DNA of 64,000 nt from a virus. Taxonomy: Duplodnaviria; Caudoviricetes. The translations under genes and the position numbers were made by a program. Location of the stretch: positions 46,765-110,764 of IMG/VR virus record IMGVR_UViG_2706795367_000001. One strand, written 5' to 3'. A model generated the notes under the pieces. That model was not told the origin of the DNA. It saw only the letters and a program-made list of their open reading frames with translations, and searched no databases. Below are positions 1 to 64,000 of this stretch, one piece after another. Position 1 is the first letter of the stretch. Every line of letters begins with the position of its first letter.

Positions 1-198
1 AGCTCAGGGATGAGAGTCCGGGATGCCGCGATGAACTCGCCGTCATGGTCGGGCAGTCCGTAGGTCATGGACTCGCCAGCGCCGTCGAAGAGGATCGACT
101 CTGCGTAGTCGCCGTTCTGGTTCTGTCCGCCCCAGTGCTGGAACGTCCATGGCCCTTCGGTCACGCCTTCCAGTGCGCCCTTGGCGCGCTCAACAACA

Positions 199-615
199 TC
201 ACTCACGGTCTTCCCCCTCGGCTACAGCAGCAGCAGCAGCAGCGAGTAGGGCAGCGCCGAAGTCGCGCAGCTGATCGTCGTCCCAGTCGTAGCAGTCGTC
301 CCTGCCAATGTCTTCCAGACGCAGCTGAGTCCAACCGTCCTTGAACGTCACCACCGTGCCGTCGGCAAACGTGGTGTTCCCGTACTCGTCCACGTCCGGT
401 TCGGGTAGTTGGATTACCGCCACACCCGGAAGAGACGCAATGACATCAGCGACATGTGAGTCATGGTCTCCACCGTCCTGCTCGGTCCATTCGCAGCCCA
501 TGCAGGCATCGAGGTTCAACAGGAACTCCTGGCGGCGCGGATGGTTGATCCGCTTCGTCGTCGGCTTGTGCGCTTTGATGGCTTCTGTGAGTACTGCACG
601 CAACTCCCCGCTCAC
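199..615 (-). CDS. hypothetical protein (paralog of 2076..2474)
   Basis: ORF in tightly overlapping leftward run; shares ELRAVLTEA and PGVAVIQLPEPD with 2076..2474. Confidence 0.75.
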   Translation of the reverse strand: MSGELRAVLTEAIKAHKPTTKRINHPRRQEFLLNLDACMGCEWTEQDGGDHDSHVADVIASLPGVAVIQLPEPDVDEYGNTTFADGTVVTFKDGWTQLRLEDIGRDDCYDWDDDQLRDFGAALLAAAAAAVAEGEDRE

Positions 616-980
616 GCCTCCTCCAAAGAGTCCGTAGGGATGTAGAGCACGCGGGCCGGAAGGTCGACCTCATCGCTTGGGCAGGGCACTTCGTAACCGC
701 TGCGATACCAAGGCCCATACAGGGCGGCGAGGTGATGATCGGCCCAGTTGACGTAGTTGTCCCCGATGTCTGACCCTCCGAGTGGCATGATCACTGCCCC
801 AATTGGTAGCGCGTCGAGTTCTTCGACGGTCTCGACCACCTTGGGGCGCAGACGCTCAACCTCGGCTACCAATTCGGCGAGCAGCCGGTAGGACCGGCCC
901 GGTGCGACCGCGACCCGAGACCCCTTCGCCACTTCGTAGTCGACCAGCGCAGCCTTGGCGCGCTCAACAACATCACTCAT
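612..980 (-). CDS. hypothetical protein
   Basis: ORF, 4-bp overlap with neighbour. Confidence 0.75.
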   Translation of the reverse strand: MSDVVERAKAALVDYEVAKGSRVAVAPGRSYRLLAELVAEVERLRPKVVETVEELDALPIGAVIMPLGGSDIGDNYVNWADHHLAALYGPWYRSGYEVPCPSDEVDLPARVLYIPTDSLEEA

Positions 981-1257
981 CAGGTATCTCCATCCAGTGG
1001 GTAACGAATCGGGTTGCAGGCTCTGGCACGCCCAGCTCGAAGATGCTCTCGATTACGCGGGTTTCCCGCCTGAGTCCTCCGAGGGCTCTGTCGATCTCGG
1101 CGGCGACGTGGGCCTCGAAATCGTCGAGCGAACCGTCGCGGAAATCACATTCACCCACCCGCGTACCCTGGCAGCGGGAGTGTCCAGTTTCCAGGTTTAA
1201 CGTCCGCCGGTGTCGGCGCTGAACCGCGATCATGATCTTCTGCGCGTCCCCGCTCAT
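973..1257 (-). CDS. hypothetical protein
   Basis: ORF in coupled leftward run. Confidence 0.7.
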   Translation of the reverse strand: MSGDAQKIMIAVQRRHRRTLNLETGHSRCQGTRVGECDFRDGSLDDFEAHVAAEIDRALGGLRRETRVIESIFELGVPEPATRFVTHWMEIPDE

Positions 1258-1751
1258 GCTTCCTCCCCGGGGCTGTAGGCGTGACCGAGAAACCGCGCCG
1301 GGACGGCGGACGGATCAGTCGTCCACGCGGCGTACTCAGCCCATGTCATGCCAAGGAAGGTGTGCAGTGGCATGCCGTCATCGGGGCTGGTGTGCCAGCG
1401 TTCGATCAACTCGTCCAGGTACCGGTTCCAGGCCGGGATGGTGACCGGGATGCCTTTGCATGAATGGATGACCTCGAACACCCACTTGCCGCATCGTTCG
1501 CATTCAGCGCGGCCATCACCGCGATGGCACTGAACGGCGCGGTCTTCCGCAGCGCCCATTAACGCTTCGAATGCCACAAACCTCGGATTGCCAGTCACGC
1601 TTCCTCCCCCTGTAGCTGCGAGAACGTCTTCGTAGGTGTCCCACCACTGCGGGCAGTCGTTGCAGAACCACTCTCCGGGCCGAGAGTCGCTGCTCGTTCC
1701 GGGGCCGCTTTCTGGCCGCTTGATCACGACACGGTGCGCGCATCGATTCAC
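1254..1751 (-). CDS. hypothetical Cys-rich protein
   Basis: ORF with CxxC motifs, GGAGGA RBS, overlaps neighbours by 4 bp. Confidence 0.7.
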   Translation of the reverse strand: MNRCAHRVVIKRPESGPGTSSDSRPGEWFCNDCPQWWDTYEDVLAATGGGSVTGNPRFVAFEALMGAAEDRAVQCHRGDGRAECERCGKWVFEVIHSCKGIPVTIPAWNRYLDELIERWHTSPDDGMPLHTFLGMTWAEYAAWTTDPSAVPARFLGHAYSPGEEA

Positions 1752-2032
1752 GGGTGTTCCTCCCCTGTAGCCACAACCGCAGCAGCAGCGGCAGCGGCCA
1801 TCGCGGCGTCCAACGTTTCCTCATACCCCCACGCCAAAACCCGTCCGCACGTGTTGTCCTCCACAGACCAACGGAAGTCACCAGCCACATCGGGCGGGAT
1901 GATCCACGCGTTGCGCCGGTCACCGAGGAGTTCTGCCCGCCACCTACCGGGGCCAACAAAACCGGTGAACCATTCCCACGTCATCACGCCTCGCTCCATC
2001 CCGACACCCAGCGGGAACGGACTTCGTAGCAA
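1748..2032 (-). CDS. hypothetical protein
   Basis: ORF; true start probably near MTWEWF (~1984). Confidence 0.6.
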   Translation of the reverse strand: MLRSPFPLGVGMERGVMTWEWFTGFVGPGRWRAELLGDRRNAWIIPPDVAGDFRWSVEDNTCGRVLAWGYEETLDAAMAAAAAAAVVATGEEHP

Positions 2033-2075
2033 TCATCCGGCCACTGATCGTCTTGGTAGTACGGCTGATGGCCCA

Positions 2076-2474
2076 TCATTCCTCCGCCTCTTCTGCATAG
2101 CTGGCGGCTGCCAGGATCGAGGCCGCCAATCCGCGTGCTTCATCGACGCTCAGCGGCTCGTCGCACCAAGCGCCCGCCCGGATCTGGACCTCGCCCGGAT
2201 GCCCGTCGAACACCACCGGCACATACAGGCCGACACCGGGAAAGTCGGTGAACTCCTGCTCTTCGTCTTCATGCTCGTCGGGTTCGGGTAGTTGGATTAC
2301 CGCCACACCCGGAGCCGTATCGAGAGCGTCAAGTTGGTGCGCGGCGAACTCGGCGGCGTCGGTGACGGCTGGGTTGGCCGGTTCCCAGTCACACCCCGAG
2401 CAGTTGAATCCGTAATTCTCCGGCTGGTGTCCGGCGAGGGCTTCTGTGAGTACTGCACGCAACTCGGGGTTCAC
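2076..2474 (-). CDS. hypothetical protein (paralog of 199..615)
   Basis: ORF; identical DNA blocks shared with 199..615. Confidence 0.75.
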   Translation of the reverse strand: MNPELRAVLTEALAGHQPENYGFNCSGCDWEPANPAVTDAAEFAAHQLDALDTAPGVAVIQLPEPDEHEDEEQEFTDFPGVGLYVPVVFDGHPGEVQIRAGAWCDEPLSVDEARGLAASILAAASYAEEAEE

Positions 2475-2713
2475 TGTTCCCCCTCGGCAGCAACATCATC
2501 CAAATACGCGGGGCATCTACCTTCTTCCACGAGTGTCATGTTCGTGATGTCCGCAGAGAACAGGGCCGACGGCCAGTACTTGTCGTCGAGGCTTTCGAAT
2601 TCCCGTCGAACTTCGTTGTAGTCACTGTCGATCTTCCAATCGATTTCGTGCGCTTCGATGCGGTCCCCTGGGGAGATGCCATCGCGGGTCCAGAAGATTC
2701 CGTAGACTTTCAT
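2471..2713 (-). CDS. hypothetical protein
   Basis: ORF, coupled overlap. Confidence 0.7.
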   Translation of the reverse strand: MKVYGIFWTRDGISPGDRIEAHEIDWKIDSDYNEVRREFESLDDKYWPSALFSADITNMTLVEEGRCPAYLDDVAAEGEQ

Positions 2714-2760
2714 GCCTCGTCGCCTTTCAGTTCTCGGTTCCGTTCAATGGCCTGCCACAT

Positions 2761-2895
2761 TCACTTCTTCACTCCTTTGATCAGCTCCCGGATCTTGTCC
2801 TGCGACAGAGCCTCGCGGGCGATACCTACGATCAGCCCGCCGACGAGAGCGCCGGCGATACCGATACCTCCTGCGGCGATGCCCAGCAGTTTCAT
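2761..2895 (-). CDS. small membrane protein
   Basis: MKLLGIAAGGIGIAGALVGGLIVGIA hydrophobic segment; ATGA overlap. Confidence 0.6.
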   Translation of the reverse strand: MKLLGIAAGGIGIAGALVGGLIVGIAREALSQDKIRELIKGVKK

Positions 2896-3161
2896 AGACC
2901 CAGCTCCTCGGTGGTGTAGATGAGCTTTGCGGTGTCGCAGGGCCAATCGACCTCGCAGTGTTCGCATACGCGGTCTCTGAGTCGGCAGTCCTCTCCGCTG
3001 CAGCAGGCGTTGATGCAGTTGCTCCACCGAGGGCGGTGCAGTTCGCGGATCGGCTCCAACGCCTCACGGGCAGCGACAATTGCTGTGGGCCACGGTGGGG
3101 TGTCCAAGTCGTACTGGGCCTTCCATGCCCGTTGTGCGGCTTCTACTGCTGGATCACTCAT
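2892..3161 (-). CDS. hypothetical Cys-rich protein
   Basis: MSDPAVEAA...WPC...LIY family, paralog at 27516..27761. Confidence 0.75.
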   Translation of the reverse strand: MSDPAVEAAQRAWKAQYDLDTPPWPTAIVAAREALEPIRELHRPRWSNCINACCSGEDCRLRDRVCEHCEVDWPCDTAKLIYTTEELGL

Positions 3162-3453
3162 CGCCAGCCTCCAACACTTTGGTGATCATGCCCCGGAGAC
3201 CGGTCAGCTCTTCGCGGGAGAATCTCCCGGCAACCCATCCCTGAGTGCCGGAGTCGTTTGTCTTTTTCAGCTCAAACTCGCGGCCGTAATGCCTACGGTC
3301 GAAGTCGTGATCCCTCAACTTTAGGATCTGCCAATGATCTTCACTGAAGCCGGGAAGGGTGGAGATGTAGAGGCCGAGGATTTCTTCGCCCCACTGGTTC
3401 TGGTGCTGGGTCACTTCTTCCTCGAAATCCGGTAGCCGAGAGAATCCGCCCAC
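3154..3453 (-). CDS. hypothetical protein
   Basis: ORF in leftward run. Confidence 0.6.
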   Translation of the reverse strand: MGGFSRLPDFEEEVTQHQNQWGEEILGLYISTLPGFSEDHWQILKLRDHDFDRRHYGREFELKKTNDSGTQGWVAGRFSREELTGLRGMITKVLEAGDE

Positions 3454-3728
3454 TGCTTGAGTAACGCCACCTGGCCCTCAATGGTGCGATGAGAGCTCAC
3501 ATACCAGCCGGTGTGGACTTTCGTGGAGAAGTTCCCGCCGACCGCGATCAGCTGAGTGGCATCGGCGTGCTCGGCGGCCTGCACATTCACGTTGTTCACG
3601 TAGATCCCGACGCCGAAGGTTCCGCCCTGGTTCATGTTGAGCTTGATTCCCTCAACGAAATCGTCGGGGTATTTCTCCAGCTGATCGAAACCGTCGTTGA
3701 GAATGGTTAGGTTGGTCATGTATCCCAT
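3411..3728 (-). CDS. hypothetical protein
   Basis: ORF starting at TGATG overlap with excisionase stop. Confidence 0.7.
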   Translation of the reverse strand: MGYMTNLTILNDGFDQLEKYPDDFVEGIKLNMNQGGTFGVGIYVNNVNVQAAEHADATQLIAVGGNFSTKVHTGWYVSSHRTIEGQVALLKQWADSLGYRISRKK

Positions 3729-3925
3729 CACGCCTCCCGAAACTGTTGCCTGAGCCATTCCCTGGCCTCTTCACGCTGGACCATCACTCGCCGGCCGATG
3801 CGGGCGTACCGCGGTCCGTAGCCCACCTGGCGCCAATACCGCGCCGTGGCGAGCGACACCTGCGCCTCACGGGCGAAGTCTTCGAGCGTCATGAGGAACG
3901 GCTCGTTTGAAGTGTGCTGCTGCAT
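3728..3925 (-). CDS. xis: excisionase / MerR-like HTH recombination directionality factor
   Basis: Small basic wHTH (TLEDFAREAQVSLATARYWRQVGYGPRYARIGRRV) divergent from integrase. Confidence 0.8.
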   Translation of the reverse strand: MQQHTSNEPFLMTLEDFAREAQVSLATARYWRQVGYGPRYARIGRRVMVQREEAREWLRQQFREA

Positions 3926-4018
3926 GAACCTAACTGTACTTCACTACGGGGCGTTATGGAATGCAGTGCAGTGTTGAGATTCCTCAACAAAAACGGTTTC
4001 CCTGCATACGCTGTCCGT

Positions 4019-5245
4019 ATGCAGAACAGAACTCCGGGGCGGCACGGCGTCGCCGACATGTGGTACCGAGACGACGGAACCCCCACCAACCTCGCAACCC
4101 CCGGGTCCAGCCCCAAAAGCCCCTCGGGTAGCGGCGCGCGCTGGAGAGCCTGGTACATCGACACCGCGGGCAGGCAGCGTACGAAGAAGTTCCCGAACAA
4201 GAAGGCGGCCGAGCGGTGGGCCGACAAGCAGGCCGGCGACGTCAACGCCGGAGCCTGGGCGGACCCGCAGGCCCAGAAGGAAACGTTCTCCGTCGTCGCG
4301 GAGAAGTGGTACGCCACCAAGTCCAACCGGGAAGCCACCACCAAGCACGGCTACCGCAACATCCTCGACACGATCGTCCTACCCAAATGGGGCGACACCC
4401 CGATCCACAAAATCGACCACGAGAGCCTTCAAGACTGGGTGAACGAGCTGTCAACGACGGGGGAGTACCGCACCAAGGGGGAGGGCGGCTTCTCGGCCTC
4501 TAGGACCATCCAGATCCACCTAGTGGTCAACGGGGTGATGAAGTACGCCCTGCGCACCGACCGCATCCTCAAGAACCCCGCAGAGGGCCTGGAGCTGCCC
4601 ACCAAACGGAAAAACACCCGGCAGCGCTACCTCACCCACAAACAGCTCCAAGAGTTTGCCGCGGAGATGGGCCGCTTTGAGGGCCTGACGCTCCTCCTGG
4701 GCTACTGCGGGGCCCGGACGAGCGAAGCCTTCGGGGCGCGGGGTAGAGACTTCCGCGGGCGCATCTGGGAGCTTTACGGGGCCATCGTGAGGAACGTCGA
4801 GAAGGACACCAAGACCCACCGGGCCCGATTCATCCCCATTCCCGACGTTGTGTGGGACAAGATCCAGATGCCGGCCAATCCGGACGCCCTGGTGTTCCCC
4901 GGCCGCCGCGGGCACATCACCAACGGCGAGTACCGCTGGGCCTTCGACGGGGCGCTCAGGACGATGCAGGAGCGCACAGAGAAGCTACGGGCCGAGGAGA
5001 TTGCCGAGACCGGCCGGGCCACCACTCCAGCCTTCCCCCGGATCACCCCGCACGACCTCCGGCACACCTGCGCCTCGCTGGCCATCTCCTCCGGCGCCAA
5101 CGTCAAGGCGGTCCAGAACCTTCTGGGACACGCCACCGCGGTGATGACTTTGGACCTCTACGGGCATTTGCTTTCGGACGATTTGGACCGGGTGATGACC
5201 GCTCTCAACGAAGCGGCGGCCGCCGCGTCACCTCGCAGTTTGTGA
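4019..5245 (+). CDS. int: tyrosine integrase
   Basis: Catalytic motifs GARTSE, HDLRHT, LLGH...TLDLYGH; N-terminal arm-binding region; ATG at 4019 in frame with the 3914 ORF. Confidence 0.95.
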   Translation: MQNRTPGRHGVADMWYRDDGTPTNLATPGSSPKSPSGSGARWRAWYIDTAGRQRTKKFPNKKAAERWADKQAGDVNAGAWADPQAQKETFSVVAEKWYATKSNREATTKHGYRNILDTIVLPKWGDTPIHKIDHESLQDWVNELSTTGEYRTKGEGGFSASRTIQIHLVVNGVMKYALRTDRILKNPAEGLELPTKRKNTRQRYLTHKQLQEFAAEMGRFEGLTLLLGYCGARTSEAFGARGRDFRGRIWELYGAIVRNVEKDTKTHRARFIPIPDVVWDKIQMPANPDALVFPGRRGHITNGEYRWAFDGALRTMQERTEKLRAEEIAETGRATTPAFPRITPHDLRHTCASLAISSGANVKAVQNLLGHATAVMTLDLYGHLLSDDLDRVMTALNEAAAAASPRSL

Positions 5246-5286
5246 TGACTGAAGATGGCTCATACGTACCGTTCAAGCATACTATC

Positions 5287-5510
5287 TGCATACGGCTGGG
5301 ATTTGCATACCGTCTCGATCTTGAAAAAGTGCCTCTGACCAGTGCCCTCGGTGAGATTCGAACTCACACTGTACGGGTTTTGAATTTTTTGATCTGGCGT
5401 TTTCTACCTGTGGGATTGCAGATCCTCAACGCTATTTCTGCAGGCAGGAGTGCGTACGAGCGGTGATTGTTGGCGGCAGCGTGGTCCCATGGTGCATACG
5501 ATTTGCATAC
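5287..5510. repeat. integrase arm-type binding sites (TGCATAC pairs flanking core)
   Basis: TGCATAC at 5287, 5304, 5493, 5504, two on each side of the core. Confidence 0.7.
5342..5385 (-). other. attP: attP common core (3' half of host tRNA-Leu CAA)
   Basis: Reverse complement ATTCAAAACCCGTACAGTGTGAGTTCGAATCTCACCGAGGGCAC = anticodon loop (CAA), T-arm and acceptor 3' strand; lies just downstream of int. Confidence 0.9.
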
Positions 5511-6072
5511 GGTTGGCCCGATCCGGGGAGCGGCCGAGCAGAGTCGGAGTCGGCGCTCGGGGTGCCGCAGCAAACACTTTGCTGGCCCGCCCCTGCCCTA
5601 ATAGTTAGCTTGGCTAGGCGGGGCGGAACACTGCTCTCACCCGACCACGTGCGGGCCAGGGCGCCGCATCATAGTCGAGAAATCCCTGGTCGACTCTAAG
5701 AAGTTACTGAGAAAAAATAAACCTTACGGGAATGGTCGCCAAAGTCCCATAACCTGTAATAGGACAGTGCGTAAGCACGAACAGCGATGCGAGAGCCTGC
5801 GAAGCATTCAGTGCGCCGTCAGGCGCACTCTACCGCCTACGGCCCGGAGCCCGGCACGTTGGTGAGTGGGTCACCAACCGGGGTTACGCAACTGGGGTAC
5901 GGCACTTGCGCGGGCGCGCGGGGACACCAAAATCCGCAGCGCTCTGAGGTTTGATTTCCATCACACTGTGGTACGATCATGGTTGAAACGTACTTTTAGG
6001 AGGCGCCTGGGATGCGAAGTCTGTCCTGGTGTCTGTTCAGGATGACGGCCGGACATTGAAGGTGTTTCTCAG

Positions 6073-6282
6073 TTGACCAGATATTTCTATGTTCCAGGCA
6101 TGATGTACCCGTACTGGATCGTGTCCGAGGAGAAGGACTGGCCCCGCCCGGGTGATGCGACGACGGTGGCGATGAATTCGGCCGCGAGCACCGACATGGG
6201 CAACCTGTACGGGGATGAGTTCTCCCAGTTCTTTCCGCACGCCGTGGAGATCACGAAGGAACAGTACGAGGCGCGCGCATGA
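6073..6282 (+). CDS. hypothetical protein
   Basis: ORF with phage-like codon usage. Confidence 0.5.
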   Translation: MTRYFYVPGMMYPYWIVSEEKDWPRPGDATTVAMNSAASTDMGNLYGDEFSQFFPHAVEITKEQYEARA

Positions 6283-6434
6283 GCCCCCTGCCGCCGGCCC
6301 GCACTATTCATTGACCCAGATGCGATGGAGCTCGCGAGGAGTAGCACGGATGCCCGCGCGTGACCCCTTGCCTCTTCAAGGCTTGATTCAGCAAATACTG
6401 TCGCACCCGTAGGTAATTTTCGGTAGTCTGGGCA

Positions 6435-6689
6435 ATGATGCTACGAGGGGTTTTAGCAGTAGCGATCATGGTGGGGATTGGTGCGGCGGGGGCCGCGCCG
6501 GCTGAAGCAGACGGCTGTTCTCGCCCGGTCGTGCTACTCAACGGTGAAGAGGTGTCGCAGACGCATTCGCCTACGCTGCGATGCAATGGCGTGGGCGGTT
6601 CACTCGGCGGCGGCGGAGCGCGCCCCAGGGGCCTCCTGGGCGACTTTCCGATAGTGGGCAACCTGCCCGGGCTAGGCGGCATCCTTTAA
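6435..6689 (+). CDS. secreted/exported small protein
   Basis: Signal peptide (...AAPAEA), Cys pair, Gly-rich tail. Confidence 0.65.
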   Translation: MMLRGVLAVAIMVGIGAAGAAPAEADGCSRPVVLLNGEEVSQTHSPTLRCNGVGGSLGGGGARPRGLLGDFPIVGNLPGLGGIL

Positions 6690-7379
6690 GGCTCGTCGCA
6701 GCTCGCTGAAGCCCTTCATCTTTTGCTGCCAGGAGTAGGCCGCCGCGATGGCGAAGCCTATCAGCCACACCACGGTGCCCATGAGAATCATCCAGTAGGC
6801 GCGCTCCCCGCCCCATAGGTTGACGTCGGTCATCATACACACGAGGGCGGCCATCTGGCCGAGCTGGGCCAGAAAACCTGCGGCGCAGGGCACCAGGAAC
6901 AGGATGGCCATGCGCCGCTGCCGCTCATCGCAGACGAGGACCAGTAGCGCCAGGATCGCAAACCCTAGAAGGTACGCGGTGGTTGCGGTCATCACCGTGG
7001 AATAGATCTCCAGGTACAGCGGGATGCTCCATCGCCGTCCGTGCAACTCGGCCGTAAACCCTCCGCCGAGGAATAGCGCACCCAGCATGGCGAGCACGCC
7101 CACGATCATCGGATTGGCCACCCACCGTCGGACGATGTGCCAGGTGTCTCCTTCTATGCGGGAGACCGCGGTGGTGGCGATGGCCCCGGCGCCGGCGACC
7201 AAACAGATGTGTCCGGCCACCTGGAGCAGGCCGAGACAAAAGGTGAGAACGATGCTGAGCCCAAGGAGGGCTACAGCGATGGTGGACGCCAGCTCCCAGC
7301 GCAGGGACCAGGTCATCCATCGCACCCGGAGGCTCCAGCCGAGGCAGGAGAGGGCAGCGATCGTTAGGGCGGTTGTCAT
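6672..7379 (-). CDS. polytopic membrane protein (~7 TM)
   Basis: Multiple hydrophobic helices; downstream of and co-oriented with the repressor. Confidence 0.8.
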   Translation of the reverse strand: MTTALTIAALSCLGWSLRVRWMTWSLRWELASTIAVALLGLSIVLTFCLGLLQVAGHICLVAGAGAIATTAVSRIEGDTWHIVRRWVANPMIVGVLAMLGALFLGGGFTAELHGRRWSIPLYLEIYSTVMTATTAYLLGFAILALLVLVCDERQRRMAILFLVPCAAGFLAQLGQMAALVCMMTDVNLWGGERAYWMILMGTVVWLIGFAIAAAYSWQQKMKGFSELRRALKDAA

Positions 7380-7485
7380 GCTTGGCCTTCAGAAAAAAGA
7401 AGCGGAACGGTCACGGCCAAGTAAACCCTTTATTAAACAAGATCAACAGGGGCTTAAGAAGATATTAAGGCCCGTTGCCGAATTG

Positions 7486-7905
7486 TTATATAGGCGGAGC
7501 GTCCTGACGGGCGCGGAACCTAGCCAGCCTGCCCGTCGTCTTCCTCGTCGCTACTTTTAAAGAGCTGGGCTCAGTCCTGTCCAGGACCTCTTCCAGCAGT
7601 CGCTCGGTCTCGACCATGCCGAGATCGGGCTCGTGTCGCACCACGGTGTCGTACTCCTCCTTTCGGCCGTAGCCGGCGGCGGCCATCGCATCGGGGAGCG
7701 TCGACCCTTCGCCGAACTGGCGCCAAAAGTTCACCACCTTGTCGGCCGACGGGCGCTTGAAGCCCTCGGCCTTGATCCAGTTGCCGACCATCGAACCCGA
7801 TGCGTCGACCAGTTCGCCGATCTGCTCGTTGGTCAGATCGCCCCGGTGTGCCTCTAGTTGACGCAGCACGTACCGGGACCATGTCTGCGCGTAATCCTCA
7901 TCCAT
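7486..7905 (-). CDS. immunity repressor (XRE/HTH)
   Basis: HTH (LTNEQIGELVDASGSMVGNWIK); divergent from a Cro-like gene; likely leaderless ATG at 7905. Confidence 0.8.
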   Translation of the reverse strand: MDEDYAQTWSRYVLRQLEAHRGDLTNEQIGELVDASGSMVGNWIKAEGFKRPSADKVVNFWRQFGEGSTLPDAMAAAGYGRKEEYDTVVRHEPDLGMVETERLLEEVLDRTEPSSLKVATRKTTGRLARFRARQDAPPI

Positions 7906-8184
7906 GGTGAAAACGCTACTCCATCGTATTGAGATGTTGCAACAGTGTCGATTTAACTGCGGTGCGGATTTCGTAGCCAAAACCGCTGCTCAGGAACTAA
8001 TCCGTTGTCTCGCAACAATGTAACTCGACGCCCGAAAGCGTTGCGGCAACGCAACATTTCGAGGCTGGGGCGTTTGCCAACTCCTTGCGCAGGGTAGGAC
8101 CATCGCACTACAGTGAAGCGCATCACGAAGTGCAGTTCACTTGCACGGCAACACCAGGGCAGTACCTGAAGGGGATGGTGACTG
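7906..8184. promoter_or_regulatory. divergent rep/cro control region
   Basis: Minus strand TTGCAA-18-TAGCGT, 7 nt before the rep ATG; repeated GTTG..CAAC dyads (7935-7944, 8004-8016, 8040-8050). Confidence 0.6.
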
Positions 8185-8409
8185 ATGGCTTATTTCCGCG
8201 TGAATCACAGGGGTTTCCAAAGCCTCAAGGAGCAGGGCGTCGCGAAGAGCGATCGGGCGATCGCTCAACTGCTCCAAGTTGATCCCGCAACAATGTCCCG
8301 CGTTCTACGAGGGAAGACGGAGCCAACCGGGCGCTTGGTCGCCGGCGCGGTGGCAGCCCTCGGGCCGAGCTGGCTGGGCATCCTCTTCGACGTTGTGGAA
8401 GAGAAGTGA
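8185..8409 (+). CDS. cro: Cro-like HTH protein
   Basis: SDRAIAQLLQVDPATMSRVLRG HTH; first gene of the rightward operon. Confidence 0.8.
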   Translation: MAYFRVNHRGFQSLKEQGVAKSDRAIAQLLQVDPATMSRVLRGKTEPTGRLVAGAVAALGPSWLGILFDVVEEK

Positions 8410-8657
8410 AGACCTGCTACCGCGGTCACGAGCGGTCCGAGGCAAACACCTACATCTTCTTCGATTCGCAGACCGGCCAGAAGAAGCACATGTGCCGGGA
8501 ATGCCGCAGGAAAGTCGGCCGAGTGTGCGGTTACTGCAACACCGCGTTCACCACGACCCTGCAACACGATTCGTGGGTCTGCCCAACCTGCACCGCGGGC
8601 GGGGCTTCCACCACTGATTACGCACCCTTGGGTTCCACCTGGGTGACGAGCGGCTAG
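8406..8657 (+). CDS. hypothetical zinc-finger protein
   Basis: CxxGH...NTY...CREC and CxxC motifs. Confidence 0.7.
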   Translation: MKTCYRGHERSEANTYIFFDSQTGQKKHMCRECRRKVGRVCGYCNTAFTTTLQHDSWVCPTCTAGGASTTDYAPLGSTWVTSG

Positions 8658-8666
8658 GAGACAAAC

Positions 8667-9032
8667 ATGAGGAACAAAGCCCTGCTCAACGAGGTCATGC
8701 AGTTCATCCTGAAGTACCCCGAGGCGCACGATCAGGGCGTCTACTTCAGTGAATGCGGCACGGTCGCGTGTTTCGCGGGATGGGCTTGCTACCTGGCGGG
8801 ATACGACAAGGTCCCGGGAAGTAGGGGCATTGTCGCCGACCCCGAATCCCCAAAGGGATGCGATCACGCTTCGTTCAAGGCTCGGGATCTCCTTGGGCTC
8901 ACCACCGACGAGGCGGAGTACCTCTTTTACGCGGACAACTCGGTCGAGGACCTCCAGCGGATGGTTGCCAACCTTGTTGCTGACAGGCCCGTCGATTATG
9001 ACAGCTGTTACTGGCAGAGTGCGGATCAGTAA
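8667..9032 (+). CDS. hypothetical protein
   Basis: ORF with GGAG RBS; CGTVACFAGWA motif. Confidence 0.75.
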   Translation: MRNKALLNEVMQFILKYPEAHDQGVYFSECGTVACFAGWACYLAGYDKVPGSRGIVADPESPKGCDHASFKARDLLGLTTDEAEYLFYADNSVEDLQRMVANLVADRPVDYDSCYWQSADQ

Positions 9033-9833
9033 ATGATCCCCGCGCTCGCGCACTTCGAAGCCCGCCAGAGGCACCTCTGGGACACCGTCGCCTACAGCGG
9101 CAACCAGAAGCTCGACATCTGGCTTCCGGAAAGCCCGGAGAACGCGCCAGTCTTCATGTTCATCCCCGGCGGGGCCTGGACCATTGGCGACCGTCGCGGC
9201 CAGGGCTACGCCATCATGTCCCACCTCGTTCAACAAGGCTGGATCTGCGTCGCCATCGACTACCGCACCGCGCCCCAGAACCAATGGCCCGCTCCTTTTG
9301 AAGATGTGTCCGCCGCTTTCCACTGGGTGAGGGCCAACATCCACCAATACGGTGGGGGAGACTTCCTAGCCGTCGGCGGGGCCTCGGCCGGAGGTCACAT
9401 GGCCTCGCTTCTCGGATTGACTGACTGGTCCTTCTCTAAACCTGATGCAGTGATTTCTTTGTACGGGGTTTACGACTGGACCTCGAAGAGCCTGGATCAC
9501 TGGCTGATCAACCGTTACGTCCAGCACGTGGTGGTGGGCCGGCGCGACCACGACACCCTCCGGATCTCCTCGCCGATTCACCAGATCCACCGCGACGCCC
9601 CGCCCTTCCTCATCATCCAGGGCGACTGCGATCTGGTTACCCCACAAAGCGGGGCGAAGAAGTTCTTCAAGAAGCTGAAGGAAACCTCTCTCAACCACGC
9701 GGTGTACCACCGGGTGCCGGGCGGTATTCACGGCTTCGACCTTCTCCAGGGGTGGCAGACCGATAGGGCCATCGACGCGATCGACGACTTTCTCACCACA
9801 GCTCGTATTCCTGGCCTTTTGGAGGCGTCATGA
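9033..9833 (+). CDS. alpha/beta-hydrolase esterase/lipase (HSL family)
   Basis: PGGAW oxyanion motif, GASAG nucleophile elbow, D-x-V and HGF. Confidence 0.9.
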   Translation: MIPALAHFEARQRHLWDTVAYSGNQKLDIWLPESPENAPVFMFIPGGAWTIGDRRGQGYAIMSHLVQQGWICVAIDYRTAPQNQWPAPFEDVSAAFHWVRANIHQYGGGDFLAVGGASAGGHMASLLGLTDWSFSKPDAVISLYGVYDWTSKSLDHWLINRYVQHVVVGRRDHDTLRISSPIHQIHRDAPPFLIIQGDCDLVTPQSGAKKFFKKLKETSLNHAVYHRVPGGIHGFDLLQGWQTDRAIDAIDDFLTTARIPGLLEAS

Positions 9834-10100
9834 CCGACAGCACTATGCTCCGCGAAGCGGCCATCAAGAAGCTGATGGACATTCAGGAGGCGTGTCGCGC
9901 CGAACTCTTGCAGCACCCGATGCGGGCGTACCGCGGCATCAGCCTCGCCAACGAAATCCTCGACATCATCAAGGGGGAGTGATGACTACCCAGGCGATCA
10001 TCTTCTTCTCTTCCGTGGCAATGGTTCCGGCCCTCGCCTTCGTTATCGGCGGCGCGCAGGCCTGGGCTGAGCGGTGGTCTTATCGACGGGACTTCTGGCG

Positions 10101-10478
10101 ATGAGGACCTGCACGATTCCGGGGTGCGAGAAGAAGCACCACGCTCGCGGCTTCTGCGTCGTGCACTACCAGCGGTGGAGGCGGCGCTCCGACGAGCCCC
10201 GCGGCAACTACCGCCGTAACCATCGGCCGGATTGCAAGCTGGAATGGTGCAACGGGCGGTTCTACGCCAAGGATCTCTGCCGGTTCCATCACCAGCGTCT
10301 CCTCCGTGGCAAGGCCATGGACGACCCGCGCGGCAACGTCGGGATCTTCGATTGGGCGGCGTGCGGGACGCCGGCGCAATACAGGAAGCACTTCCGGCAC
10401 GGCATCCCCTTGTGCGACGCATGCCGGAAAGCTGAGAGTCGACGTCAGAAGGACCGCCGCGAGAAGGCAAAGCGATGA
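10101..10478 (+). CDS. multi zinc-finger protein
   Basis: CxxxxC..ARGFC..HY repeats and CGT...H...CDAC. Confidence 0.7.
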   Translation: MRTCTIPGCEKKHHARGFCVVHYQRWRRRSDEPRGNYRRNHRPDCKLEWCNGRFYAKDLCRFHHQRLLRGKAMDDPRGNVGIFDWAACGTPAQYRKHFRHGIPLCDACRKAESRRQKDRREKAKR

Positions 10479-10789
10479 AAGATTCTTCCGAACCTTTACG
10501 GGGATCTGATCGTCCCAATGCTAAAGTTGACCTTGAGCAAATCCTCGGAAACTGGAGGCCAGCGTGTGGATTGCGGGAGGACATGCCAGCGCTTCCGGTG
10601 TGCGGGAATCCCGCCACGCACGTACTCAACTTTCATGGCGGACATTTTGTTCATCTGACTTGCATCCCCTGCTACTACCTCTACATGGAGGCAATCCGTC
10701 AGGGGATTGAAACATTCCCCAAGGTGGAATGCACCGCCTGCGGAGAAGGCGTAGATGCACTCGTTCATCTCAAGCTAACTCCGCTCTAA
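10475..10789 (+). CDS. hypothetical Cys-rich protein
   Basis: ORF, ATGA overlap. Confidence 0.65.
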   Translation: MKDSSEPLRGSDRPNAKVDLEQILGNWRPACGLREDMPALPVCGNPATHVLNFHGGHFVHLTCIPCYYLYMEAIRQGIETFPKVECTACGEGVDALVHLKLTPL

Positions 10790-10827
10790 GAAACTTCCCC
10801 GGCCAAGAGCCGGCGGGCAAAACTTAA

Positions 10828-11026
10828 AAGCTTCAACCGGCGGAATGCCAGCTCCCTCCCAAGTAGACGGGGGTGACGATTCCATCAGCCTTTAGGTGCC
10901 GTACGAAGCGTTATATGTGTGACGGGTTAAGTGCTACAGGGGCCTGAAAAGGCCGCCCGCGGGGACATAGAAACCTCGCCGTTAGCCGCAAGGCGCGTAG
11001 ACCCACTTCGGTGGAGGATTAAGCTT
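10828..11026 (+). ncRNA. putative structured ncRNA (~200 nt, possibly raiA-like)
   Basis: AAGCTT/AAGCTT closing stem; hairpins GGCC-TGAAAA-GGCC, GCC-GCAA-GGC, CCAC-TTCG-GTGG; no credible CDS. Confidence 0.6.
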
Positions 11027-11054
11027 ACCCATTTTCTTTGCAGAGAAATCTGCA

Positions 11055-11115
11055 GCGCACGGCCGGAATGGTTCGGCACGAATTCGTCAAGGTTCAAATC
11101 CTTGCGTGCGCACCA
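11055..11115 (+). ncRNA. tRNA-like mini RNA lacking an anticodon loop
   Basis: GCGCACG/CGTGCGC acceptor + ACCA; T-arm CAAGG-TTCAAAT-CCTTG; D-like arm GCCGGA-ATGG-TTCGGC; stub ACGA-AT-TCGT. Confidence 0.75.
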
Positions 11116-11175
11116 GTCGCGGGGAGTCGAGCCGGCTTGTTCTAGCCGAGTGTCGGTTCCTCCCCGCGATTTTTT
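11116..11175 (+). terminator. intrinsic terminator-like hairpin
   Basis: GTCGCGGGGAG...CTCCCCGCGAT followed by TTTTT. Confidence 0.6.
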
Positions 11176-11201
11176 GTACCCAAAATCAGGGAGGTTCGCC
11201 C

Positions 11202-11501
11202 ATGCTCGGACGTTTCACTGAAGATCAGCAAGTTCTGCTCGCCTGCTACTGGGCGCTCTCCGACGCCCACCCGCCTCACAAGGGCGAGCTGCGAAAGATG
11301 TTCCGCAGCAAGGTGGATACCTCAACCGCGGAGCACGCGGTGATCTCCGCCCGCCGCGCCGAGGACTTCCACATCGGCATCGCCGGGGCCCTCACCGAAC
11401 TGTCCAAGGCCACCCAGAAATACCCCCGCTACGCCTTCGACCGTTTCCGTCGGGGGACGGGCGTTCCCAACCATCGCAAGGTGCGGGTCCGTGACAACTG
11501 A
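11202..11501 (+). CDS. hypothetical protein
   Basis: GGGAGG RBS before ATG. Confidence 0.7.
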   Translation: MLGRFTEDQQVLLACYWALSDAHPPHKGELRKMFRSKVDTSTAEHAVISARRAEDFHIGIAGALTELSKATQKYPRYAFDRFRRGTGVPNHRKVRVRDN

Positions 11502-11621
11502 CCAGGCGGCGAAGATCCTTTATCTCGCCTATCACAAAGACCGCTACGCCCCGCATTGGGAATCCGCCCCGGACCAGTCGCGGTGGCGACAGACTGCCGC
11601 AGCACTCCTCCGGGAGATGAA

Positions 11622-11795
11622 ATGATCTTCGTTGAGATCGAATGCGACAACCCGAACTGCCCCAACGGCAGTGAGTATGTTGACGTCTACCTCGACGCGT
11701 GGCACCGGGGCGCGCCCGTAAACACCTACCTCCCCGAGGGATGGCGCGTGGCGAACGCGGTGGAGTGCCCTGATTGCGCGGGGATCGAAGAGTGA
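11622..11795 (+). CDS. small Zn-binding hypothetical protein
   Basis: GGAG RBS; CDNPNC...CPDC. Confidence 0.6.
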   Translation: MIFVEIECDNPNCPNGSEYVDVYLDAWHRGAPVNTYLPEGWRVANAVECPDCAGIEE

Positions 11796-12016
11796 ACGCG
11801 GCCGAGATAATGCAGCGCCGGATCGACCTCTACGAACACTTGACCGATATCGATCAAGCATTGCGACTACTGGTCGGCGGGCCCATGACCCCCGGGGCCG
11901 AGGAAACGGCATTCGAACTCCTTGAGGAGAGGGACATGGTGTGCCACCTCATGCGAGAGGTCGGCTACGAACCTTGGGATTCCCCTTTCTCCGAAGATGA
12001 AACGAAGGTCTTATGA
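11792..12016 (+). CDS. hypothetical protein
   Basis: GTGA overlap. Confidence 0.65.
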   Translation: MNAAEIMQRRIDLYEHLTDIDQALRLLVGGPMTPGAEETAFELLEERDMVCHLMREVGYEPWDSPFSEDETKVL

Positions 12017-12216
12017 ACTACGAATACCAACTGGTGATCGCCAAGAACGCCGCAAGGGAAACTGAGGCGTTGATCCGCAACGCCCTCGAATACCTGGCAG
12101 AGGCCCGCTCCACGGTGATCGATCACCTCTCCGCCCCCAATGACATCTACGCCCGGCTGACCATTGTTCAGGACCTCGGCCTGGTGGAAGACAATCTCCG
12201 AAAGGCTTTGAAATGA
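12013..12216 (+). CDS. hypothetical protein
   Basis: ATGA overlap. Confidence 0.65.
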   Translation: MNYEYQLVIAKNAARETEALIRNALEYLAEARSTVIDHLSAPNDIYARLTIVQDLGLVEDNLRKALK

Positions 12217-12935
12217 CCATTGATCTCGACCGCATCACCCACCCCCTTCGCCTCGCCAAAGGATCACATCAGCCCGGCTCCGGCAAAGGCTGCGCCATGA
12301 ACGTGATCTCATACATCAACGGCGACACGGTGATCACGGATTACCCGAAGTGCTCGGCCCGCCCGCTCGCCCGCCTGGTGCAGCAGTGCAATGACGAGTT
12401 GGCCGACTCGGACGGGTTCTTGGCGCCGGAAAATAGCGTGCTGGTTTTGGATCTGGGTTGGCAGACCGTCGGAACTGCTGATGTTCCCGAGTCGGTGATG
12501 TTGCGGTGGTTGCGCGACATTCTGGTCGATCCGGTGCATGGGGTTGTGCGTCACGCTCGACCGGATGGGGTTGCGGCCATTAGCCGTGTGGCCGAGTTGT
12601 GCGCGCGGCAGGCATCAGGCGTGGAGGTTTCCGGGGCGGAGTGGCGTTCCGCCCAAGTCGCCGCCAACGCCGCCTACGCCGCCGCCAACGCCACCAACGC
12701 CGCCAACGCCGCCTACGCCGCCGCCAACGCCGCCTACGCCGCCGGTGTCGCCGCCGCCAACGCCGCCTACGCCGCCGGTGTCGCCGCCGCCGACGCCGCC
12801 GACGCCCGAGTCGAGTTCACCCGTTGGGCCATCGCGCGATGGCGCGCCCTAGCGGGACTCGACACTCCGCGCGATATCGTCACGCAAGAGGTTGACGACG
12901 CACTCGCCCGAATCAATGCAGGTATGCCGAAATGA
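12213..12935 (+). CDS. hypothetical protein with Ala-rich tandem repeat
   Basis: LAKGSH...CAMN N-terminus; AANAAY repeats. Confidence 0.8.
   Translation: MTIDLDRITHPLRLAKGSHQPGSGKGCAMNVISYINGDTVITDYPKCSARPLARLVQQCNDELADSDGFLAPENSVLVLDLGWQTVGTADVPESVMLRWLRDILVDPVHGVVRHARPDGVAAISRVAELCARQASGVEVSGAEWRSAQVAANAAYAAANATNAANAAYAAANAAYAAGVAAANAAYAAGVAAADAADARVEFTRWAIARWRALAGLDTPRDIVTQEVDDALARINAGMPK
12660..12805 (+). repeat. coding tandem repeat (GCCGCCAACGCCGCCTAC units)
   Basis: Imperfect 18-30 bp units encoding AANAAYA/AAGVAA. Confidence 0.85.
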
Positions 12936-13267
12936 TATCCCCGAAGATCATCGGTTCGGCCGCCGTCGTCGGCCTGCTGGCTTTAGGCGCGTGCTCCACG
13001 ATGAACCATGAGACGCACACCGGCTGCACCGTCAAAGCCAAGGACATCATCCTCGACGGCGACGGTGGCGGCGGCATCACCAAAACCAAACGCTTGTCCA
13101 CCACGTGCGGATCGTTCGACGTCGAGGATAACATCGCCGGCGGATTCAACTCGTGGGACATCTGGGCCTCCCTCGAGGTCGGAAAGACCTACACGATCGA
13201 GAGCGGCGGCTATCGCGTCGGCTTCTTCTCAATGTTCCCCAATGTCCTGAAAGCGACGGAAGAGTGA
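12932..13267 (+). CDS. lipoprotein / secreted protein
   Basis: Signal peptide with lipobox LGAC. Confidence 0.75.
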   Translation: MISPKIIGSAAVVGLLALGACSTMNHETHTGCTVKAKDIILDGDGGGGITKTKRLSTTCGSFDVEDNIAGGFNSWDIWASLEVGKTYTIESGGYRVGFFSMFPNVLKATEE

Positions 13268-13752
13268 CTGACCGATACCCCGTTGAAGAGACGTGCGACT
13301 GCGCCTGGGGTTGCGAAAATCCCGACCATCCGAAGGGCGAGTCCAGATACTGCCCTCTGCCTGAAGATGACGGCACCATGCCGAATAATGTGGCCGAACT
13401 CGCCGGGCATGTCGTCGGACGCCGCATCGTCTCGGCACAGAAGGAGAAAGTCCAGACCGGGCGCTGGTACGGCGAATCGGAATGCTTCGTCATCACGCTC
13501 GACGACGGCAGCCGGGTCGCCCTAGTCGATAGCGGCGACTGCTGCGCGTACACGACGCTGGAGAACTTCCTCCTCCACCCCGAGTTGGTGGATCACGTCA
13601 TTACCGGCGTCGGCACCACGGGCGGATACGAGCGATGGCACATCTACGCCGACCTTGGGGACGTGCTGGAGTTGGATGTCTCCTGGAGTCCGGGTAATCC
13701 GTTCTACTACGGTTACGGATTCGATTTCGTCGTCCTCCCGGTCGACGAATGA
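13264..13752 (+). CDS. hypothetical protein
   Basis: GTGA overlap; DCCAY and YYGYG motifs. Confidence 0.75.
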   Translation: MTDRYPVEETCDCAWGCENPDHPKGESRYCPLPEDDGTMPNNVAELAGHVVGRRIVSAQKEKVQTGRWYGESECFVITLDDGSRVALVDSGDCCAYTTLENFLLHPELVDHVITGVGTTGGYERWHIYADLGDVLELDVSWSPGNPFYYGYGFDFVVLPVDE

Positions 13753-13919
13753 CCGACTACATCCTCTCGTACGACCGCAAAGATGTGCGCTACGAGGTCC
13801 ACTACGGGGACAAAACCGAGGTGTTCACCTCCCCGTACATCACTCAACTGTGGTCGTGGCTGGGTAACACCATGGAGCCGGGCGACACCCTTCACTGGCT
13901 CTCCGGAGGAGATGACTAA

Positions 13920-14159
13920 ATGCAAACCATCAAATACTTCTTCAGCGCACTGCGCGAATACTGGAGCTGGTGGGTCGTGGTCGACTGGGCGCTCGCCGCG
14001 ACCTGGTTCGTTCAGTACGGGTTCACGCTGGACTTCGATCACTTCCTGATCGGCCTCCTGATGCTCACAATGGGCATGGGTCAACTCGCCCTGAATGCGA
14101 GCGAGGGCTACTCCGAACTCCTTGAATCCCAGATCGAGGAGCTGGTGGCTGAGCAATGA
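13920..14159 (+). CDS. membrane protein
   Basis: Two hydrophobic segments. Confidence 0.7.
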   Translation: MQTIKYFFSALREYWSWWVVVDWALAATWFVQYGFTLDFDHFLIGLLMLTMGMGQLALNASEGYSELLESQIEELVAEQ

Positions 14160-14198
14160 CCGGCCTCGACGCCCCGAACTTCCAGAAAGCGAAAGTGA

Positions 14199-14582
14199 AT
14201 GAAGAAACTCATTACCGCGGCGGTGGCCGCTGCCGCCATCATCGGCCTGTCCGCTTGCTCCTCTGATGCCGATGTCGCCTCGGAGAACCTTTCCAAGGCG
14301 GCCGACAACTTCCAGGTCCCTCGCCGGATCGTGTTCTTCAACGGCATCACCGACAAGTACCTGCTGGAGATCCAGGGCTTCTGCTCGATCAATGCCGATA
14401 CGGGCTCAAAGAAACTTGACGTGACCTGCAAGGTCAATGACGGCTACAAGAAGCATTTCCTGGGCCTGTCGGACAACGTGTCGTATTTCGTGGAGCAGAT
14501 CAACGGCGCGAATGTCAGCACCGACTTCTACCAGGTAAATTTCAAGCCGGCTTCCATCCTGCCGGATGTAGAGTTACGGTGA
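14199..14582 (+). CDS. lipoprotein
   Basis: Lipobox LSAC; RRIVFFNGITDKY motif. Confidence 0.8.
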   Translation: MKKLITAAVAAAAIIGLSACSSDADVASENLSKAADNFQVPRRIVFFNGITDKYLLEIQGFCSINADTGSKKLDVTCKVNDGYKKHFLGLSDNVSYFVEQINGANVSTDFYQVNFKPASILPDVELR

Positions 14583-14781
14583 TCGACCGCCCTGTTCCTC
14601 GGATGGTCGTAGTAGACCGCGCCGAGGCCGCAGGCTAGGCACTGGGTTCTCCCGGTGGCCGCCGCGCTGTAGTACGCGCGTAAGAAAAAGTGATGGGCCT
14701 GATTCCGTAACTCACGGTCTAGGGTGGCAACCTTTCCCGACGGGGATTAATAGCCGCAAACTTCCTTCTTAAGCCGCAGGA

Positions 14782-15741
14782 TTGCGCAAACCCCAAGGAT
14801 TCTTCATTACCGCGAAGATCACTTTCTCGGGAACGATCCCATGTCAACAGTACGGCAACGTCGTCCCGACTTTCGAGATAACGGCCGATACGCACGAGGA
14901 TGCGGTTGAACTCGGTCTGCAGAAATTGCAAGACATCTGGAACCGCGTCGGAACAAAACCTCTGGATATCGACAGGGGCCAGCCCCAGCAGGTGCCGGCC
15001 AAACCCACGGGCGTCATCAAAAAGTGCCGAGTGTCCGGGGCTGAGGTCATTTTTGACCCGGTCGCCCACACTTATCACGACAAGCAGGGTCGCAAGTACC
15101 GCGGCGGCTCCAGCTTCGCTGCCGAGTACAAAAGCCCCTTCGAGGCGGACATTATCTCCGGGAAGATGGCGGCCAAGCACGGCGTTCCCCAGGAAGACAT
15201 CCTGGCGATGTGGAAGCTCAACTCGGAAGCCTCCACCACGTTCGGGACATCCCTCCACGCGGCGTTGGAACTCTATGGCCGATACCTGGAGCTGTCCAAG
15301 ATCCTCAAGGACGGTACTGACGAGTCCTGCCTGACGAAGAACCCGGTGCTGCGGCCGATCGTCCAGAAGTTCTTCACCGAGGAGCGCATCGCGGAGAAGG
15401 CCTACTACGAGGAATTCGTGGCCGACCCCGACACACTCTCTTGTGGATTGATCGACCGGCTGGTCGTCGACGACGATGGCCTGTGGGTAGAGGACTACAA
15501 AAGTAACGCGTCGGTAACGGATAAAAAAGAGACGTACCTAGCTCCGTTTAAGGACCTTGTCGAGCCTAATGCGCTCGGCGGCTACGTTATACAGCTTAGC
15601 TACTACGCCGCGATCCTCAAGAAATACGGCCGCAACGTCAAGGGCCTCCGCATCCATCACTGGGATGGCGAGGACTGGACTACTTATGAGCGGGAAATGA
15701 TCGACATTTCCGGGGAACTTAAGTCCATCAAGGAGAACTAA
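14782..15741 (+). CDS. PD-(D/E)XK exonuclease (RecE/Cas4-like)
   Basis: GTSLH, GLIDRL, EDYKS, QLSYY motifs. Confidence 0.85.
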   Translation: MRKPQGFFITAKITFSGTIPCQQYGNVVPTFEITADTHEDAVELGLQKLQDIWNRVGTKPLDIDRGQPQQVPAKPTGVIKKCRVSGAEVIFDPVAHTYHDKQGRKYRGGSSFAAEYKSPFEADIISGKMAAKHGVPQEDILAMWKLNSEASTTFGTSLHAALELYGRYLELSKILKDGTDESCLTKNPVLRPIVQKFFTEERIAEKAYYEEFVADPDTLSCGLIDRLVVDDDGLWVEDYKSNASVTDKKETYLAPFKDLVEPNALGGYVIQLSYYAAILKKYGRNVKGLRIHHWDGEDWTTYEREMIDISGELKSIKEN

Positions 15742-16061
15742 TGAGCGAACTCGGGCAGAAACTCATCAATGAGATTCGCATGGTCGCCGCGGGCAATCCC
15801 GACTACGTTTACAGGGACGATAATCCCAGCTGTGAATATGTTCGCGGGGGTAGTCCATCTTGCCTCGTCGGTCATGGGTTGTGGCGACTCGGCCTGATCG
15901 ATGCGGAGTTTGAAACCAATCGGCTCAATGTCGAAGTGTTCGACCACCTCTGGGCCGAACTCGGCCTGGAAATGGACGAGGAAGAGGTTGACTGGGTTCA
16001 GATGGTCCAGGAGCGGCAAGACGCCGGCCGCACCTGGGGTGAAGCGGTGGGCATCTCATGA
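15741..16061 (+). CDS. hypothetical protein
   Basis: PSCLVGH...QDAGRTWGEA; paralog of 24057..24410. Confidence 0.75.
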   Translation: MSELGQKLINEIRMVAAGNPDYVYRDDNPSCEYVRGGSPSCLVGHGLWRLGLIDAEFETNRLNVEVFDHLWAELGLEMDEEEVDWVQMVQERQDAGRTWGEAVGIS

Positions 16062-16333
16062 CGGCGCCCATCTTCTCCCCGGTCGAGTTCAGCCTCTCGG
16101 AATTCGAGTTCACCGTCCCTTGCGGGATCGAGGGCTGCGACCACGACGCCGATTGGATGAGCTGGGGAGACCACTCCGCTTTCGGCTGCCCAGGGTATGG
16201 CCCGGTGTGTGAATGGCACCGCCGCCTCACCTTGCGCTACGTCGAAGGCATCGAGGGACAGGTCGGGCCCTGCAGCCGCTGTAAGCAGCCCCGAGTAATC
16301 GGGCCGGATGAATTTAGGTTTATCGAACTGTGA
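16058..16333 (+). CDS. hypothetical Cys-rich protein
   Basis: ATGA overlap. Confidence 0.7.
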   Translation: MTAPIFSPVEFSLSEFEFTVPCGIEGCDHDADWMSWGDHSAFGCPGYGPVCEWHRRLTLRYVEGIEGQVGPCSRCKQPRVIGPDEFRFIEL

Positions 16334-16761
16334 GCCTTTCTCGACCCTCGACACCGCGTAGAGAACCCGAGAAGCCAGCCGAAAAGGTGGACCTCAGCCC
16401 GCCGACCGCCGCCGACGACCTCCTGCCCGTAACGGTGGAACGTCGCATTCAGGAGTTGGTCGGGGCACTCGATACGGCACTCGAAGGCTGGCGCACCCTC
16501 TTCGGGGAGTACAAGCGGGCCGAGCGCGAGTACGACGCGGCCTACGCCATGGCGAAGATCAACGTCGATAAGGACGTGCCGTACAACGACCGCGGTCAAC
16601 ACGCCCAGCTCGCAGTGATGGAGCAGCGCGAGGCCAAGGATATTGCCGAAGAGGCCTTGAAATACGCCGAGCATCGGCTGGACGCCATCAAAAAGGCCCT
16701 GTCCGCCTGGCAGTCAATCGCAAACAGCGTACGAACGGCGTATCAAAACTCTGGCCGATAG
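16330..16761 (+). CDS. hypothetical helical protein
   Basis: ORF, GTGA overlap. Confidence 0.75.
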   Translation: MSLSRPSTPRREPEKPAEKVDLSPPTAADDLLPVTVERRIQELVGALDTALEGWRTLFGEYKRAEREYDAAYAMAKINVDKDVPYNDRGQHAQLAVMEQREAKDIAEEALKYAEHRLDAIKKALSAWQSIANSVRTAYQNSGR

Positions 16762-16769
16762 AGCTTCCT

Positions 16770-17387
16770 ATGAATGAGTGCAAATTGCCTGAGTGTGAGA
16801 AATCAGTTCTCGCCAGGGGGTATTGCGGCATGCATTACGCGCGATTCAAAAGGACTGGCGACCCGCGCGGGCTCAAGCGGTTGCCGCCACTCGAACAATT
16901 TTGGTCGCAAGTCGACAAAAACGGGCATGGCGGGCGCTGGCTGTGGACCGCTGGATTACGCGGCGGGTACGGGGCGTGCTCCAGCAAGGTTGTGCCCAGC
17001 GGGTCCACGCTGGCTCACCGTGTCGCGTACGAGCTGAAGCACGGGCCGGTCGAAAAGGGGCTTCACCTTGATCATCTGTGTAGAGTTCCCGCTTGCGTCA
17101 ATCCTGACCACCTGGAGCCCGTGACACCCGCCGAGAACACCCGCCGCGGCTTGCGTGGAGAATTGCGCACCCATTGCGATAACGGTCACGAGCTATCCGG
17201 CCATAACGTCATGATGTCACGGGACGGAGTTAGGCGGCGCTGCCGCGCATGCCACTACTCGTTCACCAAGAAGCGTCGATACACCGAAGAGTATCGAGCG
17301 ACCAAGCGGAAGCCCTGCCAAGGTTGCGGGGGGCCGAAGGAATCGGGTTGGCGGCGGAAATTCTGCGATGCCTGCCTCGCGAGCTGA
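16770..17387 (+). CDS. HNH endonuclease
   Basis: AHRVAY...LDHLC...CVNPDHL...EN. Confidence 0.9.
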   Translation: MNECKLPECEKSVLARGYCGMHYARFKRTGDPRGLKRLPPLEQFWSQVDKNGHGGRWLWTAGLRGGYGACSSKVVPSGSTLAHRVAYELKHGPVEKGLHLDHLCRVPACVNPDHLEPVTPAENTRRGLRGELRTHCDNGHELSGHNVMMSRDGVRRRCRACHYSFTKKRRYTEEYRATKRKPCQGCGGPKESGWRRKFCDACLAS

Positions 17388-17439
17388 ACCGGTCGGTTCA
17401 AACGGCCTACCTCAACGCAAGATAAACGAAAGGGTTGTC

Positions 17440-18093
17440 ATGACCCGACCTCGACTCCTTGACCTATTCAGTGGAGCAGGTGGAGCGGGCATGGGGTATT
17501 ACCGCGCCGGATTCGACGTGGTCGGCGTGGATATCGCCCCCCAGCCCAACTACCCATTCGAATTCCATCAGGCCGATGCGCTGGAATACGCCACTGCTCA
17601 CATGCACGAGTTCGACGTCATCCACTCCTCGCCCCCCTGTCAGTCTCAAACGGCCCTCACCAAGGGGACCAATAAGGCGATGGCGGGCAAGTACCCGAAC
17701 TTCATTCCGCAAACCCGGGAGTTGTTGGCGAAGTTCGATGGCCCGACGGTCATCGAGAACGTCCAGGGCTCGGAGATTCGCCCGGATCTGATCCTCTGCG
17801 GGGAGATGTTCGGCCTCGGGGTGATCCGCCACCGACACTTCGAGCTCAATGTCAAGGTGCCCAAGATTCAGCACATCAAGCACCGTGGCCGAGTGGCCGG
17901 CTGCCGGCACGGGAAATGGTATGACGGCCCGTACTTCGCGGTATACGGCGAAGGCGGCGGCAAGGGCACCGTCGAGCAGTGGCAGCAGGCCATGGGCATC
18001 GACTGGACCAACGTACGCAAGGAGATCGCGGAGGCGATCCCGCCCGCTTATAGCGAGTACATCGGTAAGCATCTCATTGAGCATGTCGCGTGA
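17440..18093 (+). CDS. DNA cytosine-C5 methyltransferase
   Basis: Motif I LFSGAGG, motif IV SPPCQ, motif VI ENV, motif X AIPP. Confidence 0.9.
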   Translation: MTRPRLLDLFSGAGGAGMGYYRAGFDVVGVDIAPQPNYPFEFHQADALEYATAHMHEFDVIHSSPPCQSQTALTKGTNKAMAGKYPNFIPQTRELLAKFDGPTVIENVQGSEIRPDLILCGEMFGLGVIRHRHFELNVKVPKIQHIKHRGRVAGCRHGKWYDGPYFAVYGEGGGKGTVEQWQQAMGIDWTNVRKEIAEAIPPAYSEYIGKHLIEHVA

Positions 18094-18413
18094 ATGAAAA
18101 GGAATGTCGGCGCATCGTCCAGGATCGCGCTGACGGCCTTTGTGAGCGCTGCGGCCGGGGCGGGGGCCTAACCCTCCATCACCGCAGAAATCGCTCCCAG
18201 ATGCCCAAGAACCGCCACTGGGAGCCCGCAAATTCAGGTTCCCTATGCGGAGACGGAACTAGAGGCTGTCACGGCTGGGCAACAGTCAACCCGAAAGCCG
18301 CCGCGGAGGAGGGCTGGCACGTGAAGCCCTGGGAAGAGCCCGCTGAAATCCCCGTCCGCTACCGCGGCGAATGGGTTCTTTTAGGCCAGGACGGCTCGAT
18401 AAACAAACCATAG
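18090..18413 (+). CDS. HNH endonuclease
   Basis: CERC...HHR...N...LC...GCH. Confidence 0.8.
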   Translation: MNEKECRRIVQDRADGLCERCGRGGGLTLHHRRNRSQMPKNRHWEPANSGSLCGDGTRGCHGWATVNPKAAAEEGWHVKPWEEPAEIPVRYRGEWVLLGQDGSINKP

Positions 18414-18421
18414 GAGAAGCG

Positions 18422-18709
18422 ATGACCGCTCCGGTGACCATCTCCGTAACCGAGATGGAAGAGATGTTCTCCTGGGAGATCCCTTGCGGAGGAAATCGCT
18501 TTCCCTTCGCCCGGGAGTGCCCGGAGCAGGCCGCGGCCACCCTGGTGAACTCCCACTCCATCGGGTGCGAGGGCGACAAGCCGGTTTTCTATAAGTGCGA
18601 CTTCTGCTATTCGATCTGGCTGCGCGGCCACCGAGACAAGAAGGTTACCGCGATCACCTGCCTCTGCGGACTTGTAATCCCCTTGGAAGACCTTTACGTG
18701 AGGATCTGA
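18422..18709 (+). CDS. hypothetical Cys-rich protein
   Basis: Paralog of 19017..19295. Confidence 0.7.
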   Translation: MTAPVTISVTEMEEMFSWEIPCGGNRFPFARECPEQAAATLVNSHSIGCEGDKPVFYKCDFCYSIWLRGHRDKKVTAITCLCGLVIPLEDLYVRI

Positions 18710-19020
18710 TGCACAAGCAAACCACCCTCGCGCACTGGTCGGGTGAGATCGAAGTCGACGAGGGTATCGCCGGCCTCATTCAGAAACTCTGGGTTCGCGG
18801 GGTTCTGACCGAATTCTCCTGCCAAGGCCACGGGGATAGCCCCGCCTACATCATGTTCACCGACCTGGCCGAGGCGATCGAATTCGCCACCGAATCGGTG
18901 GAGGCCACCGGAATGTACGAGTTCGACATCGCCGTCTTCCCACCGTCGAGAAACGACTACCCCCGCGGGCGGGTGACATTCCCCGCGGATTGCATCGAAG
19001 CATTGGAGAAGGTCTGGTGA
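18709..19020 (+). CDS. hypothetical protein
   Basis: VDEGIA...TEFSCQGH motif. Confidence 0.7.
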   Translation: MHKQTTLAHWSGEIEVDEGIAGLIQKLWVRGVLTEFSCQGHGDSPAYIMFTDLAEAIEFATESVEATGMYEFDIAVFPPSRNDYPRGRVTFPADCIEALEKVW

Positions 19021-19295
19021 GTGCGGAAACGGTCTCGGTCACCGAGTTGGAAGAAATGCTCTCCGACGAGATCCCATGTGGGGGCACCCGCTGGCCAACG
19101 GTCCGCGACTGCCCGAATCAGGCGACGGCAATGCTTGTCTCCAGACATGCGCTCGCCTGCCATGGGAACAGGAGCGCCATGAAGTGTTTCAGTTGCTACT
19201 CGATTTGGCTGCAGGCGGCGCTCAATGACGGCCGACCCGTGCGATGCAGCTGTGGGTGGAGCACTCGCGCGACCGAGGTCTACACCCCCCTTTAA
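19017..19295 (+). CDS. hypothetical Cys-rich protein
   Basis: Paralog of 18422..18709. Confidence 0.7.
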   Translation: MSAETVSVTELEEMLSDEIPCGGTRWPTVRDCPNQATAMLVSRHALACHGNRSAMKCFSCYSIWLQAALNDGRPVRCSCGWSTRATEVYTPL

Positions 19296-19306
19296 GGAGA
19301 AATTCC

Positions 19307-19615
19307 ATGTACGGCAACTATGAGAACTTCGGCCTTACCGAGGTCGTCGAGGCGTCCACCTATCGGGAGTACTACGACTGGCGTTGCCTCGGCGCTTGGT
19401 GGCATGAAGAAACCCAGTCCTATCGCGTCTCCACCGACGGGGGTTGCTCCTGCTCCTCCCCGTGGGAGTATCACCGGGCGCTGGACGACTTCGGCCGCCC
19501 CCTGACCTTCGCTGAGGCCCGCAAGGCCATTCAGGATGAGCACTTCGACGCGAATTGTTTCGACGAGAAGCTGCGCGCCATCGACAAGCTCACCGAATTC
19601 GAGCAGGCCCGATGA
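19307..19615 (+). CDS. hypothetical protein
   Basis: AAGGAG RBS; DGGCSCSSPWE. Confidence 0.75.
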   Translation: MYGNYENFGLTEVVEASTYREYYDWRCLGAWWHEETQSYRVSTDGGCSCSSPWEYHRALDDFGRPLTFAEARKAIQDEHFDANCFDEKLRAIDKLTEFEQAR

Positions 19616-19866
19616 GACTTGAGGCGACCATTGACCTCGGGGGCGACTCCGACTGCGAAACCTGCGGATATTCGTACAACCACATCGCCTACACCTATGA
19701 CACGGTGACGGGCCTCCACACGGCTAGTGCTCAGTACGGCTGCACGGGGTCCGATGGCGTCAGCAATGCCGACGGGCGCGAGATGGTGAAATTCCTCGCC
19801 GCGCACCTCAACAACGAGGGTCGCGCCGAGGTCCAGGAGCTTATTGAATGGGTGAAGTCTCAATGA
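19612..19866 (+). CDS. hypothetical protein
   Basis: ATGA overlap. Confidence 0.7.
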   Translation: MRLEATIDLGGDSDCETCGYSYNHIAYTYDTVTGLHTASAQYGCTGSDGVSNADGREMVKFLAAHLNNEGRAEVQELIEWVKSQ

Positions 19867-20156
19867 ACCTTCAGTCCGGATCTCAAATCATCTACAAGCG
19901 TGGTGACGACGAATGGGAAGCGGTAGTCGACAGCGTTGAATACACCTCGTCAACCCCTGCCGTCTACGCGGAGTTGACGAGGCGGCAGAAGATCCTGCGC
20001 GCGCTCACCCCCAAGCGCTGGCGCAAGCCCATCCCGATCGTCCGGGAGGCCCGGGGGCCGGAGATCCGAATCAACACCGTGGACATGTGGCACCAGCGGC
20101 GGCGCGATGAGCGACTAGCCGAATGGCTGGACGCGACCTCGGCGCCCCACGAATAG
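19863..20156 (+). CDS. hypothetical protein
   Basis: ATGA overlap. Confidence 0.7.
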   Translation: MNLQSGSQIIYKRGDDEWEAVVDSVEYTSSTPAVYAELTRRQKILRALTPKRWRKPIPIVREARGPEIRINTVDMWHQRRRDERLAEWLDATSAPHE

Positions 20157-20164
20157 GAACTGAT

Positions 20165-21118
20165 ATGGCCACGAAGCTGTGGGCAATGAGGGGCTTTAGC
20201 GGAAGCGGGAAGAGCCGCCGGGCCTGGGAAATCGCCAACCAGAACGACGCCGTCGTCGTCAACCGAGACATGCTCCGCATGCAACTCCTCGGCGAATGGT
20301 GGACGGGAGATAAAGAAGATGAGGATCGCGTTACGACTGCCGAGGAGGCGCAAGTTGTCGCTTTCCTCAAGTCCGAGACCTCGGTCGTTATCGACAATAC
20401 GCACATCAACCCTGCTTATCTCCGTAAGTGGGCGCGCCTTGCGACGCGTCTGGGTGTTGAGTTTGAGGTAGTCGACGTTCACGCCGACGTGGACGAGTGC
20501 AAGCGCCGCGCCTACCAGCGCTGGGAAAACGAGATGGGCACACCCCTCGCCCGGTATCTGGACCCCAAGGTGATTGAGCAGCAGGCCAAGCGCTTCCCCG
20601 TGGAGAAGTGGCCGGCGGTGACCGCGGAGCCGTTCATTCCGGAACCTGTGGAATACGACGGCACCCTCCCCAGGGCCATCCTGGTGGACATCGACGGCAC
20701 TGTTGCCAGGAACGTCAGTCGGTCGCACTACGACTACACGAAAGTCCTCGAGGACGAGGTTCACGAGGAGATCGCCTGGTTGGTGAGGGTGCTGTTCTGG
20801 CTTCGGTACCCCACCCACAGCCAGGGGGAGCCCGAGATCATCTTCATGTCGGGCCGCGACCACACCTGTTACGACGACACGGTTGCATGGCTGAATCAGC
20901 ATGACATCCCGTTCGATCGTCTGATCATGCGCCCGGCCGACGCCAAGGATGAGCGCGGAAATAAGCTCCCCGATTACCTAGTTAAGTACCGGCTTTTCAA
21001 TGAGCATATCCGGGACAAATTCGACGTTCTTTTCGTGCTGGATGACCGTCAGCAGGTTGTGGACATGTGGCGAAAACTCGGACTGAAATGCCTTCAGGTA
21101 GCCCCGGGGGATTTCTAA
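20165..21118 (+). CDS. pnk: polynucleotide 5'-kinase/3'-phosphatase (T4 Pnkp-like)
   Basis: P-loop GFSGSGKS, NRD, HAD DIDGT, SGR, DDR, C-terminal VAPGDF. Confidence 0.93.
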   Translation: MATKLWAMRGFSGSGKSRRAWEIANQNDAVVVNRDMLRMQLLGEWWTGDKEDEDRVTTAEEAQVVAFLKSETSVVIDNTHINPAYLRKWARLATRLGVEFEVVDVHADVDECKRRAYQRWENEMGTPLARYLDPKVIEQQAKRFPVEKWPAVTAEPFIPEPVEYDGTLPRAILVDIDGTVARNVSRSHYDYTKVLEDEVHEEIAWLVRVLFWLRYPTHSQGEPEIIFMSGRDHTCYDDTVAWLNQHDIPFDRLIMRPADAKDERGNKLPDYLVKYRLFNEHIRDKFDVLFVLDDRQQVVDMWRKLGLKCLQVAPGDF

Positions 21119-21185
21119 ATGGAATTTCTCAGAATGTGGTTAATGCTGGTGATCATTTTCTTATTATCGGCTATCGGCGCAAAGC

Positions 21186-21722
21186 TTGATCAGATCATCG
21201 AACTCCTTTCAAGGTAGGCCATTGAGCGACGCTGCAAAAGGCAACCCCGGATACCGAAGCCAAGACAAAGGCCATAAGCGTAAGCCGTGCATCGATTGCG
21301 TAGCGGAGTCGGAGATTAACGGCACTCCGCTACCGAGGCGCAAGGCCCCCTACCCAGGGCCCCGCTGTCACACGCACTCGCGACTCAAGAAGAACCAGCG
21401 TAGGGACATGACTCGCGAGCAAAGGTGGGAAAGGGTCTATTCCATCTCTGCCGACCAGTACTGGGCGATTTATGAAGCTCAAAACGGATGCTGCGCCATT
21501 TGCCAGAAAAGCAAGGGCTTATCGAAAAAGTTGAGCGTTGATCACGACCACTCCTGCTGTAGCGGCCCAACTAGCTGCGGCAATTGCGTTAGATCACTTC
21601 TTTGTACGATGTGCAATCGATTCTTGGGACATATAGGGGACTCGGTGGAGGCCGCCCAAAGGATGGTCGACTATCTCGTCGACCCGCCCGGCCGAAGGGT
21701 CCTGGACAATTGGGAAGATTAA
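21186..21722 (+). CDS. recombination endonuclease VII
   Basis: QNGCCAIC...LSVDHDH...VRSLLC..CN. Confidence 0.9.
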   Translation: MIRSSNSFQGRPLSDAAKGNPGYRSQDKGHKRKPCIDCVAESEINGTPLPRRKAPYPGPRCHTHSRLKKNQRRDMTREQRWERVYSISADQYWAIYEAQNGCCAICQKSKGLSKKLSVDHDHSCCSGPTSCGNCVRSLLCTMCNRFLGHIGDSVEAAQRMVDYLVDPPGRRVLDNWED

Positions 21723-22253
21723 GTGAGAACGTGCTCGATAGAAGGCTGCGATCGGCAGCGTAAATACTCCGAATGGTGCCAGACGCATTACCACCGCTGG
21801 TGGCGCACGGGATCATTGGAGATCTTGCCCAAGCCCGTGCGCGAGGATCTGACCTACTTCGGCGCCCACGGCAGGGTGAAGGCGTACTTCGGATCGGCCA
21901 CCCAGTATTTGTGCGTCGAGTGCGGCGGGCCGGCGGCCGAATGGGCGTACGACGGCACCGATCCGTCGGAGAGGTCGTCCACGGTGAACTTCGAGGGCAA
22001 AGACTATCCGGTGAGTTACAGCGTGTGGCCCGAGTTCTACGTGCCCATGTGCTTCGGCTGCCATCGGCTGCGGGACGCGGGAGCGCGGGCGGCCAAGAGG
22101 ACGCACTGTATCCACGGTCATGAGATGACGCCGGAGAACACCTACACGCGCCCTTCACGGCCGGGAACCCGGGAGTGCATCACTTGCCGAAAAGAAGAGT
22201 CGAGTCAGCGATATCTAAGAAAAAAGGCCGAACGAGCCAGGAGTAATTCATGA
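21723..22253 (+). CDS. HNH-like / zinc-finger nuclease
   Basis: CSIEGC..HY, CVECG, MCFGCH, THCIHGHE..NTY. Confidence 0.7.
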   Translation: MRTCSIEGCDRQRKYSEWCQTHYHRWWRTGSLEILPKPVREDLTYFGAHGRVKAYFGSATQYLCVECGGPAAEWAYDGTDPSERSSTVNFEGKDYPVSYSVWPEFYVPMCFGCHRLRDAGARAAKRTHCIHGHEMTPENTYTRPSRPGTRECITCRKEESSQRYLRKKAERARSNS

Positions 22254-22480
22254 CCACAACCCCCTGCTTCGGGAAATCGGACATCTTCTGCGATGAAAAC
22301 GAGAACGGCGGAAAGGGCGCCGCGGAGGCCAAGAAGATCTGCTGGTCTCAATGCACTCGCCGAGAGAAGTGCCTCGAGGAGGCGTTAAGGTTCGAGGAAC
22401 ACGAGCCGGTGCGCCTCGGGGTGTGGGGCGGTCTCAGCGCCAATGAACGAAACAAGATCTACGGCCGAAAGTCTTCATGA
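22250..22480 (+). CDS. whiB: WhiB family transcription factor
   Basis: AKKIC..QC...CLEEAL...GVWGGLS..ER. Confidence 0.9.
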   Translation: MTTTPCFGKSDIFCDENENGGKGAAEAKKICWSQCTRREKCLEEALRFEEHEPVRLGVWGGLSANERNKIYGRKSS

Positions 22481-23277
22481 GTCAGTGCGCTGCATCTCCG
22501 AATTGTTCCAAGACTCCATCGAAGTTTAAGCGGGGCATGTGCGGCGCCCACCATCGAGCTTATCTGCGGCGCGCCAGGGACGAGGGGGTGTGGCGGGGGC
22601 ATGTGCCCGCTGGGCCAGTCCAGGAGCATCTAAAAGCCCTGGCCGATGCCGGGGTGAGCGCTCAACGCGTCTCGTGGGTTACGGGGTTAAGCCTGAACAC
22701 TCTCCTTCAGATTCCCGAGCGGGAGACTCTTTGGTCGACGACCGCCGACAAGATTCTTGCCGTCCGGGTGGATGGGAATTTCCGCGAGGGCGGCAGGGGC
22801 ATGATCCCCGTTCTTGGGTCTCGGCGGCGGCTGCAGTCCCTGCACTCCCGCGGCTTCACGGTCGCCCACTTGGCCGAGCGCCTCGGCATGAGTATTACCG
22901 CTACGACCAGAATTTTGCGCCCTGATGATCCGCGCTCGGTGGACAGGGTGGAGTCGGGGACGGCGCGCAAGATCGACGCCCTGTGGCGCGAGCTGCAACT
23001 TGCTGCCCCGCCACGGGGCGCGGCGTGCACCAAGGCTCGCAGGCGTGCGGCAAAGCTCGGCTGGCCGGACCCCCTGGCCTGGGAGGAGAACGAGATCGAT
23101 GACCCGAGGGCCCGGCCCCGCATCGATCCCACCCTCCTCACCAAGGGGCGACTCGAGGAGTACAAGAGGCTCCGCGACGAGGGCCTCACCAAGAAGGAAA
23201 TCGCCAAGCGGTTCGGCCTGAATGAATCCACTCTCTACGACTGGATCAACCGCCAGAAGAAAAAGGGAAACCTATGA
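22477..23277 (+). CDS. HTH DNA-binding protein
   Basis: Multiple HTH motifs; C-terminal GLTKKEIAKRFGLNESTLYDW. Confidence 0.8.
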   Translation: MSQCAASPNCSKTPSKFKRGMCGAHHRAYLRRARDEGVWRGHVPAGPVQEHLKALADAGVSAQRVSWVTGLSLNTLLQIPERETLWSTTADKILAVRVDGNFREGGRGMIPVLGSRRRLQSLHSRGFTVAHLAERLGMSITATTRILRPDDPRSVDRVESGTARKIDALWRELQLAAPPRGAACTKARRRAAKLGWPDPLAWEENEIDDPRARPRIDPTLLTKGRLEEYKRLRDEGLTKKEIAKRFGLNESTLYDWINRQKKKGNL

Positions 23278-23498
23278 GCATCTACTTCGAGATCCCCGAA
23301 GGGCAAATGATCGAAGGCGTATTCGAGGTGGGGTCCGGCGCCAACATCCGGGAATTAGCCCCCGGTAAGTATGCGATCCTCCCCGACCCCAACGCCCCCG
23401 CGGGGGGCTGGACCCCATTCAACGCCGACGGCGAGATTGACTCCGAACGCCTCGCGGCCGAGGGCTGGGCGGTCCTCGGAACTATGCAGGAGGAGTAA
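23274..23498 (+). CDS. hypothetical protein
   Basis: ATGA overlap. Confidence 0.7.
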   Translation: MSIYFEIPEGQMIEGVFEVGSGANIRELAPGKYAILPDPNAPAGGWTPFNADGEIDSERLAAEGWAVLGTMQEE

Positions 23499-24047
23499 TT
23501 GGACGACAGCGATCACCGCTGCCACTCCGGAGAATACTGCGTAGCCCTCACCCCTGATGGGGCGGCGCTCACCACCCGCATGGACACCCTGTGCCACGGA
23601 TGTATCACGCGACTGCAAGAGCAGTACGACGAACTCCGGGTCATCAGGAAAGTCTTAGAGATGTTCAAAGGCGGGCTGTGGGGGCAATCCGGCGAGGCTA
23701 AGGTCTCGTCCTCGTCGGAGCCCTCACCGCCGCTGAATGTCCACGCATTGGACGTCATCAACGAGGTCGAAGAAGTCCTCGAGGATGTCGGTTCACTGCC
23801 CGTGGCGGATCTGGTGAGGCATGAGAACGGCGTCTCCCGATCGTTGCGCATCGGGAAAGTGTGGCGCCAGTCTGACGGCATCATCGGCATCTCCCGGGTG
23901 TGGAGCCGGCGCTTTGCCAACTGTCCGGAATGTGAGCAAAGAACCCTTGGGTGTTATGCGGGGAGTGAATCAATCGAATGCGCTTCTTGCAACATCCGGC
24001 TGACCCGGGACGAGTATTCCGTCCTCTGCCTTCAATCCCTTAAGTAA
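23499..24047 (+). CDS. hypothetical zinc-ribbon protein
   Basis: GGAGGAG RBS, TTG start, CPEC...CASC. Confidence 0.75.
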   Translation: MDDSDHRCHSGEYCVALTPDGAALTTRMDTLCHGCITRLQEQYDELRVIRKVLEMFKGGLWGQSGEAKVSSSSEPSPPLNVHALDVINEVEEVLEDVGSLPVADLVRHENGVSRSLRIGKVWRQSDGIIGISRVWSRRFANCPECEQRTLGCYAGSESIECASCNIRLTRDEYSVLCLQSLK

Positions 24048-24056
24048 GGAGGGCCC

Positions 24057-24410
24057 GTGACGGATGTGGCCCAAATTCCCTTCAAATACATCCAAGACCG
24101 GATCGTTGAACTCGCCAAAGAACAACCTTGGCGGAAGTCCATCGGTGCGTACTTCATCTCCGGTCAACCCGAGTGCATCATCGGGCATGTCCTGGCCGAT
24201 ATCGGCATCGGCGCCGACGGCACCCGCCTCGTCAACCGAAAAGGTGTTCCCACGTTCTCGGTCGGCCACCTGGCGGACACCTTCGACTGGAACGAGCTCG
24301 GCGTCCAAACCCCTACCCGTAGGCAAATCGGCTGGGTGCAGGTCGTCCAGTCCCGCCAAGACTGCGGGGACACCTGGGGCGAAGCCGTGAAGAGGGCGGG
24401 AAAGCGATGA
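24057..24410 (+). CDS. hypothetical protein
   Basis: AAGGAGG RBS; paralog of 15741..16061. Confidence 0.75.
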   Translation: MTDVAQIPFKYIQDRIVELAKEQPWRKSIGAYFISGQPECIIGHVLADIGIGADGTRLVNRKGVPTFSVGHLADTFDWNELGVQTPTRRQIGWVQVVQSRQDCGDTWGEAVKRAGKR

Positions 24411-24471
24411 AGAAACTGTATCGCCGGGTTACGGCATATCTCTGGTACCTGTACTGGCGAATCACCGGCCG

Positions 24472-24631
24472 ATGAGTTACCCCCACCACGCAGAGGATTG
24501 GCGAGCTCGGCGCCATCTACGTAACCCTGACGCCGAATCCGGTTGTCAAGACCGTCTCATTGGATGACGGCGCAATCAATGTCGACTACGACGCCGATGG
24601 AAACGCTGTCGGCGTAGAAATTCTACTCTGA
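24472..24631 (+). pseudogene. DUF2283-like protein, frameshifted at a C5 run
   Basis: AIYVTL...INVDYDADGNAVGVEIL reads in the +1 frame relative to ATG 24472; C run at 24480-24484. Confidence 0.6.
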
Positions 24632-24640
24632 GAAGGATAA

Positions 24641-25321
24641 ATGAGCCTTAGCAAGCCCCGCACCAGCAATTCTCCTGTCCGCCGATGGGTTCGCGTCAAG
24701 GGTGGTACCGGCGAGCTTTCCTACTGGGATAAAGCCGCCGAAGCCGAGAAGACGATCGACCTGCCCTTCCACTTCGTGGTGCTCGATTCGCTGAGTGCCA
24801 TCTCGGGTTATCACGAGAGCTCGAAGTCCGGGATCTTCAGCAATGAGGTTCGCGACACCCGCAAGGAGCCGTTCACCGTGCGCTCCAGGGACGGGGTGCT
24901 TGTCGAGGGCCTCTACGACGACATCAAAGATCGAGCCAAGGCGCTCGGCGGGAAGTTCGCCACGTCGCTCTACATCGCCTACAAGGACGGGGACGACCTG
25001 GCCATCGGCAACATCCTGTTGTCGGGTGCGGCGCTGTCGTCCTTCTTCGACTTCCGCAAGGGCAAGAACCTCGACAACGATCCCGGCGTCGCCATCCTGA
25101 AGTTCAGCGGCCCGCGTACCAAGGGGCGCACCGAATACTTCATCCCGGAGTTCGGCTCCTGGACCCCGAGCGACCTGAGCTCGGCGATTGCCCTCGACGA
25201 GACTCTCCAGGCGTACCTGGATGGCTCGGGTCAGCCGGAGGAGTCCGCGGCACCGTCGGGCGGCTATTCGCAGCCCGAAGAGCCGTCGAGCCCCTGGGAC
25301 GATTCCGAGCCGCCTTTCTGA
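24641..25321 (+). CDS. putative ssDNA-binding / replication protein
   Basis: Acidic flexible tail ending DDSEPPF; adjacent to primase. Confidence 0.55.
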   Translation: MSLSKPRTSNSPVRRWVRVKGGTGELSYWDKAAEAEKTIDLPFHFVVLDSLSAISGYHESSKSGIFSNEVRDTRKEPFTVRSRDGVLVEGLYDDIKDRAKALGGKFATSLYIAYKDGDDLAIGNILLSGAALSSFFDFRKGKNLDNDPGVAILKFSGPRTKGRTEYFIPEFGSWTPSDLSSAIALDETLQAYLDGSGQPEESAAPSGGYSQPEEPSSPWDDSEPPF

Positions 25322-25339
25322 CCCACTTAAGGAGTTCTC

Positions 25340-26059
25340 TTGCTCGCCTTTTCTCGCTGCGCTGATTGCGGCACCGGAATGAGGGTTTTGTACGTCGGCC
25401 AGGAGACACACCCCGGCTGCAAAAAGACCGAGGAAGAGGTCAAGCTCCAGGAGTTCGTGGAAGCCGTTCAGCGGGGAGACGAGGCCGCGGCCGACAAACT
25501 CGAGGCGACCATCAACAAGCCGAAACCGGCCAAACTTGGCCCCTCGGCGTTGTGGTACGCGAGCCAGGGTTGGCCCGTCTTCCCCCTGGCGGTGGGCGAC
25601 AAGCTCCCCGCCATCCCCACCGCACACCCCAAGGGAGATCCGCTCCGGGGTGTGTGCAAGGGGGAGTGCGGGAAGTTTGGCCACGGCCTCTACGACGCCA
25701 CCACCGATCCGGCGCAGATTCGCAAGTGGTGGGGCGAGGCGGAATACAACATCGGCATCCCCACCGGACACGCCTTCGACGTGATTGACATCGACGGGGC
25801 CAAGGGCTACCAGTCCTTGCTGGAGTTGGGCGATGACGTTTTCCCGCCAATTCACGGGAAGGTTTCCACTGTCCGCGAGGACAGCGGGGAGCACTGGTAC
25901 GTCCTCCCTACGGGTGACGGGAACCGCGCCGGCGTCCGCCCCGGTATCGACTACCGGGGGGCCGGAGGGTACGTGTGCGTTCCACCCTCTCGCGTGGGGG
26001 ATAAGCAGTACGCCTGGATCATAAAGCCCTCGCCCGAGATCTTGAGGAAGACGAAATGA
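25340..26059 (+). CDS. bifunctional DNA primase/polymerase (Prim-Pol)
   Basis: GWPVFPL, ATTD...W, NIGIPTG, VIDID, H.Y, DYRGAGGYVCVPPS. Confidence 0.9.
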   Translation: MLAFSRCADCGTGMRVLYVGQETHPGCKKTEEEVKLQEFVEAVQRGDEAAADKLEATINKPKPAKLGPSALWYASQGWPVFPLAVGDKLPAIPTAHPKGDPLRGVCKGECGKFGHGLYDATTDPAQIRKWWGEAEYNIGIPTGHAFDVIDIDGAKGYQSLLELGDDVFPPIHGKVSTVREDSGEHWYVLPTGDGNRAGVRPGIDYRGAGGYVCVPPSRVGDKQYAWIIKPSPEILRKTK

Positions 26060-26304
26060 CCAACCGTTTCAGGCAATGGTGGCTGGGCCTCCCATTCCCG
26101 CTCTGGACCCTCAGCGCGTGTAAGCCCTTCTCGCCTTGGTGCTTTGTCGAGGAGGTGCTCTCGGCCGCGTTCCCGCTCACCTTCGGGTGGTGCGATCTGG
26201 ATAACGGGCTGTGGCACGAGACCTTTATGGGCGAGTGGATTCACGACAAGCACAACGCCGCCATTGAGAAGCATTACGACAAGAGGGATCGTGCTCGACG
26301 TTAA
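26056..26304 (+). CDS. hypothetical protein
   Basis: ATGA overlap. Confidence 0.6.
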   Translation: MTNRFRQWWLGLPFPLWTLSACKPFSPWCFVEEVLSAAFPLTFGWCDLDNGLWHETFMGEWIHDKHNAAIEKHYDKRDRARR

Positions 26305-26594
26305 AGAAATGACGCCGGACGAGTTGTTTGCGCATCTAGGTGTTCCGGATATGCCCGATGGGGATCGCGCCGATCTGCTCGCCCACATGTCCGCCTGGTC
26401 CAGGACGGTGCTGCCCGGCCCCAATCAATGGTGGATTAAGGCGCTCCTTCTCGCCGCCGTTTGGAGGAAGGCGAACGGATGACCGTAGAGGATATCGAAG
26501 ACTCCCTTGGCGTATTCGTCGGTAGCGAGATCCTCGATTACGACGAAGAAAACGACGTCATCTACTACGTGATGTATTACCGCCCGATAGAGGA

Positions 26595-26900
26595 TTGAAG
26601 ATGGAATCCGCAGAAGACATTCTCCGCGAACTCGCCCAACCCCTCGATCCCGACACCCGGATGCAGGCCTACTACTACGGCTTTGAGCCCACGGGGCTGG
26701 CGGTGATCGACCGCATTCTCTCAGCAGTGGCCGTCGCAGGGAAGCGATGCCATCGCACGGAGGACTGGAACGACCCGTGGAGTGACGAGATGACCGAAGA
26801 GGATCGAATTCAGATGGCGGCCGAGGAATCTGCCGAGCAGATCCGCAAACTCCTCGCCGTGGCGGAGTTGCTTCTCGTGGATCAAATGGAGCAGGAATGA
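26595..26900 (+). CDS. hypothetical protein
   Basis: AYYYGFEPTG..IDRIL motif. Confidence 0.7.
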   Translation: MKMESAEDILRELAQPLDPDTRMQAYYYGFEPTGLAVIDRILSAVAVAGKRCHRTEDWNDPWSDEMTEEDRIQMAAEESAEQIRKLLAVAELLLVDQMEQE

Positions 26901-27169
26901 CCGATCCCGCCATTCGCTACGCTCGGGAGCTCCTTGAAGATAACGGCTACGTCGTTCTGCGGGCCAAGTCGTACCGCCAAGCGCAGGAGCGCCAGCGGGT
27001 GGCCGAGGTTTACAGACGCTGCGAAGAGGAGGCCGCCGAACACGCCCGAGCCTGGGCCCGCGATTGCCTCGCGGAGCAGCGACGCTTGGCCGACCGCTGC
27101 ACCTTCCTCTACGGCGCTGCGATAGCGGCTGGCGCCACCCCAGAGGAATTGCGTGGGGGATTTCAATGA
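26897..27169 (+). CDS. hypothetical protein
   Basis: ATGA overlap. Confidence 0.7.
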   Translation: MTDPAIRYARELLEDNGYVVLRAKSYRQAQERQRVAEVYRRCEEEAAEHARAWARDCLAEQRRLADRCTFLYGAAIAAGATPEELRGGFQ

Positions 27170-27519
27170 CCCACCGGGGTCTTGAGCGGGCCGAGGAGCG
27201 CCGCGTCCAGATCGCCAAGCTTATCCGACAGGGCCTGACCAACAAAGAGGTTGCTCAGATTGTCGGCGTCACCGACCGCACAGTCAACCGCGCCAGGGAG
27301 CGGAAGGGCCTGAAGAAACCCCAGCCTCCGCGGATCAGCGAGGAGACACTGTCGGCCGGCTATCAGATGCTCCTGGATGGGTGCTCGTACGCGGAGGTTG
27401 CCCGGACCTTGGGGCACTCGCGGGGTGCCTGGCGGAAGAAGTTTCCAGGTTTTTCATGGTCGCATGTCGAGTGCGGTCGCTTTCGCAAGCTGCAGGAAAG
27501 ATACGAGGGACTGCTATGA
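27166..27519 (+). CDS. double HTH DNA-binding protein
   Basis: GLTNKEVAQIVGVTDRTV and GCSYAEVARTLG. Confidence 0.8.
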   Translation: MTHRGLERAEERRVQIAKLIRQGLTNKEVAQIVGVTDRTVNRARERKGLKKPQPPRISEETLSAGYQMLLDGCSYAEVARTLGHSRGAWRKKFPGFSWSHVECGRFRKLQERYEGLL

Positions 27520-27761
27520 GCGATCCAGTTGTTGAGGCAGTCCTCCGGGCCATTCCCCCGCTATGCGATGGGCATCAGCCGACGGCATTGATGGTGGCGG
27601 CGGCCCGGGAGGTCCTGAAGCCCATTCGGGCCAAGCACCACCCGGTTGCCTACGTCAATCGTCAGCAATGCTGTGTCACGTGCTTTGACGGGGGCGGTAA
27701 GCCGCACCTGTGGCCGTGTCCGGTTGCCCCGCTCATCTACTCATCCGAGGAGCTGCAATGA
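27516..27761 (+). CDS. hypothetical protein
   Basis: Paralog of 2892..3161. Confidence 0.7.
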   Translation: MSDPVVEAVLRAIPPLCDGHQPTALMVAAAREVLKPIRAKHHPVAYVNRQQCCVTCFDGGGKPHLWPCPVAPLIYSSEELQ

Positions 27762-27985
27762 CCGCCCTTCGCGAACCGCGCGACATCGCCAAACTCCCCG
27801 ACGGGACAATCTTTCAAAGCGACCTCAATTGCCTGTGGGATCGCCGCCATGGGGGGCGGCGATGGGTTAAGCGTGGCGGCGGCGTCCAGGCCATTGACCC
27901 GGATCGTTTGACCGGCGTTTTTGAGTCCGTGCCCATCGCCTACTTCAAGGACCCTCTGCCCGCAAAGGTTGTGTCATATGGCTGA
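27758..27985 (+). CDS. hypothetical protein
   Basis: ATGA overlap. Confidence 0.65.
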   Translation: MTALREPRDIAKLPDGTIFQSDLNCLWDRRHGGRRWVKRGGGVQAIDPDRLTGVFESVPIAYFKDPLPAKVVSYG

Positions 27986-28256
27986 GTTCGGCTGCGCTCG
28001 TTGCGACGCTCGATGGGGCGGGGTCCGCACCGCCCATTGCGGCAGCTGCCATGAGACCTTCTCGGGACTGTCCGCCTTCGAAATCCATCGCGCAGGCTCC
28101 CACTCCAAGGGGCGCTACTGCCTAGACCCCTCTACGGTAACCAACGAGAATCCCGATTCCGCTGATTACGGCGAGAAGCTGTTTAAGAGGTCGGCGCGCG
28201 ACTACCCCTGCTGGTCTTTGGCGGGGGATATGCCCGAATTCTGGAAAGAATCTTAA
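27978..28256 (+). CDS. FDXHR-like zinc-binding protein
   Basis: AHCGSCHETF...FEIHR. Confidence 0.7.
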   Translation: MAEFGCARCDARWGGVRTAHCGSCHETFSGLSAFEIHRAGSHSKGRYCLDPSTVTNENPDSADYGEKLFKRSARDYPCWSLAGDMPEFWKES

Positions 28257-28283
28257 CCGCCGCTCGACTAGGAGGGTTTCAAA

Positions 28284-29696
28284 ATAGACGGATTCCTTTC
28301 CCGGATTGAGCCGAAGAAAGAACCCTCTCCGCGGCCGACCGGGCCAGTAACCCTACCCAATGATGCTTATACCAAGAGCGCTGTTGAAAGTGAGTTGAGA
28401 GACCTCGCCTTCGTGGGGGAGGGCGGGCGCAACTCCGCCCTCAACAATGCGGCGCTGAAACTCGGCCGCTTACCTATTGACAGGGACACCCTCCGAAATC
28501 TGCTGATCGACGCCTGCCATTCCAATGGGCTGGTCGACCAGGACGGGCTCAACTCGGTCGAAGCGACGATCGACTCCGCCTTCGGCAAGGCTGATAGGGA
28601 TGGGCCGCGGATGATCCCCGAGCGGCCCGATAAGCCCTCCCCGGTATCAAAACCCTCGGAGTCGGTGAAAGTCTCCGAGGATTCGCCCGAGCCCGCGGAT
28701 AACCCGTTCGGTGACTTCCCGCCGATCGATGCGGCGGAGTGGATGTTCGACGAGGACGACGCCCCGGTACAACTCTGGGGCACCGACGACCAGATCCTCT
28801 GGGCAGAAGGTGAAGCCCTGATGATCTGCGGTGGCATGGGGCTCGGCAAATCCACCCTCGCCGGCCAACTCCTGCGGGCACAACTGGGCCTGCGCGAGAA
28901 GGTCCTCGACCTTCCGGTGATGCCGGTTGACAGGCCGATCCTCTACCTGGCCATGGACCGACCTCGGCAGTTGAGGCGCGCGCTCAGGCGCCAATTCAGC
29001 GAAGAGGAGCGTGAGCAGATCGCCGGGCGCCTCCTCGTTCGCCCGGGGCCGCCGATCATGGACATGGCAATCGATCCCTCGCTGCTGGCCCGAATGGCAG
29101 AAGCTGCCGGTGCTGGTGTGGTGTACGTCGATTCACTGAAGGACGCCGTGGTCGGACTCTCGGCCGATGAGGCTGCAGCAAACTACAACAGGGCACGCCA
29201 GAGGCTTTTGGCGATGGGCGTGGAAGTATGTGAGCTCCACCACACCCGCAAGCCCTCCCAGGAGGCGGCGGGCGGCATCTCCTCGGTCTACGGCTCCACC
29301 TGGATCACCAGCGGTGCCGGATCAGTCATCCTACTTACGGGCGAGCCGGGCGATCTGGTGGTGCGATTCCGCCACGTCAAAACCCCAGCTAACGAGGTCG
29401 GGCCCTGGCATCTTCACCTCGATCCCGAGGCGGGCGAGTTCACCGTCCAGAGTTGCGACCTTCTCGTATCGGCGAGGAATGCCGGATTCGAGGGGCTGTC
29501 CGCAGAGGATGCGGCCAAGGACCTCTACGACACCCGCAGGCCGACGGCGAGTGAGAAGAAGAAGGCTGAGCGTCAACTCGGAAATCTGGAAGCCAAGGGG
29601 CTTTTGAGGCGCGTCGAGGGCCGCGGCGGGCCCGTCTGGTTCCCGGTCGAAACCCGGCTCGAGGAGCCTCCTAAGACAATGAACGGAATGTTCTGA
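28284..29696 (+). CDS. primase C-terminal domain + AAA (RepA/SF4-like) helicase
   Basis: GGRNSALN, Walker A GGMGLGKST, Walker B VYVDSL, HHTRK; frame open to ATA at 28284 behind GGAGG (first canonical start TTG 28395). Confidence 0.85.
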   Translation: MDGFLSRIEPKKEPSPRPTGPVTLPNDAYTKSAVESELRDLAFVGEGGRNSALNNAALKLGRLPIDRDTLRNLLIDACHSNGLVDQDGLNSVEATIDSAFGKADRDGPRMIPERPDKPSPVSKPSESVKVSEDSPEPADNPFGDFPPIDAAEWMFDEDDAPVQLWGTDDQILWAEGEALMICGGMGLGKSTLAGQLLRAQLGLREKVLDLPVMPVDRPILYLAMDRPRQLRRALRRQFSEEEREQIAGRLLVRPGPPIMDMAIDPSLLARMAEAAGAGVVYVDSLKDAVVGLSADEAAANYNRARQRLLAMGVEVCELHHTRKPSQEAAGGISSVYGSTWITSGAGSVILLTGEPGDLVVRFRHVKTPANEVGPWHLHLDPEAGEFTVQSCDLLVSARNAGFEGLSAEDAAKDLYDTRRPTASEKKKAERQLGNLEAKGLLRRVEGRGGPVWFPVETRLEEPPKTMNGMF

Positions 29697-30283
29697 TGGA
29701 GTCATGCTGGCATTGCAATAGGGATGTGCATGAGGCCCCGCTAACCGAGCGAGTGGCGAAAATGTACGACAGACACTCTTTCGATCTGGAGTATTCGGCC
29801 GAGGAAGATGATTCCCCGATTATCTGTTTGGGGTCGGGCGCGATAGGTCCGGCGCGGCCAAGGACGTGGAGTAACTCCACATGGCAGACTGTCGGCTACA
29901 CCATGGCGGACCTTGCCGTAATCCAAGAAGCCTCGTACGTGTCCGGGGTGTATCTCTCGCAGTTCGTAGATGGTCTCAAAAAGTTCATCTACGAATTCAA
30001 GGTTCAGCCGGTCGCCCAGTGGCACATAACAGCATGGGACGAGGCTTGGAACTTTCTTGGCACCGTGTCCGAGGAGCCGAAAAAGTGCGAACTCCCCGAC
30101 GACGTCCCGGAGATCGAGTTCGGCCCTAAAAACTGGGTGAAATCGGAGAGCTATCCAGTGTCGTACCCAATGGCGCTGCCAAAAACGGGCTGGCACGACA
30201 TTCCTTTGCCAGAACTTCCCAAAACCGACTACAAGGAGCTCGGCGAGAAGCTGAGCAAGAAATTGACATGGAGTTTCAAATGA
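29696..30283 (+). CDS. hypothetical protein
   Basis: TGATG overlap. Confidence 0.7.
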   Translation: MESCWHCNRDVHEAPLTERVAKMYDRHSFDLEYSAEEDDSPIICLGSGAIGPARPRTWSNSTWQTVGYTMADLAVIQEASYVSGVYLSQFVDGLKKFIYEFKVQPVAQWHITAWDEAWNFLGTVSEEPKKCELPDDVPEIEFGPKNWVKSESYPVSYPMALPKTGWHDIPLPELPKTDYKELGEKLSKKLTWSFK

Positions 30284-30603
30284 AAACCTCGGAACTGGTG
30301 GCCCAGGCGCGCGACGAGATCTACCAGGGCTGGACGCAGAACAGCTACCGCAATGATCAGGGCGTGTGCATCCTCGGCGCCCTCGACCGGGTGGCGCTGC
30401 ACAACCTCCACCTCGATACGGAGGAGACGGTGAAGGCCCGCGCCAAGGCTGAGGCGGAAATCAAGAAGATGGCCGAGGAGCTTTTCCCGGACGTCTGGAG
30501 CGGTGATATCCCGGCGCTCAACGACCGCCCCGACACCACCAAGGACGACGTCTTGAACCTTCTGGACAAGACGACGATCGGCCTGGAGGAGCGGGGGGAA
30601 TGA
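30280..30603 (+). CDS. hypothetical protein
   Basis: GWTQ...CILGAL...ND motif. Confidence 0.75.
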   Translation: MKTSELVAQARDEIYQGWTQNSYRNDQGVCILGALDRVALHNLHLDTEETVKARAKAEAEIKKMAEELFPDVWSGDIPALNDRPDTTKDDVLNLLDKTTIGLEERGE

Positions 30604-30863
30604 CCCCCCGCATCGGCAGCCGCCGCTGGATAGCGTGGAAACTCGTCCAGCTGGCGGCGCGCATCCACTACGCCGAGTATTACGAGCGAATCTATGTCAC
30701 AGATCCCGCGGGGCAGGAGGTGGTTGAGGCCGTCGTAATAGGCGATCCATACGGGTGCGGGATTTTTAGCACATCCGGCGGGCTACTTCCGGGCGGGGCG
30801 CGTGCGTTGCCCGACGGCTCCACCATCCATTGGGACGACGACTACCAACCGGACTGGCTATGA
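30600..30863 (+). CDS. hypothetical protein
   Basis: Paralog of 42624..42845. Confidence 0.7.
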   Translation: MTPRIGSRRWIAWKLVQLAARIHYAEYYERIYVTDPAGQEVVEAVVIGDPYGCGIFSTSGGLLPGGARALPDGSTIHWDDDYQPDWL

Positions 30864-31348
30864 CCACCACCCAGCATAAGCACAACCTGAAACGCTGGAT
30901 GATGCGGGCCCACGCCATCGAGGGAAAAGTCTTTTGCGGCGAGTGCGGAATAGAACTCACCCAGGAGACGGTGACAATAGGCCACTGGCCTGTCCCCGCC
31001 TACCTCGGTGGAACATGGACCCGCAACAACGTCCGGCCGGAATGCTTCGAATGCAACAGCGCGGAGGGCAGCGCTATGTCGCAGCTGCCCGCCAAGCTTG
31101 TATGGGAAATCATCTACGAGCGGGCCACCGGCTTCGTCTACCTCGAAAAGATGAAGCGCCTGCGACTACAGCCCATCAGGGTGTCCCCCAATTTCGGGAA
31201 AGTCCATCGCAGGGCGGTGCGCGCCGGCAAGAAGTGGGTCCACCACCCGCGCAATACCCCCAACCGCCCGCGGATGTGGCGGATATCCAACTTTGGAGAA
31301 AACCGTGAGCAAACAGCAGAAACTCAAGGTGACCCTGTATTCCAGTGA
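30860..31348 (+). CDS. HNH endonuclease
   Basis: CGEC...TIGH..P...GG....NVRPECFECN. Confidence 0.8.
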   Translation: MTTTQHKHNLKRWMMRAHAIEGKVFCGECGIELTQETVTIGHWPVPAYLGGTWTRNNVRPECFECNSAEGSAMSQLPAKLVWEIIYERATGFVYLEKMKRLRLQPIRVSPNFGKVHRRAVRAGKKWVHHPRNTPNRPRMWRISNFGENREQTAETQGDPVFQ

Positions 31349-31682
31349 TAATGGAATTCGGAGCGCCATACGCCAGGCCTTCAGTGGCGCGGGCTACGAC
31401 CTGCTCGAGATCACAGATGCCTCCAAGGCCCCCCGAGTGGATCTCAACGAGCAGCAGCAGCCGGGGACGATCGGCCGCCTCACCCTGCCCGAACGCGTAG
31501 ACGCTGTGGTCACGAAGACTGGGTTAAATGCGCGGGTCGAAGGCTTAGCGGCATCGTTGGCCCTTCGTCAGGGCCGAAACGATGTCTACTGCTACGTGAT
31601 CCCGGAGGCGTTGGACGCGTTGAGGACCAAACTCGACCGGCTTGGAGAACTCGTGCTCGTGGGCGGCGACCAAGCAAAATGA
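31305..31682 (+). CDS. hypothetical protein
   Basis: GGAG RBS, GTG start. Confidence 0.65.
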   Translation: MSKQQKLKVTLYSSDNGIRSAIRQAFSGAGYDLLEITDASKAPRVDLNEQQQPGTIGRLTLPERVDAVVTKTGLNARVEGLAASLALRQGRNDVYCYVIPEALDALRTKLDRLGELVLVGGDQAK

Positions 31683-31915
31683 CGCTCTATGTCGACTTCC
31701 GGGTGAACAGCAGGCCCATTGCCAACCTCGCCATCTCCCGAGTCAAGGGTTGCGCCGCGCCCGACTCCCTGAACACCTACACATGGCACTACACCGAGCC
31801 CGGCACCGACGAGGTTGACCGCGGCGATATCCAACACCGATATGGGGATGGCGCCCCGGCCCTGGTGGAAAAAATCTGCGCCCAGTTGCGGGCGCGGGGG
31901 ATTGGAGTCCAGTGA
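31679..31915 (+). CDS. hypothetical protein
   Basis: ATGA overlap. Confidence 0.7.
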   Translation: MTLYVDFRVNSRPIANLAISRVKGCAAPDSLNTYTWHYTEPGTDEVDRGDIQHRYGDGAPALVEKICAQLRARGIGVQ

Positions 31916-32100
31916 TTACCCTTCTCTGGATATATCTATCCTTCGGAATCATCTCAGGCGTCTTCATAGGGAGCGCCTATTTTCTTGAGCACCCCAATAA
32001 AGAGGGCGCGCTCGAGTCTTTAGCCATTGCCCTGGTCGCCACCGCCACTTGGCCATGGGTCGCCTGGATCGCCATCGGCGATCTTCTCAAACTTCGATAA
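31912..32100 (+). CDS. small membrane protein
   Basis: Two TM segments. Confidence 0.65.
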   Translation: MITLLWIYLSFGIISGVFIGSAYFLEHPNKEGALESLAIALVATATWPWVAWIAIGDLLKLR

Positions 32101-32111
32101 CGGAGAAAGCC

Positions 32112-33434
32112 TTGAAATTCGATCCGCCCGCCAACAGCAACTACGCCTGCATGGTTGTGAAGATCCCCGCGACCATTACCCTGCCGGGGTTGGACAATTT
32201 GGTTGGGGTTCCAGTTTTGGGCCACCAGGCGCTCACCCAGAAGGATAAACAGGCCGGCGAGCTGGCCTTGGCGTTCACTGCCGAGATTCAACTCTCCGAG
32301 GAGTACGCCGCGTACAACAATCTGTTCCGCGACCCCTCCCTGAACCGCGACCAGGCCGAGAAGGGTTATCTTGAGGCCAATCGCCGGATCAGAGCGCTTA
32401 AGCTCCGCGGCCATCGCAGCGACGCCCTTTTGATGCCGCTGGAGTCCATCGCCTACACGGGCGTGGACATTTCCCAGCTGCAAGAGGGTGACGTTTTCGA
32501 CGTCGTCAACGGACATGAGATCTGCCGCAAGTACGTCCTCCCGGTGAAGCGGCAGCCGCAGGCCAAGTCCAAGGTGGAGAAGGCCTTCAAGCGTGTAGAC
32601 ACCAAACTCTTCCCCGAGCACATCAGCACCGATCAGTTCCATCGCAACAAGCATCTGCTGCGCCCCGGCCGGGAGATTGTGATCACGCAGAAATTGCACG
32701 GCTCGAGCTCGAGGGTGGGGCGAGTGCCCTGCCTGCGCCAGAAGGGCCGTGTTGAGCGATTCCTGAACCGCTGGTTCCCGACGCCGGACTACGCCTTTGA
32801 TGCCGTCTACGGCTCTCGAAAGGTGATCAAAGATCCAGGCGACGCCAACAAACAGCATTTCTACGACTTTGACCTCTGGTCGTGGTACGGCGAGAAGATT
32901 GCCGACCTTGTGCCTGAAGGCTACTTGGTGTACGGGGAGATCATCGGCTACCTGCCGGGCACTGAAACCCCGATCCAGAAGAACTACACCTACAACCTCC
33001 CTGTCGGGGAATGCGAGCTCTACGTCTACCGGGTGGCCACCATCAACACCCAGGGAACCCTTGCGGATCTTCCTTGGGACGCGGTGAAGGAATTCTGCCT
33101 CGCCCGTGGGTTGAAGTGGACCCCGGAGATGGGTCGCGTCTCCTTCGGGCCCGGGCAACCGTGGACCGCCGAGGACCTTGAGCAGTATGTCAACGACATG
33201 ATGGATATGCGCTACGCCGACCACTACGACGAGCACATTGGCGAGTCCGAGGAGTTGGCCGCGATCTTTGATCGACCCGTCCCATTGTCCGATAAGAAGA
33301 CGGTGGACGAGGGCGTGGTGCTGCGCCAAGAGGGCATCGTCCCCGTTTTGCTAAAGGCTAAGGCTCCGGCGTTCCTTCTTCATGAAACGAAGCTCCTTGA
33401 CGCCGAAGAGCAAGACATCGAATCCGCCGCATAG
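32112..33434 (+). CDS. rnl: RNA ligase (nucleotidyltransferase, N-terminal OB-like domain)
   Basis: Motif I TQKLHGSS, III YGEIIG, IV DEGVVL, V LKAK; KLRGHRS in N-terminal domain; GGAG + TTG start. Confidence 0.88.
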   Translation: MKFDPPANSNYACMVVKIPATITLPGLDNLVGVPVLGHQALTQKDKQAGELALAFTAEIQLSEEYAAYNNLFRDPSLNRDQAEKGYLEANRRIRALKLRGHRSDALLMPLESIAYTGVDISQLQEGDVFDVVNGHEICRKYVLPVKRQPQAKSKVEKAFKRVDTKLFPEHISTDQFHRNKHLLRPGREIVITQKLHGSSSRVGRVPCLRQKGRVERFLNRWFPTPDYAFDAVYGSRKVIKDPGDANKQHFYDFDLWSWYGEKIADLVPEGYLVYGEIIGYLPGTETPIQKNYTYNLPVGECELYVYRVATINTQGTLADLPWDAVKEFCLARGLKWTPEMGRVSFGPGQPWTAEDLEQYVNDMMDMRYADHYDEHIGESEELAAIFDRPVPLSDKKTVDEGVVLRQEGIVPVLLKAKAPAFLLHETKLLDAEEQDIESAA

Positions 33435-33443
33435 GAGTTTTGA

Positions 33444-34154
33444 TTGAACGACTGGGACGAGGCCCGCAAAAAGAGCCTGGAACTCCAAAAGCTGGAACTC
33501 GACGTTGAGAACGCCAAGCTGGATCTCCGCCGGCTCGCCGCGGAGGCGGAGGAGAAAGAGCACCAGGCGGCGCTGGCCGCCATCCGACTGCGAGAGGCCG
33601 AGGCGGCAGAGACTGAGCGGGACTGCTCGGACGCCGCCAACTACACCTACCGGTTCGCCGACGAGGTGGATGACGACTCGATCTTCGCTTTGATGGACAC
33701 GGTGAATTCGTGGCACCGCGCCGATGCGGAGTCGAAATGGAACCTCATCATCGACTCACCGGGTGGGTATTGCAATTCGGGCTTTCACGCCATCGACCAG
33801 CTGATCGAGTATTCCGCGTGGGGCGGCGGCTCCCACTACATCACCATGACAGTGAGGGGCATGGCCGCCTCCATGGGTGGAATCATTCTCCAGGCCGCGG
33901 ATGAGAGGGTTATGGGAAGAAACGCCCAGATCCTTATCCATCCCATCTCGTCGGGGCTATACGGCGGCAGGGGCGAACTCCATGACTACATGGGTCGCAT
34001 TGAGATGCTCACCGCGCAGGCCGAGAAACTCTTCAAGCACCGCGCAGGGAAGAAGCTTCCCAGGAAGAAACTTAAAAACGCGCTTATGCATAAGAACTGG
34101 TGGATCGGTGCTGAAGAGGCGCTGGAGTACGCCCTCGTAGACAGGATTGGATAA
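33444..34154 (+). CDS. clpP: ClpP-like protease
   Basis: IDSPGG, GMAASMG, LIHP, WIGAEEALEYALVD. Confidence 0.88.
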   Translation: MNDWDEARKKSLELQKLELDVENAKLDLRRLAAEAEEKEHQAALAAIRLREAEAAETERDCSDAANYTYRFADEVDDDSIFALMDTVNSWHRADAESKWNLIIDSPGGYCNSGFHAIDQLIEYSAWGGGSHYITMTVRGMAASMGGIILQAADERVMGRNAQILIHPISSGLYGGRGELHDYMGRIEMLTAQAEKLFKHRAGKKLPRKKLKNALMHKNWWIGAEEALEYALVDRIG

Positions 34155-34690
34155 TGAGTCGTCAAATAGTCGTGGTGGACACGGAGGCCGGGGGGCTCGG
34201 TCCCAACGCTCCGGTGTTGGAGATCGCAGCGGTCAATGTCGAGACCGGGGAGGAATTTCGTGTCGTCCCGTTCCTCACGGCGGCGCAACTCTCCTCCTGC
34301 GAACCCGAGGCGCTCGCCATCAATCGATTCTATGAGCGCCGGGTGTTCGCGGACATGCTAGAGAACGCCGGGGGGAATAAGAACGCTTTCGGCTGGCTGC
34401 GCAGCATGCTTGACGGAAATGTGTTCGCAGGCTCAAACCCGGCATTTGACGCGCCGCTAATCGCCAAACTGTTGAACGGCGAGCCGTGGCATCATCGCAA
34501 ACTTGCGCTGGAATCGTATGCGGCAGGCGTGCTGGGCCTGCCCCTCGACGAGCTCCCGGGCCTGAATACTGTGTGCGAACTCCTCGGGGTAGTGAACGAA
34601 GAGGCGCATTCCGCACTGGGGGATGCGCGTGCCACGGCCGCGTGCTTCCGGATTCTGCAGGCCCTGGCCAAGCAGAATCGGGCGCGATGA
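34154..34690 (+). CDS. DnaQ-like 3'-5' exonuclease (DEDDh)
   Basis: VVDTE, NPAFD, HSALGDA. Confidence 0.9.
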   Translation: MSRQIVVVDTEAGGLGPNAPVLEIAAVNVETGEEFRVVPFLTAAQLSSCEPEALAINRFYERRVFADMLENAGGNKNAFGWLRSMLDGNVFAGSNPAFDAPLIAKLLNGEPWHHRKLALESYAAGVLGLPLDELPGLNTVCELLGVVNEEAHSALGDARATAACFRILQALAKQNRAR

Positions 34691-34953
34691 CCGACTACCG
34701 CACGGGGCTCTCCATCGCCCCGGTGAATGATGACCTTGGCAGCATCTATGACGCCATCTTCTACGGCGGCCGAGAGGTCGGGGCAATTACGGATTGGCGG
34801 TACGAGCCTGAGCCTAATTGGTACATGCCAGACGCGCGGCGGAGCCCGAGGGCGGTAATCGCGCTGACGATTCAGTTGACACCCCGGGCCGCCGCCCCCA
34901 AGCCCAAGCGCCGGACATACACAGAAGCCTATGGATTGAGGAGGCCGCGGTGA
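34687..34953 (+). CDS. hypothetical protein
   Basis: ATGA overlap. Confidence 0.65.
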   Translation: MTDYRTGLSIAPVNDDLGSIYDAIFYGGREVGAITDWRYEPEPNWYMPDARRSPRAVIALTIQLTPRAAAPKPKRRTYTEAYGLRRPR

Positions 34954-35141
34954 CTTACGAGCCCACTTACCGCTACTACGCCCTCGAATGTGACGCGTGC
35001 AAGAAAATCGTGGGCATGAACACCGATGGTCAACTTCCCTCGCGGGGGTTGACCATCTGCGTGGACTGCTGGACGAACCCCGGCGACCTTCCGGAGTATT
35101 TGCGCTCCACCCTTCGATACGACCAGGCGGGGAAGCTGTGA
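34950..35141 (+). CDS. small Zn-binding protein
   Basis: CDAC...CVDC. Confidence 0.6.
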   Translation: MTYEPTYRYYALECDACKKIVGMNTDGQLPSRGLTICVDCWTNPGDLPEYLRSTLRYDQAGKL

Positions 35142-35437
35142 CGCAGGCCCTGAAGACCCGCGGCGCTATCAACCGCATCCAGCCTCGGGCCACCAAAGAA
35201 CAGGTCGAGGGCACCCCCCTTTATGCGGAGGCGAATCTCTACGAAGTGGGCGCCGTCATTTTGGACGCGAACGGGGTGGCCTGGCAGCGGGATATCGAAA
35301 ACCTCACCACCGAGTATCTCAACCTCGACCGTGGCAAGACCTACTGGTGGAAGGTAGGCTCTGACGACGACTCGCTGACATCCATGGACATTCCCCTGCC
35401 CGCCGTCCTCTTGAGCCCCGGAGTGAACAGTGACTGA
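35138..35437 (+). CDS. hypothetical protein
   Basis: GTGA overlap. Confidence 0.65.
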   Translation: MTQALKTRGAINRIQPRATKEQVEGTPLYAEANLYEVGAVILDANGVAWQRDIENLTTEYLNLDRGKTYWWKVGSDDDSLTSMDIPLPAVLLSPGVNSD

Positions 35438-35837
35438 CGAACTCATCTCCCGAGCGGAGCAGTCCCTAGAGGGTGTAACAGAGGGTCCGTGGGAGGTCGC
35501 CGAGGAGATCGACGGATGGCGCGCGGGCCGACCGACCGTGATTCGGGCGCGCAACCCCAATCCAGGCTGGGAATACCTTCGCGTGGTAACCGTCGGCCAG
35601 ACGCGCCCCCACTTCGGAACAATGAGGGGCACCAAAGGGCAGGACGAGGCGAACGTGGCATTCATCGCCGCAGCGCGCTCCCTCGTTCCCGAACTCCTAG
35701 AAGCCCTCAAAGAGGCTCGAAATGAGGTCCAGTACCTCCGAGGCTATATAGCGGGCCAGGATGGCGGCGGGCCCGACGACGAGTCCCTGTGGAGTATGTG
35801 GCCGGTCCGGAAAGACGTCGAACGACCACATTCATAA
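35430..35837 (+). CDS. Ead/Ea22-like protein
   Basis: TEGPW...ANVAFIAAARSLVPELL. Confidence 0.65.
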   Translation: MTDELISRAEQSLEGVTEGPWEVAEEIDGWRAGRPTVIRARNPNPGWEYLRVVTVGQTRPHFGTMRGTKGQDEANVAFIAAARSLVPELLEALKEARNEVQYLRGYIAGQDGGGPDDESLWSMWPVRKDVERPHS

Positions 35838-36377
35838 ATGTCGTCGAACGACAACAAAGGGGTTGGGTTGGGCGAGGTCAGATACGGAAAAGATGAAGAA
35901 CTAGAAGCCCTCGCCAACGAATGGTTATCCAAAGGGGTGGGGGAGAACGAGCGCTCCGACCAGCGGGCCAAGGAGAAGCTTCTCTACGAGTTCGGCGCCC
36001 TCACTGAAGACGACCTCGAACTCTACGACCCCTCCAACGACTGGGACACCCAGGACTCGGCCTTCTCGCTGATGGTCAGCCCGCGCGACCTCGAAGCCCT
36101 AGAACCGTCCATCTGCACCGACGACAACAGCCGGGCCCGCAATCAGCGGATGCGGGAGCGCCGGGCCCTTATGCGCCACGTCAACGACACGGATGCCTGG
36201 GGGCCGGCGGCCGAGGACCCCATTCCGTCGCTCGGCGAGAATGAAGAGGCCGAGCGCAAGGTTTGCACCAAGTGCAAGAGGCTCAAGAGGGTGGAGTTTT
36301 TCTATGCCCAGCCGCGCAATAAGGATGGATATTCATCCTGGTGCAAGTCATGCCAGAAAAGTATAAATAAGCGGTAA
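35838..36377 (+). CDS. hypothetical protein with C-terminal zinc finger
   Basis: KVCTKC...F....DGYSSWCKSC. Confidence 0.7.
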   Translation: MSSNDNKGVGLGEVRYGKDEELEALANEWLSKGVGENERSDQRAKEKLLYEFGALTEDDLELYDPSNDWDTQDSAFSLMVSPRDLEALEPSICTDDNSRARNQRMRERRALMRHVNDTDAWGPAAEDPIPSLGENEEAERKVCTKCKRLKRVEFFYAQPRNKDGYSSWCKSCQKSINKR

Positions 36378-36445
36378 ACGCGCACATCTCGAGCATAGGC
36401 CTTGAACTGGGATTTTCTCATCCATCCTGGGGATATGCCGATCTA

Positions 36446-36660
36446 GCCGCCCTGGCGAGTGTGAGGAAGACTTTTCATACTCCTAACGGGGCGGCCGGAG
36501 AACCCCGCGTGCTGCGCCTATCGCGCCGTAAAGCCAAACAACCGGCAAGTCTAGAAACTCGATCGCTGCTCCCTACGGGTTAGAGCGGCGATCCGGCCGG
36601 CCCACTGGCCCCGTAGCGCGCGCGGGGGAGAGCAACCGTGGGCCGGCCCCCTTCTTTCTT
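36446..36660 (+). ncRNA. putative structured non-coding RNA / attenuator
   Basis: Three long hairpins in a ~300-nt ORF-free gap, ending in a pyrimidine tract. Confidence 0.45.
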
Positions 36661-36830
36661 AGGTGGTCGCCAATGAGGGTTGATTTAGCCTGCGCCGAAT
36701 GCGGTGCCGAATGCCCACCGTGGCTGGGCGCCGCTCATAAATGCCCGCCGCAGGGATGGAACCTGGCGCAATATCAGGTCAACTATCTCCGCAATGGGCG
36801 GGACACCGGTCCACGCGTTTGGCCGGTGTC

Positions 36831-37076
36831 ATGAACGCGCGGGAAAAGTGGATCTCCATCGTGGCGGACATCCTCGAATACGAACTCACCTGTGAAACCG
36901 ATCAGTTGCTCAGCTGCGAGGCGGACAGGTGGATCGAGGCCCACCCGGTATTGGCGCGCACGGCCATCCTCACCGTCGGTATAGCGCTCACGCTGCACGT
37001 GGCGAACGCTATCCCGCCCAAGTGGGATGTCATCTCCAAGGGTTTTTTCCTTTGGGGTCAGCTCCGCAATTCTTAA
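36831..37076 (+). CDS. hypothetical protein (one TM)
   Basis: YEL...LLS..ADRW...HP motif. Confidence 0.7.
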   Translation: MNAREKWISIVADILEYELTCETDQLLSCEADRWIEAHPVLARTAILTVGIALTLHVANAIPPKWDVISKGFFLWGQLRNS

Positions 37077-37102
37077 TCACCGCCAAACTCCAGGGGAACA
37101 GA

Positions 37103-37945
37103 GTGGCACCTCTCAAGCATGTCGTCATGTTCTCGGGTGGCGTCGGTTCGTGGGCAACCGCTAAGCGTGTTGCCGAACTGTATGGCACCGACAATCTCAC
37201 CCTCCTTTTCGCCGACGTGGGCGGCAAGCACACCTCCCCCCATGCGGGGGAGGACGAAGACTGCTACCGCTTCATCGAGGACGCCCACAGGAACGTGGGT
37301 GGCGAGCTGGTAATCCTCAATGAGGGCCGGGACATCTGGGAGGTGTTCCGGGATAACCGTTTCCTCGGCAACTCGAGGCTCGCGAATTGCAGCAAATTCC
37401 TGAAGCAGCAGCCCTGCCGGGAGTGGCTCGACGCCAACTGCGACCCGGAGAACACCGCGGTCTACGTCGGTATCGACTGGTCGGAGACGCACCGCATTCC
37501 CGCCATCGAGAAAGCCTACCTGCCGTACGCGGCGTTCTGTCCCATGACGGAGCCCCCGTACCTCGGCAAAGAGGAAATGCTCGAATGGTGCCGCGAGGAG
37601 GGGCTGGAGCCCCCCCGGATGTACGCGGCCGGATTCCCGCACGCGAATTGCGGCGGGGGGTGCGTAAGGGCGGGCCATGGTCAGTTCAAATTGCTCTTTG
37701 AACAAAACCCTGAGCGCTTCGCCTACTGGGAGCAGAAGGAGCAGGAGCTCCGCGACTACCTGGAGAAGGATGTCGCAATTCTGCGCGATCGCAGCGGGGG
37801 TAAAAGCACCCCGCTGCCGCTGAGCGTGTTCCGCAGGCGCCTGGAGGGCGAACCGGAACTCGTGGACGCTGACGATATCGGCGGATGTGGGTGTTTCGTG
37901 GATGAGCCCGCGAACTTCCCGACGCAGATGGAACTTGACCTTTAA
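37103..37945 (+). CDS. PP-loop / PAPS-reductase-like adenine nucleotide alpha-hydrolase
   Basis: VVMFSGGVGS, CSKFLK, GID..E..R, HANCGGGCVR. Confidence 0.8.
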   Translation: MAPLKHVVMFSGGVGSWATAKRVAELYGTDNLTLLFADVGGKHTSPHAGEDEDCYRFIEDAHRNVGGELVILNEGRDIWEVFRDNRFLGNSRLANCSKFLKQQPCREWLDANCDPENTAVYVGIDWSETHRIPAIEKAYLPYAAFCPMTEPPYLGKEEMLEWCREEGLEPPRMYAAGFPHANCGGGCVRAGHGQFKLLFEQNPERFAYWEQKEQELRDYLEKDVAILRDRSGGKSTPLPLSVFRRRLEGEPELVDADDIGGCGCFVDEPANFPTQMELDL

Positions 37946-37968
37946 TCGCCAAACAAAGGGGAACTTGA

Positions 37969-46335: not shown

Positions 46336-46776
46336 ATGATCCGGCCGGAAATCAGCGTAGAAAAAAGCCTGTGGTGCATCGCCCTGCCGGGGGTGCCTAT
46401 CGCGGCCGAGGCGTGGTTCTGCGATACCTGCGTGACCGATTTTATCGACGCTGCCCGCGAGTACGCGTGGGATTGGACGGATCACCTGCACCGGGCGCCG
46501 AACCACGAGCAGAACGCCGACCTGGTGTGCTTCATTCAAGCCTCCACCGACCGGCAACTCCGGAATTGGGTTTTCTCGGGTCTACGGTGCGTCTGTGGGG
46601 ATGTTTACGAGGATCACGAGCCCAAAGACCTCTCGGTCCCGTTGGTGAACGATAATCCGCTCTACCCGATCCCGAACGGCTCGGTTTCGACTATCGCCAC
46701 CACCAAGCCTTTCTCCACCTACGATATCGCCGCCTGCCACTGCGGCTGCACGATTTTTGATTTGTTGACCGACTAG
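46336..46776 (+). CDS. HicB-like (orphan antitoxin-like) domain protein
   Basis: LPGVPIAAE...DAAREYAWDW.DHL..APNH motif. Confidence 0.6.
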   Translation: MIRPEISVEKSLWCIALPGVPIAAEAWFCDTCVTDFIDAAREYAWDWTDHLHRAPNHEQNADLVCFIQASTDRQLRNWVFSGLRCVCGDVYEDHEPKDLSVPLVNDNPLYPIPNGSVSTIATTKPFSTYDIAACHCGCTIFDLLTD

Positions 46777-46782
46777 GGGAAC

Positions 46783-47193
46783 ATGTCTGTCTACGATGAG
46801 GCTGTAGAGCTTCTGAGAAGCAATATCGGGTCGCTACCCGATGAAGACTTCGGCCACCTCAACCTTTTTCCATTCACGTACGAATCCGACGAGACCAACG
46901 GCATCAAACTCAAGGTTTGCATAGCCATCGTGAAGCTTCTCCAGGATCACGGCTTTCTCGCCGCAGACGACGCGAAACCGCTCGACACGAGCCGTTCGGT
47001 GCGGGTGGCCTGCCAATCCTGCGATACCGCATTGTTCAGTGTGGTGGCGGGGGAGTCGGGCGCGCTGGTGCCGGCGTCGTACTTGATTCAGCAGGTGGGC
47101 CGCTTGGACCCGAATTGCCCGCACAGGCCGATGACGCTGGATGATCAGCGCCGGCTGATTCAAGAGGCACTCGAGGAAGCGGGGAAGCAGTGA
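46783..47193 (+). CDS. hypothetical protein
   Basis: ORF with RBS. Confidence 0.7.
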   Translation: MSVYDEAVELLRSNIGSLPDEDFGHLNLFPFTYESDETNGIKLKVCIAIVKLLQDHGFLAADDAKPLDTSRSVRVACQSCDTALFSVVAGESGALVPASYLIQQVGRLDPNCPHRPMTLDDQRRLIQEALEEAGKQ

Positions 47194-47411
47194 ACGAAGA
47201 AGAAAAGCTCCAGATGATGGGCTCATTGATGAGCCGGATGACCGCGGCGTCGGCCGAGGAAGCCCGCTTCACCGATGAGCAGATTGCATCCTTGATCAAC
47301 ATCTTTATTCCACGTTTCGTGATGGAAGCCCCTGGCATGAAGCCGGCGGGCCTCACCTGCCGCATCGATCAGGATGAGCGGGGCTGGACGATCCGGATCG
47401 ACAAGCCGTGA
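47190..47411 (+). CDS. hypothetical protein
   Basis: GTGA overlap. Confidence 0.65.
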   Translation: MNEEEKLQMMGSLMSRMTAASAEEARFTDEQIASLINIFIPRFVMEAPGMKPAGLTCRIDQDERGWTIRIDKP

Positions 47412-47651
47412 ACACGATAGCGATGATCTGGCACGATCTGGTGCTTCGGCACGGCGATGCGTGGGTCGAGTTGAATTTCAGCAAGGCCTCCCGCAGATTC
47501 GGCACCGTCATCGAGTGCCCATGCGGTAAGCGGTGGCTTTCTCGTATGCCTTGGTTCCGGCGCTAGAGTTCTACCCGCTCGGCGGGGTCGTAGCCGAGTA
47601 GATCTCGGCAGTACAAAATCGGGGAATTCATGAGCTATATTCTCCGCGTTA

Positions 47652-48164
47652 TCAGGGCTCCACGCTCGGGAAACGCCAGATGTGATGACGTCCGATCTCG
47701 GACAGAGTTGTGTATTCGTTGACTCTGATGAGTAGGTCTTCGTCGGATTCCTGGCGCTCCCTGTATGCCCAACCCCCGCGTTTGCTGACGCCGGGTATAG
47801 GCGGGATGTTCGGATCAAACTCGACAACCCAATTGTTCTCACGAAGCATCCGGTAAAACGACCGGAGACGTTTCAGCTTGTATTCTTTCATGCCTTTGCC
47901 GCGTGTGGCGATGCATTCGCCATGATCCCTCAGTCGTTTATGTGGCGCGCACTGAGAAAGAGGCTCAGGCACCTTGAACGGGTATTCGCGGCGGATAACC
48001 TGCCGGTCGGTCAATTTACCTCCGTACGTGTGGACGTGCCATGAAACAGCCTGTGGTGTCACACCGTACATCCGGGCGATATCCGCCTCGGTCTCCCCCG
48101 TAGCTTTCAGGGCCTCAATCACTTCTAGTGAGAGGCGGGGGAGCTGTTCTCTGGTGGTTCTCAT
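47652..48164 (-). CDS. cluster-A1-type immunity repressor (Bxb1 gp69-like)
   Basis: 170 aa MRTTREQLPRLSLEVIEALKATGETEADIARMYGVTPQAVSWH...RLRDHGE...LLIRVNE; as recalled, near-identical to Bxb1 repressor. Confidence 0.88.
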   Translation of the reverse strand: MRTTREQLPRLSLEVIEALKATGETEADIARMYGVTPQAVSWHVHTYGGKLTDRQVIRREYPFKVPEPLSQCAPHKRLRDHGECIATRGKGMKEYKLKRLRSFYRMLRENNWVVEFDPNIPPIPGVSKRGGWAYRERQESDEDLLIRVNEYTTLSEIGRHHIWRFPSVEP

Positions 48165-48334
48165 CAATCCACCTCGTCGCTCCAGCACCCGAAGCAGTAC
48201 AGCTCGTCGGGCGCTTCCGACCAGACCTCTTGGGGCGCGTAGGCGATGGGGTAGCCGCACCGCTGGCATTTGACCTCGTAGTCGTCTTCGGTGAGGGTGG
48301 GCTTCTTGATGAGATCGCTCTGCCACTTGTCCAT

Positions 48335-48505
48335 TTAGTCCCTCACTTTCGCCAGGATTGCCAGCGCGTCCGCCAGGCCGCTGGCCCGCCCCCCGCTGAC
48401 TAGGCAGTCCTCTTTGTCGCCGCGGGCCGTGGCCGCTTCGCAGGATCGAAGCCACTTTACGCGCTCGGCGTTGATCAGGTCTATTGCATCGCTCCATGCG
48501 CTCAT
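48335..48505 (-). CDS. hypothetical protein (duplicate copy 2)
   Basis: MSAWSDAIDLINAERVKWLR... Confidence 0.6.
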   Translation of the reverse strand: MSAWSDAIDLINAERVKWLRSCEAATARGDKEDCLVSGGRASGLADALAILAKVRD

Positions 48506-48693
48506 CAGATCTCTCTCAATGCCTGGTCCCGCAGGACCTTCAATTGCCCGGCGAGATAGAGCAGGGTGTCCGCCGCGTGCCCCAGCATTTCCGGGGTGCG
48601 GGTGAACATGTCCAGCTTCTTGTTTCTCCCGAGATACTTTCCTTCGAGGCTTTCCATCTCCGCCAGGAAGCCTCCGTGGTGATGCCCCGCCAT
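48505..48693 (-). pseudogene. fragment of FtsK C-terminus (diverged duplicate)
   Basis: SLEGKYLGRNKKLDMFTRTPEMLGHAADTL...VLRDQALREI aligns with the end of 50092..51420. Confidence 0.7.
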
Positions 48694-48944
48694 TTGTTGT
48701 CGGTGGCGGCGCCCACGTAAATGACGCGGTTACATTCTGAGCAGCGGGGCGGGTATTCCATTAATCCACCTCGTCGCTCCAGCACGCGTCCATCAGTCAC
48801 ACACCTCGCATCCATAGCCGGTGGGATAAGAACTGGACTCGCCCATATGGCTCAAGTCTCGGGTGCCGGTTGCCTGTTTCAGTGCGACCTCGATAGAACC
48901 GCAAGCGGTGCACATGCCGTAGGTGGCGTCCGTGTTGAATGTCA

Positions 48945-49115
48945 TCAGGCCTCCATCTTCGCCAGGATTGCCAGCGCGTCGGCCAACCCGCCGGCCCGAG
49001 CCCCGCCGGCTAGGCAGGCCTTCTCGTCGCCGCGGGCTGCGGCCGCGTCACAGAATCGAAGCCACTTTACGCGCTCGGCGTTGATCAGGTCTATTGCATC
49101 GCTCCATGCGCTCAC
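48945..49115 (-). CDS. hypothetical protein (duplicate copy 1)
   Basis: GTG start; SAWSDAIDLINAERVKWLR... Confidence 0.6.
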   Translation of the reverse strand: MSAWSDAIDLINAERVKWLRFCDAAAARGDEKACLAGGARAGGLADALAILAKMEA

Positions 49116-49266
49116 CTAAAGTTCTCCTATCGCCGGAGTGTTTCGGGGTCGAGTCGGATGGGCCTCTCGCACGACGGAATGTGGACACGCCGGTCCCTAC
49201 CGCCCGTCTCGTAGACTCCGTTCAACTCGTCATCCGCGAACTCTCGTCCGCAGTCGTCGCAGCGCA

Positions 49267-49581
49267 TCACTTCACCGCCATAGCCAGCGCCACAACCCAG
49301 CCGATGAACGTCCAGCCGAGGAACACGTTGATCACAGCGACAGGCTGCTTCAGCGACGCCTTCCGGTAGTACGCCACGATCGTCGGGACGAAGTACGCGG
49401 TCCCGAACACCACGAGCAGAGCGTGACCGGGGCTGATGGACATCAGCACGATGAGCGCCACGATGGCTCCCAGAGCCAGCCAGCCCTCGATACGGCCTTT
49501 CCGCTTGGCCGCGCGAGCAGCCGCGTCGGCTTGCGGGTAATAGCCGGGTTGATACGCCGGCTGATCCCAGATGTTGCTCAT
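49267..49581 (-). CDS. superinfection immunity protein (T4 Imm-like)
   Basis: YFVPTIVA..R......VINVFLGWTFIGWVVAL signature. Confidence 0.85.
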   Translation of the reverse strand: MSNIWDQPAYQPGYYPQADAAARAAKRKGRIEGWLALGAIVALIVLMSISPGHALLVVFGTAYFVPTIVAYYRKASLKQPVAVINVFLGWTFIGWVVALAMAVK

Positions 49582-49601
49582 GAAGCCTCCTTTACACGGA
49601 C

Positions 49602-49892
49602 TTAGCCGCCCTCATGATCCTGACCGCAACTGACGACGTAATCCCCGTTCGAGCTGAAGAAATCTCCGTCGTACTCGCAGCGTTCACAGGTGTAACGAAC
49701 GGTGTACCCGACGATCACCTCGCGCTGACGAGTGCGGTCTGGGACGTAGACACCGGTACCGGCAGCCAGGTTAGGCGCGGTCAGGACCGTCTCTGCCTCG
49801 ATGGACTGTCCAATCATTTGATTTCCGCACAACTCGCACTTCCAGGTTTCGTTGTCGACGAAGTGGTGCTGGCAGATGTTCGGGTCCGTCAC
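49602..49892 (-). CDS. hypothetical Cys-rich protein
   Basis: AAGGAG RBS. Confidence 0.65.
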   Translation of the reverse strand: MTDPNICQHHFVDNETWKCELCGNQMIGQSIEAETVLTAPNLAAGTGVYVPDRTRQREVIVGYTVRYTCERCEYDGDFFSSNGDYVVSCGQDHEGG

Positions 49893-50091
49893 GATGCTGC
49901 CTCCTCTTTAGGTTTGCGGGCCGCGTTGCAGCGCCGCTTTTTGGCCAGGCCCAGCTCCACGAGCAACGGGCACGGGTTGAAGTCCGCGGGCTGGTATTCG
50001 CGGCGGAGAATATAGCTCAGGAACTCCCCGATCTCGCCCATGATGTATTTGTCGCCGTGACGCTCTTCTCGTCCGCAGTCGTCGCAGATCA

Positions 50092-51420
50092 TCAGTTCTC
50101 CCTCAATGCTTGATCCCGCAGGACCTCCAACTGGTCCGCAAGCCAGATAAGCGTGTCGCACGCATGCCCCAGCATCTCGGGGGTTTGGGTGAACATCTCC
50201 ATCTTGCGGTTTTTACCGAAGTATTTCCCTTCGAGACTGTGCATCGTCTCCAGGAAATTACCGTGGTTCATCCCCGTCATTCTAGCGGTTTCGATCAGCT
50301 GATCGAGAAAGAATTTCACGGGTACAGCGTTTGCGAGATCCTCCGGTTCGGGGTTGAGCTCGCGCACCTTCTCTTCTACTCGCGCGGTCACTCGCACATT
50401 GTTGACCGCCGCCTCAATCTCTCCGTCGGATACGAAAGCGCCCTGTATCCGGATGGCACCCCGCGCCCCCACGGGCAGGAATAACCCGTCACCCATTCCC
50501 ATGAGCTGCTCGGCTCCGCCCTCGTCCAGGATCACCCGGCTATCGGTGAGTGATGCTGTGGCGAACGAGAGCCTAGACGGCACGTTGGATTTGATAAGGC
50601 CTGTGACTACATCCACGGAGGGCCGCTGCGTCGCCAGGACGAGATGAATACCGGCTGCGCGCGCCTTCTGGGCGATGCGGACAATGTTGGCCTCGACTTC
50701 TTTCTTGTAGCCGCCCATCATGAGGTCTGCGAGTTCGTCGACCACTACCACGATGTAGGGGAGTCCGAGCTTCTCGGCGTGGCGCACGCCGGCTTCCTGC
50801 ATCTGCCGGTACCGGTCATCCATCTCCACGGTGAGCCACCGCAGCGTCTTAACCGCCTCGTCGGGCTCGGTGACCACCGGCTGCAAAAGGTGGGGGATAC
50901 CGTTGTACGGGGTGAGTTCCACCATCTTCGGGTCGATCATGATGAGTTTGACCCGATCAGGATTGGCTCGGTAGAGCATGGAAACCAGCATCGAGTTGAT
51001 GAAGCTGGACTTACCTGATCCGGTGGCGCCAGCCACCAGCAGGTGCGGCATTTTGGCCAGGTTCAGGGAAACGTCTTTGCCCTCGACGTCTTTACCCACG
51101 GCGACGGTGAGCGGGTGGTCATCCTCGGGGACGATCTGCTGCAACCGCACGGTCTGGCGTTCCGACCGGGGGAGTTCGATTCCTACGGCCGTTTTACCGG
51201 GGATGGGTGCAACCACCCGGACGCTCTCTGTTGCGAGCGCGTAGGCCAACTGAGACTGTAGTTGTGAGACTTTCTGGATGCGCACACCGGGGCCCAACGC
51301 AATCTCGTAGCGCGTGACGCTCGGCCCGTCGGTGCGACCGGTCACCTTGGCCTCTATGTCGAACTCTCGCAGCGCGGAGATGATCTGTGCTGCGGTGTCC
51401 TGCTCAAGCATTGTGGTCAT
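50092..51420 (-). CDS. ftsK: FtsK/SpoIIIE-like DNA translocase (alpha + motor domains)
   Basis: GPSVTRYE, PHLLVAGATGSGKS, IDPKMVEL, VVDELADLM, ATQRPSVDV. Confidence 0.93.
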   Translation of the reverse strand: MTTMLEQDTAAQIISALREFDIEAKVTGRTDGPSVTRYEIALGPGVRIQKVSQLQSQLAYALATESVRVVAPIPGKTAVGIELPRSERQTVRLQQIVPEDDHPLTVAVGKDVEGKDVSLNLAKMPHLLVAGATGSGKSSFINSMLVSMLYRANPDRVKLIMIDPKMVELTPYNGIPHLLQPVVTEPDEAVKTLRWLTVEMDDRYRQMQEAGVRHAEKLGLPYIVVVVDELADLMMGGYKKEVEANIVRIAQKARAAGIHLVLATQRPSVDVVTGLIKSNVPSRLSFATASLTDSRVILDEGGAEQLMGMGDGLFLPVGARGAIRIQGAFVSDGEIEAAVNNVRVTARVEEKVRELNPEPEDLANAVPVKFFLDQLIETARMTGMNHGNFLETMHSLEGKYFGKNRKMEMFTQTPEMLGHACDTLIWLADQLEVLRDQALREN

Positions 51421-51538
51421 TCGGTGCCCCTCTCCAGTTTCTCGACTATCGCGAGCATGGCGTCACGCTGCTCGTCGTCGGGGTATTGCGCGAGAATCTG
51501 CCTGCGCGCTTCGTTCAGGATCAACCGCTCGAGAATCT

Positions 51539-51995
51539 TCATTCCGCCTCCACGCTCTCGATAGCCTCTAGATTCCAGATACACCCACTGGCACAATCCC
51601 ACGTGTAGTACCAGTGTGGGTCCATTCTCCTAGACCACTGGTAGGGCGCGATGATGATTCCATCATAGTCGGCGGCGACCTTGCCCCAGTCGATCCAGTC
51701 GAGGATACCCCTGTTCGCATACAGATAGTGGAACGCATCGATGTCCGCGGGGGACTTCAGGTGCAGGATGTTTGCACTGGGCACGAGAGTGACCCGGTGG
51801 CACACGGTGAGGTTGTCAAAGGAGAATTCTTCGCCCCGGCACCACGTTGGGCCAGTCATCCTCGCCGGCGACGCTCACCCACAGACCTTCGGGCTTGTGA
51901 TCCACCGCTTGGGTGTAGATCCGGCTCCGGTCGAGGGTGATCGGCGCGGCGGCGTACACCTCCAGCCGAAGCTGGTCTAGACTGTGTTGCGACAT
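51539..51995 (-). pseudogene. hypothetical gene interrupted by a +1 frameshift
   Basis: N-half ...KPEGLWVSVAGEDDWP joins C-half TWCRGEEF...WYYTWDCASGCIWN if one C is removed at ~51850; span 457 nt. Confidence 0.7.
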
Positions 51996-52283
51996 TGGTA
52001 AAGACTCTCTCTCGTGTGTACCGGTGTCAGGGTGCCGTCCGATTGCCGTCGGGCGGCACCGCCTTTCAGATCCTGAAAACTACGCGCACTGTGTGTAGGT
52101 GTGCGTCGTCGTAATAGTGCAGCGGCTCGGGGTATCCCTCGAGGGTCAACTCCCACCAGGTGCAGGCGCGCGACCACAGGTTGCTTTCGACGCGATAGAC
52201 GACATTGTCTAGAACGACATGCGCGCCAGGTCGTACGAGGTCAATTGGTGTCATAGCATTGACGAGGGACATGCCGTCGTAGT

Positions 52284-52568
52284 TCACGCCTCCGCCTCCG
52301 AGGCGAACAGGGATCGGGGCGCGGCCCAGTCCCAGCGGGCGCACTCGGCGCAGGGCTCGGGCTCGGCTCGCCGCGCATCCTCCAGGGAGGCCTGCAGTGA
52401 GTCCACTTCTTCCCGTAGCTCCTCGATCAGGCACTTGGCGTCATGTTGCTTGTGGCGCAGCTCGGCGGTGTACTCGGCCAGTGCCCGATGGTCGACGCCC
52501 ATGAATTCCTCAACCCATGCGGCAGTGAGGCGCGGCACGTCCTCGGCGCGCGTGTAGTGCTCGCTCAT
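52284..52568 (-). CDS. hypothetical coiled-coil protein
   Basis: ATGA overlap. Confidence 0.65.
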   Translation of the reverse strand: MSEHYTRAEDVPRLTAAWVEEFMGVDHRALAEYTAELRHKQHDAKCLIEELREEVDSLQASLEDARRAEPEPCAECARWDWAAPRSLFASEAEA

Positions 52569-52824
52569 GCGCGGAGCCTCTCGATGCGGTCCAGCTCAAT
52601 GCTGAGACCTTCGACGCGCACCGTGTCATCGCCGGAACCGAACCCGTGCAGCGTGCCAGTGAGCACGCGCCCGCGGTCAAACGTGACTTCGACGGGGCCG
52701 AACGCCCCTTCGGCGGTGATGTCCTCGACGGCTTCGCGCAGGATGGCGCCGAACGTGCCAACCCAGCCGTTGCCCGAGTTGCGCAAGTCCAGGTCGTAGT
52801 TTCCGTCGTTGTCGTAGATGCGGC

Positions 52825-53673
52825 TCATGCCATTGCCCCCTCGTACTTGTCCACGATATCGCGGGGGATGCGCCCGCGGGATGAGATTTTGAGCCCCTGA
52901 GCCTTGGCCCACGTCCGGATATCCGGCTTGGCCTGCTTGGGCTTTACGCTGGCCTCCAGCTTCGCCACCAGATCGGCAACGTCGTCCGGTACCTCTACGG
53001 GCTCAAGCTTGGATTCCACCAGCGCCCGCAGTTCCACCTTGTAGGTGTCCTGGTACTTGTCAGGGTTGAACGGCGCGGACAGCTCATCAACGAGCATCGC
53101 CGCCACCTTCAGCTCAGCCTCGGACAGTTCCGGCTTGTTGTCGAGCTTGGGGAAATCAGGCTCGCGGATCTCATCTGGCCACCGCAGCGTCTGCAACGTC
53201 AGAACCTCATTCTTGCCCGTCACACGCAACACCGCCAGGTGTTCCTTGCTCCGCAGGGTTACCCGTACGATGGCGACCTTGCCGGCGTCAGAGAGCGTCC
53301 TAGCCAGCAGAGCGTAGGGCCGCACCGAGCCCTCTACGTTCAGGTAGTAGGGCTTGTCGAGCATGATCGGGTCGACCTCCCCGGCCGGCACGAACTCTAC
53401 GACGTCAATCACCTTGTTGGTTTCGCTGGGCAGCTCTGCCAAGTCCTCATTGGTCAGTAGGGCGGTTTGCCCGTCGACCTCGAACACCTTGCCCAGATCG
53501 GCCGTGTGGACCTGCTCACCGCAGCATTCACAGATCTTGTGATACTTGATCCGCCCGCCGTCCTGGACGTGCGCCAGATGGCCCTTCAGGTCGTGCTCTT
53601 CGGTGGCCGCGTACATCTTCACCGGCACGTTGACCAACCCGAAGTTGACCGCGCCTGTCCAAACCGCTCTCAT
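52825..53673 (-). CDS. ku: Ku-like dsDNA end-binding protein with Lsr2-like C-terminal domain
   Basis: MRAVWTGAVNFGLVNVPVKMY..., FVPAGEVDP...YYL, WPDEIR, DTY; tail DIRTWAKAQGLKISSRGRIP. Confidence 0.95.
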   Translation of the reverse strand: MRAVWTGAVNFGLVNVPVKMYAATEEHDLKGHLAHVQDGGRIKYHKICECCGEQVHTADLGKVFEVDGQTALLTNEDLAELPSETNKVIDVVEFVPAGEVDPIMLDKPYYLNVEGSVRPYALLARTLSDAGKVAIVRVTLRSKEHLAVLRVTGKNEVLTLQTLRWPDEIREPDFPKLDNKPELSEAELKVAAMLVDELSAPFNPDKYQDTYKVELRALVESKLEPVEVPDDVADLVAKLEASVKPKQAKPDIRTWAKAQGLKISSRGRIPRDIVDKYEGAMA

Positions 53674-53855
53674 GCCTGCCCCCTCACCGTGTTGATGTAG
53701 TCCAGCGCTCGCGTGACCTTTTTGCGAATGACGTTCGTCGGCGCGTCGACGGGGAGCATTTCGAGTGCTGCCACCAATTCGCGGGCCGCAAGGTCGAGCT
53801 TGTAAGAATCGGCGTAGCGGGCCGCCGCGGCGCCCTGCTCGAATGAATCGCTCAT
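53670..53855 (-). CDS. hypothetical protein
   Basis: Coupled to Ku. Confidence 0.6.
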   Translation of the reverse strand: MSDSFEQGAAAARYADSYKLDLAARELVAALEMLPVDAPTNVIRKKVTRALDYINTVRGQA

Positions 53856-53903
53856 GATTCCTGCTCTCTCTCGGTGCCTAGTTGCCGCTAGGCTTTTGGG
53901 TTC

Positions 53904-54116
53904 TTACCGGTAAAGCTCGCGCCACTGCGCCTGGTACTCGCGTTCTGCGGCCAACTCAGTAGCTTCCCAGCGCCGCGTGGGTCCGTCGCTCTCGTAGTAT
54001 GCCGCCTGGTGTTCGCGGGAGCAGAAATCTCCGAAAGCCTTTTGCCTCCCGCAGTAGAAACATCCATTGCCCAGTGCATGTTCTTTGCTGGCAAGGATCT
54101 CCTGATAGCTCTTCAT
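53904..54116 (-). CDS. hypothetical protein
   Basis: Downstream of the promoter at 54146-54173. Confidence 0.65.
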   Translation of the reverse strand: MKSYQEILASKEHALGNGCFYCGRQKAFGDFCSREHQAAYYESDGPTRRWEATELAAEREYQAQWRELYR

Positions 54117-54145
54117 CGGTGGCCCTCTCTCTCGATTTACCGGTA

Positions 54146-54173
54146 AGTCTACCTAGTTGCCGCTAGGTGTCAA
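54146..54173 (-). promoter_or_regulatory. sigA-type promoter
   Basis: TTGACA-16-TAGACT. Confidence 0.7.
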
Positions 54174-54598
54174 TACTTAATTACGTCGACCTCGGCGCCT
54201 TCGCCGAACCAAATCTCATCACCCGATGGATCGTGGAATGCCAACGTTTCCCAGTCGGGCGTGGTGATGCGCGCGACCTCGAACAACTCTCCGTTGCGCC
54301 GGCGTATCACGGTACCGATGGTTACCTCGTCGGCTCTCATGCCACCCACGTCCTCATCTCGTACTCCAACTGCCCTTTGGCAATCTCACCCACAGCGTTC
54401 AGCGCCAGCGCGAGCGTCGGGAACTCTCCCCGGTAGTCCTCACCTACCCATAGATGAGTTCGGCCGTAGTTGTCGGACCCGAGTACCGCCAGCTCCCCAT
54501 CGGGGAGGTAGCGCGTCCAGTATTCGTGGAGCGCCTCGGGCTGGTCCCACGGTTCCCAGTGCTGGAGCTCGGTTGCGAGTGCTTTCATGGCGCCCATG

Positions 54599-54829
54599 TC
54601 AGCACTCGATTCCCGTTGTCCAGGCGCCGTAGGTAGCGCTGGACGTGTGCGGCACGCCGTCTTGGTCGATAAAGATTGACCACAGTTCGCCCCCGTCGGA
54701 ATTGCCCACCATCCCCACGGCGCTGCGTCCGTCGGGCGTGTAGAGCCATTCAATATCGGGCGTGAGAGCGTCCCAGAATGCGACGGCTTCGGACAGTTCG
54801 GGCAGGGTGTCAATCTTGGTTGTGTTCAT
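54599..54829 (-). CDS. hypothetical protein
   Basis: GGAGG RBS. Confidence 0.65.
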   Translation of the reverse strand: MNTTKIDTLPELSEAVAFWDALTPDIEWLYTPDGRSAVGMVGNSDGGELWSIFIDQDGVPHTSSATYGAWTTGIEC

Positions 54830-54879
54830 AATTTCCTCCTAGAAGTCGAATTCGTTGCGGTTGAGCTTGAGTGTCTCAG

Positions 54880-55392
54880 TCATTTGTACTCCTCCGGCGC
54901 CTCGTCGTAGAGCGGACCGGTGAGGTAGTCGAGCACCGCTTGGAACTCGTCACCGTAGCGGTAGACCTTTTCGCCGCCCCAGTAGCCGGCGAGCTTGGCA
55001 GAGCCGTTCGACAAGTCTTGAACGATCTCGATGTGCGGACCGCCCGTAGCGATGACTACAGCCAACGGTCGGCCAATCTTGACCTCGACCGACAGCGGCC
55101 ATTCGCTGATGGGGGATTCATTGCCGTAGTCGTCCACAATGGTTGGCTCATCGAACGAATTTCGCTCAACGCTCCAGTCGTCCCGGTCGCCAGCTAGCCC
55201 GCCCTCAAAGGCTTTCGTCATTGCCTCGGCGTCGTCTTGGGCGCCCTTGACTTCGATGCTGTCATCATCGCCGTTAGTGACGGTGTGAACATTGCCATAC
55301 TCGCCCGACTCGATCTGTCGCGCGTACTCGCGGATGGTCTCGGCGGCGTGCTCCACGTGCTCGGTAAGCATGTCCTTGGTCGATTCACTCAT
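54880..55392 (-). CDS. hypothetical protein
   Basis: ATGGPHIE...GYWGG motif; downstream of promoter. Confidence 0.75.
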   Translation of the reverse strand: MSESTKDMLTEHVEHAAETIREYARQIESGEYGNVHTVTNGDDDSIEVKGAQDDAEAMTKAFEGGLAGDRDDWSVERNSFDEPTIVDDYGNESPISEWPLSVEVKIGRPLAVVIATGGPHIEIVQDLSNGSAKLAGYWGGEKVYRYGDEFQAVLDYLTGPLYDEAPEEYK

Positions 55393-55426
55393 TTGTCCAT
55401 AACTTTCTGTCGGTTGGTATGCGTTA

Positions 55427-55455
55427 AGCCTATGTCAGTGCGGGTTAGGTGTCAA
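55427..55455 (-). promoter_or_regulatory. sigA-type promoter
   Basis: TTGACA-17-TAGGCT. Confidence 0.75.
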
Positions 55456-55458
55456 TAC

Positions 55459-55752
55459 CTAGACGAGATTGAATTTCAGCTCTTGCCCATTGACGCTCAC
55501 CACTAGCTCGGCAGAGCCGCCGGCCGCATGGATGAACGCTGCCAGTCTGGACACCAGAAAGTCCTTGCGACGTTCCATCTGGCGTACCGTAGAGGCTATC
55601 TCCGGCCCGCCGCGGTATCCCCAAGCCTTACCTAGTTCGTACGGTGTGAGGCCGGCCGCCTCGCGTATTTGCGTGAGGTTGACGTGTTCGGCCGGTACAT
55701 AGGTATCGGTAAAGAATTCCTCATCGGTATCCATACCTAGAGTGTAGGTCAC
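55459..55752 (-). CDS. XRE HTH protein (HigA antitoxin-like)
   Basis: LTQIREAAGLT...VRQMERR...LAAFIHAAGGSAELVV. Confidence 0.7.
   Translation of the reverse strand: MTYTLGMDTDEEFFTDTYVPAEHVNLTQIREAAGLTPYELGKAWGYRGGPEIASTVRQMERRKDFLVSRLAAFIHAAGGSAELVVSVNGQELKFNLV

Positions 55753-64000: not shown

Follow-up and report, generated by a model that had tools for sequence, protein, structure and literature searches.

What does the gap between gp109 and gp111 of a mycobacteriophage encode? The gap lies in the 64,000-nucleotide stretch of DNA analysed here, called the window throughout. An earlier note, made from the letters of the window, had read positions 10828-11054 as one ornate RNA of about 200 nt and had likened it to the raiA motif. 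Our comparison of the locus between phages identifies it as a genuine gene for a folded non-coding RNA, carried by Cluster J and Cluster X mycobacteriophages.

Extent, coding status and relatives of the locus

The source is a Cluster J (Omega-like; genus Omegavirus) mycobacteriophage and its virus record is complete, with 110,764 bases. When positions 10700-11260 were compared by BLAST with 50,697 phage records, only Cluster J Mycobacterium phages were matched. The matches to Omega and Hannaconda have about 99% identity, and position 10700 of the window falls on Omega 62,261. The rightward early region runs from the immunity repressor through a cro-like HTH gene, an esterase, an HNH endonuclease and gp109 to the gap and on to gp111. 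The RNA locus belongs to the first part of a rightward operon that spans about 50 kb and holds more than 100 genes; the cro-like gene lies upstream of it, at a distance of about 3.5 kb or eight to nine genes.

The gene-free conserved block spans 10838-11115 and its flanks are unrelated. In BLAST comparisons, about 40 Cluster J records conserve 10838-11114 as a block while their flanks diverge. Apart from Omega and Hannaconda, about 35 Cluster J records are only some 82% identical to the window and match exactly 10838-11114, with the match ending at both edges. As a conserved non-coding unit the stretch named in the earlier note therefore stands, but its end does not, as the RNA continues to 11115 and the terminator to 11175.

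Two early annotations, those of Omega (gp110) and LittleE (gp104), call a protein-coding gene here, and a 96-codon open reading frame does cover 10931-11221. These calls are not conserved, and most Cluster J records carry no annotation at the RNA locus. The lineages differ by indels of 2, 4 and 6 nt, paired substitutions between them preserve helices, and the reading frame would cross both the tRNA-like fold and the terminator. On the indels and the paired substitutions we rejected Omega gp110 as a real CDS, and we regard the chance that the locus is a protein-coding gene as negligible. The spurious CDS calls, Omega gp110 and LittleE gp104, can thus be corrected.

The evidence for the fold is comparative, not thermodynamic. 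Folding z-scores were +0.12 for 10838-10915, -0.37 for 10916-11036 and -1.38 for the whole RNA, and the fold energy of the flagged part is no better than chance in GC-rich DNA. We used covariation among about eight sequence types, namely Cluster J, WXIN, the Cluster X phages Gaia and Nebkiss, and metagenome relatives. The core contains 12-13 compensatory pairs and the tRNA-like module 13. Covariance models were built, as the earlier note had suggested, and both the core and the tRNA-like module show covariation.

The RNA was present in 43 of the 50,697 phage records. WXIN, a phage of Mycolicibacterium septicum, carries a divergent copy with insertions. A scan of metagenomes gave two real relatives (L028 and L029), and contig look-ups with the gp111 protein as the handle added the lineages L035-L045, L047, L048, L050 and L051. 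With L050 as the BLAST query we matched the Cluster X phages Gaia and Nebkiss (genus Gaiavirus), both of which score 38.7 bits for the core (model R2) and 54.1 bits for the tRNA-like module (model R1). By these matches the RNA family spans mycobacteriophages of Cluster J (Omegavirus) and Cluster X (Gaiavirus) and uncultured relatives. When just the core or just the tRNA-like module served as BLAST query, Cluster J alone was matched, apart from T-arm noise, and pattern and protein scans of IMG/VR returned only known Cluster J genomes. An exact-pattern scan of 185,579 species genomes, with a pattern that misses the L047 and L050 types, gave 12 matches, all by chance, whose surroundings do not resemble the RNA; it revealed no copy in bacteria or prophages.

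A free-standing gene for an HNH endonuclease or a WhiB-like cysteine-rich protein is found just 5' of the RNA in every lineage (10074-10478 in the window), with equivalents in WXIN, L029 and Gaia. In WXIN its 3' end is overlapped by the promoter motif and the first RNA hairpin.

Architecture of the RNA

The RNA is modular: its 5' junction domain evolves fast, and this is followed by the five-helix core, which is highly conserved, by a P6 arm that varies and by a 3' module. The features of the locus in the window are the following.

10824-10832, plus strand: degenerate extended -10-like motif TTAAAAGCT, aligned with the upstream motifs of relatives; candidate promoter remnant
10838-10901, plus strand: 5' three-way-junction domain, from the minimum-energy fold and compatible substitutions
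10902-10918, plus strand: variable linker or short hairpin ahead of the core; a hairpin in every lineage, of differing sequence
10919-11030, plus strand: conserved core, GTGAC and then a five-helix junction, from covariance model R2 and covariation
11039-11054, plus strand: P6 hairpin TGCAGA-GAAA-TCTGCA, from sequence and fold; directly abuts the tRNA-like module
11055-11115, plus strand: anticodon-less tRNA-like module of 61 nt, from model R1, covariation and a sub-threshold mascRNA match
11117-11175, plus strand: intrinsic-terminator-like long hairpin TCGCGGGGAG...CTCCCCGCGA followed by TTTTTT; fold -33.2 kcal/mol, z = -5.6
11202-11501, plus strand: gp111-family gene, 99 aa, PHROG 6612, downstream of the RNA in every lineage; candidate partner

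The most conserved part of the RNA is the core, not the tRNA-like module. Its helix P1 pairs 10924-10927 and 10929-10931 with 11024-11030 and closes a junction of four hairpins. H1 pairs 10941-10944 with 10951-10954 and is flanked by GG and GCCC; H2 pairs 10959-10964 with 10974-10979 around the 9-nt loop ACATAGAAA; H3 pairs 10985-10987 with 10992-10994; and H4 pairs 11003-11006 with 11011-11014. The joining strands CGTTA, GCGTAGAC and AGGAT are near-invariant. Folding of the single sequence yields the same core helices. A pairing of the H2 loop with TGTGT 5' of GTGAC was also considered and dropped, being inconsistent across lineages.

Model R2 was built from the window and LittleE with the proposed structure, and it recovers the core in all lineages (12 sequence types, 32-156 bits, with Gaia and Nebkiss as given above). 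In the model-fitted alignment 99.6% of the cells pair and 13 of the 26 pairs change on both sides, compared with 0-2 in slid controls and none of 500 shuffles. Since the R2 alignment is fitted to the model, we repeated the count on a plain MAFFT alignment. There 85.0% of the cells pair against 75.7% when shuffled, 12 pairs are double-changed, a count that none of 500 shuffles reaches, and the covariation score reaches 0.329, whereas slid controls give 0.137 at most. P1 alone occurs as AAG/CTT, AAA/TTT, AAAGG/CCTTT, AGTT/GACT and AAGTTT/AAACTT.

These helices bear on the pairings proposed in the earlier note. Its three capped hairpins were all recovered: GCC-GCAA-GGC (10985-10994), CCAC-TTCG-GTGG (11003-11014) and TGCAGA-GAAA-TCTGCA (11039-11054). 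The closing stem that it drew between AAGCTT at 10828 and AAGCTT at 11021 was not. The CTT of the 3' copy sits in the covarying P1 (10929-10931 with 11024-11026), and the 5' copy lies upstream of the start of conservation and overlaps the degenerate -10-like motif.

In the 5' domain, the closing stem CGGC/GCCG pairs 10838-10841 with 10898-10901. Within it are the stem GGAAT/ATTCC (10842-10846 with 10879-10883), which the note had also seen and which Baka-type phages keep as GGGAT/ATTCC, a C-rich/G-rich hairpin at 10851-10874 with an AAGTAG loop, and the small hairpin GCC-TTTA-GGT at 10888-10897. The note's pseudoknot between GCCA and GGTG finds no place here: the two words are not complementary as written, and GGT and GCCG are taken by the small hairpin and the closing stem. 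Baka and LittleE show few substitutions, and these agree with the fold (A-U to G-U; loop TTTA to TTCG or CTCG), and WXIN has the counterparts GTAG/CTAC and AATTC/GAATT. Because the lineages diverge strongly, the support for this domain is only moderate.

Upstream of the RNA, an extended -10 motif is kept in six of eight lineages. The matching site is TGATAAGCT or TGGTAAGCT in WXIN, Gaia, L037 and L038, TGCTAAACT in L050 and TGATATTCT in L051. Promoter activity in the window is uncertain since its motif TTAAAAGCT has lost two key positions. The motif of the Baka type is likewise degenerate, and a consensus scan of the window locus gave no sigma-70 promoter. As a candidate promoter, TTAAAAGCT would start transcription near 10838-10841.

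On the 3' side of the core, the base of P6, GCAG...CTGC, is retained in WXIN, L050 and Gaia, where it encloses an added module. The position is occupied by CCGCG-TTCG-CGG in L051 and by CAGC-loop-GCTG in L037. P6 directly abuts the acceptor stem in five of six lineages. The recurring insert consists of (A)ATACGGG, a variable hairpin, ACACCACC-loop-GGTGAGG and an A-rich strand (L004:2085-2159, L048:1-166, L050:470-549, L053:1590-1659). It is single in WXIN, L050 and Gaia, a tandem double in L048, and absent from the window, Baka and L051.

The module that follows has a perfect 7-bp acceptor (GCGCACG/CGTGCGC), the D arm GCCGG-AATGGT-TCGGC with GG in the loop, the T arm CAAGG-TTCAAAT-CCTTG, and a 3' end with discriminator A and CCA. 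The 10-nt mini-hairpin ACGAATTCGT replaces the anticodon and variable arms. Its resemblance to a tRNA thus includes the 7-bp acceptor, the GG of the D loop, a TTCRANT T loop and compensatory changes. It departs from canonical tRNA (RF00005) in its anticodon arm, which across variants is a mini-hairpin of 10-16 nt or an unpaired linker. Together with P6 it folds with z = -4.17. With model R1 the module was recovered from Cluster J, WXIN, L048, L050, L051 and Gaia; 94% of the cells of the alignment pair, and 13 of 23 pairs are double-changed, compared with 0-3 in slid controls and none of 500 shuffles. Four distinct, fully Watson-Crick acceptors occur (GCGCACG, GCGCGCA, GGACATC and GCACACA), and the D and T stems covary.

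Variants have either A or G as discriminator, and some of them (the window, Thibault and Bobby) encode CCA while others do not. This variability, together with the lack of a G3:U70 pair, argues against a specific aminoacylation identity. Three lineages (L037, L038 and L047) have a plain hairpin of 11-12 bp in place of the module, which means that tRNA mimicry is not essential to the RNA family. We rejected the L037-type hairpin as a tRNA minihelix: it aligns as acceptor plus T arm at 7 bits against 6.7 for the reverse strand, a likeness of geometry only. The tRNA-like end is not an integration site either, because the attP core is located elsewhere, at Omega 54,667-54,710, which is 7.7 kb from the RNA locus (PMC3706429).

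ARAGORN and Rfam call only tRNA-Gly and tRNA-Tyr in the window, both away from the RNA locus. A second anticodon-less tRNA-like element is found at 44671-44739 (plus strand), about 330 nt 5' of tRNA-Gly. Its 5' acceptor strand is GCGCACG, as in the module of the RNA, and one pair of its acceptor stem is mismatched. A GAGA-capped stem of 7 bp takes the place of the "anticodon arm", and the T loop reads TTCGATT. It scores 21.6 bits (E = 0.0018) with the tRNA-like model and 19.8 bits with Rfam tRNA-Sec, and ARAGORN makes no call. At 46138-46219 (plus strand), directly upstream of tRNA-Tyr at 46241, there is a match to Rfam DUF3800-IV RNA that stays below threshold (42.9 bits, where the cut-off is 60.7; E = 3e-5).

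The gp111 neighbour and the possible roles of the RNA

An equivalent of the terminator-like hairpin is found in Baka, WXIN (with no T run), L037, L050, L051 and Gaia. A simple terminator scan missed it in the window because its loop is long. The ribosome-binding site of gp111 comes about 25 nt after it, which leaves no room for a promoter between them. A tblastn search of the 50,697 phage records gave gp111 in 43, which equals the count for the RNA, and the breakdown by host is also the same. The order RNA, terminator, gp111 is kept in all lineages. In a large protein collection the RNA stands upstream in all ten inspectable gp111 clusters, a count that is partly circular since gp111 was the search handle; L029, which was found through the RNA alone, also has gp111. 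In Hannaconda an insertion of 283 nt with the small gene 92 lies between terminator and gp111 (L011:773-1055), and the RNA is intact.

The gp111 protein is small and basic, with the conserved tail KY.R..FD..RRG.GVP.HR.VRV. Its AlphaFold2 model is poor (pLDDT 61), with three helices and a low-confidence basic tail. The protein matches no Pfam family, PHROG 6612 has no assigned function and the protein atlas gave no lead. That gp111 would bind the RNA and act as its partner is suggested by their adjacency, a part of which comes from loci fished out through gp111.

With roughly even confidence, we propose that the locus yields a separately transcribed phage RNA that works with gp111 and has a tail recognisable by tRNA-processing enzymes. 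The RNA would be transcribed early in lytic growth as its own unit, and most transcripts would end at the terminator 11117-11175. Host tRNA-processing enzymes would recognise the tail. RNase P would cut at G11055, so that the upstream RNA would have the blunt P6 hairpin at its end, and 3' trimming and CCA addition would take place at 11111-11115. This processing would set and protect the RNA ends, as mascRNA does for MALAT1. The conserved core would be the working part, acting with gp111 as an RNA-protein pair on some target. No expression data for Cluster J or X phages were found in the searchable literature.

Processing of the mascRNA type by RNase P and CCA addition is suggested by the suitable acceptor stem and by the CCA encoded in some variants. 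Several points speak against it. The tRNA-like module is absent in L037, L038 and L047, and both the CCA and the discriminator vary. In addition, the -1 nucleotide to the module, A11054, is base-paired within P6. A base-paired -1 nucleotide is unfavourable for bacterial RNase P, so the tail may stay attached. Given the degenerate promoter here and in the Baka type, the RNA may alternatively be cut from a long early transcript.

A bolder version, which we hold only tentatively, is that the RNA and gp111 make up an undescribed device. The core would be a new functional fold, e.g. a polymerase- or ribosome-directed regulator or a scaffold, and the 3' cassette, interchangeably tRNA-like or a hairpin, would hand the RNA to host tRNA maturation. 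Should the core turn out to control the early operon or to be a binder of some host machine, the RNA would represent a new functional class.

The main rival to the separately transcribed RNA is a cis-acting leader. In this case the folded RNA, perhaps bound by gp111, would let RNA polymerase read through 11117-11175 and later terminators. This would be processive antitermination of the put, EAR or nut type, with the arginine-rich tail of gp111 acting like lambda N on nut. The strong terminator that separates the RNA from gp111 and leaves just some 25 nt after it fits such a role, as do the constant order of the three elements, the small gp111 with its conserved basic tail, and the position near the start of the long operon. 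The stable modules between core and terminator would also suit a polymerase-modifying RNA, and they speak against a simple riboswitch. However, with 280-450 nt and a tRNA-like module the RNA is far more elaborate than known antitermination RNAs, and Rfam reports no put, EAR or nut similarity. Moreover, the locus is some eight or nine genes past the cro-like gene and not at the operon start, and Hannaconda has an extra gene between terminator and gp111. We consider a leader rather unlikely.

Phage tRNAs are known counter-defence tools, and the tail could be a tRNA-shaped decoy. It would soak up defence enzymes directed at the acceptor or elbow, or be repaired instead of the host tRNAs that they hit, and the upstream domains would merely add stability or extra binding sites. 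The tRNA-like fold is maintained through compensatory changes, the same phage has the second anticodon-less element at 44671-44739, and it encodes the RNA-repair enzyme Pnkp at 20123-21118. Some Cluster J phages have a Thg1-like tRNA 5'-end repair enzyme, and Cluster J phages also encode an RNA ligase (PMC3706429). The decoy ranks lower than the leader because conservation is strongest in the core and not in the tail. Three lineages wholly lack the module, anticodon nucleases would find no anticodon loop to recognise, neither the acceptor sequence nor the discriminator base is conserved, and the Thg1-like gene is absent from the window phage and most of Cluster J. A decoy role is improbable.

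Gene 112 of Hannaconda (L052:17640-18341), annotated as "tRNA nucleotidyltransferase", is a homologue of Thg1-like tRNA-His guanylyltransferase. The gene is found in seven mycobacteriophage records, including Hannaconda, Bombitas and Kalah2, and is widespread in large phages of many hosts. A link between the RNA and this "tRNA nucleotidyltransferase" was rejected, given its Thg1-like identity, its seven records and its absence from the window; we saw no correlation.

Comparison with known structured RNAs

Large RNAs such as raiA, GOLLD and ROOL are a few hundred nucleotides long and have many conserved junction nucleotides, and GOLLD and ROOL occur in phages near tRNA genes. The phage RNA shares their size class and conserved junctions, and the earlier note had seen a resemblance to blocks of the raiA motif. 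We ran Rfam 15 on the whole window at gathering thresholds and on 10700-11260 at E<=10 with permissive filters, in the latter case by cmscan with all 4227 families. We also ran it on four homologous loci at E<=5 (L002, L004, L028 and L029, from Baka, WXIN and the metagenome homologues). The raiA link did not survive: none of the three runs gave a match to raiA, GOLLD, ROOL, tmRNA, T-box or YrlA/Y RNA. ARAGORN called neither tRNA nor tmRNA at the RNA locus, and no tmRNA in the homologues. The complete phage genome has no Ro60/TROVE gene (PF05731). We therefore rejected membership in any of these families, T-box included. A divergent member of raiA or of another catalogued large RNA family (GOLLD, ROOL, tmRNA, YrlA type), favoured only by the resemblance of sequence blocks seen in the note, the ornate look and the phage setting, is very improbable. 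The RNA differs from raiA, GOLLD and ROOL by the lack of any sequence or structure match, by another helix layout and by its range, i.e. actinophages of two genera and relatives. The other possibility raised in the earlier note, a new RNA class, fared better: this is a structured RNA, supported by covariation across phage lineages, and its family is found neither in Rfam 15 nor in the searchable papers.

The sole Rfam match in 10700-11260 was mascRNA-menRNA (RF01684) on 11055-11111, with 25.5 bits and E = 0.0065 against a gathering threshold of 42.5. The homologues in Baka (23.3 bits) and WXIN (20.7 bits) are likewise below threshold. As in vertebrate MALAT1 and MEN-beta, a long structured RNA carries at its 3' end a small tRNA-like cloverleaf with a reduced anticodon arm, and a protective structure lies directly 5' of the RNase P site, which in the phage RNA is predicted. 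In contrast to MALAT1/mascRNA, the phage score is below the 42.5-bit cut-off, the setting is a phage and not the vertebrate nucleus, and the upstream structure is a hairpin and not a triple helix. The likeness is an analogy, not homology. If the device reading is true, it would be a bacterial-virus counterpart of the MALAT1-mascRNA arrangement. The locus could be the first bacterial-virus case of RNA end formation through a tRNA-like tag.

Some mycobacteriophages carry tmRNA (SsrA), which like the phage RNA is an RNA of about 300 nt that joins an anticodon-arm-less tRNA-like part with other structured domains. In tmRNA the two ends of the entire molecule pair to form the acceptor, whereas the phage module is self-contained at the 3' end with a local acceptor stem (11055-11061 with 11105-11111). 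It also differs by the missing G3:U70 alanine identity pair (3:70 is G-C or A-U in all variants), by the negative ARAGORN and Rfam results and by the absence of a conserved tag frame. The one short frame, GCC GTT AGC ... TAA, is without its stop codon in Thibault and WXIN, and it runs into covarying hairpins.

Y RNAs of the YrlA class have a tRNA-like domain with D and T arms and are found in Mycobacterium smegmatis and some mycobacteriophages (Chen et al. 2014, PMC4201824). YrlA with Ro60/Rsr (RF02553) resembles our case as a non-coding RNA with a tRNA-like domain and one paired protein. Unlike YrlA, the phage RNA has no Rfam match, its phage has no Ro60/TROVE gene and its partner protein is unrelated. 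The tRNA-like domain of YrlA is internal and closed by the Ro-binding stem, while the phage module is 3'-terminal and forms a complete cloverleaf whose acceptor end is free.

With their use in teaching and therapy, mycobacteriophages are among the best-sampled phages and are thought to be almost purely protein-coding besides tRNAs and tmRNAs. Here two of their genera have an unannotated multi-domain RNA gene with a fixed protein neighbour and a tRNA-mimicking end. Since phage engineering is available, Omega, LittleE or Gaia on M. smegmatis would be a tractable model for phage tRNA mimicry outside translation. A structured RNA that carries a tRNA mimic is a known kind, as tmRNA, YrlA and MALAT1/mascRNA illustrate; what is new is the core fold, the complete 3'-terminal cloverleaf and the pairing with gp111.
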